Assembly: GCA_963514005.1 (NCBI GenBank)
Contig: OY740810.1
Coordinates: 20,026,001 to 20,090,000 of the forward strand
DNA: 64,000 nucleotides
From: Raja brachyura
Lineage: Eukaryota
Reading direction: 5' to 3'
Shown here: piece after piece, positions 1-64,000 of the stretch
Layout of the letters: every line of letters starts with the position of its first letter
How positions within the stretch are numbered: the first letter of the stretch is position 1
Made by a program: the position numbers and the translations under genes
The notes under the pieces: generated by a model
The model's input: only the letters and a program-made list of their open reading frames with translations
The model's database searches: none
Told to the model about the DNA's origin: nothing

Positions 1-2074
1 TACGTTGATCGCAATGGTCTAAATCCTTTTTTTCCACTTGCAGGAGTAATGTTTATTCCCATTATCTCTGCCCCCATCTGTCTAGCCCATGAGAAGTCTG
101 CCCAAAACTAGCATAGCACATTGTGTTTTATATTCCAGTAATGAAGTAAAATGCACAAGTGGAAAATAATTTTACTTGTAAGTTGTCACTTTGGATTGTA
201 TGTCAACTGTGCAGATGTGGTTTGTATTGGGGTTATTAGGAACATTACTGTACATGTCTTTTATAAGAAGTTACTGTTTTTATGACCAATTTTCATGAAA
301 ATGCATATTGCTGTACAGTCCAGTGGAAAAACAGCAGGTCTGAAGTATGTAGACTGGAATAAATTCTCTTTGAAATAACATCCAGGCTCTTTTTTAATAA
401 CCTTTTATCTAGCTTCTGCCTCAGATCATCTTTATTTTGTACCTATGTCTGATAAATAGCCTAAACTTTTGGAAACCATTTTCATTGAACACTGAAGTTG
501 GATTCCATTGGTGGCTTCAGCCCAGTGTGGAAGGATAACATCCAGACGAGCGTTCATGTTCTCACTTATAAAATAGGTTCTGCAATCAAATCACAACTTA
601 ACTGCAATGTTGTGTTTTTCTTACTGAACATCTAAAATTGCTGCACATGTTCTTATAGAAGCTGGATAATTGTGACCTTGTGGGCGAAAAGTAGGTTAAA
701 CCTTTACCAAGGAACTTCTACGCAAGATGATGTAACTGATATTAAAAATAATTAATCAGCCTAGGTTAATGTTTACACAATGACATGATGAAAACATCTA
801 GTATTTTGCACCTTAATTTGGTGAATATAATGATCACAAGGATATGAAAATTTAAGTTTGACTTGAGGTTGATTCTGAATTGTTTTTATGAAATGGCTTT
901 AATAGCCCTACAATGAATCCTTGTACTTGACCGATACTTGTCAAATTTAAACAGATCCTTGCTTTCAAATCTCTTTAGTCTAAACCCCATCCATTCGCTC
1001 CAGCACTATGGCACTTCTGTCCTGAGTGAGGCCAAGTATGTGTATTCCATATTTCTAGTCCACCAGAAATGGCAGCATAGATTTTATTGATACTTGGCCT
1101 AAAAATTGCTCTCAACCCATTCCTCAATCAGCAGATTATATTTGAATATTCCATTGGGGGAACGTGTTGCGTTGGGGGCGCAGGCCTCCCGTGTGACAGG
1201 GACTCAATGGGTCCCACTTGCTTTAGTTTGCATTAAATCTCTGGAACTGTTGGGGCATAATGCAACAGGAAGCATAAAACGGAAGCAAATGCTGCCCCTT
1301 ACATAATCATTGCACCAATCTTTCCGATGTATTCTCTGCTGATAAAACTTCCATTTTGGGACATGGGCACTTAATACTTTACACTCACCCAAACACCCAA
1401 ATGGGTGTCCATCATGAGCCATGGCCATATGTCACAGTTGCATTGTAGTTAAATCTTCATTTTTTGAATATATAACATACACTTGAATGTTTTTGGTACT
1501 CATCAGGAAAATGGGCTAAATTCTCTCACCCCCCCGCCCAGCCAATACCATTCCCATATTCATAATCCAGGTTATTCTAAAACATTGATAAATTGTTGTG
1601 TTAATACGTTACAGGGCATGAGTTTTGCTCTGGTAACCTGCAACTTGCATTCAATTCAATTTAACCAAAACCTTGGGAGGGTTTCAATTTCGCCAGCGAA
1701 CAGTTTCACCTGTGCTTCAATAAGAATTAAATGCCAGGTTCTCAGATGTTCATAGTGAAGCCATCTGTTAAATTGCTGCTTTTTGGAAGAACAAAAGTAG
1801 TCCACTGACTCAAATTTGATTTCATTTCTATCGATTGCCGAAGTTTAGATAGCAAACTTTTGGACCTTTTGCATGTAGTGGATTTTCCATATTGTACCTT
1901 GATAATTTTGCTATCTCTAGTCCAATTGCATAGATTGTCTGAAAATAACAAATTACTCTATGATCATTATACTATTTTAAGGGGTGGGGGGGATTATGGC
2001 ATGTCTCGGCCTTTTTTATAATTAAATGAAAAAATTAAAATTTGGGAGAAATGGCTTAATGGAATAAAAAATGT

Positions 2075-2372
2075 AGGGCGACACTGGTGCAGCGGTAGAG
2101 TTGCTGCCTTACAGTGCCAGAGACCCAGACTATGGGTGCTTGCCTGTACGGAGTTTGTACATTCTCCCTGTGAGCTGCATGGGTTTTCTCCGGGTGCTCC
2201 GGTTTCCTCCCACACTCCAAAGACGTACAGGTTTGTAGGTTAATTGGCTTGGTATAATTGTAAATTATCCCTATTGTGTAGGATAGTGTTAGTATGTAAG
2301 GATCACTGCACTGGTCAGCCGGATTCGGTGGGCCAATGGGCCTGTTTCCATACTATCTCTAAACTAAACTAA
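2075..2372 (+). mobile_element. tRNA-derived V-SINE (HE1-like)
   Basis: tRNA-like head, V-domain core GGTTTTCTCCGGGTGCTCCGGTTTCCTCCCAC, (CTAAA)n tail. Confidence 0.85.
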
Positions 2373-4504
2373 TTAATTTTATTTCAAAGATCATTACGTC
2401 TTCAACATTGCCACTCTGCACAAATTGAAGCTTTTAGAGAACTTTGATTAAGTCCTGCTTCAATGTCAAAGTAATGTTGATGTTTTGCTTTGTTCACTTA
2501 ATTGTTACAAATATGCAGAATGTTCTTTTTTTTTTACAAAAGCTATAGGATTCGGATATGATGCAGTCATCAACACCTTTGCTCAAATTCCAGGGGAAAT
2601 TTCCTGAGAAATGAAGAAAGAATTGGACTCATTTAGGTAAAACTGGAAAACTTATCTTCAGCTCATATTTTACCTTTTTGTCTCCAGTTTCCCCCAAAAG
2701 TACTTAACAGCTCAATTGAATGATTAGAGAATCCACACTTATTTTCTAAAGTTAAAACCACGGAAATAAAAGCGCTTTCTAATGTTCATGGAATTGGTTC
2801 TGGATTATTTTTGTCTTTTTCCTTTTCAAATCATTCTCTTTCAAAAAATGTGCAAGTTGCTCGGAAATTAAATCCTTGGGTAACTCAGTGTCTCAATATG
2901 TTGCCACTGCATTATCGTCAATGGCTGCAATTATTCAGCCTTTCCACTTATTTTGGTTCGAATTCCATATTTTGCAACTTCTGTGTATCAGCTCCCAAGA
3001 TCACACAGTGAATTCAAGTTCTGGTAACTCAGACTCACTTCAGAGACTTAGAAAATGATATGGCTTGACTGATTAAATAGCTTCCGTGAATTTGAAACAA
3101 TAAATTTCAGGGGATTTTTTGTAGAGAGAGATATGAAATTAGGCCTTTCTCATTTTTTGTATGTTACTTTAAATAAAAGAAGTAGAACAGTAACGTTGTT
3201 CATTCTTTCTGTAATTAAATCTGGGGGAATCTACCTTTTGAAGACATTTTAATTTAACCAAAGTGTCCACTAATCCTCTATTAGCAAAGATAAGCATCCA
3301 GAGGCTAGCTTAACTTCCTTTCTGTTCTAAAATCCTATTGTATAATTGTAGCATGCCATGATTTGTGTCACATTTGTTAAACATTTAATCATCAGTATAA
3401 TTTAATAAAGACACTTCAATTACAAGCATTACAGCTTGATATTGCAAGTCTTTGTTTCACCAACAACAGAATTGCAATCCACACTTCCAGCTCTTTTGAA
3501 TTGTTTAACAATAAATGAGTAATGATAGTCAAGACTAATTTTAAACAATTGCACTATGGGTAATTAACTTCTTCCAAACGTTGCCAGTGCATGAACAACT
3601 TTGCCCCAAAAGTATTTAATAATTATATTAAAGTTTTCTTTCATTGGTTTCACCCCTCTCATTCCTGAACCTGCTTCTCAATGCTTGGGTACTGATTATT
3701 GATGTTATCAAAGAACTTGACAATGTGGCCATTATTAATTTATAGGGGGCAGGGGTGTCGGCAAGGGTACAGCTGATGTAGCATGTTTTATCCCAGTGTT
3801 CACTTTTCAGAAAATAGATTGTCTTTCTGCTCCCAGTCCAGAATCACTAAAGTATTTTCTGACACTCCTCCATTGCACCTGCCAAATTTCTAATTCATAG
3901 GCTTGGAACTATGCGAATCCACCCTTTTCTACAGGTAACTCACTTTAAGGTAATTTGGGTAATGGAAATTTGCCCTTGTAGAATTCACAAATGCCAAACG
4001 ATGAAACTGGTACAGAATAAAAACTCACTCCCAACGAGAACCTTTTTTTTTTCAACTCTCATTAATGCAAACGTAGATGATGGGGTTGGCATTATGGAAA
4101 ACTGATACGGGTTTTTCTAGGAATGCAATCCCTGCAACGCAGAGGCTGTCTGTATGAAAACTGTGAAAGTGTAACTTCACTCTGCTCCAACACTCCTGGC
4201 TAGCATTAGATTACAAATGATTGCAAAGCAAAAGCAAGAATCAAGACTTTTTGTAGATATTGGTACACGTAAAAGTCACCCAGATTTCATTCACATTTTC
4301 CCTTACAAAATAATGTTCTTATCCTTGCCTTATACAAAAACAGAAAATGATGGAATGGTTGGGTAGCACCTGCAGAGAAAGAAACACAGAGCAATTCAAG
4401 TTGAGGAAGAAAGGTTTTGTGACCTATGATGTTGACTCTCTTTCTACAGATTCTGAAAGAACGCGTCTGAGTGTCCAGCATTTTCTGCTTGTCTTTTAGA
4501 TTTC

Positions 4505-5722
4505 AATAGACAATAGGTGCAGGAGTAGGCCATTCGGCACTTCGAGCCAGCACCGCCATTCAATGTGATCATGGCTGATCATCCCCAATCAGTACCCCGT
4601 TCCTGCCTTCTCCACATATCCCCTGACCGCTATCTTTAAAAGCCCTATCTAGCTCTCTTGAAAGCATCCAGAGAACCTGCCTCCACCGTCCTCTGAGGCA
4701 GGGAATTCCACAGACTCACAACTCTCTGTGGGGGAAAAAGTGTTTCCTCGTCTCTGTTCTAAATGGCTTACCCCTTATTCTTAAACAGTGGCCCCTGGTT
4801 CTGGACTCCCCCAACATCGAGACCATGTTTCCTGCCTCTAACGTGTCCAAACCCTTACCAATCTTATATGTTTCAATAAAATTCCCTCTCATCCTTCTAA
4901 ACTCCAGAGTGTACAAGCCCAGCTGCTCTATTCTCTCAACATATGACAGTCCTGCCATCCTGGGAATTAACCTTGTAAACCTACGCTGCACTCCCTAAAT
5001 AGCAAGAATGTCCTTCCTCAAATTAGGAGACCAAAACTGCACACAATACTCCAGGTGTGGTCTCACTAGGGCTCTGTACAACTGCAGAAGGACTTCTTTG
5101 CTCCTATACTCGACTCCTTGTTATAAAGGCCAACATGCCATTTGCTTTCTTCACTGCCTGCTGTACCTGCATGCTTACTTTCGTAGACTGATGAACAAGG
5201 ACCCCCAGAACCCCTTGTACTTCCCCTTTTCCCAACTTGACGCCATTTAGATAGTAATCTGCCTTCCTGTTTTGATACCATAGTGGATAACCCCAGCACC
5301 GAGCCTTGCGGTACCCCACTAGTCACTGTCTGCCATTCTGAAAGGGACCTGGTAATCCTTACTCTTTGTTTCCTGTCTGCCAATCAATTTTCTATCCATG
5401 ACAGCACTCTACCCCCAATACCATGTGCCCTAATTTTGCCCACGAATCTCCTATGTGGAACCTTATCAAATGCTTTCTGAAAGTCCAGGTATACTACATC
5501 CACTGGCTCTCCCTTGTCCATTTTCCAAGTTACATCTTCAAAAAATTCCAGAAGATTAGTCGAGCATGATTTCCCCTTCGTAAATCCATGCTGACTCGGA
5601 CCCACCCTGTTACTGCTATCCAAATGTGCAGCTATTTCATCTTTTATAATTGACTCCAGCATCTTCCCCACCACCGATGTCAGGCCAACTGGTCTATAAT
5701 TCCCTGTTTTCTCCCGCCTTTC
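4505..5722 (-). mobile_element. CR1-clade LINE, RT and 3' end
   Basis: QHGFTKGKSCSTNLLEFFE, VYLDFQKAFDKVPH, GVPQGSVLG, QRRFTRLIP, TRGH motifs; typical 3' UTR. Confidence 0.93.
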
Positions 5723-5924
5723 CTAGATCTACTGATTTTATTTTCAATCATTGCCATGGCCCAGTTACATGTATGGCGGATATCTTCAAAGTAGTAGTGG
5801 ATGGGTTTGCAAAGCCTTTTTTAATTTGAAAATGGGCATTTTCAAACTGACTGCGGAGGAGCTATACCTACGAATTCTACTAAATAGCTCAATTAATTCA
5901 TAAAAGCAAAAAAACTGGGAGAAG

Positions 5925-6345
5925 CTGGGTCTTTAGGTCTTTATTCTTTGGAGCGCAGAAGGTTAAGGGAGGACTTGATTGAGGTCTTTAAAATGATGAA
6001 AGGGAGAGAGAGAGTTGATGTGGATAAGCTTTTCCCATTGAGGGTAGGAAAGATTCAAACAAGAGGGCATGACATGAGAATTAAGGGACAGAAGTTTAGG
6101 GGTAACATGAGGGGGAACTTCTTTACTCAGAGAGTGGTGGCTGTGTGGAATGATCTTCCTGTAGAAGTGGTGGAGGCAGGATCGATTTTAACATTTAAAA
6201 CTAAAGTGGATAGGTATATGGATGGGAAGGGAATGGAGGGGTATGGTCTGAGTGCAGGTAGAGGGGACTAGGGGGAAATAAATGGTCGGCACGGACTGGA
6301 AGGGCTGAGAAGGCCTGTTTCCGTGCTGTAATTGTTATATGGTTA
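5925..6345 (+). mobile_element. CR1 LINE 3' fragment
   Basis: LERRRLREDLIEVFKMMKG...TRGH...FFTQRVVAVWNDLP. Confidence 0.9.
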
Positions 6346-7864
6346 TAAGCTGACACATCTGAAGTACAGATATTTTTTTAAATAAAGGTCTGACATTTCA
6401 GAAATTAGGTCCACTGCTTGAGAATTAGTAAACTGTTTAAATTTTAACCACTGACTGTATTCTGATGGATGGAATGGTTTAATTTGCCTTTCTATTGGTT
6501 TTTTAAATATTGTTGCATAAATAGTTAGCGCTGGTGGCATTATCAGTGGAGCTGATGCAAAGGATTAACAATCTGATGTGAACTACACCACGTACTTGGC
6601 AAAAAAACCTCATTGGCTTCATTGTGGACCCTTGTTGCAGGTAAGAATACACTTTTCAAGAATTTGTATGTTTGTGTTCATTTTCATAGTTTACATATGA
6701 GTTAGTATGTCCAAGCATTTCCACTGACAGTCCTTCCATCCTGTGTGTGGCACCTCTATTTAAAAAAAAAAAGACCTGTACCCCTTGGTTCAATTGGGAA
6801 ATAATTCCCAATATTACACAAACCATGAAAAGCAAGAAATATACTGATGACCAAGTGGTAATGCCATAACAATGGATTCTGGCCATTAGCCAACGGGAAG
6901 AACAATCTAATGAATGTCACAATTCATAATCATTAATAAAGTAGGTTATGTAGTGGACGTGGATCGAAGAGTTTGAAAATGCACCAGTGAATAGAATGAG
7001 GAAAGGTCCAGTTAATAAAGGAACTGGGAGAAGGCACTTGTGAAATGGGGACTCTGGTTGAGGGCACTAGCAAGTAATTGGCATAGTTTAAATACAACCC
7101 TCTGATACGTCAGCTGACTGCATACTGTTGATGTGTAGACCAGGGCAGCAAGCAAGGACAAGCATTTTATTCCACATTGCCAAATTTGTTTTATAAACTT
7201 TAATAAAATAACTGAAAATTAAAGTTTTTTCGGTCGACTAAAGAGAAACTATTGAAAGAACAAACCTTGCAAAGCTGAGGGAGTGGAAGACTAAATGATG
7301 ATGTGTAACATAGACATTGGTGTGATCTGGAATCGACTGCTGAGGCCATTTGCAGAGCTGGGTATGGTCAGCCATTTTAACATAGACCAAACCTAGTCCT
7401 TTCTATTCTCCATGATGCTTTGTATTCATCTCTCTTCTATCTATTTAATTCCAATAACAGTTGCCCAACAGGAAGTAAGTCCGTGTTCTGTGCAATTTCA
7501 GTCAGGGGAAAGTCTTGCATCATAGAAATCCTGCCCAACACCACAGCAGAGGTCAAATTTACAGGCTATGAACTTACATTTATGTTTTAATTTGTTTAAG
7601 CATGACACATGGACCTGGTAATATTTATTAACAGGTGAGGTGCTATTAACTTATGCTTGTGTCCTTAACAAAAGTTCTAATTTCTTGTCCTTAGTTCATT
7701 TCCCCACAATGAAGAAATATTTAAGTCAAACATGTTGACATAAAGACCATTCAGATGAGGATGGAAAAATTGCTTCCCTGAGAGACATAATGAACCTGAT
7801 GGGATTTCAAGATAGTTGCACAATGAGACATTACAAAATGAGAATTCTTAATAATTAAAATGTG

Positions 7865-8530
7865 AAATCGCGATAATGCAGGCCAGTGAACCTTGCACCA
7901 GTACTGGGTAAGCTATTGGAGATAGTGCTTAGGGATGTTATTTAATTGTGCTTGGAAGACAATGGGTTAATTATTGACAGCATTGTCTAGAGTAGGTACG
8001 TCTTGCAAACTTGATTGAGGAGGTGATGAAAGTGATTGAGGATAGGGCTGTGGATGTTGTGTACGTGGACGTTGGTAAGGCATTCGTCAAGATCTTTCAT
8101 TGTTTGATCCAGTAGGTCGAGGCACAGTGACTGGATTCACAACTTGTTTACCCTCTGAAGTAGTGGGGAAAATGTGTCATTCTGGTAAGAGGCTGTAACC
8201 AGTTGTGTTCCACATGGATCTGTGCCGGGACCTCTGCTGCGATAAATATATAAATTACTTGGACAAAAAAGTGGTTAGTAAGTTTGTTGATGACACAAAA
8301 ATTGGTGGAGTTGCGGATAGTGAAGGAGACTAACAGAATACAGCGGGATATAGATCTGTCACAGGCAGAGAAATGGCAGATGTGGTTTGATTTGGGGAAA
8401 TGTGAGATGGTGTGTTTTGTGAGATTAAATATATATGGAACGTATACAGTTAACAGGACACTTAACATTTTGATGTACAGAAGTACATGTGGGTGCAAGT
8501 CCATAGCTCCCTTAAAGTAGTGACGCAAAT
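7865..8530 (+). mobile_element. Degenerate CR1 RT fragment (resumes about 9245-9350)
   Basis: Remnants of the DVVYVD..KAF, SKFVDDTK and WQMWFDLGKCE motifs. Confidence 0.8.
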
Positions 8531-8534
8531 AGAT

Positions 8535-9235
8535 TGGAAAATTCCATCAAGGACCAGGTTTGGACAGCTGGAGGCAGCCCGGGATTCAATTCAATTCATT
8601 CTTTATTGTCATTGTGCAGTGTACAATACAGAGACAACGATTGGCAGATGATGGTGGATGTGGACCAACGGCTTACAGTTCCATCAGACATAGCCATCAC
8701 CAACTTGAGGCCTGATCTTGTGCTCTGGTCGACTCTCAGCGCATGGTGTATTTTGTGGAGCTCACAGTCCCTTGGGAGGATGCTGTGCAGGGAGCCTTCG
8801 AAAGAAAGAAACTGCTATACAGAGCTTGCAGCGGGGCTGGAGAGCTAAGATCTACCCAGTAGAAGTTGGATGTCGAGGATTTGTGGCAACATCTACCTTA
8901 AGACTGATGAAGGACCTGGGGATCAGCGGACAAGCCCTACGCCAGGCCATCAAAGAAACATCAAGGGTGGTAGAGTGGAGTAACCAGTGGCTCTGGCTGA
9001 AGAGGAAAGACCTCATTTGGTCTCCCAAATAACCGACTAGACAGATGCAGAGTGGGGTGGTTCTGGGATGCCAAAATGCACCGCTGAGCCTACTGGAGAC
9101 GTTGTGGGTTCAATCGGCAAAATGTCAATGAAAGTAGGTGCCCACTTAATAACCTCAATGACGTGTCTGCCTAGCCTTTCTCAACATCGGAGGAGCTTAG
9201 GTGAGTGCAGAAGGCTCCCATCACCATCGGGAATA
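8535..9235 (+). mobile_element. RLE-endonuclease non-LTR retrotransposon 3' end (HERO-like)
   Basis: Frameshifted RPDLVLWS...VELTVPWE...GWRAKIYPVEVGCRGFV: PD-(D/E)xK-type C-terminal endonuclease. Confidence 0.8.
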
Positions 9236-10699
9236 AGTTGATATTTGGCACTTTAAGCATCTTGTCCTGTGTATTTGTAAACATGGTAAAGAATGCTTAT
9301 GGAACGCATGCCTTCATCAGTCAGGGCATTACGTGTGAGAGCAGGAAGTCAGGTCGCAGTAAGTCAGCAGGTCAGACAGCATGTCTGGAGAACATAAGTG
9401 ATGTTTTTGATTGGGACCCTTCAGGCTGATTGTGGTGAGAGAGGAAGGATGGGAGGAGAGAGGAAAACTGGAAGACAGGAGGTTTTCTTTTGAAAACCAA
9501 CATCTGCAGTTCCTTGTATTAAAGTATATTTGTTAAAGTACTGCTCCACTGTAAAATCTCAAGGTATGCCTACTTTGAAGGAGTTCTCTCACCTACAAGG
9601 GTTCTGTGAGACTCTTACTGCTCCCCCTCCATGATTCCTGCTACTTTCCTGCTTTACGAACATGTTCTTACCTGAACTTGCTAACACAGCCACGTGTGTT
9701 TCCCCAGCAATTGCCGGTGCTGCCATCTTGTACCATGTGGCTTCCAACTCCGTTTTCAGAGCTCCTGGTTCATGTCCATTCAGAATTTCAGGGAACTCGC
9801 AATGGTTCTCCTGCGCCATGTGCTGGCACCAGCAACCCCTCACTCTGATTCTTCCCCCCAGCTCTGGACCACACTCACCCACACCTGCAAAGGACCTCAA
9901 CTTTACATTATTCTCCATTGGACCCACACCTTCAATCAATGCTTCCTCACTCGCCCGACCTCAAGCCTGCTTGCCTCCAGATCCTTCGCTGACTATCCTC
10001 GACAGCCACACTCCTGACCGACCTCAGGCCGGATGCTTCACTGCCGGATCACACCACGAGGTCAAAACATGCAACTCCTTCGCTGCTGGAAGGTGTAGCG
10101 ACCATGCTCGCCGTGCCCCCAACCACTTACAGGCGGGGGGCACTGAAGCTGCCATTGTTTGACCCCTCCACATCCCTGACTGCTCACAGCACAGGCCTAC
10201 AGACTACAAAATTCACCACATTCCTGGCCGGGCCTACAGGCACAACCACCACTGGCCCTCACAGCCTCCCCAACCTCTCCCAGGCTGGGCCTAACAACAC
10301 CAACCTTCAGGGCATCCCCACCTGCTCCCATGTTGAGCCTACCAATGCCGACCTTCACTACATCCCCAATTATTCCCTGGTTGGGCCTACTGATGACTTT
10401 CACAACATTCCACCCGCCCCCAGGCCAGGCCTACCAACACCGACCTTCACTGCATCCCCACAGGCGATCACCAGAAAATCATCTCCCAGAAAGTTTCCAA
10501 TCCCATCTCCTCTGACGATTGCCCCTCCACAACCTCAAACCTTATGGTTCTCTAGCTCTGCACCCCCTGCTTCTATCTTCCCAAAATCCACAAACCGGAC
10601 TGCCTTGGTAGCCCCACAGAGCCTATTCCCCTTTTGTCCATCTCTTCTGACCTATCTGCGACACCTCAAACACCCTTCAACTCTTCAATGACTTTCTAG

Positions 10700-12290
10700 T
10701 AGCAGAACCTCAGGTCTCATCTTTACCATGGACATCCACTTACTTTACACCTCCATCCCCACCAGGAATGTCACAAAGCCGTCCAGTTCGTTCTTGAATG
10801 GAGACCCAAATCAATTTCCACCTGGCGGAACATGTCCTCACCCTCAACAACTTTTCTTGACTCGTCTCACTTTCATCAATTTAAATGTCTAGCCATGGGC
10901 ACTCGCATGAGCCCCAGCTATGCCTGCCTTTTTTGTTGTTTATATCAAACAATCCTTGTTTCCAATTACACATAGGCACCATCCCCCAACTCATTCTGTG
11001 CTACGTTAATAACTACATCAGGGCTGCCTCCTGTACCCGCATTAACCTGTTGATTGCATTAAGTTTACCACTAACATCTACCCTGCCCTCATCCATTGGA
11101 CCATATTTGACACCCCTCTCCTTTTGTAATTTCTTTATCTCCATCATAGCAGACTATCAACTGACGCCTACTACTATATAAACCCACGATTATCTGATCT
11201 ACACGTCGTCTAACCCTGCCTACTCCCAATTTCCCTATCTGCCGCAACTGCTCCCAAGATGAAACTTTCCATTCTAGGTCATCCGAGATGTCCCCTTTCT
11301 TTAGTAAATGTGGTTTCCCCCCCAGCTGTCAAAGATGGACCCCTCACCTGTGTCTCCTCTGTGCAGTGTAGATCTCCTCTCACTACAACTCCCCCCCCCA
11401 CCCCCCCAGATGGAACTAAGATAGAGTTACCCTGGTCTGCAACTTTCACCCCACCAGACTTCACATCTAGCACACCATTCTCTGAAGGTGCACACAAAAT
11501 GCTGGTGTAAATCAGAGGGACAGGCAGCATCTCTGGATAGAAGGATTGGATGACGTTTCTGGTTGAGACTGTTCTTCAGACTGATGTCAGGGGAGTGTGT
11601 GGGGAAGTGGGAATGGATGAGACATCATTCTCTGACATTTCCATCTGCAATGTGATCCCACCACCGTTCATGCCTTCCCAACCCCATCCCTTTCCGCCTT
11701 CCACCGAGGCTACTCTCTGCAACTCTGGTTCATTCATCTCTTCCAGCCCAAACCATCCCTTACCTGGTACTTTCTTCTACAATTACAGGAGATTTGCCAC
11801 CTGTCACTATACCTCCGTCCTCACATCCATTTAGGGATCCCAGCAGTCCTTCGAGGTGAGACAAAGATTCATGAGCACCTCCTACTGGATCTGGTGCTCC
11901 AGGGGTAGCCTCCTGTGCATCGGTAATACCAAGCAAAGACAAGCGTCCATTTTGCCGAACTTTTGCACTTAGTCCATCAAGACTTATTGGATGTCCTGGT
12001 TGCTAACCATTTTTACTCCTCTACGCATTTCCATACTAAAGTTTCATCTCTGGCCTTTGTCCAACATCTGCCTATCAACCCCCACTCCCCGATCCAGGCT
12101 CTACCCTGCCCCTTCCAGCTTTCATTCTCCCCCTCTCACCCCACCACAATGACTAAAGAAAGCTCCTGACCCAAAACGTCGCCTGTTGGCAGTATGTTCT
12201 CCAGAGATGCTGCATGTCTGAGCCACTGAGTTACTCCAGCACTTTGTGTCATTATATTTGCAAACCAGCACCTGGGGTTCCTTGTGTTAA
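10700..12290 (+). mobile_element. Penelope-like element, degenerate RT plus GIY-YIG, with terminal repeat
   Basis: FTMDIHLLYTSIP, LTLNNF, AMGTRMSPSYACLF; GIY-YIG remnant near 11830-12050. The element may extend 5' to about 9560. Confidence 0.82.
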
Positions 12291-12464
12291 AGTGCAGCCC
12301 CACAAAAACTTTGTTTAGGCTGAATTTGAAATATTGCATGCATTTGTTATTGTCCCTTTACAGGTACAGATGTGAAGGCTTTGGAGAAGATTGAGAAAAG
12401 GTTTATCAGGATGCTGTTTGGATTAAAGAGTATTAGCTGTGAGCGCCTTAAGGGAGTATTAGCC

Positions 12465-15197
12465 TTAATGCCGCATGCGGCCTTCTACCCCATTAAGTGC
12501 GGCCTTTTATCTTAAAATGAACGTATTATATAGGGGACTCACAGAGGTTCAGCCAAAAACTAAGCAGACACAAGTTGTGTGCTTGAGATGTGTTTTAATC
12601 GGTAAGATACAGCTCCTTACTCCTCAAATTAGCATGGGCATTGCCCGACCTTAAATATCCCTAAGGGTCAACCCCATGACCTGCGCCTCCCACACCGAGA
12701 CACCTAACCCCTCCCTCCAGAGTCGAGGGTTCGCTCTGCCCGTGGCCTACCACCAGGTGCCGCCACATTACCCCCCAGAACCAGAGGGACCGAAACGGAC
12801 GGGATGCCGAATGAGACGGCCAGATCGCGTAGATACGTCCCCTCGCACAGGGGACTTGCACGGTCCGGAATAATTCAAGGGGATCCGGGACGAAGGGCGC
12901 TCACGATGGGGAAGTTGAGCCACCTGTACTGGCTTGCTCAGGTCCAGATGGGCTGGTTTTAAACGAGCCACGGATACAGTTTCCTGCTGGCCCCCCATGT
13001 CCAAGACGGATTTCATGCTGCAGCACCCGAAAGGGACTTTCATAAGGGCGCTGCAAAGGGGCTTATGAAGGATGGGAGCCAGGGCTCCAACCCTCTCCCG
13101 CAAGTGCACCAACACAGATGACGGCGGTTACCAGGACCCATAAGCGGCCGGGACAAACTCCCCCGGAACAGTGAGTGGAGCGCCATGCACCAGTTCCGCC
13201 GAGGACGCTGATAAATCCTCCTCCCCCATCTCAATCCCCAACAGGATCCATGGCAACTTGCCCATCCACTCAGGGCCCGTGAGGCGAGTGTTCAGGGCGT
13301 TCTTCAGATGGCAGTGGAACCGCTCCATCAACCCATTCGACTGGGGATGATACGCTGTCGAATGGTGGAGCTGCGTCCCCAGCAGGCCGGCCATCGCGGA
13401 CCACAATTCAGACGTGAACTGGTCGCCCCGGTTTGATGTGATGTCCAGAGGAACCCTGAAGCGGGCCGCCCAATTAGCCACGAGCACACGACTGGGCGGA
13501 AGTGTCCATTAGCGGAATGGCCTCCGGCCACTGCGTAAAACTGTCCACCACCGTCAGCAGGTGCGAAACACCCCGAGGCGGAGGCAGCGGCTCCACGATG
13601 TCCACGTGCACGTGGTTGAACCACCAGCGTGGCACCGCAAAATCTTGAACTGGCGCCCGGACGTTTCGATGTACCTTAGATGTTTGGCACAGAATGCACG
13701 CTCCGGGCCCAGGTCCGACTTGCTTCCGCAGCCCGTGCCATATAAATCTCGCGGCAACCGTGGCATGGATAGACGGGTGAGCCAGCCCGTGGATGACATC
13801 GAACATGCGGCGGCGCCAGGCCACCGGAACATCAGGCCACAGCTGGCCTGTGGACACGTCGCACAGGATGGAAGTACCCGAGGGACCCAACGGCAGAACA
13901 TGACAGAACATTTTCGGGCCATAACAGAACATTTTCTTTTCCACAAAGAGTTACTCGCGTTGGACACTCTTACGGGCAGAACACAAGGAATAGATTTCTT
14001 CAACAACTTTCAAGATAAATGTTGTGAAGTTGGACTGGCTTTGGTGTATGTGTATGTGAGTGTATGTACAGACAGATAAAAAAGGTATTATCAGATCCAG
14101 ATGCTCTCATTTTCTTTCACTGTATCTTACATCAGCAAAATCTCTGTGCTAAATCTATTTTAAGTGACACTTTGCAACAAGTTATAAGTATTGTTAACTA
14201 TATTCGTGCAAATGCAACACGGCATCGTCAGTTTTGTAATATGCTAAAGTTGAGCGATGAGGCATTCAGTGTGGATTTACTGTATCATTGTAAAGTGTGT
14301 TGGCTATCGCAGGGACGGGTATAAGCAAAATCTTTATCTTTGCGAGAACAGGTAGTTTAATTTCATGAAGAACAAAATCAGAAAGAAGATTTCTATAGAA
14401 ATACTGCAATTCTGTGTGATATCACGTCAAAGCAAAATTACTTGAATGTTTCTTTGCAAGGTAAAAGCTATCTTTTTTCAAAACTTCTTCAAAATGAAAT
14501 TTCAAATGAACATTTTCCCCAGTTAGCGAAGGTCATTGATGAGTAGGAGGATTCATACAAATCATTTGAAGAATACACAGCTGTTATATACGTATTAATT
14601 AAAGAATACAATGAAAGGTTCACTGACTTTGAGAATCATGACATCACACTCAAATTAGCATTTCAACCTGACCTAGTTGATGTCTCCAAGGCTCCTAAAA
14701 AACTACAGATGGAATTGATTGAACTCTCAGAAGATGACATTTTAAAGTCCTTATTTGACGTTAAGAAAGATCCGATTGAAATATGGAAAAATGCAATAGA
14801 ATACCCACGTCTTCGACAACAGGCACGAAAAATGCTTTCTTGCTTTTCAACCACATTGCTGTGTCTACATTCTCCTACCTAATCCAAATCAAGACGCTCT
14901 TAAGATCACAAATGACGGATACCCATCTCGAAGATCAGTTGAAACTGCGTACCTCCATGTTGCAACCAAATGTTCAAATGCTTTCCCACAAAAAGTAGTC
15001 ACAACAAAGTAATTAAAACGTTAGTTAACTTTAGAATTAACAATTGTTTTTCATTTTCTTGAAGTTAGTACATAGTAGTTTGATTTTTACAAAATGTACA
15101 GTTTTAAGTGTATCTAATTGAAGTTTGTTGGATGCGGCCTTATTAGATTACAGCTAACTTAATGCGGCCTTCCAACATGAAAAGGTTCCCCACCCTG
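12465..15197 (+). mobile_element. hAT-Charlie/Buster-type DNA transposon, decayed, inserted in a CR1 fragment (about 12360-15490)
   Basis: FHCILHQQNLCAK, C-terminal dimerisation region (STFSYLIQIKTLLRSQMTDTHLEDQLKL), right end AGGTTCCCCACCCTG; left TIR not resolved. Confidence 0.85.
12529..13900 (-). mobile_element. Gypsy LTR retrotransposon fragment: integrase, PPT and 3' LTR (12529-12767)
   Basis: HHCC (HGLAHPS...CILCQ), HVHVDIVEPLP, AYHPQSNGLMER; PPT TCTGGGGGGTAA followed by TGT LTR start. Confidence 0.92.
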
Positions 15198-16134
15198 TGC
15201 TGGACAATGTTGAATTGTTTTCTTTGGAGCATTAGGAGCTGATATAGGAACCTGATAGAATCAAGGTGAGAAAGTCAAATACTAGAGAGTGTAGCTTTAA
15301 GATGAGAGGGGAAAGTTTAAAGGAGATGAGGAAGGTACACATTGAGAATGGTGGGTACTTGGAAAGCACTACCAGGGGAGATGTGGAAATAAATACAATA
15401 GTGGTATTTGAGAGACTTCCGCATGGGCAGTTGATTATATGGGGAATGGAGAGGTATGGAACGTGTACAAAGAAAGTGAGATTAGTTTAATCAGGTGGAC
15501 AAAAAATGATGGAGAAACTCAGCGGGTGAGGCAGCATCTATGGAGAGAAGGAATGGGCGACGTTTCGGGTCGAGACCCTTCTTCAGACTGGCATCATTTT
15601 GGCACTGGAATTGTGACCGAGAGGCTCTGTTCCTGTGCTGCACTGTTCTATGCTTTAGAACTTCAATTTTCCGACTGCCATACTAGGAGTTTATCTCATG
15701 TTTCTGAACCAACAGTCCATAATTCTAGCTGCAATTTGAGTACTTTAACCACTGCACCAAAGCTCCTCGGTTCAATTGAGTCACCAGTGTTTGACAACCT
15801 TTAACAAATTGGTGCTTCTTCTATTCTAGAGGAGATAATTGAAAATACCTATTTCTATAATAACTTGTATGTCCTCGGCTGGAAAAGTAAAAGGGCTTTG
15901 CAATCAATTAAATACTTTCAACATGTAAATATTGTTATAAAGTATGAAACACGGCAGACAACATAAATGTCAATGCAATAATGACAAGATAATCATATTT
16001 CATGATGTTTGATTGAGGGAGGGCAGCTGGTGGATAGAATCGCTCACAGCTCCAGTGACTCGGGTTCAATCCTTGACAATTGATCCTGTCATTAGTGTCC
16101 CTGGTGCAGGTGGATGGTAGAATTGGAGGGAATA

Positions 16135-16442
16135 GGGCGACACGGTGGCGCAGCAATAGAGTTGCTGCCTACAGCGCCAGAGACCGGGGTTTAATGCTGA
16201 CTATGGGCGCTTGCCTGTACGGAGTTTGTATGTTCTTCCCGTGACCTGCGTGGGTTTTCTCCGGGTGCTCTGGTTTCCTCCCACACTCCAAAGATGTACA
16301 GTTTTGTAGGTTAATTGGCTTGGTATAATTGTAAATTGTCCCTAGTGTGTGTGGAATAGTGTTGGTGTGCGGGGGTCACTGGACGGCGCGGACTTGGTGG
16401 CCGAAGAGCCAGTTTCCCCGCCGTACCTCTAAACTGAACTAA
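16135..16442 (+). mobile_element. V-SINE
   Basis: Full-length copy homologous to 2075-2372. Confidence 0.85.
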
Positions 16443-18609
16443 TGGGGAAAGAATAGGTTACAGTAAAAAAATACTGACGAAATGGAATTGGTCTGAGTGG
16501 GTGTTGATGCTTTAACTGGTCTCTTATGTCATATGGAAATAAAAAATATAGAAATAAGGACATGATGTCTGTCTCTTTGAAAGGGTCTCTCCTGTAAATC
16601 ATAAATGGTCGCTCCCTTTTTTAATGTTTAACCTTTTCCTCGCCTTTCACAAAGGTGACGCCTCTCCTATGTGCAACGATTACAGTATCTTCATCACGTC
16701 CCTTTGCGAGATGTCAAGATGTGGCCATCATGCATTTAGCGTGATTCATCCGAGCTTCCCTTTCCATTAGTTGTGTGAAACAGGGAGCCGGAGTTTTTCT
16801 TCCCCCCCCCCCCCCCCCCCCCTCCCCACCCATACTTGCCTCTCCCTGTGTCTGCTTCGTGTGCAGTGACACCAGGTGTAGCTCATGAACTACCACAAAA
16901 TAAATCATTGGGGATTGCGGAATTAATCCGGGACATTCCTGATCGATGTGCTGCGTATCATAGCAGCCTATGCAGCTGCAGCCCAGGCTTTTGGAGCCGT
17001 TTCGAACAAACTCGGCTTTTATGCTGAAACTAACTGGAAAGAAATGAAAGGGATTTGTATTTGTTGACAAATCGGCTATGCGAACATAGAACGTGAAAAT
17101 TAAGTAGCTTCTTGGCTGAAAACTGTTCAAAAGCAATTGCACTCCTGCATTGGTGAATTCCATGGAACACCATACAATGAATAGGAAATACATGAATAAA
17201 TGCCTCATTTGAAGGTTTTTCAATTGAATTGAGCATTTTCTGCAACGAGACAGTTTTGCAATGCCTTGTTCTTGCCACAGTCATTTACAAACATGTATCT
17301 CTGTAATCCTGTGATTGTGCTAGCATTCTCAAAGCTGCTCCATGTTCACTTACATAGGTGTATACCTTCCAACGTCTGCAGGTGGCTGCTGAGAATGATG
17401 AAGTCGTCTTCACAGCATTGCACTATTGGCCAATGGATTTGCGTTGGCTGAAAACACAAGCCATTTTACCAAGGGTCAAGGCTTACTGAGTGGCAGTTTG
17501 AACTAGAGGAAACGTTATGAAATGAGATTTCAATGTAAATGTGCAATCCTACAATTTATTTCCCAGATATATCTTGCGTGACCAAGTCTACGTACAAAAT
17601 CACAACCTGATTTCAGATCTTGCAGAAAAATTGGCTAGCTGCATTTTGTTTTTCTCTTTAGAACAGTGGATGACCTACAATTTACAGTAATTATTTCACA
17701 TAGGCCGTTACTGTTACTAATGATCAGTTACTGAAGAACCTAAATCTCAAAACCACATGCCATGAATAATGTATTTGATTTTCACTCTAAATTGTTATCG
17801 TGTGATCTGCTATGGTATATAAGATAAATTGGTTGCTGAATTGTAATGTAAGCATTTCATTTTTCTTCAAACTTCAGGTGTAGGCTATGTCTAGATATTT
17901 CTAGTTTTATCTTTTTTTGTACGCTTGTGGGTGGATTTGATACATAGAAGAGCGCGTCTGTACCTGAGGAGGCTAGCGTGGCCACAGAGATTGGGAGTCA
18001 GTTTAGCCTCGAGGAATGGTGGAGACAACAGTTTTTACCACATGACTCGACACGACACAGATGAAATAGTAAGAATGAAAAGTAACAATGTGTTGGAATA
18101 AGAAATACTTGATATGAATCGCTTCCTTGCTTGTACTACTTCAATAAAGGACCAATTAATCAAGAAATAACGACTGGAAGATTTGTTTTTACTATCTGCG
18201 AGTAGCTATATCTCTTCTACATCCCCGAGTAGTAATGGCGATCAAAAGTTGGACATTGGAAAGTTAAGAAATTGCCATTACATATTGAATTCATCCCATT
18301 TAAAACCTTTCCCGCGTCCTTCCTCCCTCCCATACATGCCAGAAGGTAGTTTCATCCTTCAAACTTGCTTCCATCAAATAATGTACATTTGTATGAAATG
18401 TAATGCCTTTCTCTATACTAAACTGGACAGTATTCTTCTGCCTGTCGGCTCTCACTTGGTTAATAATACATTGTGTGGAGAAGCAGGTCTCATTTTATTG
18501 AGCATTTCATTAGTATTTTAAAAGGTGTGCCTCTCCTTTGCAAATAATGCTGAGACACCAAGGGTTGTTTAAAAAAAAACAAATAATTTTTTTACTGAAA
18601 TGTTCTGTA

Positions 18610-18890
18610 GTTGCTGTTTTACAGCGCTAGAGACGCGAGTTCCACCCTGACTACGGGTGCTGTATGTACGGAGTTTCTAGGTTTTCCCTGTGACCGTGTG
18701 GGGTTTCTCCGAATGCACCAGTTTCCTACCACATTCCAAAGATGTACAGGTTTGTAGGTTAATTGGTTTCGGTAAAATTGTAAATCGTCAGTGTGTAGGA
18801 TTGTGTTAGTGTACGGGATAGTGCTACTGGTCGGCGCAGACCCGGTGGGCCTAAATCTGCTTCCGTGCTGTATCTCCAAAGTCTAAACTA
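18610..18890 (+). mobile_element. V-SINE
   Basis: Homologous to 2075-2372. Confidence 0.82.
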
Positions 18891-19929
18891 GGGAGGAAGG
18901 GAGCGGGCTGCGCGTCAACCAAAGGACTGCATGTTCAGCGGCTTCAATCCAGAGCCGGGGGGGAGGGGCTCTTCACAGGGGGGCGGGCTGGTTCCCGAAT
19001 GCAATATTCCCTCGCTGCAGGCTCCAGGGACAAGGAGATGGTAGTGACAGGGAGAGGGGAGCTTGCTTCCTTTTAGAGCTGGGGTTTCCGATATGCGGCG
19101 TCTTTTTGAGATAGGGAGAGGTCAGTCAGGCGGGGTAGACGGCCAGCGGGGGGGGGTGACATCATTTCCCCGTGGAAAACAGTGGGCAGCAGGCCACATG
19201 GCAGCCATCGCGAAGTCGTAAGCTCGCTTATTTGAGATGTGTGAATATTTTCAGAAATAACTCGAGGAAAAAAGCATGGATTTTTCAGATAAGACGATTT
19301 GGACTCAACAGGATAAAAGTCTACAGGAATATGTTAAAAATTTACATACCCTGACACACACTGTATGGCTGAGGTGTAACTTAGGTGCATATAATATGTG
19401 TACTAGTAGGAATTGAATAATTAGACTGGTTATCGTGACGAGACAAGAGGTTGCTTTGTGATTCCAACGCACTAATGACTTGCTTTGAGGTGGTGGAACG
19501 TCCTTGGGGTGACATGAAATTGTTCATTCACCACACGATATAGCTGTTTCTGACTTGCTCCTGCTGATAGACCATTTATGTGGAAAGGTTTAGAGGAATA
19601 TGGATCAAAAGAGGGGAAATATTTTAGTATAGAACCATCTTAGTCAGCATGGACAGCAGGTTTGTTTCATAATGTAGAACACTGACTCCATATGATTGGC
19701 TTCCATATAATTAAAGTCCATCATTTTCTCTGTAATTATATAACCAAAGCAATCAGGCAGATTGAGCCAGTGGGAAAATATACTGCAGCTGCATTAAAAT
19801 GTGGATAAATGTTAAGTTATTCACTTAAGTAGGAGAAACATAAAATATTAGAATGTGGAATGGGAGTGGATTATTTAGGCTTTTGTCATTCATGATCTGT
19901 GAATTTGATCTTTTTTTTCACAAAATCTC

Positions 19930-20650
19930 CCCCTCTAAACCTCTCCTTTGAGCCTACCCTGTGCTTGAAAGTGCAATGGCAATGGAAATGAAGTGAAAAT
20001 GGAATGAGCTGTTTGGCTTGGGCCTGCCCTGTGCTTGAAACTGCAACGCAATTGGATATGAAATTGTTTGGTCTGTCTAAAACCACAAATTTTGACCCAC
20101 AAGGCCCCTATTAGCCGAGAAACCAGTCCCCATTGACCAAAATGCCTGTATTAGCCCAGGAGGAGCATTTTGGCCCATAAGGCCCGTGCCAGACCAGGAA
20201 AAGTCCAGAAAAAGTGCCTTTCACTGAGATTTCACTTTTTTTAAGAGCCCCTTCAGTCTATCAGGCCTGTACTAGTCCAGGTGTCCCTTTGCCCCATCCG
20301 TAAGTATTCCCCCTGCAAGTAGTAAACCTCACCCCCTTTCTCCCTTCCTTCATTTACTCCCTGTGAGATCCAGGCCAGGATGGACTTTCCTCCTTCATTG
20401 CTGTGACCTGCAAAAAAAGATGAAAAATGTCTAAAATTGATTCTCCCCCTTCTCCCTCGCAGTCTCTCACCTGTTTTGGACAGAATTTCTGGTAGTTTCT
20501 GAGCTGCCAGCCCACCAGGCCTGAGTGACTGTTGCCAGCCCAAGAATCCATTCGGCCCACAATGTCCATACTAGCCCTCCAGAAACCAACCCCTTCAGCC
20601 CACAACATCCATACTAGCGCTCCAGAAAGCCCCCCCCCCCCCCCCCCCCC
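19930..20650 (+). mobile_element. Fragment of the non-autonomous Helitron family seen at 57581-58899
   Basis: Shares CCCAAGAATCCATT.GGCCCACAATGTCCATACTAGCCCTC and tgcttgaaa repeat motifs with 58280-58780. Confidence 0.65.
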
Positions 20651-20651
20651 A

Positions 20652-21440
20652 GGGTCAGGCTAGATGCAGGAAGATTGTCCCCGATGTTGGGGAAGTCCAG
20701 AACAAGGGGTCACAGTTTAAGGATAAGGGGGAAATCTTTTCGGACCGAGATGAGAAAAATATTTTTCACACAATAAGTGGTGAGTCTCTGGAATTCTCTG
20801 CCACAGAAGGTAGTTGAGGCCAGTTCATTGGCTATATTTAAGAGGGAGTTAGATGTGGTCCTTGTGGCTAGAGGGATCAGGGGGTATGGAGAGAAGGCAG
20901 GTACGGGATACTGAGTTGGATGATCAGCCATGATCATATTTAATGGCGGTGCAGGCTCGATGGGCCGAATGGCCTACTCCTGCACCTATGTTCTATGTTT
21001 GCCCCACAATGTCTAAGCCGAACATGATGCCATGACCATCTATTATCTGCCTATGCATAATCCATATCCCTTTATTCCCTGCATAACCCTATGCCTACAC
21101 AAAAGCCTCTTAAATGCCACTTTCGTATCTGCATTAACCACCAACCCTGGCAGCGCGCTCCAGGCACTGGTCGCCCTCTAAACAGTCTCCCTACAAATCT
21201 CCTTAAACTTTGCCCCTGGCACCTTAAATCTATGCCCTTTAGTATTTGAATTTTCCATCCTGGCAGTGTGTCAGATGGCGAATAAGAACAAAAGGAATAG
21301 AAGCAAGGGCTTATCAAAATACTGTCAGATTCGCCTGACATATCCCGGGTAAAGCCATGACGATTATCCCTAATTATCCCATTCTCCACCAAATGTGAGT
21401 CAATCCTATACCGAAGAATCCTCTCTAATAATTACCCTAA
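20652..21440. mobile_element. CR1 fragments: + strand 3' end (20652-21000) and - strand pieces (21000-21440)
   Basis: SRTRGHSLRIRGKSFRTEMRKIFF motif and 3' UTR; reverse-strand GIIRDNRHGF motif. Confidence 0.85.
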
Positions 21441-21819
21441 CACAAAGTAACAAGTCCAACACGGAAATACGAACTGCATGAATGATCTTTAGTGGTAGTT
21501 AATCGCTGTTACAATCTGACACAAGTGAATGATCACAGTGGTTCCTCTTTACACGGCAGGTGCTGAGAAACCTCGTTTCAACTGCAGATCTCAATTAAGC
21601 CAAGTAACTGATCTCTTTGAAGCTGTGTAGCAATTAGAAGAAACGGAGTAAACTAAAAACCTTTTGTACAAAATAACAGCGGAACTGTGGAAGGTAAAAC
21701 AGAAGCACAGGTACATTGAACTGAGAGGTGCGGGTGGCAAAAGATGCAACGCAGTGAAAGATGAGAAGCAGTGACTTCCCGTTAATCAGGGTGCAAACAC
21801 GCCCGGAGCCGCGCTCTCT

Positions 21820-22127
21820 TTAACAGCTGGAGTGTGAGAGTGTGGCGGATATTTTCGAGGCTGCTCCTTGTTGAACTGTGCAGCAGTACGACTTCCCACT
21901 GCTCTTGACTGCGCCGCCCACCGTCAGGTAGATGCTGAGACTGAAGGTGTTGTCCGGGTCCCGCCTCCCTGCGTTGGTTTGCACCTCACTGCTCGGCGGA
22001 CTCCCGGCCACTGCCCAGCTGACGGTGGGGAAGCCCACGGACCAAGCAAAGGTGCTCGCTCCTTTAGCGGACATATCCTCGTCTGATGGCCACAGCAGTT
22101 TCACTGAAGGGCCGTGGAGCTGCGGAG
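21820..22127 (-). pseudogene. Sigma C exon of cluster B, ORF open but first domain Cys lost
   Basis: Intact acceptor; 308 nt versus 323 nt; APQLHGPSVKLLWPSDEDMSAKGASTFAWSVGFP...SYCCTVQQGAASKISATLSHSSC*; 3' UTR homologous to cluster A. Confidence 0.9.
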
Positions 22128-22454
22128 CTGCAAGGGACAAGAGAATACATGTTACAGTGTGTGGGGGGGGGGGGGGGCTCCTAACAAATACGGGGCAGAA
22201 TGTGTGACAGGGCCTCGTTCCTTTCAGCTGATGGAGACCTTGTCTAGACAGAAGCATTACAAATTTGACACACCTATTATTTGGGGATCCGTTTTTTAAT
22301 GTTATTCTTTACAAGCGGGGTTCTCATCAACCTCGCCCCACCTCACCCCAACCGAGGGTGGGAGAGAGGTAAAAACTGAAGACGGGCTGTGAGCCAGGAA
22401 AAGATTTTTGGTAGAAAGCTGACACGAAAGTTAAGGAAATGAATAACACACTCG

Positions 22455-22737
22455 GCGGCCGAGTTGCTACCTTACCAGAGACCTAGGTTCGATCCTGTCT
22501 GTCTGTACGGAGTTTGTACCCCCCCCCACCCCCGTGACCGCGTGGGTCTTCTCCGGGTGCTCCGGTTTTCCCCCACACCCGGTTTGAGGATTGAGGGTCA
22601 ATTGGCTTCGGTAAAAATTGTAAATTGACCCCTAGTGCGCGTGTCGGGTAGTATTACTCTGCAGGGATCACTGGTGGGCACGGACTAGGCGGTTGAAGAG
22701 CCTTTTTCCGCGCAGTATCTTTAAAATTCTAAAACTC
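22455..22737 (+). mobile_element. V-SINE in cluster B J-C intron
   Basis: V-domain core present. Confidence 0.8.
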
Positions 22738-22882
22738 GAAGTGCTCGGTTTTAAACTCCCCCGGAACAACCGCAAACTTCTTAAACGAGGCAGCCCAAGA
22801 GATGATTGGGCATTTATACAAATATTTTATTTTACCCAGTGGAGATATTTCAAGTCGCGTTTATTGCTATGCGCACAATTAC

Positions 22883-23943
22883 TAGCAATGTTACAAAATG
22901 TTGATATTTTAAAAATCAAGTCTGCAATTTATCCCATCAAATAAAGCATAAAAATAAGTTTAATTTGACACCTAATTCACTTTCATATTTTCAGTATTAA
23001 AAAGGTTATGGCCATTTTTATACTCGGTAATTAGCATCTTGTTCTCTATTGCCTTTCCATTGGCTTAACTCAAAAGCTGTGATCTAGGACAGTCAAAAGC
23101 CCATAGCTTTCTTAAAAATTAAGAGAACTGAAATAAATGTTCAGTTATTATAGATTGAAGCATTCTGAAACAAATATGAAACAATCTTACTTGGATGACC
23201 TGAAATTAAAGCATATAATTAGTTAGTTACCCAATTGTAGCTAATTACAAAATTCAATTACCAGACCTAATCATCTATCCATTTCTTAAGATAATTTTTT
23301 TTTTAAAGCCTAAGTGTCCAAATAACATTCACACAAGAATTCACAATATAACATGATTTTTAAATCTCATTGTCATGAATTTATAGGCCAATTGGAAGGA
23401 ATTTAGTGTTTAATGCCCGTAAATTAATGGGCATTTAAATCAGCTTGCGAGTGGGTTTTTATGGGACGAGATGGATTGGAACGTTCGGTTGCGTGAATTT
23501 AACCCCCATTTCGGCAGGAGAAATACTGCCGGTTCGCATGGGGAATAAGTCACCGTTTCGGAACATGAAAGTTTAATTAAGGTCATCTTAACAAACAAGT
23601 TTATATGAAAAAATAAACGGATTTCCTTTACCTGTCCCCGACCTAAAATCCGTCCCCATTGTCGGCGTTCACGGCATTAGAAGCTAATTTTTACTTTACT
23701 CCAGCGCTGAAATAGTAGGGCGATTAAAAAAAGAAAATCGCATACTGGCAGTCGGAAGGAATCTCCAGCAAAAGCTCGCACTCCGAGAAAATATAATTCA
23801 GGAAGGTAGGGGAAAACTGCATTTCAACCCCGCCCCATCTCCCCCCCCCCCCCCCCCCCCCCCCTCCTCAAAGGCGCAAAGTCGCGCACACGGCCAGTGA
23901 CAGACCTGCAGCCCCGCTGAAGGTACATTTTGTAACATACATA
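22883..23943. mobile_element. About 1.05-kb non-autonomous TIR element, copy 1
   Basis: Termini TAGCAATGTTACAAAA / TTTTGTAACATACATA; inverted homolog of 30780-31812. Confidence 0.82.
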
Positions 23944-24049
23944 ATAAGTACGGGGAGGTGGGTAAAGGTACAACAAAAATCTTCCATGCAGCAGCATCAC
24001 AGGCACAAACTCACTAAACGAAATATCAAAAATGTGAAAATCAAGATAT

Positions 24050-24430
24050 TAGACAATAGACAATGGGTGCAAGAGCAGGCCATTCGGTCCTTCGAGCCAG
24101 CACCGCCATTCAATATGATCATGGCTGATCATCCACAATCAGCACCCCGTTCCTGCCTTCTCGCCATATCTCGTGACTCCGCTATCTTTAAGAGTTCCAT
24201 CTAACTCTCTCTTGAAAGCATCCAGAGAATTGCCCTCCACTGCCTTCTGGGGCAGAGAATTCCACAATCACAATACTCTGGGTGAAAAAGTTTTTCCTCA
24301 TCTCCGTTCTAAATGGCCTATCCCTAATTCGTAAAGTGTGGCCCCTGGTTCTGGATTCCCCCAACATCGGGAACATATTTCCTGTATCTAGCGTGTCCAA
24401 CCCCTTAATAAATTGATATGTTTCTATAAG
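24050..24430 (-). mobile_element. CR1 3' end
   Basis: Highly similar to 4505-4880. Confidence 0.88.
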
Positions 24431-24819
24431 AGTTTTCGCCTGCTCCTTAACGTAATTCTTGCGTCTGCGCTGCATTCCCAGCCCTTTGCCGCGTTTGCTA
24501 AATTAAGGGAGCGCACCAGGAAAGGCTTCACGTCGCTCTGGCCCATGAGCAATTGATACAAGACCTCTTTAAAAACTCACATTATAAAATGTAATATAAA
24601 TACATTCCCGCCATTGTTAAGCAAACAGTTTAATAGTGTTGGAAATAGATACAACATGCTGGAGTAACTCAGGGGTCAGGCAGCATCTCTCGAGAAAGGG
24701 GATATGTGACATTTCGGGTCGAGACCCTTGTTCAGACCGAGAGTCTTGCAAGAGGGGAATTAGAGGTATAAAAGGGCACACACAACAAAAGAATGGAAGG
24801 TATGAGAGCACAAATCAAA

Positions 24820-25066
24820 GTGGCACAGTGCTAGAGTTGTTGCCTTTCAGTGCTTACAGCGCCAGAGACCCGGGTTCGAACTTGATCTGTACGGAGTTTG
24901 TATGTGCTCCCCGTGGGGTTTTCTCTGAGATCTTCAGTTTCCTTCCACACTCCAAAGACGTACAGGTTTGTTGGTCCCTAGTGTGTGTAAGATAGTGTTA
25001 CTGTGCGGGGATCGCTGGTCGATGGCCCGAAGGACCTAATTTCCGCGCTATACCTCTAAACTAAAC
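24820..25066 (+). mobile_element. V-SINE, internally deleted
   Basis: Head, partial core and CTAAA tail. Confidence 0.75.
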
Positions 25067-26107
25067 CATGATCGAGGAATGTTGGAGACCATGGTTTGTG
25101 ACCGTTGGCTGTGGAAAAGGATGACAACGAATAGATACAACAATGAAACTAGCAGGGCGGCTGGAGAAGTAGCGTTGTGGACATAAACTGCAAATTAACC
25201 ACATCCATTAATTCAGCACCGCTCTCCATTCAGCCTTGGAAAATAATTCCAGATAGTCTACATCAACTGTTCAAAACACCAGCAAAAGTTGTTTAAGGAA
25301 GGTGATAATCGCATTGCAAAGTCATAAAACGACAGAATTGGTTACTTCAACTGGACCAAAGAATAATCCAGCACTTATCACCATAATAGTATAAACTAAT
25401 TAACAGCCAGTGCAAAATTAACAACACAGAACATTTATTGCATGTTAAAAAGCTGAAGCAAATTTCCCAGAAATTTAGTGATAAAGCAGGAGAAGCAGGA
25501 ACATTGTTAAATTATACAGAATTAACGTTTCAGGTCGGAGTCGTACAGTCTCGAACCTGACACGACAATCGTTTCGCTTATACATGCTTGCAGTATTTGC
25601 AGCATTGATTTGATATTTCTAGCATTTATGTTTTTTTTAATTCTCATTAACTGTGGTAATAACATTTGATCCAATTTGTGATTCCAGCTGCCAAGACAGA
25701 TGTGTACAGCAATCCGTTCTTCCCCCGCACAATTAAAGCATGGAATAGTCTCCACCCTACTATAGTTGCCCAACCAGATGCAACTAAATTTAAGGTAGCT
25801 CTTTCTTCCCAAAAACCCTTTCTGGCTTAAGTCCTCCCTCCACCACCTCCAGTTTAAATTCCATTTGGAATACTTTGGAGGACCAAGAAAGCAAGAACCA
25901 AGATAGCAAGTAACACGGCCGCACCGAGTGAACAAGAGCGGGACGGAAAACACTGCCAAGTGTAATCAGCATTTCAATAGAAAAATACCATTAGTCGGAC
26001 GCAATGAAAGAACCCAAACGGAGTGAACAATTGTTAACAAGTGCTAACCACAATGACGCTTAGAAATGGCAGAAAGAATCTCCCGGCCACAGGGCTGAAA
26101 CTTATTA

Positions 26108-26699
26108 AGGGCCTGTCCCACCAGCATGCAACTCTATGCGATTAGCGCGACCTAACGTGGTCGCTTGAGCCGTCCGGCATCACGGGGCTGGTCCCACTTC
26201 GATCGCCGGAGCCGTGCGGAATTGTGCAGAGTTCGTCCCGAGTTCGTCCCAACACCGCGCGGGGCTCCGAAAAACTACTAACAATGTCCAAAAATTCCGC
26301 GCGGCAACGGCTTGTCGGCTCGCAGTCGCCTCGACATTTACACACCGCCCCGACATCGTGCCTCCGTGAACCTATTTGTAAGTGCCTCCGTGACCCACTA
26401 TGTATGTGGCTCCGTGGCCCTGTGTGTGTGTGTGCCTCGGTGCCCCTCTCTGTGTGCCCCGCTCTGTCCTGGCGAACTTACCTTACTCTTTGCTCCAAGT
26501 TCGCCTCACTTTGCGCCGTGTTGCGCCACTCACCCGACCTCCGCACGGCCCCGACTGCCGGTTTGGTTGCGCTTGCCGCATGCAGGCGCATGCTGGTGGG
26601 AACGGCCCTGTACAGGGGATCACCCGACCTCCGCGCGGCCCCCGCTGCTAGTTTGATCGCGTTCATCGCATAGAGTTGCATGCTTGTAGGACAGGCCCT
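26108..26699. mobile_element. PIF/Harbinger-type MITE
   Basis: About 40-bp TIRs (AGGGCCTGTCC...GCATGCAACTCTATGCGAT), TTA TSD on both sides, GC-rich internal repeats. Confidence 0.85.
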
Positions 26700-27142
26700 T
26701 TACTGTTTGGCCTCCGGCGAACACGTAGCCTTAATTTGACAGCAGTTTTAGCATCTTGCAATAACCACATTTAGTAGCGGAAAGAAGGGTCAACACTAAT
26801 GGACGAGAAAACACATCACTAATAAATAACAAATTATTAGATGCTAAATGATTTACATATAATTGATATCAGCGGAACCAGACAATAATCAGCGTATCTG
26901 TGTTAACATGTAATCCATGTCCTCGTTAACAGCGAAAACTGAGAGGATGGGGGAGGGGGGAGTGGGAGTGTGTGGGTGAGTGTGTATGTGTGTAGATAGA
27001 TATTAAAAAAAACTCATCAGCAGCAAAATAAAACTGCTGGTTGAAATGGGCGAGGCAAGCAGCATCTGCGGAGAGAATTGAGGAAACAATTCTTCCGATC
27101 CGGATACTGCATCAGGAGCGAGTCGAAAGGATTTCCCAGACA

Positions 27143-27166
27143 CTTGGTCCCTGGTCCGAACATCCA
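27143..27166 (-). pseudogene. J remnant of cluster B (WMFGPGTK)
   Basis: Aligns to the cluster A J and its intron flank (aagg.tttcccagacac); an 18-nt deletion removes LFVT and the splice donor; no heptamer. Confidence 0.88.
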
Positions 27167-27178
27167 TCAGCTCGATCC

Positions 27179-28048
27179 AGAGAATCCAGTAATCGGAGGT
27201 GCAAAGGGACTTAGCAAAGGGAGTCTGGTTCAGGACTCCCAAAAAGTTAATTTGGAAGTCAAATCGGTAGTAAGGAAGGCAAATTCAATGCTAGCATTTA
27301 TATCAAGAGGACAGGAATATAAAAAAAAAACAGAGATGTAATGCTGAGGCTCAATAAGGCGCTGGTCAGTCCGCATTTGAAGTACTGTGAGCAAATCTGG
27401 ACCCCCCATATCTGACGAAGGATGTGCTGGCTCTGGAGAGGTTCCAGCGAAGGTTTACAAAAATGATTCCATGAATGAGTGGGTTAGCATATGTTGAGCG
27501 TTTGACAGCACTGGGCCTCTGCTCGCTGGAGTTTTGAAGTTTGAGGCGGGACCTCACTGAAACGTAGAATAGTGAAAGGCTTGGATAGAGTGGATGTGGA
27601 GAGGATGTTTCCATTAAAGGGAGAGTCTAGAACTAGAGGTCATAGGCTCAGAATTAAAGGAAGTTCTTTTAGGAAGGAGATGAGGAGGAAATTTCTGAGG
27701 GTGAAAAATAAGAGGGTGAATCTGTGGGATTCTTTGTCACAGAAGGCTACAGAGGCCAATTCAATTTATATTTTTAAGGTGAAGAGAGACAAATTCTTGA
27801 TTAGAACGGGAGTGAATGGATATGAGCAGAAGGCAGGATAATGCGATTAGGAAAATGGGATTGGAAGGCAGAGGTCAGCCATAATTGAATGGCGGAGTGG
27901 ACTCAATGGACCGAATGGCCTAATTCTACTCCTAGAACTTGTGCACTGATTTTAGATGATCAGCGATGATCACATTGAATGGCAGTACTGGCTCAAAGGG
28001 CCCAATGGCCTCCTCCTGCACCTATTTTTCTATGAACTTGTGAACTTG
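27179..28048 (+). mobile_element. 5'-truncated CR1 LINE inserted antisense into cluster B V, with a second CR1 3' end nested in its tail
   Basis: VQDSQKVNLEVKSVVRKANSMLAFISRG, KGLDRVDVERMFPLKGESRTRGH; (AACTTGTG)n tail interrupted at about 27945-28033. Confidence 0.9.
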
Positions 28049-28204
28049 AGTAATGGAGGACCCGCTGAGGATTTGTTCCCAGTGAATGCTTACACTAATT
28101 AACATAATTGCCATCCTTTATATCGATGCTACATTTCAATGGGGCCGTGTCTCCTGGATTCACCGACACGGTAGCAGGTTGAGTCAGAGTCTGACACTCT
28201 TCAG
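28049..28204 (-). pseudogene. 5' half of sigma V exon, cluster B
   Basis: EECQTLTQPATVSVNPGDTAPLKCSIDIKDGNYVN*CKHSLGTNPQRVLHY; the conserved Trp codon is TAG; truncated at CDR2 by the CR1 3' tail. Confidence 0.92.
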
Positions 28205-28307
28205 CTGCAAAAGAGCAGGAATTCAACTTTAACCAATGACTCTTTAAAATGACCCCAGGAGCCCACATCACAACCGCTGGCGGGGCAGACTTGCCGTCTG
28301 TATTTAC

Positions 28308-28340
28308 AGCCCAGCCACTGCCAGAGATCAGTGTCCGCAT
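28308..28340 (-). pseudogene. Leader exon of cluster B, frameshifted
   Basis: Aligns to the cluster A leader with 11-nt and 2-nt deletions; 33 nt (phase 0 instead of 1); donor GTAAAT. Confidence 0.88.
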
Positions 28341-28415
28341 GGCTGCTGCCTTCAGCTCCCTGCCTCACTCGAGCCGCTGTGACAGACTGTGGACGCCGCT
28401 GCCGATGGAAACCAC

Positions 28416-28454
28416 TTATAGGGCCATTCACACAGGAAGGAAATCCGTGCAAAT
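28416..28454 (-). promoter_or_regulatory. V promoter of pseudo-cluster B
   Basis: ATTTGCAC (28454-28447) and TATAA (28420-28416) in sequence collinear with the cluster A promoter. Confidence 0.65.
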
Positions 28455-29283
28455 CAGGGTGGGTCACACTGAGCGACCAGAGCGCGGTTCTGAAACCGTC
28501 CCATTCGCCATCAGACACAGTCGGGTTGAGGCGGTGACAATGTCAGCTACTGACAGATCTGGTAAACACAACCCGTTGAGTAGGTCGCCACAATGGTCGT
28601 TTGTTTTCTGATATTCCCCTCCTTCTCCCTCCATTTTCCTGATTCAGTTGTTGCTACACTCCATCCCTCAGTCCGGAGATGCTCCTCACACCTCCTCACA
28701 GCTCGTCTTATCGATGGTTACAGACACTTTCTAGATTGCTGGGCCATTTCAGAGGGTCTTCGTGTGGGCCTGGAGATTGGACGAAGATGGCATGTGTCCT
28801 CCCCTCAAAGATTAATGAGCTCCCATCGGGTGTTTTGGTCTGTCCGACAGAATACCTTGACTAAGACCAAAGTTCGTCCGCACATTTGGACTGACATCAT
28901 AGATTTAGTTAATTAAACAGCACCAAACTGACACTTTAGCTTGAATTTTCCATGTCAACCAAGATTCCTGCATTTCCCATTTTCCTGCATTTGGTCTATA
29001 TACCTTTACATATTTCCCACCCGTGTACTTATCCAAATGCGTTTTCAAAGGTTATAATTCTCGCACCGACACAATCCCCTCTTGCAGCTCGATCCATATA
29101 CTCACCACTCTGTATCTGGGAATATGTGACTACCCCTCATGTCCCCTTTACATTTTTCACCTCTCACCTTAAATCTATGACCTCTTGACCTCTTGTATCA
29201 GACCCCACTATTCGGGGGGGGGGGGGGGGGGGGGAGACCGTGTCTCTAAATCAAACTAAACTAAACTAAACTAAACTGATGAG

Positions 29284-32200
29284 TAGAGCCAGGGCAGGAG
29301 GTTTAGGCACTAAAAAACACTGAAATAGGCAGGCAAAAAGAATGAATAAAATTACCAAAAGGCACGAAAAGGGCATTTATTGACAAAAAAAGGCATAAAA
29401 AGGCATGTATTTCCACCACCAAAATATGGTTAAAAATGATAATATAGTTATACTACATTAAACGACCAAAGCGGTTGCACATAATTACTAGCATTTTTTT
29501 TTCATATTATCTGGTATTAAATTATGCCATCTGTCAGACAGAATATGCTTCAGTTGTGAAAAACGTCTTTGTACCTCAGCTAAGGTCACTGGTGCATACC
29601 CAAAACAAGCTACAGACTCTATATTCATGTCAATATCTTGTGCATTACAACTACCTTTGAGAACTTTAGCTATGTTTTGTATTTCTTCAAGATCTTTGTT
29701 AGTTAAAATCACTCTCTCACATTTTCCTTGCATGTCTTCACCTGTATCGCCAGGAACTTTATGAATATCGTCAGTTACCATGTTGAAAACCTGCAAGTTA
29801 TTCACTAATGTTTTGCCACGTTTCTCAAGGGAAGTGATAGCTTGTGAAAGTTTGCAAAATTTGAAGCAATAAACACAAGGTTGCGGTGGAGGGATGTTTT
29901 CAGCATGATTTCACTGACGATCCTGACTGCAGCAGATTCTTCTTCTTCAAACAGTTGACGATTTATTTTATCTTTTCAAAATTTGCAGCATAGTAGAGTA
30001 CAGCAGAGAGCCATGTACCCACCTAGGCAAAACGGGCTGAGGAGGTAGCAGAATCTCGGGTGCCATTTCCTTCAACAACTGCACACATGACGGTGCTTTG
30101 AGGAAGATTTTCTTGACATTGGAAACCAGGCGATCGACATTTGGAAATAAGCTACGTATGTGCTTGGCAATTCTGTGAAGTCCTTGAGCTAAGCATATCA
30201 AATGCAACATTTTGGTGAATAAAACTTTAAGAGCATGCGCAGCTTTTTTCATGTATGCAGCTGCATCAGTCACAAACAGAAGAACATTCTCATGTTTTAT
30301 ACCTCTGGCCAAAGTACAGCAAGTGAAGATGTAAACAACTGAGCAAAAGGTGAGCTGTTTGAATTCTCCAATACTTCCGATATCAACAAATACTCCTTTG
30401 ATGGTTGACCTGCCTCCAGTGCACCGATGACCACATTGGCAACATATCTCCCCACAGCATCAGTATTATTATTGAGATCCATAATTTGTTGCATGCAACT
30501 TCATCTCTAATTTTCTGCACAACAATGTTAAAGTTGCTGTCAACATAATTTTTCCGTAATGATGACTTGCTTGGTATATGTTCTTCTGTGTATTTCTCTA
30601 AAAACACCTCTGAGAGATTAGTTTTGCCAATTTCCAGTGGAATTCTAGCATCAATGAATGCCTTACAAAGAACATTCGAAAACTCAGATTTGTAACTGGA
30701 GCCAGCAGTAAATGTCATGAAGAGACAAGCTTGGGTATTTCGCTTGGGCAGTCTACACCCCAGCAGTATCAGCATTTACTAGGTATGTTACAAAACTTAC
30801 CTTGAGTGGCTCTGCAGTTCTGCCACTCCCCATGTGCGCGGCGCCTTTCAGAGGGGGGCGGGTTTAAAATGCAGTTTTTCTCCAGACAGGGCAAATCGAT
30901 CCATCTCAGGGGATTTAGTTGCTAAAGATAAATCGCTCTGACATTTGTTTTATGAAGGTATTTTTCAACTATGTTAGATCATTTATTAGCTAGAGTAATT
31001 TAAAAATCATCTTCTAAAGCCGTGAGCGCCGAAAACGCGAAGGATTTTACGTAGGGAATAAAATAAGGTACACAGTTTATTTTTACATTAAAACGTGCTT
31101 CTTAGGAAGCCTTTAATCAAATTTTCATGGTGCGAAAAGGGGAGAAAAAAAAATACGAACTGGCAGTGTTTTTCCTGCTGACTGTGGGTTAAATTCACCG
31201 CAAACCGCAAAGTTCCAATCCACCACATTCCACTAAAACCCACTCGCAAGTTGATTTAAATGGCCATTAATTTACATGAATTAAACACTAAATTCCTTCC
31301 ATTTGGCCTATAAATTAATGAAAATGAGATTTTAAAATCATGTTATATTGTGAATTATTGTGTGAATGTTATTTGGGCACAGGCAATTTAAAAATGTTTA
31401 TCTTTTCTTAAGAAATGGATAGATGTTTAGATCTAGTAATTGAATTTTGTAATTAGCTACCATTAGGTAACTAACTGATTATATGCTTTAATTTCGTCAT
31501 CCAAGTAAGATTGCTTCATATTTGTTTCAGAATGCTTCAATCTATAATAACTGAAAATGTCATTGAGTTCTCTTAATTTTTAAGAAAGTTATGGGTTTTT
31601 GATTGTCCTAGATCACAGCTTTTCAGTTAAGTCAATGGAAAGGCAATAGAGAACAAGATGCTAATTTCCGAGTATGAAAATGGCCATAACTTTTTTAATA
31701 CTGAAGATATGAAAGCGAATTAGGTGTCAAATTAAACTTCTTTTTACGTTTTATCTGATGCGATAAATTGCAGACTTGATTTTTAAAATCTCAAAATTTT
31801 GTAACATTCCTACATTTACTTCTCTAATTTTAGATAACCCTTGTCTTCTCCCTTCTCCCCCTTCCCCTTCCCAGCTCTCCGTCTACTCCGACTGTTTCCG
31901 CCTCTTCCTTTCTACCCCCCCCCCCCACCTACACACACACACAGTAGTCTGAAGAAGGGTCTCGACCGCAAAAACGTCGCTATTCCTTCTCTCCATTGAT
32001 GTTGCCTCACCCGCATTCTCCAGCATTTTTTGTCTACCTTCGATTTTTCCAGCATCTACAGTTCTTTCTCAAATAGATCTTGGAGAAGACTGAGCCAGCA
32101 GGCAGTGGCACGAACGAGTGAACGGCCGACGGTGGTGCACCCGGTTTCGCCCCGGTGGTGGAAATTTTCTTGTAAGTTATATTAGAATAATACACGTTAA

Positions 32201-32365
32201 TAATAACATTCATATTAACGTGTTCACATTGAAAACGTCATTGTAATCACAGTACAACTAGAGACAATAGCACGGCCTTTTAGCAAAACGGCAAAAAAAG
32301 GCTGATTTATCCAAAAAAAAAGGCATGAAAAGGCACATGGCATTTATGCCAAAATCCTGGCTCCA
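29284..32365 (-). mobile_element. hAT-superfamily transposon (CGGBP1/DUF659-like transposase, frameshifted)
   Basis: TIRs TAGAGCCAGG / CCTGGCTCCA; 8-bp TSD CTGATGAG at 29276-29283 and 32366-32373; motifs TDAVGRYVANVVIG, LFVTDAAAYMKKAA, CLAQGLHRIA, AEVQRRFS. Confidence 0.9.
30780..31812. mobile_element. About 1.03-kb non-autonomous TIR element, copy 2, nested in the hAT
   Basis: TIRs TAGGTATGTTACAAAA / TTTTGTAACATTCCTA; 7-bp TSD CATTTAC at 30773-30779 and 31813-31819. Confidence 0.88.
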
Positions 32366-34493
32366 CTGATGAGAAACCAAGCCCGCTCACCCTGTCACCA
32401 GCACACTCTTGTCCCGAGGCTGCAGCCACATCTTCAGCACCGGACAGCTCCCAGCCGTGAAGAAAAGCGGAAGATTCTTGTGTACCCACCCCCTAATGTT
32501 CAACGTAGCGGTGCTAATTCTCAGGGGACAGAACTCCAGCAAACAAGTCTGCCTGGTCAACTTCTTTATTTTTCGCAACAATGGAGGTGATGTATGCACC
32601 GGCCACTCTTGCGGGGAATCTATTATTCGAGTATCATGATCCTTCCACCAGACTCACCGCTCCCATTTTACTTCCTTTATACTGACTAATTCACAGGGCT
32701 TCCGTGGAAATATGTGCGTGCAAAAGCTGAATAAATGCTTATTTTGCACAGAAAAACCGCCATTCATTCTTGCTGCAGATTCAAGATACCTGGACCGTGG
32801 AATACCAAAGGCCACATTACACTGGCAAATAACGTGCTTGACCTGCGGGTACACCTGAGGGTACATGTGCTCGCATTTCGAAATGCGAGCACATGTAAAA
32901 ACATATATACAAGGAGGGTATTGTCATGTGTGCAACCATGATATATGATGGATTATTTATGCAAATATTCCCTTCCCAACTGACTAGGTAAATCTCCAAG
33001 CACAGTTCAGTAAGCCCAATGTTGAGAGCAATAAAAAATATCAAATAGTACACCAGCTCTATTTTATCTCCAGTGTGTTGATAAAGCATTGGCCAAAATT
33101 TCACAATGGAAGAAATCTAAACCAGAGGGCAGGAAGTGTAGCTGCCCTTCCCATGGGGCGTCTTGCTTCGGTACAAACTTTCAACTTTGGACCTGGCTAC
33201 AATGTGGTTTCAAGACCCATTGACCCAGAAACCAATATTCGTCTCGCGTGTGTTGACGATTGAGGAAGGAGGGTTGTGAGAAAGAGGGAAGGAGAAGATC
33301 GTCCGTCTGAATCTCACTCTACCCCTCCTCCCTCGGCCCCCCATCCCTACCGACTTCCAACTCCTTCCTTGCCCACCTTTCCATCCGCTGGGCTGTGACT
33401 CACTCCTCAGCTTGTCTCCCCACTCTTCCTCCTTCCCATCCTCCCTTCCCCTCTCAATTCCTCCATCCTTCTCCCGTCAATTCCGCTGTCGCTTTCAATA
33501 AGGCAGAAGGCAGCAGGGATTCATCCATTATTTAAAATGTAGAACGGAATTGATATATGCCGACCGCCCCAAGGAAGAAATACTCTCCCAGCTGCGGTGG
33601 TGGTGCTCTGTCTACTTCGCGGGAGTAGAGAAAATGTAAACGAGAACAAGTCTTCGGCCCAAGAAAGCTGAAACTGGAACTGAAACCGAGAAGCAGTGCA
33701 TTTGGGGGCGGGTGCACTGCAAATAAAATGATGGAGGCCCGCTCAGTGGGCAGCGGAGGGACGACGATGAACTGATAAAGGAACCCAGCCCCCCTCACCC
33801 TCTCACCAGCACACACTACAGGCTGCAGCCTCGGCAACAGGCAAACAGCCGCCAACTGCGACCCCCAACAACGGATTCACTTTTACTTCTGTGCTGCACC
33901 GTCTGTATTCTACATGATATGTAAACTCTTTCCATGTTTTTAATTATTCAGTCCCCCTCCACTTTACATTGCAGCCTCTAAACTGCACAAATAGTTCTCC
34001 TGGCCATGACAGAGAGAGAAAGGGGATGTGTAACGTGAAGCTCAGGGAACATCATCTCACCTTTTGACCAAACTCGGCACCTAGCCTATATTGTAACCAC
34101 TTCAAATAACCAGCCATTGCAGTTTGTGTCTGAATTGGTCAATTCTAGTGAAAGGTCATTGCCCGCAATGTAACTTCAGTTTTAAAGTTCTTCACAGCCT
34201 GACCACCTGAATATTTCCACCAATTGTTAAATTTACTTTCATTATTATCTCTTCCAAACATTAACTGTCTTGTTATAATCTTATCATCACTGCCTTCCAA
34301 TTACCCTGTCCCCATTCTTTCCAGTACCCCAGCAATGGAACTTCCCGCCGTTCTTCCCTGATATCCCATGTCTAAAGATGCCGCGAAGGAGCGCAGACAT
34401 ATGAGTCTCCACCCACCTCCCATCTGGCGTCAGAATAGGAAGAGATCCCAAGATAATGAGACACACACGTAAATAATGTCTGCATTGATCATC

Positions 34494-34563
34494 TTTATTG
34501 GTAGTTTGACGTAGTTGCAGACCGTCGGCCTGATACTGATGAAACATTACAAACAATTTTATT
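34494..34563 (-). terminator. Two AATAAA polyadenylation signals for cluster A
   Basis: + strand TTTATT at 34558-34563 and 34494-34499, 260-325 bp past the C stop codon. Confidence 0.75.
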
Positions 34564-34820
34564 AATCACATCCATGTCTGTTGCCTGAGAAAACAAATTT
34601 GCTGAAGCCAAGTTACTGACCACTTTAACCGGTGTCGCCTAACGGTGAAAGAAACAGAACGATCCACTCGAGTACAAATGTTTCAATAACACAATGGAAA
34701 CCGGAGAACGCGGATCGGAAGCAGCGAATACAGAGACCAGCGGGCGCACACAGTGGAAGGAAGATGAGAGGCAGATCTCCCGGTAATCAAAGAGCAAACA
34801 CGCCCGGAGCCGCGCTCACT

Positions 34821-35143
34821 TTAACAGCTGGATTGTGAGAGTGTGGCGGATATTTTCGAGGCTGCTCCTTGTTGAACTGTGCAGGAGTACGACTTCCCAC
34901 TGCTCCAGTCTGCGCCGCCCACCGTCAGGTAGCTGCTGAGACTGAAGGTGTTGTCCGTGTCCCGCCTCGCCACGCTGGTTTGCACCTCACTGCTCGGCGG
35001 ACTCCCGTCCACTGTCCAGCTGACGGCGGGGAAGCCCATGGACAGTTTACTGACCAGGCAGACTAAGGTGCCCGCTCCTTTAGCGGATATCTCCTCGTCT
35101 GACGGCCCCAGCAGTTTCACTGAAGGGTCTGGGAGATTCGAAG
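34821..35143 (-). CDS. IgL sigma constant exon, cluster A (intact)
   Basis: Acceptor tcttgttcccattgcAG; ASNLPDPSVKLLGPSDEEISAKGAGTLVCLVSKLSMGFPAVSWTVDGS...DNTFSLSSYLT...YSCTVQQGAASKISATLSQSSC*. Both intradomain Cys, the Trp and the terminal interchain Cys are present; in frame with J. Confidence 0.96.
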
Positions 35144-36680
35144 CTGCAATGGGAACAAGAGAAGATAAGTTTCAGGTGACGGAAGAGCTCGGTCATCTCA
35201 GCGTTTGACAGAAGCGCGAGTGAGAGGTTGCAGCCTCCTTTAGTGGGGCCCCGAGTCTCACTGAGGGACGGAGCGGTGCCCATGGAGGTCGCCGCATGGA
35301 TCAACACTGGGGAACTAGAGATGTGAGGCAACGTTTCTGTTCTAGGGTCCTGCTGGCAACTCGCTGGTTCACAGCATCAGACGCTCGGTGACCTCACCAC
35401 CACTCCCGGGTTTACCCCGGCCTGTGCACATGAGCTGATTGCGGGAGAGTCCCACAATAGCTTCACGGCCTCAGTGCCTCGGGTTAGTGAGGGAAGGGAT
35501 CCATGATCCCACTACCGACCTCCAACCAGTGACCCCTCGCTCTGGGACCAACCCAGAGTGCTGGCGGGGAATCTCCTCCAACTGGTGAGGCTTTCCGGCA
35601 CCGAGTCATGAACGGAGCCGAGCCACACGCAGGAACCAGAAGGGCACACTCACTCACCGAGAATGTGCCCACTCACTGAGCCGCTAGCTACACGTTCCCC
35701 CTCTTCCACCTCTTCCCTTCGCCCCACCCCACCCATCACTGATGTCCCCTCTATCCCCCCCCCCCCCCCATCCCCCCAACTGCTGCCGGGAGAATAAACA
35801 CATCTCTAATTCTGCACTGCCCCAGAGAGCGAGGACAGCGGCTGCGCCCTGCTGAGCTTCACGGAGCTGGACAGAGCAGGGCGCTCTGTGATCTTTGACG
35901 GTGCCGAGGGATTCGTGTCCCATTCACTGTGAGGGAGGGCAGGTGCGATTCTCCACAGACCCGGAGCTCCGGCTCAGTCGGTGCAGCGACGGCAATGGTT
36001 CCCGCAAAGGAGCGGCGGTCAAGGGGATAGTTGGCAGGAGAGGAGACAAGGACTGGGGGACGGGAGAGGGGCATTTATTGGGCGGGTGCGTGCGGGAGAG
36101 TTCCGTCGTCACCGGGAGGATTGGAGTTTCCGTGAAATTCCGGGGGTGATTCCGCTGTGGGATCCTCATACAAGAACGTGAAACTTATAGTTCCACTGCC
36201 TCAACAACCCCGGGCTGTCTCCAGTCGCCAATGTTCTGTCCCCACCTTGAAACCGGACCCCACTTTAGGAAGCTGGGACCCCTCACGTTCACTTGGATCA
36301 AACCGGCACAAAGCGGATAAACTAACGGGAGTAACACCGCGCCAACTCAGAGATTAAGTTAGTCTCAGAAACACAATATTCACAAGCACATGCAGAGACA
36401 GAGCAACAACACCACAAAGAGAATTGAATAACCGAGAGTGTACCTATTTGAAATATCAAATAAGCTTCACGGAATGGAGAATTTGGTCATTAAAATACAG
36501 TAACAATTGGAACATAACTATATTTATTTGTACTGGTGCTGGACACAGAACTCAAATGGATTGCAAAATAAAAAAATTCTCGATAAAATTAGCCAGATAA
36601 TAATAAAGGTTAAAGTATTAGTTGCCAACTGGCCGTATTCTCGCCGTTAGTAATTGCGGGAAGGTTTCCCAGACACTTAC

Positions 36681-36717
36681 CTGTAACAAAGAGCTTGGTC
36701 CCTGGGCCGAACACCCC
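36681..36717 (-). CDS. IgL sigma J segment, cluster A (GVFGPGTKLFVT+g)
   Basis: FGxG motif, 37 nt, phase-1 donor ACAG|GTAAGT, heptamer on its 5' side; about 380 bp from the V end. Confidence 0.96.
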
Positions 36718-36756
36718 CACAGTGTGTGATTCCAGCTTCAGCCCTGACTGTTATTC
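36718..36756 (-). other. J recombination signal: perfect heptamer, nonamer unrecognisable
   Basis: + strand CACAGTG at 36718-36724 abuts J; after 23 bp the sequence is CTGTTATTC (2/9 match to ACAAAAACC). Confidence 0.7.
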
Positions 36757-37073
36757 CGGGCCCTGGAATCGGACAGAAAACACGGCCAGACGCTCCAGTT
36801 TCCGCATGAAAGTCGACTTCACACATCCCGAGTGTCCCCGCCGGTGTGGGGCGGGAAGGGATGAACTCACAGCCGCATCGCCAGGCTTGACATTAAACTG
36901 CAACGAATCCCGGCAGTGGGCGGCGGGACTCTGAAACTTCAAGAAAAAAGAAATATTTAAATTGCAAAGTATATATATATAAAGGATAAAATTAAAGCGA
37001 CTTTGTGAAGAATTGAAGATTAGAATGTTTTCATCGATTCAAAGATGTAAAGTGCATCATGTTTCTTGCCTCC

Positions 37074-37101
37074 AGTTTTTGTTTTACCTTCTCTCACTGT
37101 G
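37074..37101 (-). other. V recombination signal, 12-bp spacer
   Basis: Minus strand CACAGTG-agagaaggtaaa(12)-ACAAAAACT directly after the last V codon. Confidence 0.97.
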
Positions 37102-37427
37102 ACAGTAAGTACTGCTCGCTGTAAACCATTTCATACAGTAATAGACGGCAGCGTCATTCACCTCCGCCTTGCTTATGATCAACTGGTAAACGGTGGCGGC
37201 GCTGTTGGCTTTCGATGTGAAACGGTCGCTGCTAAACCCAGACCCATAGGTCGGGGCGGCGTGTCCGTGATAATACCGGAGGATCCATTGAGGAGTTGTC
37301 CCCGGTATTTGTTTGTACCAAAAAGAATATCCGGTATCCTTTATTCCGACATTGCATTCCAGCGTGGCCGTGTCCCCTGGATTCACCGACAAGCTCGCAG
37401 GTTGGATTACGGTCTGACACTCTCCAG
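37102..37427 (-). CDS. IgL sigma V exon, cluster A (intact, unrearranged)
   Basis: Acceptor ttctactttacAG; GECQTVIQPASLSVNPGDTATLECNVGIKDTGYSFWYKQIPGTTPQWILRYYHGHAAPTYGSGFSSDRFTSKANSAATVYQLIISKAEVNDAAVYYCMKWFTASSTYC. Both Cys and the core Trp are present. Short CDR1, long YYHxxxxPxYG CDR2 and YYCxKWF resemble sigma V regions as I recall them from Xenopus. Confidence 0.95.
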
Positions 37428-37531
37428 CTGTAAAGTAGAAGGAATTAAATGTTAACCATTGACTCTTTAATGTGACCCCAAGTTCCCACATCACACCCGC
37501 TGGCAAGGCTGACTTGCAGCCCTGTACTTAC

Positions 37532-37577
37532 AGCTCAGCCACAGTGCCAGAGACCAGAAAAAGCACAGCGTTTGCAT
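37532..37577 (-). CDS. IgL sigma cluster A leader exon (MQTLCFFWSLALWLS+t)
   Basis: ATG at 37577; 46-nt hydrophobic exon ending in phase 1 at GTAAGT; 104-nt intron to the V acceptor; splices in frame to give MQTLCFFWSLALWLSSGEC|QTVIQ. Confidence 0.93.
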
Positions 37578-37653
37578 CGTTACTCAGTTTCCTGCCTCAC
37601 TCCAGCCGCTGTATCTGTGACAGAATGTGGACGCCGCTGCCGATGGAACCCAC

Positions 37654-37692
37654 TTATAGAGCCATCCACCCAGGAAGCAAATGCGTGCAAAT
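37654..37692 (-). promoter_or_regulatory. V promoter, cluster A: octamer variants and TATA
   Basis: Minus strand ATTTGCAC (37692-37685) and ATTTGCTT (37682-37675), Ets core CAGGAAG (+37671), TATAA (37658-37654) about 80 bp upstream of ATG; ATTTGCAC, Ets and TATA are also kept in cluster B. Confidence 0.75.
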
Positions 37693-38214
37693 CATGGCGG
37701 GTCACACAGAGCGACCGGAGCGCGGATCTGAAACCCTCCCATTCGCCATCAGACACGGTCGGGTTGAGGCGGTGACGTTGTCAGCCACTGGATGGTCTGT
37801 TGAACACAACCCGTGAATGAGCAGGTCGTTTGTTGTCTGATATTCCACAAGTTCTCCCTCCATCCCCCGAGTCAGTGGTTGCAACACTCCATCCCTCACT
37901 ACAGAGATGCCTCTCACACCTCCAGTCACGACAAGGTGGGACAGTGCAGTCTTCCTGTCCCACATCAATAATCCAGACACAAGAGACTGCAGATTAATGA
38001 GCATAAATGAAACTGCCGCTAGATCTCAGTGGGTCCGGCAGCGTCAATAGAGGGAAACCCCTCTTGCCCAGAAACGTTGTCTGTCTATTCGCTCCACAGT
38101 CGCTGAATTCCTTCAGGAGTCTATTTTGTTACTCAATAATTTAGACATTGAGTTAAAACTCACCCTTACTGATGATGTAGTGTATTCAATTCAATTTGAG
38201 GACACAACATTGGG

Positions 38215-39630
38215 TTGGTGGTTGGAGGCAGAGGATGGTTTGGAAGGTTTGTTTCCCAAATGGGAGGTTTGTGACTAGTGGTGTGGCACAGGGCTGGTAC
38301 TGCTCCACTGTACTTTGTCACATTAATTCATGATGATGGGCATTCTCCCTCCATTTCCCTGATTCAGTTGTTGCAGTACCTCATCTCTCAGTCCAGAGAT
38401 GCCCCTTACACACAACAGTGTGCGACAAAGCAGGCTTCAGACACAAGAGATTGAAGATGCTGTCGCATTAATTCATGATGGGAAGGAAAATAGATGTCAT
38501 TATGACTAAGTTTCTGGAAGGCATCAAAATTGGTGGAAAGGTGGGCAGTGTGGAATGCTGTCTAACCTTAAAACAGGCTATTGATCAATTGGGAAAGTGG
38601 CAATGTAATGGTAACTGGATTTTACTCATATAAGTGGAAAGTGATGCAGTTTGAAGCATCAACCAGGCAAGGACATAATAATGAATGGCAGGACCCTGGG
38701 TAGTATTGCTGAAAAAGAAACATAGGGGTAGATGTATATAGTTCCCCAAAGGTAACAACACAGGTTTACAAGATGGTGATGAAGGCATGTGGCTTGCTGT
38801 TGTTTAAAAGATTTGGAAGGTCATGTCATGGCTGTAGAACATGTTAGTTAGACTGCACATGGAGTATTGCTGAGGCTCTATAAGGCGCTGGTCAGAGTGC
38901 TGTGAGCAGATTTGGACCCCGTATCTGAGCAAGGATGTGCTGGCATTGGAGAGAGTCCAGAGGAGGTTTACAAGAATGATTCCAGGAATGAGTGGGTTAG
39001 GATATGATGAGCGTTTGATAGCACTGTGCCTCTACTCGCTGGAGTTTAGAAGTTTGAGGGGGTGACCTCATTGAAACCTACAGAATAATGAAAGGCATAG
39101 ATAGAGTGGCTGTGGAAAGGATGTTTCCACTGGTGGGAGAGTCTAGGAAACAGAGGTCGTAGCCTCAGAATTAAAGGGCGCTCTTTTAAAAAGGAGTTGA
39201 GGAGGAACTTCTTTAGTCAGAGGGTAGTTAATCTGTGGAACACTGCCATAGAGGGCTGTGGAAGCCACGTTAGAAGATATTGTTAAGGCAGAGATAGACA
39301 AGTTCTTGATTAGAACAGGTATCAAGGGTTATGGGGAGAAGGCAGGAAAATTGGATTAGGTGGCAGAGATCAGCCATGATTGAATGGTGGAGTAGACGAT
39401 GGGCCAAATGGCCTAATTCTACTATAACTTGTGAACTTGTATGCAGTTCCCATCGCTGTGCTGTGGGAAGGATGTGATTAAACCAGAGAGGATCCAAAGA
39501 AGATCTACAATGATGTAACTTGGATTGGAGGGCTTGAGTTAAGAGGAAGATGTGGATAAGGTGGGACTTTTTCCATTAAATGAAAGAAACTCAGGGATGA
39601 CCTGATAGAGGTTTATAGCATTAATTAAGA
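38215..39630 (+). mobile_element. Old CR1 with a younger CR1 3' fragment nested inside (about 38870-39440)
   Basis: RT remnants; the inner copy is homologous to 27340-27945. Confidence 0.82.
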
Positions 39631-40439
39631 TAGATAGTAGTCACAGTGACGCCACTTCCTCCCTTTCTGGGAGAAGATCTACCATATGTACCTGGACGTT
39701 CTCTATCTCCAATCCCATCTGTGGCCTCTGCAGTGACCCAGCAACTCAACAGTTGCCCGTGACCAATAATGGAAGACCCTCGCCCATCACATTCTCCAGG
39801 CATCTCTGGATGGACAGCAATTGTCGGCTCTGCCAGTGACAGCCACATTCAAAAGTGTGGAAATCAGAAGTTGACCAGAGTTTCTGTGTCTGAGGCAAAG
39901 CGTTGAGTAAATGTAGTACTGGAAACAGAGTCCCACTGAGTTTACACAAGTATTTGTCTTCAACAAAGACCCAGGAATGAGTTCATTGTGGGCAAGTAAG
40001 TCAATAGGTAATTGAATAATGATGGTATTTTGTATGTTTCCCTGACTTGGTAACTGAGAGTGACTAATTAAAAAAAAGCATGGCAGGGAATCTCTGAACC
40101 GTGCGAATGGATACCCAGTGAAAAAGGGGGACTTGGGATGCTTCCCAATTACTGGGGAATCTCAGGTAGAGAATGTGTTGCCACCTGAAGCAGTTTGAGC
40201 ACTGGGTCTGAAGCTCGAGCAACAACAGTCCATCCCCAAGGCCGAATGTTTCATGTGCAGCAGGTTTCAGGGACTGGTCATCCTATAGGTAAAGTGAGCG
40301 CAGGCAGCGGGCAAGGGGGAAACCATCAGAGAGACAAAGCAGCAGCAGATTGGTCAGGACATCCCTGATGGCATCCTGCTCTGTAACTGAATGATATTCA
40401 GGACACTGAATGGAGAATGTTGCCCTTGAGGATGGAGCC

Positions 40440-42184
40440 GAGACCCAGTGCTAGGGTCTCCTGCCCAATGTCTCATGTCAAGGCCGGCCCATACCACGCT
40501 GCCCATACCCAAGCAACTACTGCAGCCACAAGTTCGCAAGCCATCGGTAATTCAACCACAGCTTCAGCACAGGTGCAAGACCCACAAACAATCTTATGAC
40601 AAAACAAGGAGGCCACTCAAGCCTCTGGCGAGTGGTCAAGTTGTATGACTTCAGACTGACAAGGGCCATGGTCGCCTCGGTTTAATCCGCAGCCCTGCAC
40701 CAGAACCACATTCGTACATGGCCGATTCGAATGGAGGTGAAACCGTCAGGACCTTCTACCAGTGAGATCGACCAATTGACCAAATGGTGCCAGCACAATA
40801 ACCTGGCTCTCAGCACCAGCAACACCAAGGAACAGATTGTGGACTTTGGAAGGGGTCGGATAGGGACCCACAATCCCGTTTATATAAACGGGACGATGGT
40901 GGAAAGGATCAAGAACTTCAAATTCCTGGGCCTGCATATTTCTGAAGATCTCTCCTGGTCCCAGCACACTGATGCAATTATAAAGAAAGCACGTCAGCAC
41001 CTCTACTTCCTGAGAAGATTACGGAGAGTCGGAATGTCAAAGAGGACGCTCTCGAAGTTCTCCAGGTGCACAGTAGAGAGCATGCTGACTGGTTGCATCG
41101 TGGCTTGGTTCGGTAACTTGAGGGTCAGGAGTGGAAAAGAATGCAGAAAGTTGTGACCACTGCCCAGTCCATCATCTGCTCTGACCTCCCCACCATCGAA
41201 GGGATCTATCGCAGTCTCTGCCTCAAAAAGGACCCACACCATCCTGGCAACGCATTCATCTCTCTGCTACCAACAGATAGAAGGTACAGGAGCCTGACAT
41301 CTGGTACATCCAGGTTCAGGAACAGCTTCTTCCTTACAGCCATCAGGCTATTAAAATCGCCAACAAACAGACTCTGAACTCTATCATTTTATTTATGTGT
41401 ATTTGCGTGGTCTCTGCTATATAGACACACTGGGCTATTCTGTACTTATGTTTACAATATTCTGTTGTGCTGCAGCAAGCAAGAATTTCATTGTCCTATC
41501 TGGGACACATGACAATAAACTCTCTTGACGACTTGACTTGAATGAACCACAACCCACAATCCCGTATCCAGATGTTCCAGGACTATTTAACTGAATGACT
41601 GATACACTTTCTTCCGCGGCCCGACGTTCGTCCACGGAGTCTACGCCCATCATGTATCCTGTCTTCTCGTCACCACATTCAGTGCCCCGGTCTCTAGTTC
41701 CACCTCACCCGTCCCACTGATCTCCGGTGTTACAACAGCCCTTAGTCTCTCAGTTTTTGCCGGTGAAGGATGGAGATGCGAGTTTATACCGTATGCATGC
41801 GGGTCGTATTTGTAAACCTACCCTTAGACTATGTTTAACCTGCTCCAGTGCTGAAGTAACTGTCTATTTTATTTTACACACGGCAGTTAAACTTGATTAG
41901 TTGTACAAACATATATATTTGTAGTTATGTTATTTTCTTAAGAGGAAAGATGTAGATCTGCTTTACTTATATGCTAACCAATACTAACACACAATTGCTA
42001 CACACCACTATAATCTATAATCCAGTCCAGGTTTTTATCATACTGGCACCATTCATACTAACAGCTCCTGACACACACTGTAAGTCATGATGCAGACACA
42101 GTGATGCCAACATGCTGTGTAACTTTATTATATGCCAATAAACTTGTTCGATCTTTACTTTGAGTATGCGTCTGTTGCTCTACA
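40440..42184 (+). mobile_element. Gypsy integrase C-terminus, PPT and 3' LTR (41951-42184), split by a Rex1 insertion
   Basis: GSPAQCLMSR..TTLP...SYDKTRRPLKPLASGQVV; PPT AAGAGGAAAGA; LTR bounded by TGTAGA...TCTACA with internal AATAAA. Confidence 0.78.
40755..41541 (+). mobile_element. Rex1/Babar LINE 3' fragment
   Basis: WCQHNNLAL...FKFLGLHISEDLSW...KKARQHLYFLRRLR...TGCIVAWFGN; (CTTGA)n tail. Confidence 0.9.
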
Positions 42185-43170
42185 GATATCCACCTCGTTC
42201 TTGAATGTCTTTAATATATATTGGCCTCCACTGCCTTCTGTGTAGATAATCCCCAAGGATTCATCACACTCGGAGTGGAAAAATCCCTCCTGTTCTTGTA
42301 CTAAAAGGCATCCTCTGAATGCTGAGGGCACGAGCCCTGGTTTTCGACTCTTCAGTCATTTGTAATATCTTCCTGGGAACAGGTCTGTTCAATCCTTCCA
42401 AACATTATTGTTATCTATGAGACCCACTCTTACTATCTTCTACTCTGGTGAATATAGGCCTAATCGACTCATACATCAGTTCTGCCAACACACAAATCAG
42501 TTCAATAAACCATCGTTGCACTCCCTTAACGGCACCAACATCCTCAGATAAGGAGACCAAAACTGTGTACAAAATTTGTCAAAGCCTTGTCTAGTTGCAG
42601 CAGGTTATCCGCTACTGATGTACAATACTATCCAGGTCTTGTTGCACCATCCCTTTTCCCAACTTATCTATATTCAGATAATAATTCCTTTTTCTGTTTG
42701 TGAAACCAAAGTGAATAATCTCACATTTATCTACAATGAACTACATCTCCCACACATTTGCCCACTTATCCCACTTGCCCAAATCACATTGGAGTTTGTT
42801 TGCATCCACCCCACATATTCGCACACCCCACCCACAACCATAACCCCTGAAACACAGCAGCTGTGGAATCTAAATTCAGTTAATAAGTTGCAATTCAAAA
42901 TAAGAAACCAAATCGGCTGACTCAGGATTCTAATGGAATGTGGTAAAAACTCAGCAGGTTTACTGATTCAGCATTCCCACGGGATCATCCCCATCCACTC
43001 CACTGGATACACCCTCACCACCTCCAATTGAGCAGTCAAATATGACTTTTTCCACAAATCCATGCTGACCCGGCTCAATAATGTAATTACTTTCTTGGTA
43101 AGTTACAGTAATCACACATGCTTGATTATACATCCCATTAACTGCTTATGTCAGGCTAACTGCTTGGCAG
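42185..43170 (-). mobile_element. Degenerate CR1
   Basis: Similar to 4700-5720 (GGAGACCAAAACTG, AAATCCATGCTGAC, TGTCAGGCTAACT). Confidence 0.72.
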
Positions 43171-45080
43171 TTCCCAGTTCACTTGCTTCATAAAGTGAGG
43201 ATGACTTGCTACAAAGGCTTCCTCCCAAACACTGAAAGTAGCTTGGCTGTCCAATCAATATAAGGTGACCGTGTACTGAAGAAGATAGCTAACAAAACTG
43301 AGTAATCAGCAGGTAGTGATGAACCTACTTGACCACATCTGCATCACTCTACCTGTGGCAGATGCACCCATCCATGACAACATTGGTTGAACATGAGCAC
43401 AGTCTTTGTGAAGGCAAAGTGTTATCTTCACACTAAGGACACCTTCCATCGCGATCTGTGGCTCTGGCAAACATGCTAACTTGGATAGATTCAGAACAAA
43501 CTAGACAGCTTGAAACTGGGTGTACTTGAGATGTCCTAGACCATCGGCAGCAGAAATGTCCACCAGAAAAATAACCTCATTGCCCAGCATATCCCTCACC
43601 TCAGTAAAAGCCAGTAGTAAAGCCAGTGGAATAACACTGGTTCAGTGAGGAACATAGATGCTCATGTTGGGACAAGTACCACACATACTTGAACAAGTGG
43701 TGTCAGCTTAGTGCAGCTGCAGCAAAGGATTGCTGAAACATTTAGCAGTAAACTCAGTGTGGAATGACATAACCTAACAACTAATGGACCAGATCAAAGC
43801 CCGGAAGTCAGCCATACTGGGTCAGAAACGCTGGAAAACAATTTAAACAGGTAACCAGTGAAAGACGCTCCAAACACATCCCTATCCTCAACCATTATGC
43901 AACCTACTACATGAGTGCTAAAGATAAGGTTGAATGAAGCAGGCACTTAAATGGGCAAGGCATAAAATACGGACCTAGCTTGGGTACATGGGATTGTGCA
44001 GATGGGCACTAATGTGGGCAGGGATGAGATGGGTTGCTGTTCTGTGCAAATCTTTGAATCTCTGGTCACTTGCCTTAGATCTCCAGATCAGATAGCAGGA
44101 GGTAGAGGAGCAGAAATGCAGGCAAATCACAGACTGGTGTAAGAGGAACAGTTACTGCAAGGGATGTAATTCCCCCAATATTGACTGGGATTACTGAAGT
44201 ATGAAGAGCTTCGATGGGGTGGAATTCATGACGAGCATCCAGCAGAGTATTTTTAGCCAATACATAGATGGTTAGACTAGTGCCTGTCTGTACTAGAATG
44301 TATTTTCGGAATGAGGTTCAGCAAGTAGTACAAGCATCAGTGAGGAACTTTTTGAGGATAGGGATTGCAATTCTGCAAGATTCAAGGCAGTTGTGGAAAA
44401 TGGTGGAAGTTCATATCCAAAATTAGGGGAAGACTGTTTCCATAACATAAGCCAGGAGCTGGAGAAAGTTGGCAGGGAGCAGCTGCTTGTGGGTACAACA
44501 ACAATCCAACCAGTGGAAGATTGTTTCAAAAGAGAGAGGGTGAGTGTTCAGGGAAAACATGTTTGCATTAGGATGGCATTAGGATGGCAAGTGATATTGA
44601 GAGTTTGAAGCAAGGAAAGCAGCATATGGCTGGTACAAGTGACTGAAAATGGGAGAGTCCCTTGAAGAGCATATATATTGGAGGAGAGAAGTTAAAACAT
44701 ATATTTGTAGGGCATTGATGGGCCTTGAGACATCACTTTGATACGACAACATAGAACTAATGTGAACGGGTGACCAATAGTCGGCGTGGATGTGGTGGGC
44801 TGAAGTGCCCGTATCCATGCTGTATCTTTTTAAAAAAGATGATGGAGAAACTGAAAGGATTTTATGAGGATTTTAGGTGTAAGAGGGCCTATTTCTATGA
44901 TGGACAATTCTATAATTCTGTAACTAGACCAGAGAGCTGAATTCCAATGGTGAGGAGAGAGTGAGTGGCCGTGACACCAAGGCAACATTTGACCAAGTGT
45001 GATATCAAGCTGTCCTGGTAACACTGAAGTCAATGTGCATCGAGATGAAAATACACCAAAGGTTGGAATCAATGACCTTC

Positions 45081-45942
45081 GGTGGGAAGTGGCGGCGTTT
45101 GTTGTAGGAGCGGCTCGCCTGCAGTTTGTCTGTTTTTTCTTTTTTTGGTGTTTTCTTGTCTTGTTTTAGCGTGTTAATTTGAGTTATCATGTAGTGTATG
45201 TGTGTGGGAGGGGAGGGAGAAACGTTTTAGTCTCTTCCTTTGGGGGGGATGCGACTTTTCTTGTCGTACCCCCCGTCTCCATCTCCGTCTGCGCTGAGGC
45301 CTAATGGCGGAGCTGACAGCCTCCAACTGCGACCGACCTCGAGTCTCCAGAGGCAGAGCCAGCCAGGACTTACCAGCGCGGGGCTGGCCGACTTCGGGGC
45401 TGCGGCGGGTTCAGGCGTTCCGGCGTTCCGGCGGCCCAACTCGGAGCTGTGGCGGCTTTCCGGTGGTGGTGGCAGCGACTTCGGAGGTTTGGCCGCGGGC
45501 CCAGTGGACGACATCATCGGGAGCTCGCAGGTCACAGATTGGTGACCTGTTTTTCCGGAGCTCCCGCGGCAACAGCGGCGTCCGCTGGACCGGAGGGCGG
45601 CAGCTTCGGCAGCTTCGACCGCCCCGGGCCACAGAGTTGAACCGGCCCGTTCACGGAGTGCAGTTCAGCCGCGGGACAACCATCACTCCGTGGGGTCACA
45701 ACATCGGAGGCCCGGGTCGCCTCAGCGCAGAGGAAGAGGAAGAACAAGAAGGGAAGAGACAAAGACTTAAGATTTTTGCCTTCCATCACAGTGAGGAGGT
45801 GTCTGGTGAACTCACTGTGGTAGATGTTAAATATGTGTTTATTGTGTGTTTTGTTCTTTACTATATGTATGACTGCAGGCAACGAAATTTTCGTTCAGAC
45901 TGAAAGGTCTGAATGACAATAAAAGTTTTCCTATTTCCTATT
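45081..45942 (+). mobile_element. GC-rich non-autonomous retroposon inserted in an older LINE
   Basis: 3' stem-loop TCAGAC-tgaaag-GTCTGA, then ATGACAATAAA and a (TTTCCTA)n tail, similar to the Rex1 tail at about 41500; CCTTC direct repeat on both sides. Confidence 0.65.
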
Positions 45943-46749
45943 TCCTTCTATCACAAAATCAAAAGTGGTATTGTTCACTTCTGATTGCAGCTCCTCAGCA
46001 AATGAATGAGTCCATAACTACATGCAGCATGACCAAGACAACATCCAGACATTGGCTGATATGTGGCAAGGAGGCCACCATTACCATCATTTAATATGGA
46101 CCAGACCTATGAATTGTACAGTAATAAGCAAACCAATGGCTGGATAAGCCCTAGGTGAATGAGCCTTTCACCATTTGCAAGGTCCAAGTCAAGAGAGGAC
46201 AGAATACTCTCCACTTGTTGAGATGAGCACAGCTCCAGTAACATTCCAGAAGCTCACCAGGACAAGGCCATTCAAATGATTTGTACCTCATCCACCATCT
46301 GTAATATTAATTCCTGCCAACATTGGTGTACACAGTCAGAACTTTTTTCCCAGGATGGAAATATTAAACACTAGGGGCCATACCTTTAAGGTGAGTGGGG
46401 TAATGTTTACAGCAATATGCATGAGATGTATTTTACATACTTGGTGGTGAGTGCATGGAACATGCTGCCTGGAATGGTGGTGGAGGCAAATATGATAGTG
46501 GCATTTAAGAGAACTTTAGATAGGCACATGCAGGAAGTGGAGAGATATGGATCATGTGCAGGCAGATGACAGTTGGTCTTTGCAGTGTGTTGGGTACAGA
46601 CATTATTGGCCAAAGGGACTCTTCTTGTGCTGTACTGTTCAATGTACTATGAGCTGTGTTCTATGTTCTACAGTGCTGATAGACTAATGCTATCTGGTAA
46701 TTGTATTCCAATTTGCTATTAATAAAAAGGAGATTATTAAGACCATATA

Positions 46750-47550
46750 AAGTGGTTTGCAAAAGTATTCATACTCCTTGAACTTTTCCACAGTTTTTGG
46801 CCTAAATGCAAAACGCTCTGTGTGGCGGAAAACTAACACTGCACATCACCCTGAACACACCATCCCCACTGTGAAACATGGTGGTGGCAGCATCATGCTG
46901 TGGGGCTGCTTTTCTTCAGCAGGGACAGGGAAGCTGGTCAGAGTTGATGGGAAGATGGATGGAGCCAAATAAAGGGCAATCTTGGAAGAAAACCTGTTAG
47001 AGTCTGCAAAAGATTTGAGACTGGGGCGGAGGTTCACCTTCCAGCAGGCCAACGATCCTAAACATACAGCCAGAGCTACAATGGAATGGTTCAGATCAAA
47101 GCATATTCATGTGTTAGAATGGCCCAGTCAAAGTCCAGACCTAAATACAATTGAGAATCTCTGGCAAGACTTGAAAATTGCTGTTCACAGATGCTCTCCA
47201 TCCAATCTGACTGAGCTTGAGCAAAGAAGAATGGGAAAAAATGTTGGCCTTTAGATATGCAAAGCTGGTAGAGACATACCCCAAAAGACTTGCAGCTGTA
47301 ATTGCAGCGAAAGGTGGTTCTACAAAGGTTTGACTCAGGGGGGCTGAATACTTTTGCACGCCACACTTTTCAGTTTTTATTTGGAATAAAATTTGGAAAC
47401 CATGTATCATTTTCCTTCCACTTCACAATTATGCACCACTTTGTGGTGGTCTATCACATAAAATCCCAATAAAATACATTTACGTTTGTGGTTGTAACGT
47501 GACAAAATGTGGAAAAGTTCAAGGGGTATGAATACTTTTGCAAGCCACTG
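46750..47550 (+). mobile_element. Tc1 transposon, internally deleted
   Basis: About 42-bp matching TIRs, TA TSD; [24 protein letters not shown] (catalytic D changed to A), [15 protein letters not shown]. Confidence 0.95.
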
Positions 47551-50500
47551 TATACTACTCAAAGTTAAAGTGGGTCTGCTAGACTATGTAAAATCAGGAT
47601 ATGTATAATAAATTGAACTAATTTCAATGCAGAAATTGGATTGGTGGAGGCAAGGTTGCAGAGAGTTGGTACTGTACCAATCAGTTTGCAGTATTTCAAA
47701 TTGGCTTCATCAAGCTTGAGTACATTATGAATGGAGAAGAATTCTAATCTAATCCAGTGGGAAATAACTCCTTGGGATATTGGATAATATTCACTTGTGT
47801 TAATACAAGGAAGCTAACATTTCTCATGCTTCAACATTGTAAATAATAATTGCTACTTCATTTAAAGAAAGAGGTTGGAACTGTTTAAATCAGCTGCCAC
47901 CTGAGTGTGAAAATAACAAACATCTGTGGGCCAAGCAGGAAACGAGCTGTTATTTTAAGGAGAGGGGCTGTCCAGAACTGAAACAAGACGTTTAGATCTG
48001 CCTTTTATACCACTTTATCCAAATATCACAGTCTCTGTTCCACCCAGGACGTTGCTTTAAGTATCTATCAGGTACTTGACTACTTAAAGGGACATTACAT
48101 CCGGTGCTCTCTTTGAGCTATAACAGTCAGCACAAGAATTGCTTTAGATATTTTGCCATATTGGTTGCCTGATTAACTTCAACCCACTGACTTTTCAGTG
48201 AATTCTGGGGGGAGGAAATTTTAATTAGGGCTGATGGCATAGAGGGCTGAAAGTTAATTCATCCCCATTACATAGTCAATGCCTGGTTTACTTCCCACTG
48301 TATTCAAAGGAATTGAGAAGTGATAGGAAAGAACTGCAGATGCTGGTTTCAATCTGGAGAGAAGGAATGGGCGAAGGGTCTGGCCCCAAAACGTCACCCA
48401 TTCTTTCTCTCCAAAGATGCTGCCTGACCCACTGAGTTACTCTAGCATTTTGTGTCTACCTTCAAATTGGGAAATTAAGTGAGTTGTACAACGGGGCTTG
48501 AATTCAATCCACATATTTAATCCACACAAAGTTAAACTGCCCTTGTGAGTCCTTCCATTCTCATGACCTTCCTTCTATGATTATTTTTTGGCCAAATCTA
48601 CCCTCCGTCTAAAATCTGTGAATCAGCCTGGTCTGTGCATCAGCAACATCAGTCTCACTGATCTAGTGACCACTCCTCCCTTGGGTCACCGTACAGTGAG
48701 TGTGGACATGCAAGTTCAAGTGAAACCAATTGGCCCAGTGCTGCCCTCCTCTCACACCCACCACTCCGGAACACCGATGGTGAGCAGGTGGACAAATCCT
48801 AAGTGCGTTTGATCTGTAATCCTGGTCATCTCAAGGAAGATCTCATGGCATAAGACCGTGCACCTTCCTATTCAGCACACTCTCCCACCACAGTCAAAGC
48901 TATTTCACGCAGAGATAGTCAATTGCCCATGTCTGTATCTACATATAATGGTTATAAAGACACACAAGGAAACTGTCTCCCTTGGAATAAAGACAAAAGC
49001 TAAAATAAAGACAAAAGGCCACATCCCGTACCTCAAATTATAGCATTGGAACAGTGTATAATCTGCCTCAGGATAAGCAGCATAATGGGCACTTGAGAGC
49101 TGTGGAGCTGAAGGATAGGAGGGTGCCCATGAGACCACAAAAATAGCCAAGTCTAAACCTCAGGTTAATGTTATCTAACATATAACCAAAATTAAAAGGC
49201 AACTCAATTCATTGATGCACTCAAAATTGGAGCACTCAGCCTTGTTACCTGCTGGAGAGTGAAATGGCTCAAGCACAGGTCTACAGATTTGACATCCATG
49301 ACATATTCAGCAATCCCTTCACTTTTCATGGTTCTTCAAGCTCAACAACAGCAACCTGCATTAAGAAATACCATTACAAAATTGGAAAAACTGCAAGACC
49401 ATTTTCTGGATTTTGACGCAGAGATTAACAATCGCACCACGTGTTTGAAATCAAAGTAAATCATTTTGTGTTCAATGTGGGCAGGTTAATAAAGCCATGC
49501 CCTGGCCTTGTGGTATCCCAAGGGGTGAGTGCGTGAGCTGGAGAGGGTAAAAGTGAAGAGCTGCTGGCAGTAAGGGAAAAGTCATGTTGGAGTCAAAGCA
49601 CAAACCTGGGGTAACGTTATACCTGGAGTAAGATGGTTACAAGAAGCAAGAGGCAAACAAACTCTCAAAGAGAAAGGGGTCACAGGCAAAATGAAACTAT
49701 CCCCGTGCACAAAGGACTGAGACCTTACCAGATATAACAATGTTTAATCTTGCTGTTCTCTGCTCAAGGACAGATGAGGTAAATGTTATTTTGTCCCACA
49801 GAACTGGATGTGACTGAGGGAGAGATTTTGCACAATTTAATCAGAAACTGAATTACAAGACTCCTTACACTTGAGAACGATGTGAATGAATGATCGGTGA
49901 ACTTGAAGTATTGCAGAAATTTGGAAATATTTGAAGTCAATTTAATTTACACAAAAAGAAAAAATGTGGGGGAGAGAAAGAGAGAGAGAGGGAGAGCTAA
50001 AGGGTTGTTGACTTTAACTGTTCTGCGCTGGGAGGAAGTTGAGGTATTTGTTATGTCCCAAAGAGTTGGATGTGACTGAGATAAAGACCTTGTGCAATTT
50101 AATCATAAATTTAAGTTATAGAACCTTTTACATTTTAGGAGGCACTGTCATTGTGAAAATGCATTGTGTGAGGAAGAGAGCTCCCTCTTCCTCTAGTCTT
50201 TGGAATTAGTGTTAAAGATGTATTTTACTGGAGATCTTTAAAATATTTTATCCTTTATTTATTCCTTAAGAATCCCAATAAAGGAAAACTAAAGGAGGGA
50301 TTTGTTTTTTATTTCCCATTTTAAAAGGTTGTTTTTTCCTTCCCTCTCTTTTCTTTTTCTTCATTTATTATCTGAACATCTAAAAGTATATATCATTAAA
50401 TGTCCTTGAATCTGAATTACTCCTTTGGGAAATAACTTGGGACAGTTGGGTGAAATCTCAAATATTGACTTCCAATTGCAAATACTTTATCCTCGAAAGG

Positions 50501-53500
50501 CTAGTCTTGATATTTTTTATAATTTTTGCATTTCTAACCATATTCCAGTTTTTCAAATGTGTGTGTGTTCAACGACAAAGCATAAATATCTGGAACAAAC
50601 ACAACATTCAACATAGACTGAAGAATGGTCTCGACCTGAAATGTCACTGATTCCTTCTCTCCAGAGATGCTGCCTGCCCCTTTGAGTTACTTCAGCATTT
50701 TGTGTCAAATTCAGGGTTCAACTTTGAAAAAGTGATTTTCTTCAATGCCCATGTAAGGCATTCAGAATTTGTATTCCACAGATCAGTTTCAGCTACAAAG
50801 ACTTAAAAACTGCAGTTTCCAACAAATGGCTCATCATCATTGAATAGAGTTCTGAAAATAAAACGTTGGTTTTGATTTGGTTACAGGTTAAAGAGCTTTA
50901 GACTCTGGAATTCAATTATTTGGTCTGTGTTTTTAATCCCGAGTTTATGAAGATAGCAAGTTCCTAGGGGAAATTCATACTGAGCATCAGTGAGTTGGTC
51001 ACTTTAGAATGAGTGCCACTGTTGACAACAGCTTGCATCACTTTACGGATAATTGATTGGTATTTAGCCATATTAAATTTGTCCTTATTTTTGTGGATTG
51101 GTCATAACTTTGCATTTTTCTAGGGCAAAAGCTCAAGCTGCTTCATCTGAGCAGCCAAGATTAAAGAATGTTCCTCATGCAATGTGCTTTGAAAGGATGT
51201 TCATATTATTTAAGGGGATTGAAGAAGGGATGGTGTCCAACCATACAATTTAATCATCTTGGGGTTCTGAAGATGTAACAATTGGTGCACTTTGATATAT
51301 CATTGATTTATGAAGCAAGAGTGGAAGGGATAAAGTGGGTGGACTAGTGCTGCCAGGATGGACTCAAACTCGATGCTGATTATTTTGTCTGTGTAACAAA
51401 ATAAAACACGCTACCCTAGCATGTGTTTTATTTTCACAAGGATTCTTGGAATGCCTCAATGCCAATAACTACGTCAGCTCTTCCCCGAGTAATCAGTCAA
51501 TGGAAAGGAAAGGAAAATCATGTCACCAACTCACACTGAGAATGCCAATGCAGGTAACAATTGAAGATAGGCACAAAGTGCCGGAGTAACTCAGTGGGTC
51601 AGGCAACATCTCTGAAGAAAAAAGATGGGTGACGTTTCAGGTTGGGACCCTTCTTCAGTCTGAGGCCAATTGGCCTCCCTCTTTCCTGTGAAATGTGAAA
51701 ATATGGAATATTTAAAGTATGCAGGAATTCAGAACAAATCCTTTCACCTCTGTCTGATATTATGTATCAGTTTTATATCTGCCTTGATATAAGTGCAACA
51801 AATTACATAAGGTCAAATTATATTTTACCATCTACATCCTCCAGCTTCACTTTCTAAATTCTGTTTGAGATTCCTCCAAACTGCCCCAAACCATTAACTA
51901 AATTAATAATTAAGAATCAATTGTATTTGATCAGGATTTTCATTCTTTGAATTCAAGAAACACACATAGAGTACCAAGTTAACCTGAAAAGCAAAATGGA
52001 TTGTACAATTCAGGTTATTATTTCTTGCAAAACTATAGTCAGGATATCAAATCCATGCCTGAGTTCTCCTTCATTTGGGACCAATGTGAATAACTGTAAA
52101 ACATAAAAAACATTTAAATTCTACAATCTAATAAATCTTTATCACTCATGCCAAAATGGAGGAAGGGAGAATATGTGGGCAGAAGCTGAAAGAGTTCTCT
52201 CCTTAATGCAGTTCAGTCACATTGTGGCATTGCCTCCGAAAATGTAAGAGGTTCTGCAATTTACTTTCCCATTAAATTACACAGAATCTTTCCCTCAGTC
52301 TCATCCAATTCTTTGAGTCATAATAACAATACATTCAACTTCCTCCTTGTACAGAACAGCAGTCAACTGCATTTTAAGTTCCTCTCTCTCTCTCTCTTCC
52401 CCCCTCTCTCTCTCCCTCTTTCTTTCTCTGTTTGTCACTTGCTATGTCTCTCAATCCCTTGATCTTCCTCTATATGTGCAAAGCAAACTGATTTCAAAAA
52501 ATCCCATAACTCTGCAATGCTCTAATCTCACAGATCAATCACACACATCACTCTCAATGGTGAAGCGTGCAGGGAAACCTACAACACAATAATTCACATT
52601 TCAAAAGAGAATTTTGAATGGACAGGCTTTAAAAAGAAAAGAATGATAGAAGATACTGATCCTGCAAACTCTCACATTCAAACACTCCACATCAGCCAGA
52701 ATTCCAGTAGCCTCCAAGCATCCTCACTTTCTAATCTTCCAACCTGTTTCCTGGATCTGACTGATTGAAGACTCAATTAGGTCCTCGGTGCACTGGGGTC
52801 AACCCCTTGGGATGTGGAAATTGAATAAACCTTTGACTGTAGTGGGAGGGTGTACCTTCTGGGAGGTTGCACCGGCTTATTGGCAATATTCTTGGCAATG
52901 CAAGGTCATCTTTCTCTAGATGTCCTGCAACACACAGCAGAACTCAGCCAGTATTTCCTAACTCCTGCTCACCCTCAATGACCCCGATTGCTGGGTGTGA
53001 GAGGAGGGCAGCACAATCCCATTAGTTTCACTTGAACTTGTCTCTCCATACTCAATGTCCGGCTTCTCAGTATTGCAGAAATTTGGGAATATTTGACGTC
53101 AATTTAAATTACACAAAGGGAAGAAAATGTAGGAGAGAGAAAGCGAGAGAGAGTGAGAGCTAAAGGGTTGTTGATTTTAACTGTTCTGCACTGGGAGTAA
53201 GTTGAGGTATTTGTTATGTCCCAAAGTTGGATGTGACTGAGAGAAAGATCTTGTGCAATGTAATCATAAATATAAGTTGTAGAACCTCTTACATTTTAGG
53301 AGGCACTGTCACTGTGAAAATGCATAGTGTGAGGAAGAGAGCTCTCTCAGCTTCCACCCACTGATACCCTCGTCCTCTAGTCTTTGGAATGAGTGTTAAA
53401 GATTTATTTTACTGGAGATCTTTAAAATATTTTATCTTTGTTTATTCCTTAAGAATCCCAATAAAGGAAAACTAAAGGAGGGATTTGTTTTTTATTTCCC

Positions 53501-56330
53501 ATTTTAAAAGGTTGTTTTTTCCTTCCCTCTCTTTTCTTTTTCTTCATTTATTATCTGAACATCTAAAGTATATATTACTAAATGTCCTTTAATCTGAATT
53601 ACTCCTTTGGGAAATAACTTGGGACAGTTCGGTGAAATCTCAAATATTGACTTCCAATTGCAAATACTTTATCCTCGAAAGGTTAGTTTTGATATTTATT
53701 ATGCTTTTTGCATTTCTAACCATATTTCAGTTTTTTAAATGTGCGTAATTTTCACTAAAAGCATAAATGTATGGAACAAACACAACATTCAACATAGACT
53801 GAAGAATGGTCTCAACCTGAAATGTCACCCATTCCTTCTCTCCAGAGATGCTGCCTGTCCCGTTGAGTTACTCCAGCATTTTGCGCATATATTCAACGTT
53901 AAACTTTGAAAAAGTGATTTTCTTCAATGCCTATGTAAGGCATTCAGAATTTGCATTCCACAGATCAGTTTCAGCTGCAAAGACTTAAAAACTGCAGTTG
54001 CCAACAAATGACTCATCATCACTGAATAGAGTTCTGAAAATAAAACGTTGGTTTTTATTTGGTTACAGGTTAAAACAGCTTTAGATTCTGGAATTCAATT
54101 ATTTGGTCTGTGTTTTTAATCCCGAGTTTATGAAGATAGCAAGTTCCTGGGGGAATTCCAAACTGGGCATCAGTGAGTTGGTCACTTTAGAATGAGTGCC
54201 ACTGTTGACAACAGCTTGCATCACTTTACGGATGATTGATTGGTATTTAGCCATAATAAATTTGTCCTTATTTTTGTGGATTGGCCGTAACTTTGCATTT
54301 TTCTAGGGCAAAAGCTCAAGCTGCTTCATCTGAGCAGCCAAGATTAAAGAATGTTCCCCATACAATGTGGTTTGAAAGGATCTTCATATTATTTAAGGGG
54401 ATTGAAGAAGGGATGGTGTCCAACCATACAATTTGATGAACTTGGGGTTCTGAAGATGAAACAATTGGTGCACTTTGATGTATCATTGATTTATGTAGCA
54501 AGAGTGGAAGGGATAAAGTGGGTGGATTGGTTCTGCCAGGATGGACTCAAACTCGATGTCGGATTTTCTGTCTGTGTAACTAAATAAAACTTGCTACCCC
54601 AGTTCCTCTCTTTCTCTCTCTCACTTGCTCTCTCTACCCCCCCCCCCCCTCCCTCTTTCTTTCTCTGTATCTCACTTGCTATGTCTCTCAATCCCTTGTT
54701 CTTCCTCTCTTTGTGCAAAGCAAACTGTTTTTTAACAATCCCATAACTCTGCAATGCTCTAATCTCACAGACTAGTCGCACACATCACTCTCAATGGTGA
54801 AACGTGCAGGGAAACCTAAAACACAATAATTCACATTTCAAAAGAGAATTTTGAATGGACAGACTTTAAAAAGAAAAGAATGATAGAAGATACTTATCCT
54901 GCAAACTCTCACATTCAAACACCCCACATCAGCCAGAACTCCAGTAGTCTCCAAGCATCCTCACCTTCTAATTCCGAACTTCAAAGCCCCAGAAGCATCT
55001 TCCAACCTGTTTCCTGGATTGAAGACTCAATTAGGTCCTCGGTGCACTGGTAGAAGGTCAATCCCTTGGGATGTGGAAATTGAATACCTCTTTGACTGTA
55101 GTGGGAGGGTGTACCATCTGGGAAGGTGCACCGGCTTATTGGCAATGGTCTTGGCAATGCAAGGTCATCTTTCTCTAGATGTCCTGCAACACACAGCAGA
55201 ACTCAGAAAGTATTTCCTAACTCCTGCTCAACCTCAATGCCCCCGATTGCTGGTAGTGAGAGGAGGGCAGCACAATGCCATTGGTTTCACTTGGACTTGT
55301 CTCTCCACACTCAATGTCCAGCTTCTCAATGGAAGAGGGGCCAATGGGTCAGTGGGACTGACGCTGTTGATGCACAGATTTCAAAAACGAGAAGATCAAT
55401 TCATCAAAGGAAAATAATAAAATAACATGATGAGGTCACAAATATACATAGGATCAGTTGGATGGATGTAAAGTGGATGACATTGAATTGATGCTGCATT
55501 CTGCATCGAACTACACCAATTTCTCTGATTTCAGTGGAAAGGAAACCAAGCTTTTTAAATGTAATGGAGGTGAACTTGCTGTCATAATTTAAACCATCAA
55601 CATGAATTAACATTTCCTCCCAGAGAAGTCAGAGAAAAATCTATGGAGTGAAGTTATTCAGGAAAACAACATGCCAGAGTTTCTGAAGCAATTCTTGTTC
55701 TGACTGCCACAACTCGAGAACACCAGAGAATATATCCCTTTAACCAGTCAAGTGCTTGATTAATACTCATAGTAACATTTATGATAGAAGAGAAACTATG
55801 ATATTTGGATAATATGGTATAAAAGGCACAATCTAAACATCTTGCCTCAGTTCCGGGCAGCCCCGCTCCTTAAAATAACAGCTCGTTTCCTGCTTGGGCG
55901 GCAGATGTTTGTTATTTTCACACCCAGAGCGCAGCTGATTTCAACTGTACCAGACCTCTTTCTTTAAACGTCATGGACATTTTTATTTAAAAAGTTGGAG
56001 CATTGAAAAGAATGATTCTTCCACATTTACACTGCTCAATAATGCCGGAATATCCCATGGAGTTCTCTCCCACTAGATTAAGTCACAGACCTCCTTCATC
56101 ACAATATAAACCAGTGTGCTGAAGCTGATCTGAAATACTGTAAACTGATTGGTGTAGTACTAACTATCTGCAGCCTTGGCTCAATGAATACCATTTCTCC
56201 ATTAAAATTAACACATTTGACTTCAATATCCTGATTTTATTTGAATTAGATTTATCACACTGATCAATTTTACGCATGAGTAGAATATTTGACCAACAAG
56301 GCACTACTGTTCATTGATAGCATATTAAAA
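47540..56330. repeat. Ancient large inverted duplication (arms about 47540-50200 and 52190-56330)
   Basis: 47540-48900 pairs with 56330-55090; 49860-50190 pairs with 52570-52190. Confidence 0.85.
49907..55328 (+). repeat. Younger tandem duplication: unit 1 49907-53068, unit 2 53069-55328
   Basis: Near-identical text with junction CTTCTCA|GTATTGCAG; unit 2 lacks about 960 bp (51417-52376). Confidence 0.92.
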
Positions 56331-56519
56331 TTCAACTGACAATGGCATGAGTACATCAGCTCTATTTATAAGGTAGACACAACATGCTAGAGTAATTCAA
56401 CGGGTGAAGCAGCGTCTCTGGAGAGAGGCTTTGGGTTGAGACCCTTCTTCAGATAGCTCTATTTATAATATCAGTTCTATGGAGTGAAACAGAATGATCC
56501 ACAGCTGAAAAATGGAAAC

Positions 56520-56750
56520 AAATACACAAAGGTCCCGACACAAAATGTCACCTATCCATGTTCTCCAGAGATCCTGCTTGAACTGTTGAGTTACTCCAGC
56601 ACTGTGGGTTTTTTTGTAAACCAGCATCTGCAGTTCCGGCAGTCTGAAGAAGGGTCTCGACCCAAATCATCACCCATTCCTTCGCTCCACAGATGCTGCC
56701 TGTCTCGCTGAGTTACTCCAGCATTTGTGTCTATCTGCAGTTCCTTGTGT
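56520..56750. repeat. Short Penelope-terminus-like repeat family; other copies near 11490, 15497, 24647, 31945, 48328, 50615, 51570, 53795 and 56374
   Basis: Recurrent ACAAAATGCTGGAGTAACTCAGCGGG...GAGACCCTTCTTCAGAC unit of about 100 bp, also present at the end of the Penelope element (12160-12290). Confidence 0.75.
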
Positions 56751-57580
56751 ACACAGTAATGTTGTCCGAACAAGAACTGAGCGGTTCAGTCCCATTTTCC
56801 ATCGTCTCCATTTTAAATATTTTGCTGTGAGGATTCTGTTGTAAGGAGAATATTTCAGAAACTTTGTGTGGTTAACAGCTACCAACAATGCGACTTAACA
56901 TGCATCATTGTTCTTGGGGTTAAAGGATTCTAAACAAATTAGAGAGTCATAGGAGGGAAACATTGGATCTGACCAAGGAAAGTGTTTGCTGGAGCTACGA
57001 GCTGCCATTTAATCTCCATGACTGAACAGGTCAGAAGCACAGCAGGAAACTGGGAAATATCTGCTATTACAAATAACTACCTTACTAACCACTCCAAGTC
57101 AGGAGGTGCTCAACTGGAATAGAGCTGCTCGCATTGGTGTCACTGCCTCAGCATCAGAGTTCAACATTGGAGGGTAAGAATCACAGACTCGCAGAATGGT
57201 TACATCGTGGAAAAGTGCCATTCAGCTTGTTGACTCCATACCACCCCTATGTAAGGGAAGTCCAGCGTCCCAACCCCCAGTCCTCTCCCCACAGCCCTGG
57301 AGGTTCAGATACTGTACATGTCCAATTCCTTTCTGAACATTGCAATGATGCCCCACTGGTATTGCATTATATTGTGCTCTCTGTTGAGCTGCTGCAAGTA
57401 AAAAATTAATCATTCCATTTCGCGACATGTGACAATAAAAGTCCCTTCAATCTTCTTCTTCACAGTCACTCAGCACTCTCCATATAAATAAAATTTCCAT
57501 TCCCTTTTAATCCATTCTCCCTGATTCTTTGCCCTCTACTGATGTAACAGTCTCTTCCTTTCTACTCTGTCGATTCCTTA

Positions 57581-58899
57581 TCTATATTACTAAAAGTCTG
57601 ATCTTGACCACTTTTTGCTCACTGTGCTGTGATTTCCGAGAGAACGCCGCCACCTATGGCCGTCATTTTTGGCCATCTCGCTCAGAGCCCCGCTCCGCCT
57701 ACCTGGACCGGATTTTTCCCATCGATGAAAAATCAGAGAGATATTAATGTGCCCGTAATGTGGTTTGAAAATGAAAATCTGGTTGGTTTGAAGTAAAAAG
57801 GCACTGCCTGCAAATGGTTGTTTGGGGGGTTTGGGTTGAAGTAAAAAGGCACTGCCTGCAAATGGTTGTTTGGGAAGTTTGGGTTGAAGTGAAAAGGCAC
57901 TGCCTGCAAATGGTTGTTTGGCTAAACTTGACAACTTCCTGTTTGCACTATATTGATTTTAGATAAAACGCTACCACTTACGGCTGTGATTTTTAGCCAT
58001 CTTACTCAGTCCCCCTCCATTTATCAGGTGCAGAGGATCCTTCCCGTCAATGAAAAACAAAAGTGTTATTAGTGTTTAAATAATGTTGAGAATCTCTCTC
58101 CTGTCAATCATGCCAAGAAGGCCACACCTTTTCTGGTGGGTGGGGGAGGGATTATAAAACCCGGAAGTGTGGGTGTTGCTCAGTCTCTGCATGATGGGGG
58201 AGGGAGAGGTCATGACTCTGTCTGAGCTGTGAATCAACTGATCACTCTGAATGTCTACTGAACTGTGAGTGTGGTGTTTTGTGGTGGTTTCACCCTGCTT
58301 GAAATAGTATGAAACTGCATTTGAATGTGGTGGCCTTGCACCCTCCTTGAAATGGTATGAAATTGCACTTGAATTTGGTGGCCTTGCTCCCTGCTTGAAG
58401 TGGTATGAAACTGCACTGGAATTTGGTGACCTTGCACCCTGCTTGAAGTGGTTGGAAACTGCACTTCAATTTGGTGGCCTTGCACCCTGCTTGAAGTGGA
58501 AGGAAACTGAACCTGAATTTGGTGGCCTTGCACCCTGCTTGAAATGGTAGGAAAATGGATTTGAATTTGGTGGCCTTGCACTCTGCTTGAAATGGAATTT
58601 CAAGGAATAGCTGTGAGTCAACTGCCAGCCCACTAGCCGTGAGTGACCTGCCAACACATCAGGCTTGAGGGACTGAGCTGCCACCCCAAGAATCCATTTG
58701 GCCCACAATGTCCATACTAGCCCTCTGGAGACCAGTAGTCCCTGCAGCCAACGCACCCATACCAGCACTCCAGAAATCCCCCCACCTCCCCCCACCCCAC
58801 TGGCCACCAATATTGGAATTGGTGGAGAGGTGGAATATTGCGTTGGGGGTCTAACCCTCCCATGTGAGCATGGGATCCAACGGGTCCCACTTAGTCTAG
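57581..58899 (+). mobile_element. Non-autonomous Helitron carrying 48-bp and 42-bp minisatellites
   Basis: A|TC 5' end; subterminal hairpin GGGATCC-aac-GGGTCCC; CTAG|T 3' end; three 48-bp units (57783-57920) and about 7.5 42-bp units (58280-58597). Confidence 0.85.
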
Positions 58900-61800
58900 T
58901 AAGCTTTTAAATACTACAGTGAGATCTCCATTATCTGAACAAGACAATCCACACAACCAAAGTCAATCACATTTTAGTTACATTTTAATTTCTCTGTCAA
59001 GCTTTATTTGTGATGTAAATGCTAGTGCCATCTTGAAACATTTGTACTCGTCATCAATGTGTAAATGCCAGTGCCCTCTTGAGGCCAGGAGTGCAAGCTA
59101 TGGAGTGTGCCTGTGCCTCGTGACTGATTACAAGTGACCTTCTAGTAGTTTCTGTTGGTTGTTGGGGATAATAAACTTTTCTTACAAGATGTTGGACGTG
59201 TATTAATTGTGCTAGTCACAACAGGATCATACAGCAGGCATTACACTATCTGCCCACGGGAAAGTGGTAGTGACCTGTCTTCTGGAATGTCTACATTCCT
59301 TTTGGCGAAGGTGCTCCAAGAGTGTGGGTGGATAGGGAGATCCAGGATTTATACCCATTGATAATAAAGCTCCATCAACATATCTCCAATACAAGATGCT
59401 ATTGAAGCTTATAAGTGACTGTACATGTGGTGGTAAAACCATGCATCTTCTGCCATGTGTTCTTGGTAAACAAACTCACAGTTTGGAAGTGTTATCATTG
59501 TAGCATGGGAAATAACTCCAGAGCATTTGTAGATTGGACACAGTAGATATTGTACTCCAGTGTTAGAAGCAATTAATCTTCAGGGTGGTGGTTAAGCAGC
59601 CACCAAATGGCTTGTCTTGTCTACGCCTTGTCTTAGACAGTGTTAAGCTTTAGGAATGTTGTTGGAGCTGTGTTCATCTCGCTGGATGAAGAGTATTCCA
59701 ATCAAGAGCACTTGACTTGGACCTTGGTGAAATGGTGAAAGTTTCTGTGGTAGCGGGAGTTAGATCAATCAATTCAACATATGCTGCATTTGGCCTTCCT
59801 GTTCGTGGAGAATTCACAACTGGTCCAGTTGAATTTATGTTCAATGCTGATCCTCATGGTGGGGAGGGGGCTCAGAGATAGTGATGCTATTGAATGCCAA
59901 GGGTAGGCGGTTAGACTTACACTTGTTGGACATGGTCATGGTCTGGCATTTCTATATTGTGGACATTACTTGCCACTTATCTGCCCATCTTTCAACATTG
60001 TCTAGATCTGCTGCATGCTGAAAGGCATTAAAGTCCCCAAAAAGAGTACACCTGCCACCTCACCACTTTCATTTCTTCTCTCATGGTTTATTGATGTGTG
60101 CCAGCGGGACTTCCATTGAGCCCATCCCATTGTATAAGATAGAAGAAAACTGCTCACTACCAATCTGTTAAACTGACATCAATAGTTGCTGAAACCTACA
60201 ATCAAGGATGTGAGATCAGGTCTCCTAGGAAATAATTACATGATTAAGCAGAATCAACACAGATTTGTGAAATTCACACTTTACTGACCAATTGGATGTC
60301 TGAGGATGTATCTGGTAAAATAGATGAAGATGATAACCTGGGATTGCTGAATAATTATGAACTCAATATGTATGGTGCCCAGAGCTCAACAGAAAACACC
60401 AGTTGTGGCCGAACCAGTGTTTTCTCAAAGTTCCTATCATGACTTACATACTGTTGCTCTCTATGTCTCTGCTGATGAGGACCTGTGTCACCTTGACTTG
60501 TGCTTTTCAATAAAACATGCACATACACCTCTAGATAGTTCTGTTCTTGCACTGTTTTTACAATTGTACACTCTGCTTTGTATTGCCCTTTCAGGTTCCT
60601 TCTACCAAACAGTAACTCCCATCAATCTTCATTGTTAATTTATATATTGGACAAAGTCAACATAAGTTGATAGAAGGGACTTTCAGCAGTGGCTGAACCA
60701 GATAAGTGGCTAAGAGATTATTATATGAGTGGAGATAGGTTGGCAAAGTGGAGACCTGGGCGTGGTTGTATGCCAGTTGCTGAAGGCAAGCAGTGAGGAG
60801 GCCAAGGAGGAGAATGACAATCTCACCAAATCTTTGACTCGCAATCATGAGCGATTGTGGAATACCCTCCTCAAGTTTGGCTCCCAATGAAATCCATCTC
60901 CAACTTATGTTTATTCTGCAAATTTTCTACAACAGAATCATTCGTTCTGAAAACCAATGGTGAATGAAGGTTCCCAGTTGCACAAACATTTTTCTCAATG
61001 TTTCTTGCTGCATGTTGCATCAAATTGGGAGTGGAGATGATGGGAATCATCTGGGAATGGGAAACTAATGGGAAATTGTTAAACCTCTGATAACAGCATG
61101 CCAGACTGAAAACTAGCCAAACCTTAGTAGGCAAACTCCTCATGGAGATGATGCTGCTATTAATGAGCCATTCACCATTGCATTAAATGTTTCAGCACAC
61201 ATTTTGGGGAAAATAGTACTTTAAAACCAAGGCTGCAGCACTGGCTCAAAGCCGTGGTCTACCGGGGAACTGTATTTCCTGCTTCCTTTCTGTTTCTGAC
61301 AACTGAACTTGCTGCAGCAGGCATCACATGGCACTGCAGAAGAACCGCCAACAGTATCTCCATGGAATCCATCAAATTCATTGCAAACACCAGTGATACA
61401 CTGCCATTGTCCACTCCAAGACGAACATCACATGTTCTGTTGCCTGTGTTGTGCAGGTTGATTTGTTCGCATACCCTTGTTCATACTTTTGGAACACATA
61501 GACTATTATAAGCTCTGTCATGAGTGAGGCCACATGCAAACTGGAGGAACAGCCCCTCATATTGTAGTATAATGTCATTTCAAGTCAATTCAAATAATTT
61601 CCCCATCTAACCCTCCTCTATCACCTGGGTGCGCATCTATTTCTCCCACCATCTCCCACTGCCCCAGTCACCCTGCTCCACCCCTTCACTCATCTCCTGC
61701 CCCCATGTCCCCATTTACCTATTATCTGTTCCTCTTTCCCCTCCCCTCTGCCACTTCCCTTCCATAGCACCCTCTCTGGCTTCATACGATAATGACAATG

Positions 61801-62839
61801 ACACAAGGTCTCACATGGCAGCAGGTCAAAACAGTAAAATGCTATGGGACACATGAGTTGTGGCTCCTCATCCAACTGATGGAGTAGAGAAGAATGAAAG
61901 CTGGAGAAGGTGGGTGGGGTTGGGAAAAATACTGGTAAGTCTGTGTCGGATGAGTGGTTGCAATTGGCAGATGGGTGGACCAAGTGACAACGGCTGGAGG
62001 CTAAAAGGGCACAAAAGGGTGTCAGTTAAAGAGAGCAGAGGAAGAGTGAAATATAAACCTCCTCTATTGTATTTGGAGCTCCTTATGTGACCTCCTTTAC
62101 ATCAGTGAGACCAAGCATATAGTAAACAACCATTTCGCCAAATACTTGCACTCTGTCCACCAAGGTCTACTGGATCTCCCCGTTCCTGTCATTTTAACTC
62201 CCCTTCCCTTTCCCATACTGATCTTTCAGACCAGATGGACAGGATTTATAGGCATGCTCAAAGCCGTTTCAGTAAAGCAACATCACCACTAACTCCAGGG
62301 ACTCTATGGCTTTCGTTGTCTCTGTACTGTACACTGACAATGACAATTAAAATTGAATCTGAATCTGAATCTGAATCTGAATGAGCATTCAGGTCGAAAT
62401 GGAGCATTCGGTTTTGAAAATTGTATTTGTTGAGGTCATGTGTCAGCAACACAGACAAACCCATATGTGATGGAGGGAGTGGACCAGCTCACAAACTACA
62501 CACCCTCATACTGAAGGGTCTGTGATTCCACATTATTCTCATTGGCCAGTTCATGTCCAACAAAACTGGAATGGAAGGAAGTCACCCTCCGTCCCTAGAG
62601 ATTGTCTAAGAAGATTCACACCACATTCACCCTCCTCTCATTCCTTCTCTACCCTACCATGTATGGAGGAATATTTAGTCCTTCATGAATTATAACTCAT
62701 TGCCACAATATCACATGCTCTTTTTCAACTTCTTTTAAATGCTACACTCCTGTGTTCATTCCCTGCCAAACCATCTTAAACCTTTCCTCTTTCTCCGGCT
62801 AAACTTCCCATGATGTGGCTCCTTCTAGCACTTTGAGGA

Positions 62840-63070
62840 AGCATCCTGCAGGCCTTGGATGTGCCCATTCTGCAACTGGATCCTCCACTTCCTGACCCAT
62901 AGACCACATTCAGTTAGGACGTTTGACAACTCCTGCTCCAAGATATTTCTCAACACTGGTGCCCTGCAAGGCATCGTTCTCAGACCCTTATTGTACTCCC
63001 AATACACTCACAACTGTGTGGCCAAATTCTGCTTTAACTTTGTTTACCGGTTTGCAGATTATACCATGGT
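62840..63070 (+). mobile_element. Rex1/Babar RT fragment
   Basis: CNWILHFLTHRP...NTGALQGIVLRPLLYSQYTH. Confidence 0.8.
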
Positions 63071-63499
63071 ACCACAACAATCAGATGGAGTAAAGGAAGG
63101 GCAGAGGGAACAGGGTGCCACACAGGTGCACTGACCCATCTGCCACTTCTTTGTCTCTCTAGTAGTTTCCCGCTCCCCCACTGCCAGCACTCACTTTAGG
63201 TGGAGGATGACCGCCTCCTGAAACCTGCTGCACATGAAACATTCGGCCTTGGGATCAAGGTCCATTTGAGCATGGACTGTTGGTGTTGGAGCTCCAAACG
63301 CAGAGCTTGAGCTGATCTAGCTGGCATTACTTCCTGTATCTTAGCTTGTCCAGGAATCAGGAAGCATTGTATGTTCCCAGACCCCACTGTGCACCCATTT
63401 CGATGGCTTTGAGATTCCTTCCCATGCCTCTTTTTATTAGTCCTTCTCAATTAATAAAGAATTCAATCAAAACACTATGACTATTCAATAGACCATTGC

Positions 63500-63830
63500 C
63501 CAACTTCAACCAAACAAACTTATTTAATTCCGTGGGTCTTTGTTGAAGACAACTCTTGTGTAACTCACTGGGACCCTGTCTCCTGCTCTATGTTTACACA
63601 ACGTATTTCACTAGACCCTGTGACTTATCAAGCTTTAATTTTCCACATTCTTGGAATACGGATGCCACTGGCAAGGCCAGTTGTTGCCATTCCAGTGGTG
63701 CCTGGACACATTAATGGCTGAGACCGTTCTATTGGTGGCTGTAGATCTCTGACTGGGTTGCTTGGAAACTTCTGAGGCAGACAATGGGACTGGAAACATT
63801 CACAGGGAAGCATGGGAGGTTCCCTCCACA
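63500..63830 (-). repeat. Dispersed repeat (possibly an LTR), inverted homolog of about 39640-39980
   Basis: GGGTCTTTGTTGAAGACAA pairs with TTGTCTTCAACAAAGACCC, with collinear flanks. Confidence 0.65.
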
Positions 63831-64000
63831 AAGAGTTAATGAGTCTTCTGGTGTTTCAGACCATCAACAATTCATTGTGACTGCGACCAATTTCCATCCT
63901 CACGCTTAGACTGCATTAGTAGGTTTAGGGATTCCTTAAATGATACAGCACTGAAACAGGTCCTTTGGCACACGTTGTCCATTCCAACCAGGATGCCAAT

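Follow-up and report, generated by a model that had tools for sequence, protein, structure and literature searches.

The J recombination signal of Ig sigma light-chain clusters in Raja brachyura pairs a perfect heptamer with a degenerate nonamer

Weak recombination signals and germline joining of light-chain segments are both known phenomena, and a decayed sigma J signal is a variant of a known signal. In the mouse Igk locus, V-kappa 12-signals recombine with IRS1, which is an isolated heptamer (PMC2118853), the nonamer has been described as enhancing cleavage without being absolutely required (PMC10536018), and a strong signal is reported to pair with convergent CAC motifs at a very low level (PMC11153149). 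IRS1 deletes C-kappa and is described as flanking no coding segment (PMC2118853), whereas in the sigma clusters studied here a productive gene can be reached only through the J heptamer. The sigma (L2) J signal of teleosts belongs to the same isotype and has the same 12/23 polarity, with a 12-signal at V and a 23-type signal at J (PMC11223323), but a torafugu table places a canonical nonamer at 23 bp (PMC5241823). The sterlet sigma gene (IgL4) resembles the skate locus in having a J that is described as carrying no functional signal (PMC5985310). It differs in that V and J-C are separate genes, with J spliced to the leader (PMC5985310); in the sigma gene studied here V, J and C lie together and intact, and splicing from the leader to J would be out of frame. 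In skates and sharks, the germline joining of light chains is attributed to RAG-like excision in germ cells that removes the signals (PMC2192082, PMC2193156), including that of shark kappa, for which germline joining by RAG is described (PMC2193156). The joins cited in these reports cover types I to III, whereas those that appear in an organism designated E are of sigma. Our literature search retrieved no account of a decayed sigma J signal or of joined sigma genes; figures by Criscitiello and Flajnik (2007) and by Iacoangeli (2017) may show J signals of elasmobranch sigma.

The stretch of Raja brachyura DNA analyzed here (64,000 nucleotides, referred to as the window) contains an intact Ig sigma light-chain cluster on the minus strand, with single V, J and C segments (Table 1). 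The V 12-signal faces a 23-type signal at J, of which only the heptamer is complete, and the cut-to-cut distance between V and J is 384 bp. The C exon is 80% identical to the nurse shark sigma chain ABO64184, and a whale shark chain belonging to a different isotype reaches 50%. The nurse shark sigma chains ABO64184-ABO64188 match the V exon at 61% identity and share the 11-residue junctions of skate chains, and the nearest named proteins are from skates. Pairwise identities of V and C thus favor the sigma isotype proposed in the preliminary description. No further J was found between V and C of the window cluster, and its J, which has a perfect heptamer, is the sole intact J there, as had been claimed; a broken J remnant lies near position 27160.

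Table 1. Features of the sigma locus, numbered from the first nucleotide of the window
Feature	Position	Strand	Remarks
J heptamer CACAGTG, perfect, pointing upstream of the minus-strand gene	36718..36724	+	7/7 identical in cluster 2
Putative decayed nonamer ACTGTTATT, 22-bp spacer	36747..36755	+	Register scoring
J segment, open, with GT donor	36681..36717	-
V 12-RSS, heptamer 7/7, nonamer 8/9	37074..37101	-	28/28 identical in cluster 2
V exon, sigma type, open	37102..37427	-
Leader exon	37532..37577	-
C-sigma exon, open	34821..35143	-	80% identity to nurse shark sigma ABO64184
Nonamer-like ACAGAAAAC, 7/9, 48-bp spacer	36773..36781	+	Compatible with chance
Imperfect inverted repeat, 11/13, 8-bp perfect core	36723..36775		Not significant; core broken in cluster 2
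Third sigma cluster, pseudogene	21820..28400	-	V stop, J remnant, diverged C

The heptamer adjoins the J coding end, begins with CAC and matches the consensus at 7/7 positions. The 22-, 23- and 24-bp registers behind it read ACTGTTATT (3/9), CTGTTATTC (2/9) and TGTTATTCC (3/9), and the V signal is CACAGTG-12-ACAAAAACT (37101-37074); both a perfect J heptamer with three poor registers and a near-consensus V signal had been described at first reading, and both stand. An A-rich nonamer at 23 +/- 1 bp is lacking in both intact clusters: the A-tract is absent, and the match is 3/9 for the window copy and 5/9 for cluster 2. A best-of-three score of 3/9 or less occurs at 62% of window positions, which places the J nonamer at background level, while the signals that were read beside split IgH and TCR segments of the same genome score 6-9/9. 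When signal strength is expressed as match counts, the J signal of the window reaches 7/13 and the V signal 12/13; a published filter regards scores of at least 9 as strong and admits spacers of 12 or 23 only (PMC11153149). A metagenome scan returned just two fish-like sigma Js (contigs L086 and L087), both with a canonical J signal at 13/13, and a V-length protein search returned one shark fragment. The J heptamer is the only perfect convergent heptamer in the V-J interval. A genome-wide search for the heptamer-plus-J pattern gave 46 matches versus 59 in the control, with no J among the 30 loci read; the remaining 16 of the 46 include the two sigma Js.

A second intact cluster (cluster 2) lies 28 kb away, just beyond the end of the window, in opposite orientation and with the same arrangement. 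Leader, V, J and C are open and GT/AG sites are present in both intact clusters, unlike in a pseudogene. Their V exons are 87% alike with differences concentrated in the CDR regions, and the nonamer register agrees at 8/10 positions. Upstream of the J signal, a GC-rich stretch of 150 bp (36782-36930) is identical at 144/149 positions, against 122/140 in the V-proximal half of the interval. The flank is thus conserved as strongly as the signal, and the match between the paralogues could stem from recent duplication or conversion. The third cluster is a pseudogene whose V contains a stop and is cut off near 28050 by unrelated DNA, and whose J remnant has no heptamer and no donor, the donor having gone when a short stretch between two AAG repeats was deleted. 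An octamer-like ATTTGCAC (37685-37692) upstream of a TATA-like box is found in the window cluster and the pseudogene and is deleted in cluster 2 (L005:3140-3150).

An orphan sigma J with a heptamer and a remnant nonamer, 84% alike, was located on contig C7 (L009:5566-5660). At the 22-bp register, cluster 2 reads ACAGTTATC and the orphan copy ACAGTTGCC, both 5/9 and both starting with ACA, and the window copy has lost one base more than either. The D segments of the IgH clusters in the same genome also have 22-bp spacers. These matches suggest that a nonamer with a 22-bp spacer decayed in place. The flanks of the orphan J occur as loose ends in contigs of three other organisms (B, C and D), so this copy predates their split. 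About 110 bp downstream of the orphan J, and in reversed order, there is a weak match of 40 nt to the V end (E 0.033).

Contigs from 4 of 21 listed runs were compared over 36560-37200. Organism B provides one contig with 0 differences over 36675-36816 and a second with 8 differences plus 1 gap, which is as many as cluster 2 should show. Both versions are also present in organism C, with 3 differences in one contig and 7 differences plus 1 gap in the other. Organism D yielded one contig with 9 differences and no gap, and probably carries the same decayed signal, judging from the 6 of 9 differences that were itemized. The A at 36749, the place where the remnant nonamer of the window copy has lost its further base, is likely ancestral, because it is found in B, C and D. 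Since the same decayed signal occurs in the paralogue, in the orphan copy and in contigs of other organisms, the decay of the nonamer is older than the split of these species. The degenerate signal is real, long-standing and lineage-wide, and the suggestion that the gene was recently crippled does not hold, given that both intact clusters, the older orphan copy and other organisms all carry it.

The contigs of organism E show a different state of the locus. In one of five DNA-like runs, the V-J interval is mostly uncovered and V is linked to J in two contigs, at 36714>37110 and 36715>37108, with both signals gone and 0-8 nt trimmed. Missing coverage would prove nothing by itself, but these two contigs contain the joined form. 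As read from the table of joints, the two are in frame, have an 11-residue junction and differ from each other. Their depths of 26.8 and 22.1 compare with 26.6 and 23.3 for the contigs of the J-C intron, and one of the joined Vs is of the cluster 2 type. These data, from one run presumed to be DNA, fit germline joining of both sigma copies by RAG. The orphan copy is absent from the contigs of this run.

The J signal of both intact clusters is probably still used by RAG, at low efficiency. RAG would bind the near-consensus V 12-signal first, as suggested by work in the mouse, and would then capture the convergent J heptamer 384 bp away inefficiently and with little nonamer contact, deleting the intervening DNA. 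A weak signal compensated by proximity, one of the two possibilities offered in the preliminary description, is consistent with this predicted course. Database chains bear on it as well. A complete spliced L-V-J-C chain, cleanly joined, is encoded by a Logan contig of 1136 nt; leader and C are identical to a little skate model and V differs at 6 residues, although the chain could come from a germline-joined gene. In both little skate gene models the translation continues through the J heptamer region, so that, at the level of protein models, the sigma genes of this species would be split. The RefSeq models of thorny skate include two isoforms that differ only at the junction. Precise joints at the heptamer are found in DNA of organism E and in one database chain, and these joints and the database chains are indirect signs of use, all from sources other than Raja brachyura. 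Against use stand the background-level 3/9 of the window copy and its 7/13, below the cut-off for strong signals.

The other light chains of this genome are in a different state. V and J are joined at 27/27 other light-chain V loci examined (19 on C30 and 8 on C29 and C47), which come from a list of 37 non-sigma light-chain C exons, and all 11 V matches on C29 and C47 run through J. The loci on C30, C29 and C47 are presumably lambda and sigma-2, labels that we assigned from similarity and known motifs. A shark kappa-like query gave matches of 45-48% at most, to C30 loci, among the 150 of 505 candidates that were scored. A table in PMC5985310 lists kappa as undetected in little skate, whose type I genes are reported as all joined (PMC2192082). 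With the other loci examined joined and kappa not found, no split light chain besides sigma was detected. Since those loci are germline-joined, somatic junctional diversity in light chains would depend on the weak J signal alone, and sigma would rank as a minor isotype.

The most serious alternative, though one that we consider rather unlikely, is that the signal is effectively dead and sigma no longer rearranges. The open clusters would then be relics, preserved by little elapsed time or by conversion, and the light chains of the skate would in practice be entirely germline-joined. The background-level nonamer, which scores lower in the window copy than it does in cluster 2, agrees with this, as do the third cluster being already a pseudogene, the uniformly joined state of the other V loci examined and the loss of functional signals described for sterlet sigma (PMC5985310). 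A dead signal is harder to reconcile with two divergent clusters that are both open, with their differences concentrated in the CDRs and their V signals identical. Moreover, the clusters are kept across Raja brachyura (organism A) and organisms B, C and probably D, and joined skate sigma chains are present in the databases.

V and J might instead be joined by RNA splicing, from a GT at the V end to an AG upstream of J, giving a longer CDR3 with no involvement of RAG. In a simulated splice, an AG 26 nt upstream of J opens the frame in both clusters, and two little skate models have such a form. This AG has no pyrimidine tract, however, and an acceptor near 36763, which looks better, leaves the frame closed; shark models bridge the interval likewise, which likely reflects a habit of gene prediction, and the junction in the single Logan chain is clean. 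Together these points make splicing improbable. Read on the minus strand, the stretch at 36763-36782 is acceptor-like, with a CAG after a pyrimidine tract, the latter being the minus-strand reading of the nonamer-like ACAGAAAAC; it is kept in both clusters and may serve sterile J-C transcripts.

It is more improbable still that the 7/9 match at 48 bp is the true nonamer, displaced by an insertion and brought back within reach by a hairpin or loop. The match and the 8-bp inverted repeat before it had been singled out in the preliminary description; their positions are correct, but neither can be told apart from chance and a remnant nonamer occupies the 22-bp register. The element recurs in cluster 2 with a spacer of 49 bp, and a stem of 9-10 bp can be drawn in both clusters. 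Nonetheless, a 7/9 match arises by chance in about 10% of cases within 53 registers, and the perfect repeat (36728-36735/36763-36770), which was evaluated post hoc, in about 1.5% within 48 bp. Folding z scores are -0.33 for the window and -0.68 for cluster 2, and no significant tandem duplication was detected in the spacer (p 0.10 and 0.38). The hairpin and displaced-nonamer readings were rejected as not significant. Removal of the stem would leave about 5 bp rather than 12 or 23. In cluster 2, C and D, position 36734 has changed from A to G with no compensating change, and the orphan copy retains the 22-bp remnant but lacks the 48-bp element. An assembly error or a recent private mutation, in favor of which nothing was found, can be practically dismissed, since the contig of organism B is an exact match from another organism and study and the paralogue is in the same state, which refutes the misassembly that had been considered.

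If the heptamer-only signal is indeed used, skate sigma would be a natural, productive antibody segment operating on a nearly nonamer-less signal, and would put to the test whether proximity and a strong partner can replace nonamer binding. Tentatively, skates may be abandoning light-chain V-J recombination, with lambda and sigma-2 fused, kappa lost, the heptamer-only sigma signal still used by RAG in several species, and both sigma genes fused in organism E, which would be a jawed vertebrate left with no rearranging light-chain gene. The stages from split to germline-fused light chains are visible among close relatives, and they point to a vertebrate with possibly wholly inherited light chains. 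As a separate observation, the IgH clusters of this genome (L072, L073, L075, L084, L085 and L074) occur in several states, some with V and D joined and D and J split and some fully joined, and one V signal among them has a spacer shortened to 13 bp.

Follow-up and report, generated by a model that had tools for sequence, protein, structure and literature searches.

A conserved core of about 170 bp is found upstream of each of two immunoglobulin sigma light-chain clusters of Raja brachyura, and it is likely to be a B-cell enhancer for the cluster to which it belongs, one that may double as a distal promoter facing the V segment. The window analyzed here is a stretch of 64,000 nucleotides (GenBank assembly GCA_963514005.1, contig OY740810.1, positions 20,026,001 to 20,090,000), and positions are counted from its first letter. 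The core lies at a corresponding position in each half of a mirrored V-J-C duplication, has two copies in the genome, changes more slowly than its surroundings, and retains its motif words. Our reading of its role rests on these properties of the sequence.

As seen in Table 1, cluster 1 lies in the window as a split V-J-C gene on the minus strand. A protein search of the genome located a second V on the plus strand, 1.4 kb beyond the window end, and this cluster 2 is intact, with leader, 12-spacer RSS, J, and C all present. The two clusters point away from each other around a mirror axis near 51.4 to 51.9 kb, and the gene bodies and the mirrored upstream pieces both fall on a single mirror diagonal; the whole V-J-C cluster was duplicated in inverted orientation together with its upstream DNA, the element included. 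An earlier note on this DNA had described an old inverted duplication, and the alignment of the mirrored arms confirms it. The same note had placed twin enhancers 10 and 18 kb from a single V, which needs correction, since the second cluster lies beyond the window and there is one arm per V, at 10.4 kb (arm 1) and 9.4 kb (arm 2) from the start codon of its own V.

The identification of the neighboring segment as a sigma V holds, with a C domain that matches named sigma proteins. Two named proteins from skates match this domain of cluster 1 at 92% and 90% identity, and proteins named sigma from nurse shark and horn shark match it at 80% and 78%, respectively; the other light-chain C exons of the genome are at most 49% identical to the sigma C. 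Because the C domain is closest to named sigma chains, the isotype was assigned as sigma; the split between V and J is a second feature of sigma membership that is present. A PDB search with the V returned an Ig V domain match. In a V tree built from 34 of the 56 proteins of the homologue search, both V genes fell inside the skate clade (support 100/98), with V1 beside Amblyraja and Rhinoraja proteins; the tree, whose dating may be blurred by conversion, gave no support for an origin predating the skates.

Several other features of the gene bodies were observed. The gene bodies of the two clusters are 84 to 100% identical. A stretch of 202 intronic bases before the C exon (35145-35346 and window-equivalent 67431-67632) is 100% identical between clusters, compared with 72 to 75% for the upstream DNA, which indicates recent conversion between the inverted gene copies. 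The J recombination signals have a good heptamer and a poor nonamer in both clusters (about 36725-36760 and window-equivalent 66055-66095), and the RSS scan picked up no 22/23-spacer signal at the J of either cluster. A third, decayed sigma copy is without the core, its duplication unit stopping about 350 bases upstream of the start codon. The V promoters (37580-37800 in cluster 1, piece L003 in cluster 2, and 28330-28560 in the decayed copy) have no perfect octamer: the word differs by one mismatch in cluster 1 and in the decayed copy, and a short deletion has removed it from cluster 2. By comparison, the octamer is perfect in 5 of 5 promoters examined from one other light-chain array.

Table 1. 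Positions of the features discussed (window numbering unless another sequence is named; for mirrored features the arm 2 position follows that of arm 1)
Feature	Position	Strand	Basis
Conserved core, arm 1, with sigma cluster 1	47860-48030		Arm alignment
Conserved core, arm 2, inverted, with sigma cluster 2	55799-55968		Arm alignment
Whole alignable arm 1 (mirror of 56287-55517)	47551-48315	+	
Whole alignable arm 2	55517-56287	-	
E-box CAGCTG	47891-47896; arm 2 55932-55937	+	Word search
22-bp perfect block, with forkhead-like word (47915-47922) and E-box CATCTG (47921-47926)	47905-47926; arm 2 55902-55923	+	
32-bp perfect block, with Ets word CAGGAAAC (47936-47943) and MEF2-like TTATTTTAAG (47950-47959)	47931-47962; arm 2 55866-55897	+	
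Initiator-like TCAGTTC, predicted +1 at 47979 (arm 2, 55849)	47975-47981; arm 2 55847-55853 on +	-	
TATA box TATAAAAG facing V1	48002-48009; arm 2 55818-55825 on +	-	
Octamer-like word ATTTGGAT, one mismatch, just upstream of TATA box	48017-48024; arm 2 55803-55810	-	
Second candidate element: 37-bp perfect mirrored block, E-box and two GAAAC words	40235-40271		Mirror alignment
Sigma cluster 1 leader, V exon, and 12-spacer RSS	37074-37577 (V 37422-37108)	-	Protein/RSS search
Sigma cluster 1 J segment with heptamer	36681-36724 (J about 36717-36681)	-	
Sigma cluster 1 C exon	34821-35141 (C 35141-34824)	-	Protein identity
Sigma cluster 2 V exon	G000:C32:20091393-20091707 (window-equivalent from 65393)	+	Outside window
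Sigma cluster 2 C exon	20093636-20093953 (window-equivalent to 67953)	+	Outside window
Decayed third sigma copy: V with stop, J remnant, gapped C	21823-28552	-	Tandem
Flanking genes: RRM gene, presumably ELAV-like (left); arrestin-domain gene and PHD-finger frame (right)	L041:9030-9374, L012:7999-8505, L013:175-5506, L016:5986-6444		

The two arms are 73.5% identical over 781 columns, in line with the 65 to 75% estimated by eye in the earlier note. Compared with this value for the whole arm, sliding 50-column windows show a clear peak of 84 to 94% from 47862 to about 48035, over the core. The perfect 32-bp and 22-bp blocks lie exactly where they had been described, and permutation gave a p of 0.008 for the longest run and of 0.00045 for the 150-column window of highest identity. 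Perfect runs are not confined to the core, because a longer one, of 37 bp, lies in another mirrored segment. Between the arms, 149 of 168 aligned bases of the core are identical (88.7%) versus 1265 of 1719 (73.6%) in six other mirrored upstream segments, each of 72 to 75% ungapped identity (Fisher p = 3e-6, with the core limits picked from the same alignment). The 19 mismatches between the paralogues are scattered across the core and clustered between motifs. In the flanks, there are perfect blocks of 12 bp (47676-47687) and 13 bp (48132-48144), the former of which matches the CCAAT box well and lies some 300 bases downstream of the predicted start described below.

A high-copy repeat would have told against a regulatory core, and the core was found in two genome copies only. 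The arm and the exact 22-bp block likewise have 2 copies each, all of them the arms themselves, in a DNA search that may skip very common words, and a genome search with the motif pattern returned the two arms only. The 22-bp block had 0 matches in a metagenome scan, and no Rfam family matched the core. None of 51 open frames scanned between the two V genes passed the Pfam cut-off, and no comparable single-copy mirrored element was found downstream of the C exons. The earlier note had proposed a search for the core near other Ig clusters: a two-sequence nhmmer profile found no homologue in 400 kb around 14 of the other light-chain V genes of the genome (best E 2.7), in a search confined to light-chain clusters.

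The 37-bp block was also observed in its own right. Its GAAAC words are 17 bases apart, its mirror lies within 63108-63706, and it is 2 to 3 kb upstream of each V; its segment has 2 copies in the genome, and a 20-bp block lies nearby at 39954-39973. This block may correspond to a second regulatory element or to a conversion tract.

The arm or part of it was found in 20 runs from eight related organisms; no RNA run was among those listed, which carries no information on expression. The orthologue comparison comprises 5 of these 20 runs, all found through this stretch, with the arm-2 flanks and the 40.2-kb block outside it. Orthologous arm-1 contigs showed differences at 37 of 831, 35 of 797, 48 of 799, and 46 of 799 bases. 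When core and flank were separated, with the flank counts taken from per-contig totals, the differences in arm 1 were 3/179 versus 34/652 in organism D (one-sided p 0.026), 2/179 versus 33/618 in organism E (one-sided p 0.007), and 4/179 versus 44/620 in organism G (one-sided p 0.008), which has an additional 7-base deletion at 47871. The core rate is thus 0.21 to 0.32 of the flank rate in D, E, and G (3 to 5 times fewer differences); the three tests share one branch, to this genome, and the relatives are close (about 94 to 96% identical), so that the depth of conservation is shallow. The variable spots are mostly spacers (47898-47900 and 47927-47933), with free variation at 47898-47900 and 47927-47930. 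No change is listed for the 22-bp block in any covering contig, and the 32-bp block changes at 47933 (twice, to different bases) and 47944 only, outside the Ets and MEF2-like words; in organism E, the arms were collapsed over this block into one 32-base contig.

All of the motif words listed in the earlier note (CAGCTG, CATCTG, AACAAACA, CAGGAA, TTATTTTAAG, CTCCWTGGGA, and CCAAT) were found in both arms. The E-boxes and the Ets, forkhead-like, and MEF2-like words are retained in both copies, as had been claimed, and the CCAAT and EBF-like words lie outside the high-identity core, in the flank of background identity. The E-box CAGCTG has one change, at its free central base, in arm 2 of organism D; a third E-box at 47898, present in arm 1 only, is not kept. 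The MEF2-like word has one mismatch to the MEF2 consensus YTAWWWWTAR and is invariant in every contig compared. With the commonly known consensus motifs, and counting from both arms, 22 of 27 words of the core are kept in the mirror copy versus 46 of 202 in the background, a retention that the higher identity by itself raises. Windows with two E2A-type E-boxes and Ets, MEF2-like, and forkhead words number 3 in 464 kb, two of which are these arms, and around other light-chain clusters there are 2 in 400 kb, a rarity inflated by criteria that came from the element itself. The octamer-like word ATTTGGAT falls within a 14-bp perfect block and may be functional.

Two other readings of these words did not withstand the comparison. 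An EICE had been reconstructed from two words; neither core has an exact EICE, the completing bases vary, arm 2 of organism G has neither half, and a one-mismatch EICE word in arm 1 is not kept in arm 2. The invariant portion of the supposed EICE is GAACTGA, and the V-facing strand reads as the initiator-like TCAGTTC. The proposed EBF-like site at 47768 has more than one mismatch to the consensus in both arms and is altered at 47774 in organism D. The NF-kB consensus has no match in either core.

A TATA box accompanies the initiator-like word in both arms, in the same orientation relative to V, a pair absent from the earlier account. The TATA box TATAAAAG is a perfect match to the TATA-box consensus TATAWAWR, its first T lies 30 bases (arm 1) and 31 bases (arm 2) before the predicted +1, the central A of the initiator-like word, and no change is listed in relatives for it or for the initiator-like word. 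A TATA box and an initiator 29 to 32 bases apart occur at 31 sites in 864 kb (0.006 per 171 bp), and with the strict TCAGTY initiator at these two sites only; since the pair was spotted after many motif types had been inspected, we treat it as a lead. If the element is functional, the chances that this pair starts a sterile sense transcript towards V appear about evenly balanced.

These features raise the alternative that the core is mainly a promoter together with the first 120 bases of a non-coding transcript towards V, with little distal enhancer action. The perfect TATA box and initiator-like word, at a 30/31 spacing, in the same V-relative orientation and unchanged in relatives, would fit such a promoter, as would the flanking differences that preserve pyrimidines on the transcribed strand and the location of the conserved bases, mostly downstream of the predicted start. 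However, little is conserved upstream of -50; the conserved stretch reaches about 20 bases upstream of the TATA box and about 120 bases downstream of it, which is unusual for a promoter, and the E-box, Ets, and MEF2-like words would fall inside the transcript. In addition, the core has no Rfam family, and no splice donor or polyadenylation signal is common to both arms; acceptor candidates occur on either strand, but a shared donor is absent. Taken alone, a promoter is an unlikely explanation of the core.

The resemblance between the arms might also reflect an old gene-conversion tract in otherwise neutral DNA, the motifs being a chance by-product. The gene bodies show conversion, a 37-bp perfect run occurs in another mirrored segment, and the organisms compared are close relatives. 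Nevertheless, an old tract would not slow later change, and core differences are 3 to 5 times rarer in 3 of 3 organisms counted; the 19 paralogue mismatches, moreover, are spread over the core and cluster between motifs, and we regard this explanation as improbable. Since the old tract predicts no slowing, the slow change of the core after the arms separated argues for purifying selection. Overall, slower change than in the flanks, both between paralogues and between orthologues, points to a non-coding element under purifying selection.

Recent gene conversion of the core was considered separately and is ruled out by arm-specific differences shared among the organisms compared. Arm 2 is present in 4 of 4 runs compared, and at the 85% cut-off its alignment in organisms G and H was limited to 47876-48040. 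Four organisms and this genome have in common the arm-2 diagnostic substitutions at 47904, 47927, 47930, 47963, 47971, 47982, 47983, and 47989, as well as an insertion at 47875. Because these differences are shared, the arms have been diverging separately since before the organisms split. An identity peak produced by recent conversion, with no conservation across species, had been named as an outcome contrary to the regulatory reading; the slow core in relatives and the shared arm-specific differences were found instead.

MEF2 and E-box words together also fit muscle enhancers, and the core could be a non-lymphoid enhancer (for example, of that type) or an element of a flanking gene, carried along by the duplication. 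The MEF2-like and E-box words are consistent with this, and the RRM gene, which from its sequence we take to be ELAV-like, ends about 10.6 kb left of the window. Yet both copies are retained, between two Ig genes and at a matching distance from their own V, and the flanking genes found are, to the left, this RRM gene and, 98 to 105 kb or so to the right of the window, an arrestin-domain gene (the scan took in 147 of 162 long open frames and may miss short-exon genes). A non-lymphoid role has, in our view, slightly less to commend it than the old conversion tract.

That the core is a short coding exon, read from the strand opposite V, is very improbable. An open frame common to both arms runs from about 47888 to 47993-47995, where the two have the same stop, and of the 5 codons changed after 47960, 4 are synonymous, but this excess is not significant against randomly placed changes (p 0.10 and 0.33); the start codon is absent, the acceptor is weak, indels at 47871-47875 break the frame, and no homologue was found among longer proteins (weak evidence) or elsewhere in the genome. 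Least probable of all is a microRNA or another structured small RNA in which the two perfect blocks would pair as arms: a 9-bp inverted repeat forms a single hairpin on the V-facing strand in both arms, with the variable sites mostly in its loop, but the arm-1 hairpin (-8.6 kcal/mol) equals the median of genomic 58-mers (z -1.15 and -2.14), comparable inverted repeats occur at 0.06 per 171 bp, no change affects both sides of the stem, and there is no Rfam match.

As described above, a B-cell enhancer belonging to each cluster is the explanation that we favor, and its site composition can be compared with known systems. According to PMC3972084, E-box, MEF2, and Ets sites are the site classes needed in amniote Ig enhancers, and the amniote Ig lambda enhancer (human, mouse E3-1/E2-4, and chicken) is both a transcriptional enhancer and a hypermutation-targeting element. 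Like that enhancer as presented there, the skate core is a short non-coding module of a light-chain locus in which a CAGCTG E-box is followed by an AT-rich MEF2-type word, with CTGAAAC 18 bases after the latter in skate arm 1 only, and, as in the mouse lambda locus, it is duplicated together with its genes (PMC3972084). Unlike the lambda enhancer, the skate core has neither an NF-kB site nor a PU.1-IRF4 composite, its MEF2 word has one mismatch, its Ets word stands before and not after the MEF2 word, and it lies 9 to 10 kb 5' of V, whereas the lambda element is 3' of C. Lacking an EICE and an NF-kB site, and located 5', the skate core falls outside the lambda enhancers; the likeness is one of site classes, and homology is not claimed.

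The kappa Ed and 3' enhancers are both located 3' of C. In the same source, Ig kappa Ed contains the human-mouse conserved CTATTTTAAG, which shares 9 of 10 bases with the skate word and lies among E-boxes and an Ets-type site; this ten-base likeness may be due to chance, the source figure having no MEF2 label for it (PMC3972084). The kappa 3' enhancer contains CATCTG, and, unlike the skate core, both kappa enhancers carry NF-kB and PU.1/IRF sites (PMC3972084).

The skate promoter, as proposed, would resemble the promoters of germline transcripts in lying sense upstream of rearranging segments and opening them for RAG. Germline (sterile) promoters such as the kappa distal germline promoter, I-mu, and TEA are in sense orientation upstream of rearranging segments; those known are found close to J or D and not 5' of V, and most have no TATA box. 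In cartilaginous fish, according to a review (PMC5192425), promoters appear only at V segments and sterile Ig transcripts are present in neonates. The clusters agree with the elasmobranch sigma miniclusters in having one V, J, and C each, with V and J split and flanked by RSS; the available parts of these accounts describe no enhancer and no head-to-head gene arrangement, and the word "enhancer" is absent from their main text (PMC4279169, PMC12227049).

How the proposed B-cell enhancer might act can be outlined from its sites. The two E-boxes would be bound by E proteins, the GGAA word by an Ets factor, and the AT-rich words by MEF2 and forkhead factors. Once assembled, the complex would make contact with the V promoter, which has an imperfect octamer in cluster 1 and none in cluster 2, making the V-J interval accessible to RAG and, at a later stage, driving expression. 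More tentatively, the TATA/initiator pair would add a sterile sense transcript towards V. Speaking against the enhancer reading are the mismatch in the MEF2-like word, the absence from the core of the EICE and NF-kB sites that define lambda enhancers, the conversion active in the locus, and the lack of a core homologue near the 14 other light-chain V genes. In a more specific version, which is doubtful, each cluster would have an enhancer-promoter with a TATA/initiator start 10 kb upstream of V, and the sterile sense transcript made there would open only that cluster for rearrangement.

If this version were true, the accessibility switch would lie 5' of V, whereas tetrapod light-chain loci have intronic and 3' enhancers, and it would explain in physical terms how cartilaginous fish could activate one cluster at a time. 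For sharks, one proposal is that exclusion reflects the infrequent assembly of promoter-enhancer complexes on independent miniclusters (PMC2435157). A 170-bp element with defined sites, one per cluster, would make the promoter-enhancer exclusion model directly testable. It would also show that light-chain control through E-box, Ets, and MEF2 sites is as old as jawed vertebrates, and the IRF and NF-kB parts may be dispensable here. A literature search in which few subscription journals were covered found no named Ig enhancer in cartilaginous fish.

Further observations concern the center of the mirror and the remaining light-chain loci. At the mirror center (49907-55328), younger direct duplications overlie the old inverted similarity (49907-51419/53069-54602 at 92% and 52382-53069/54618-55328 at 88%), and the same region has EICE words (51502-51516) and a perfect octamer (53949). 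Other light-chain arrays lie on C30 at 11.87-11.99 Mb and 12.54-12.93 Mb, in opposite orientations and about 550 kb apart, on C29 at 1.5-2.4 Mb, and on C47 at 2.2-2.4 Mb, where two clusters are also opposed.
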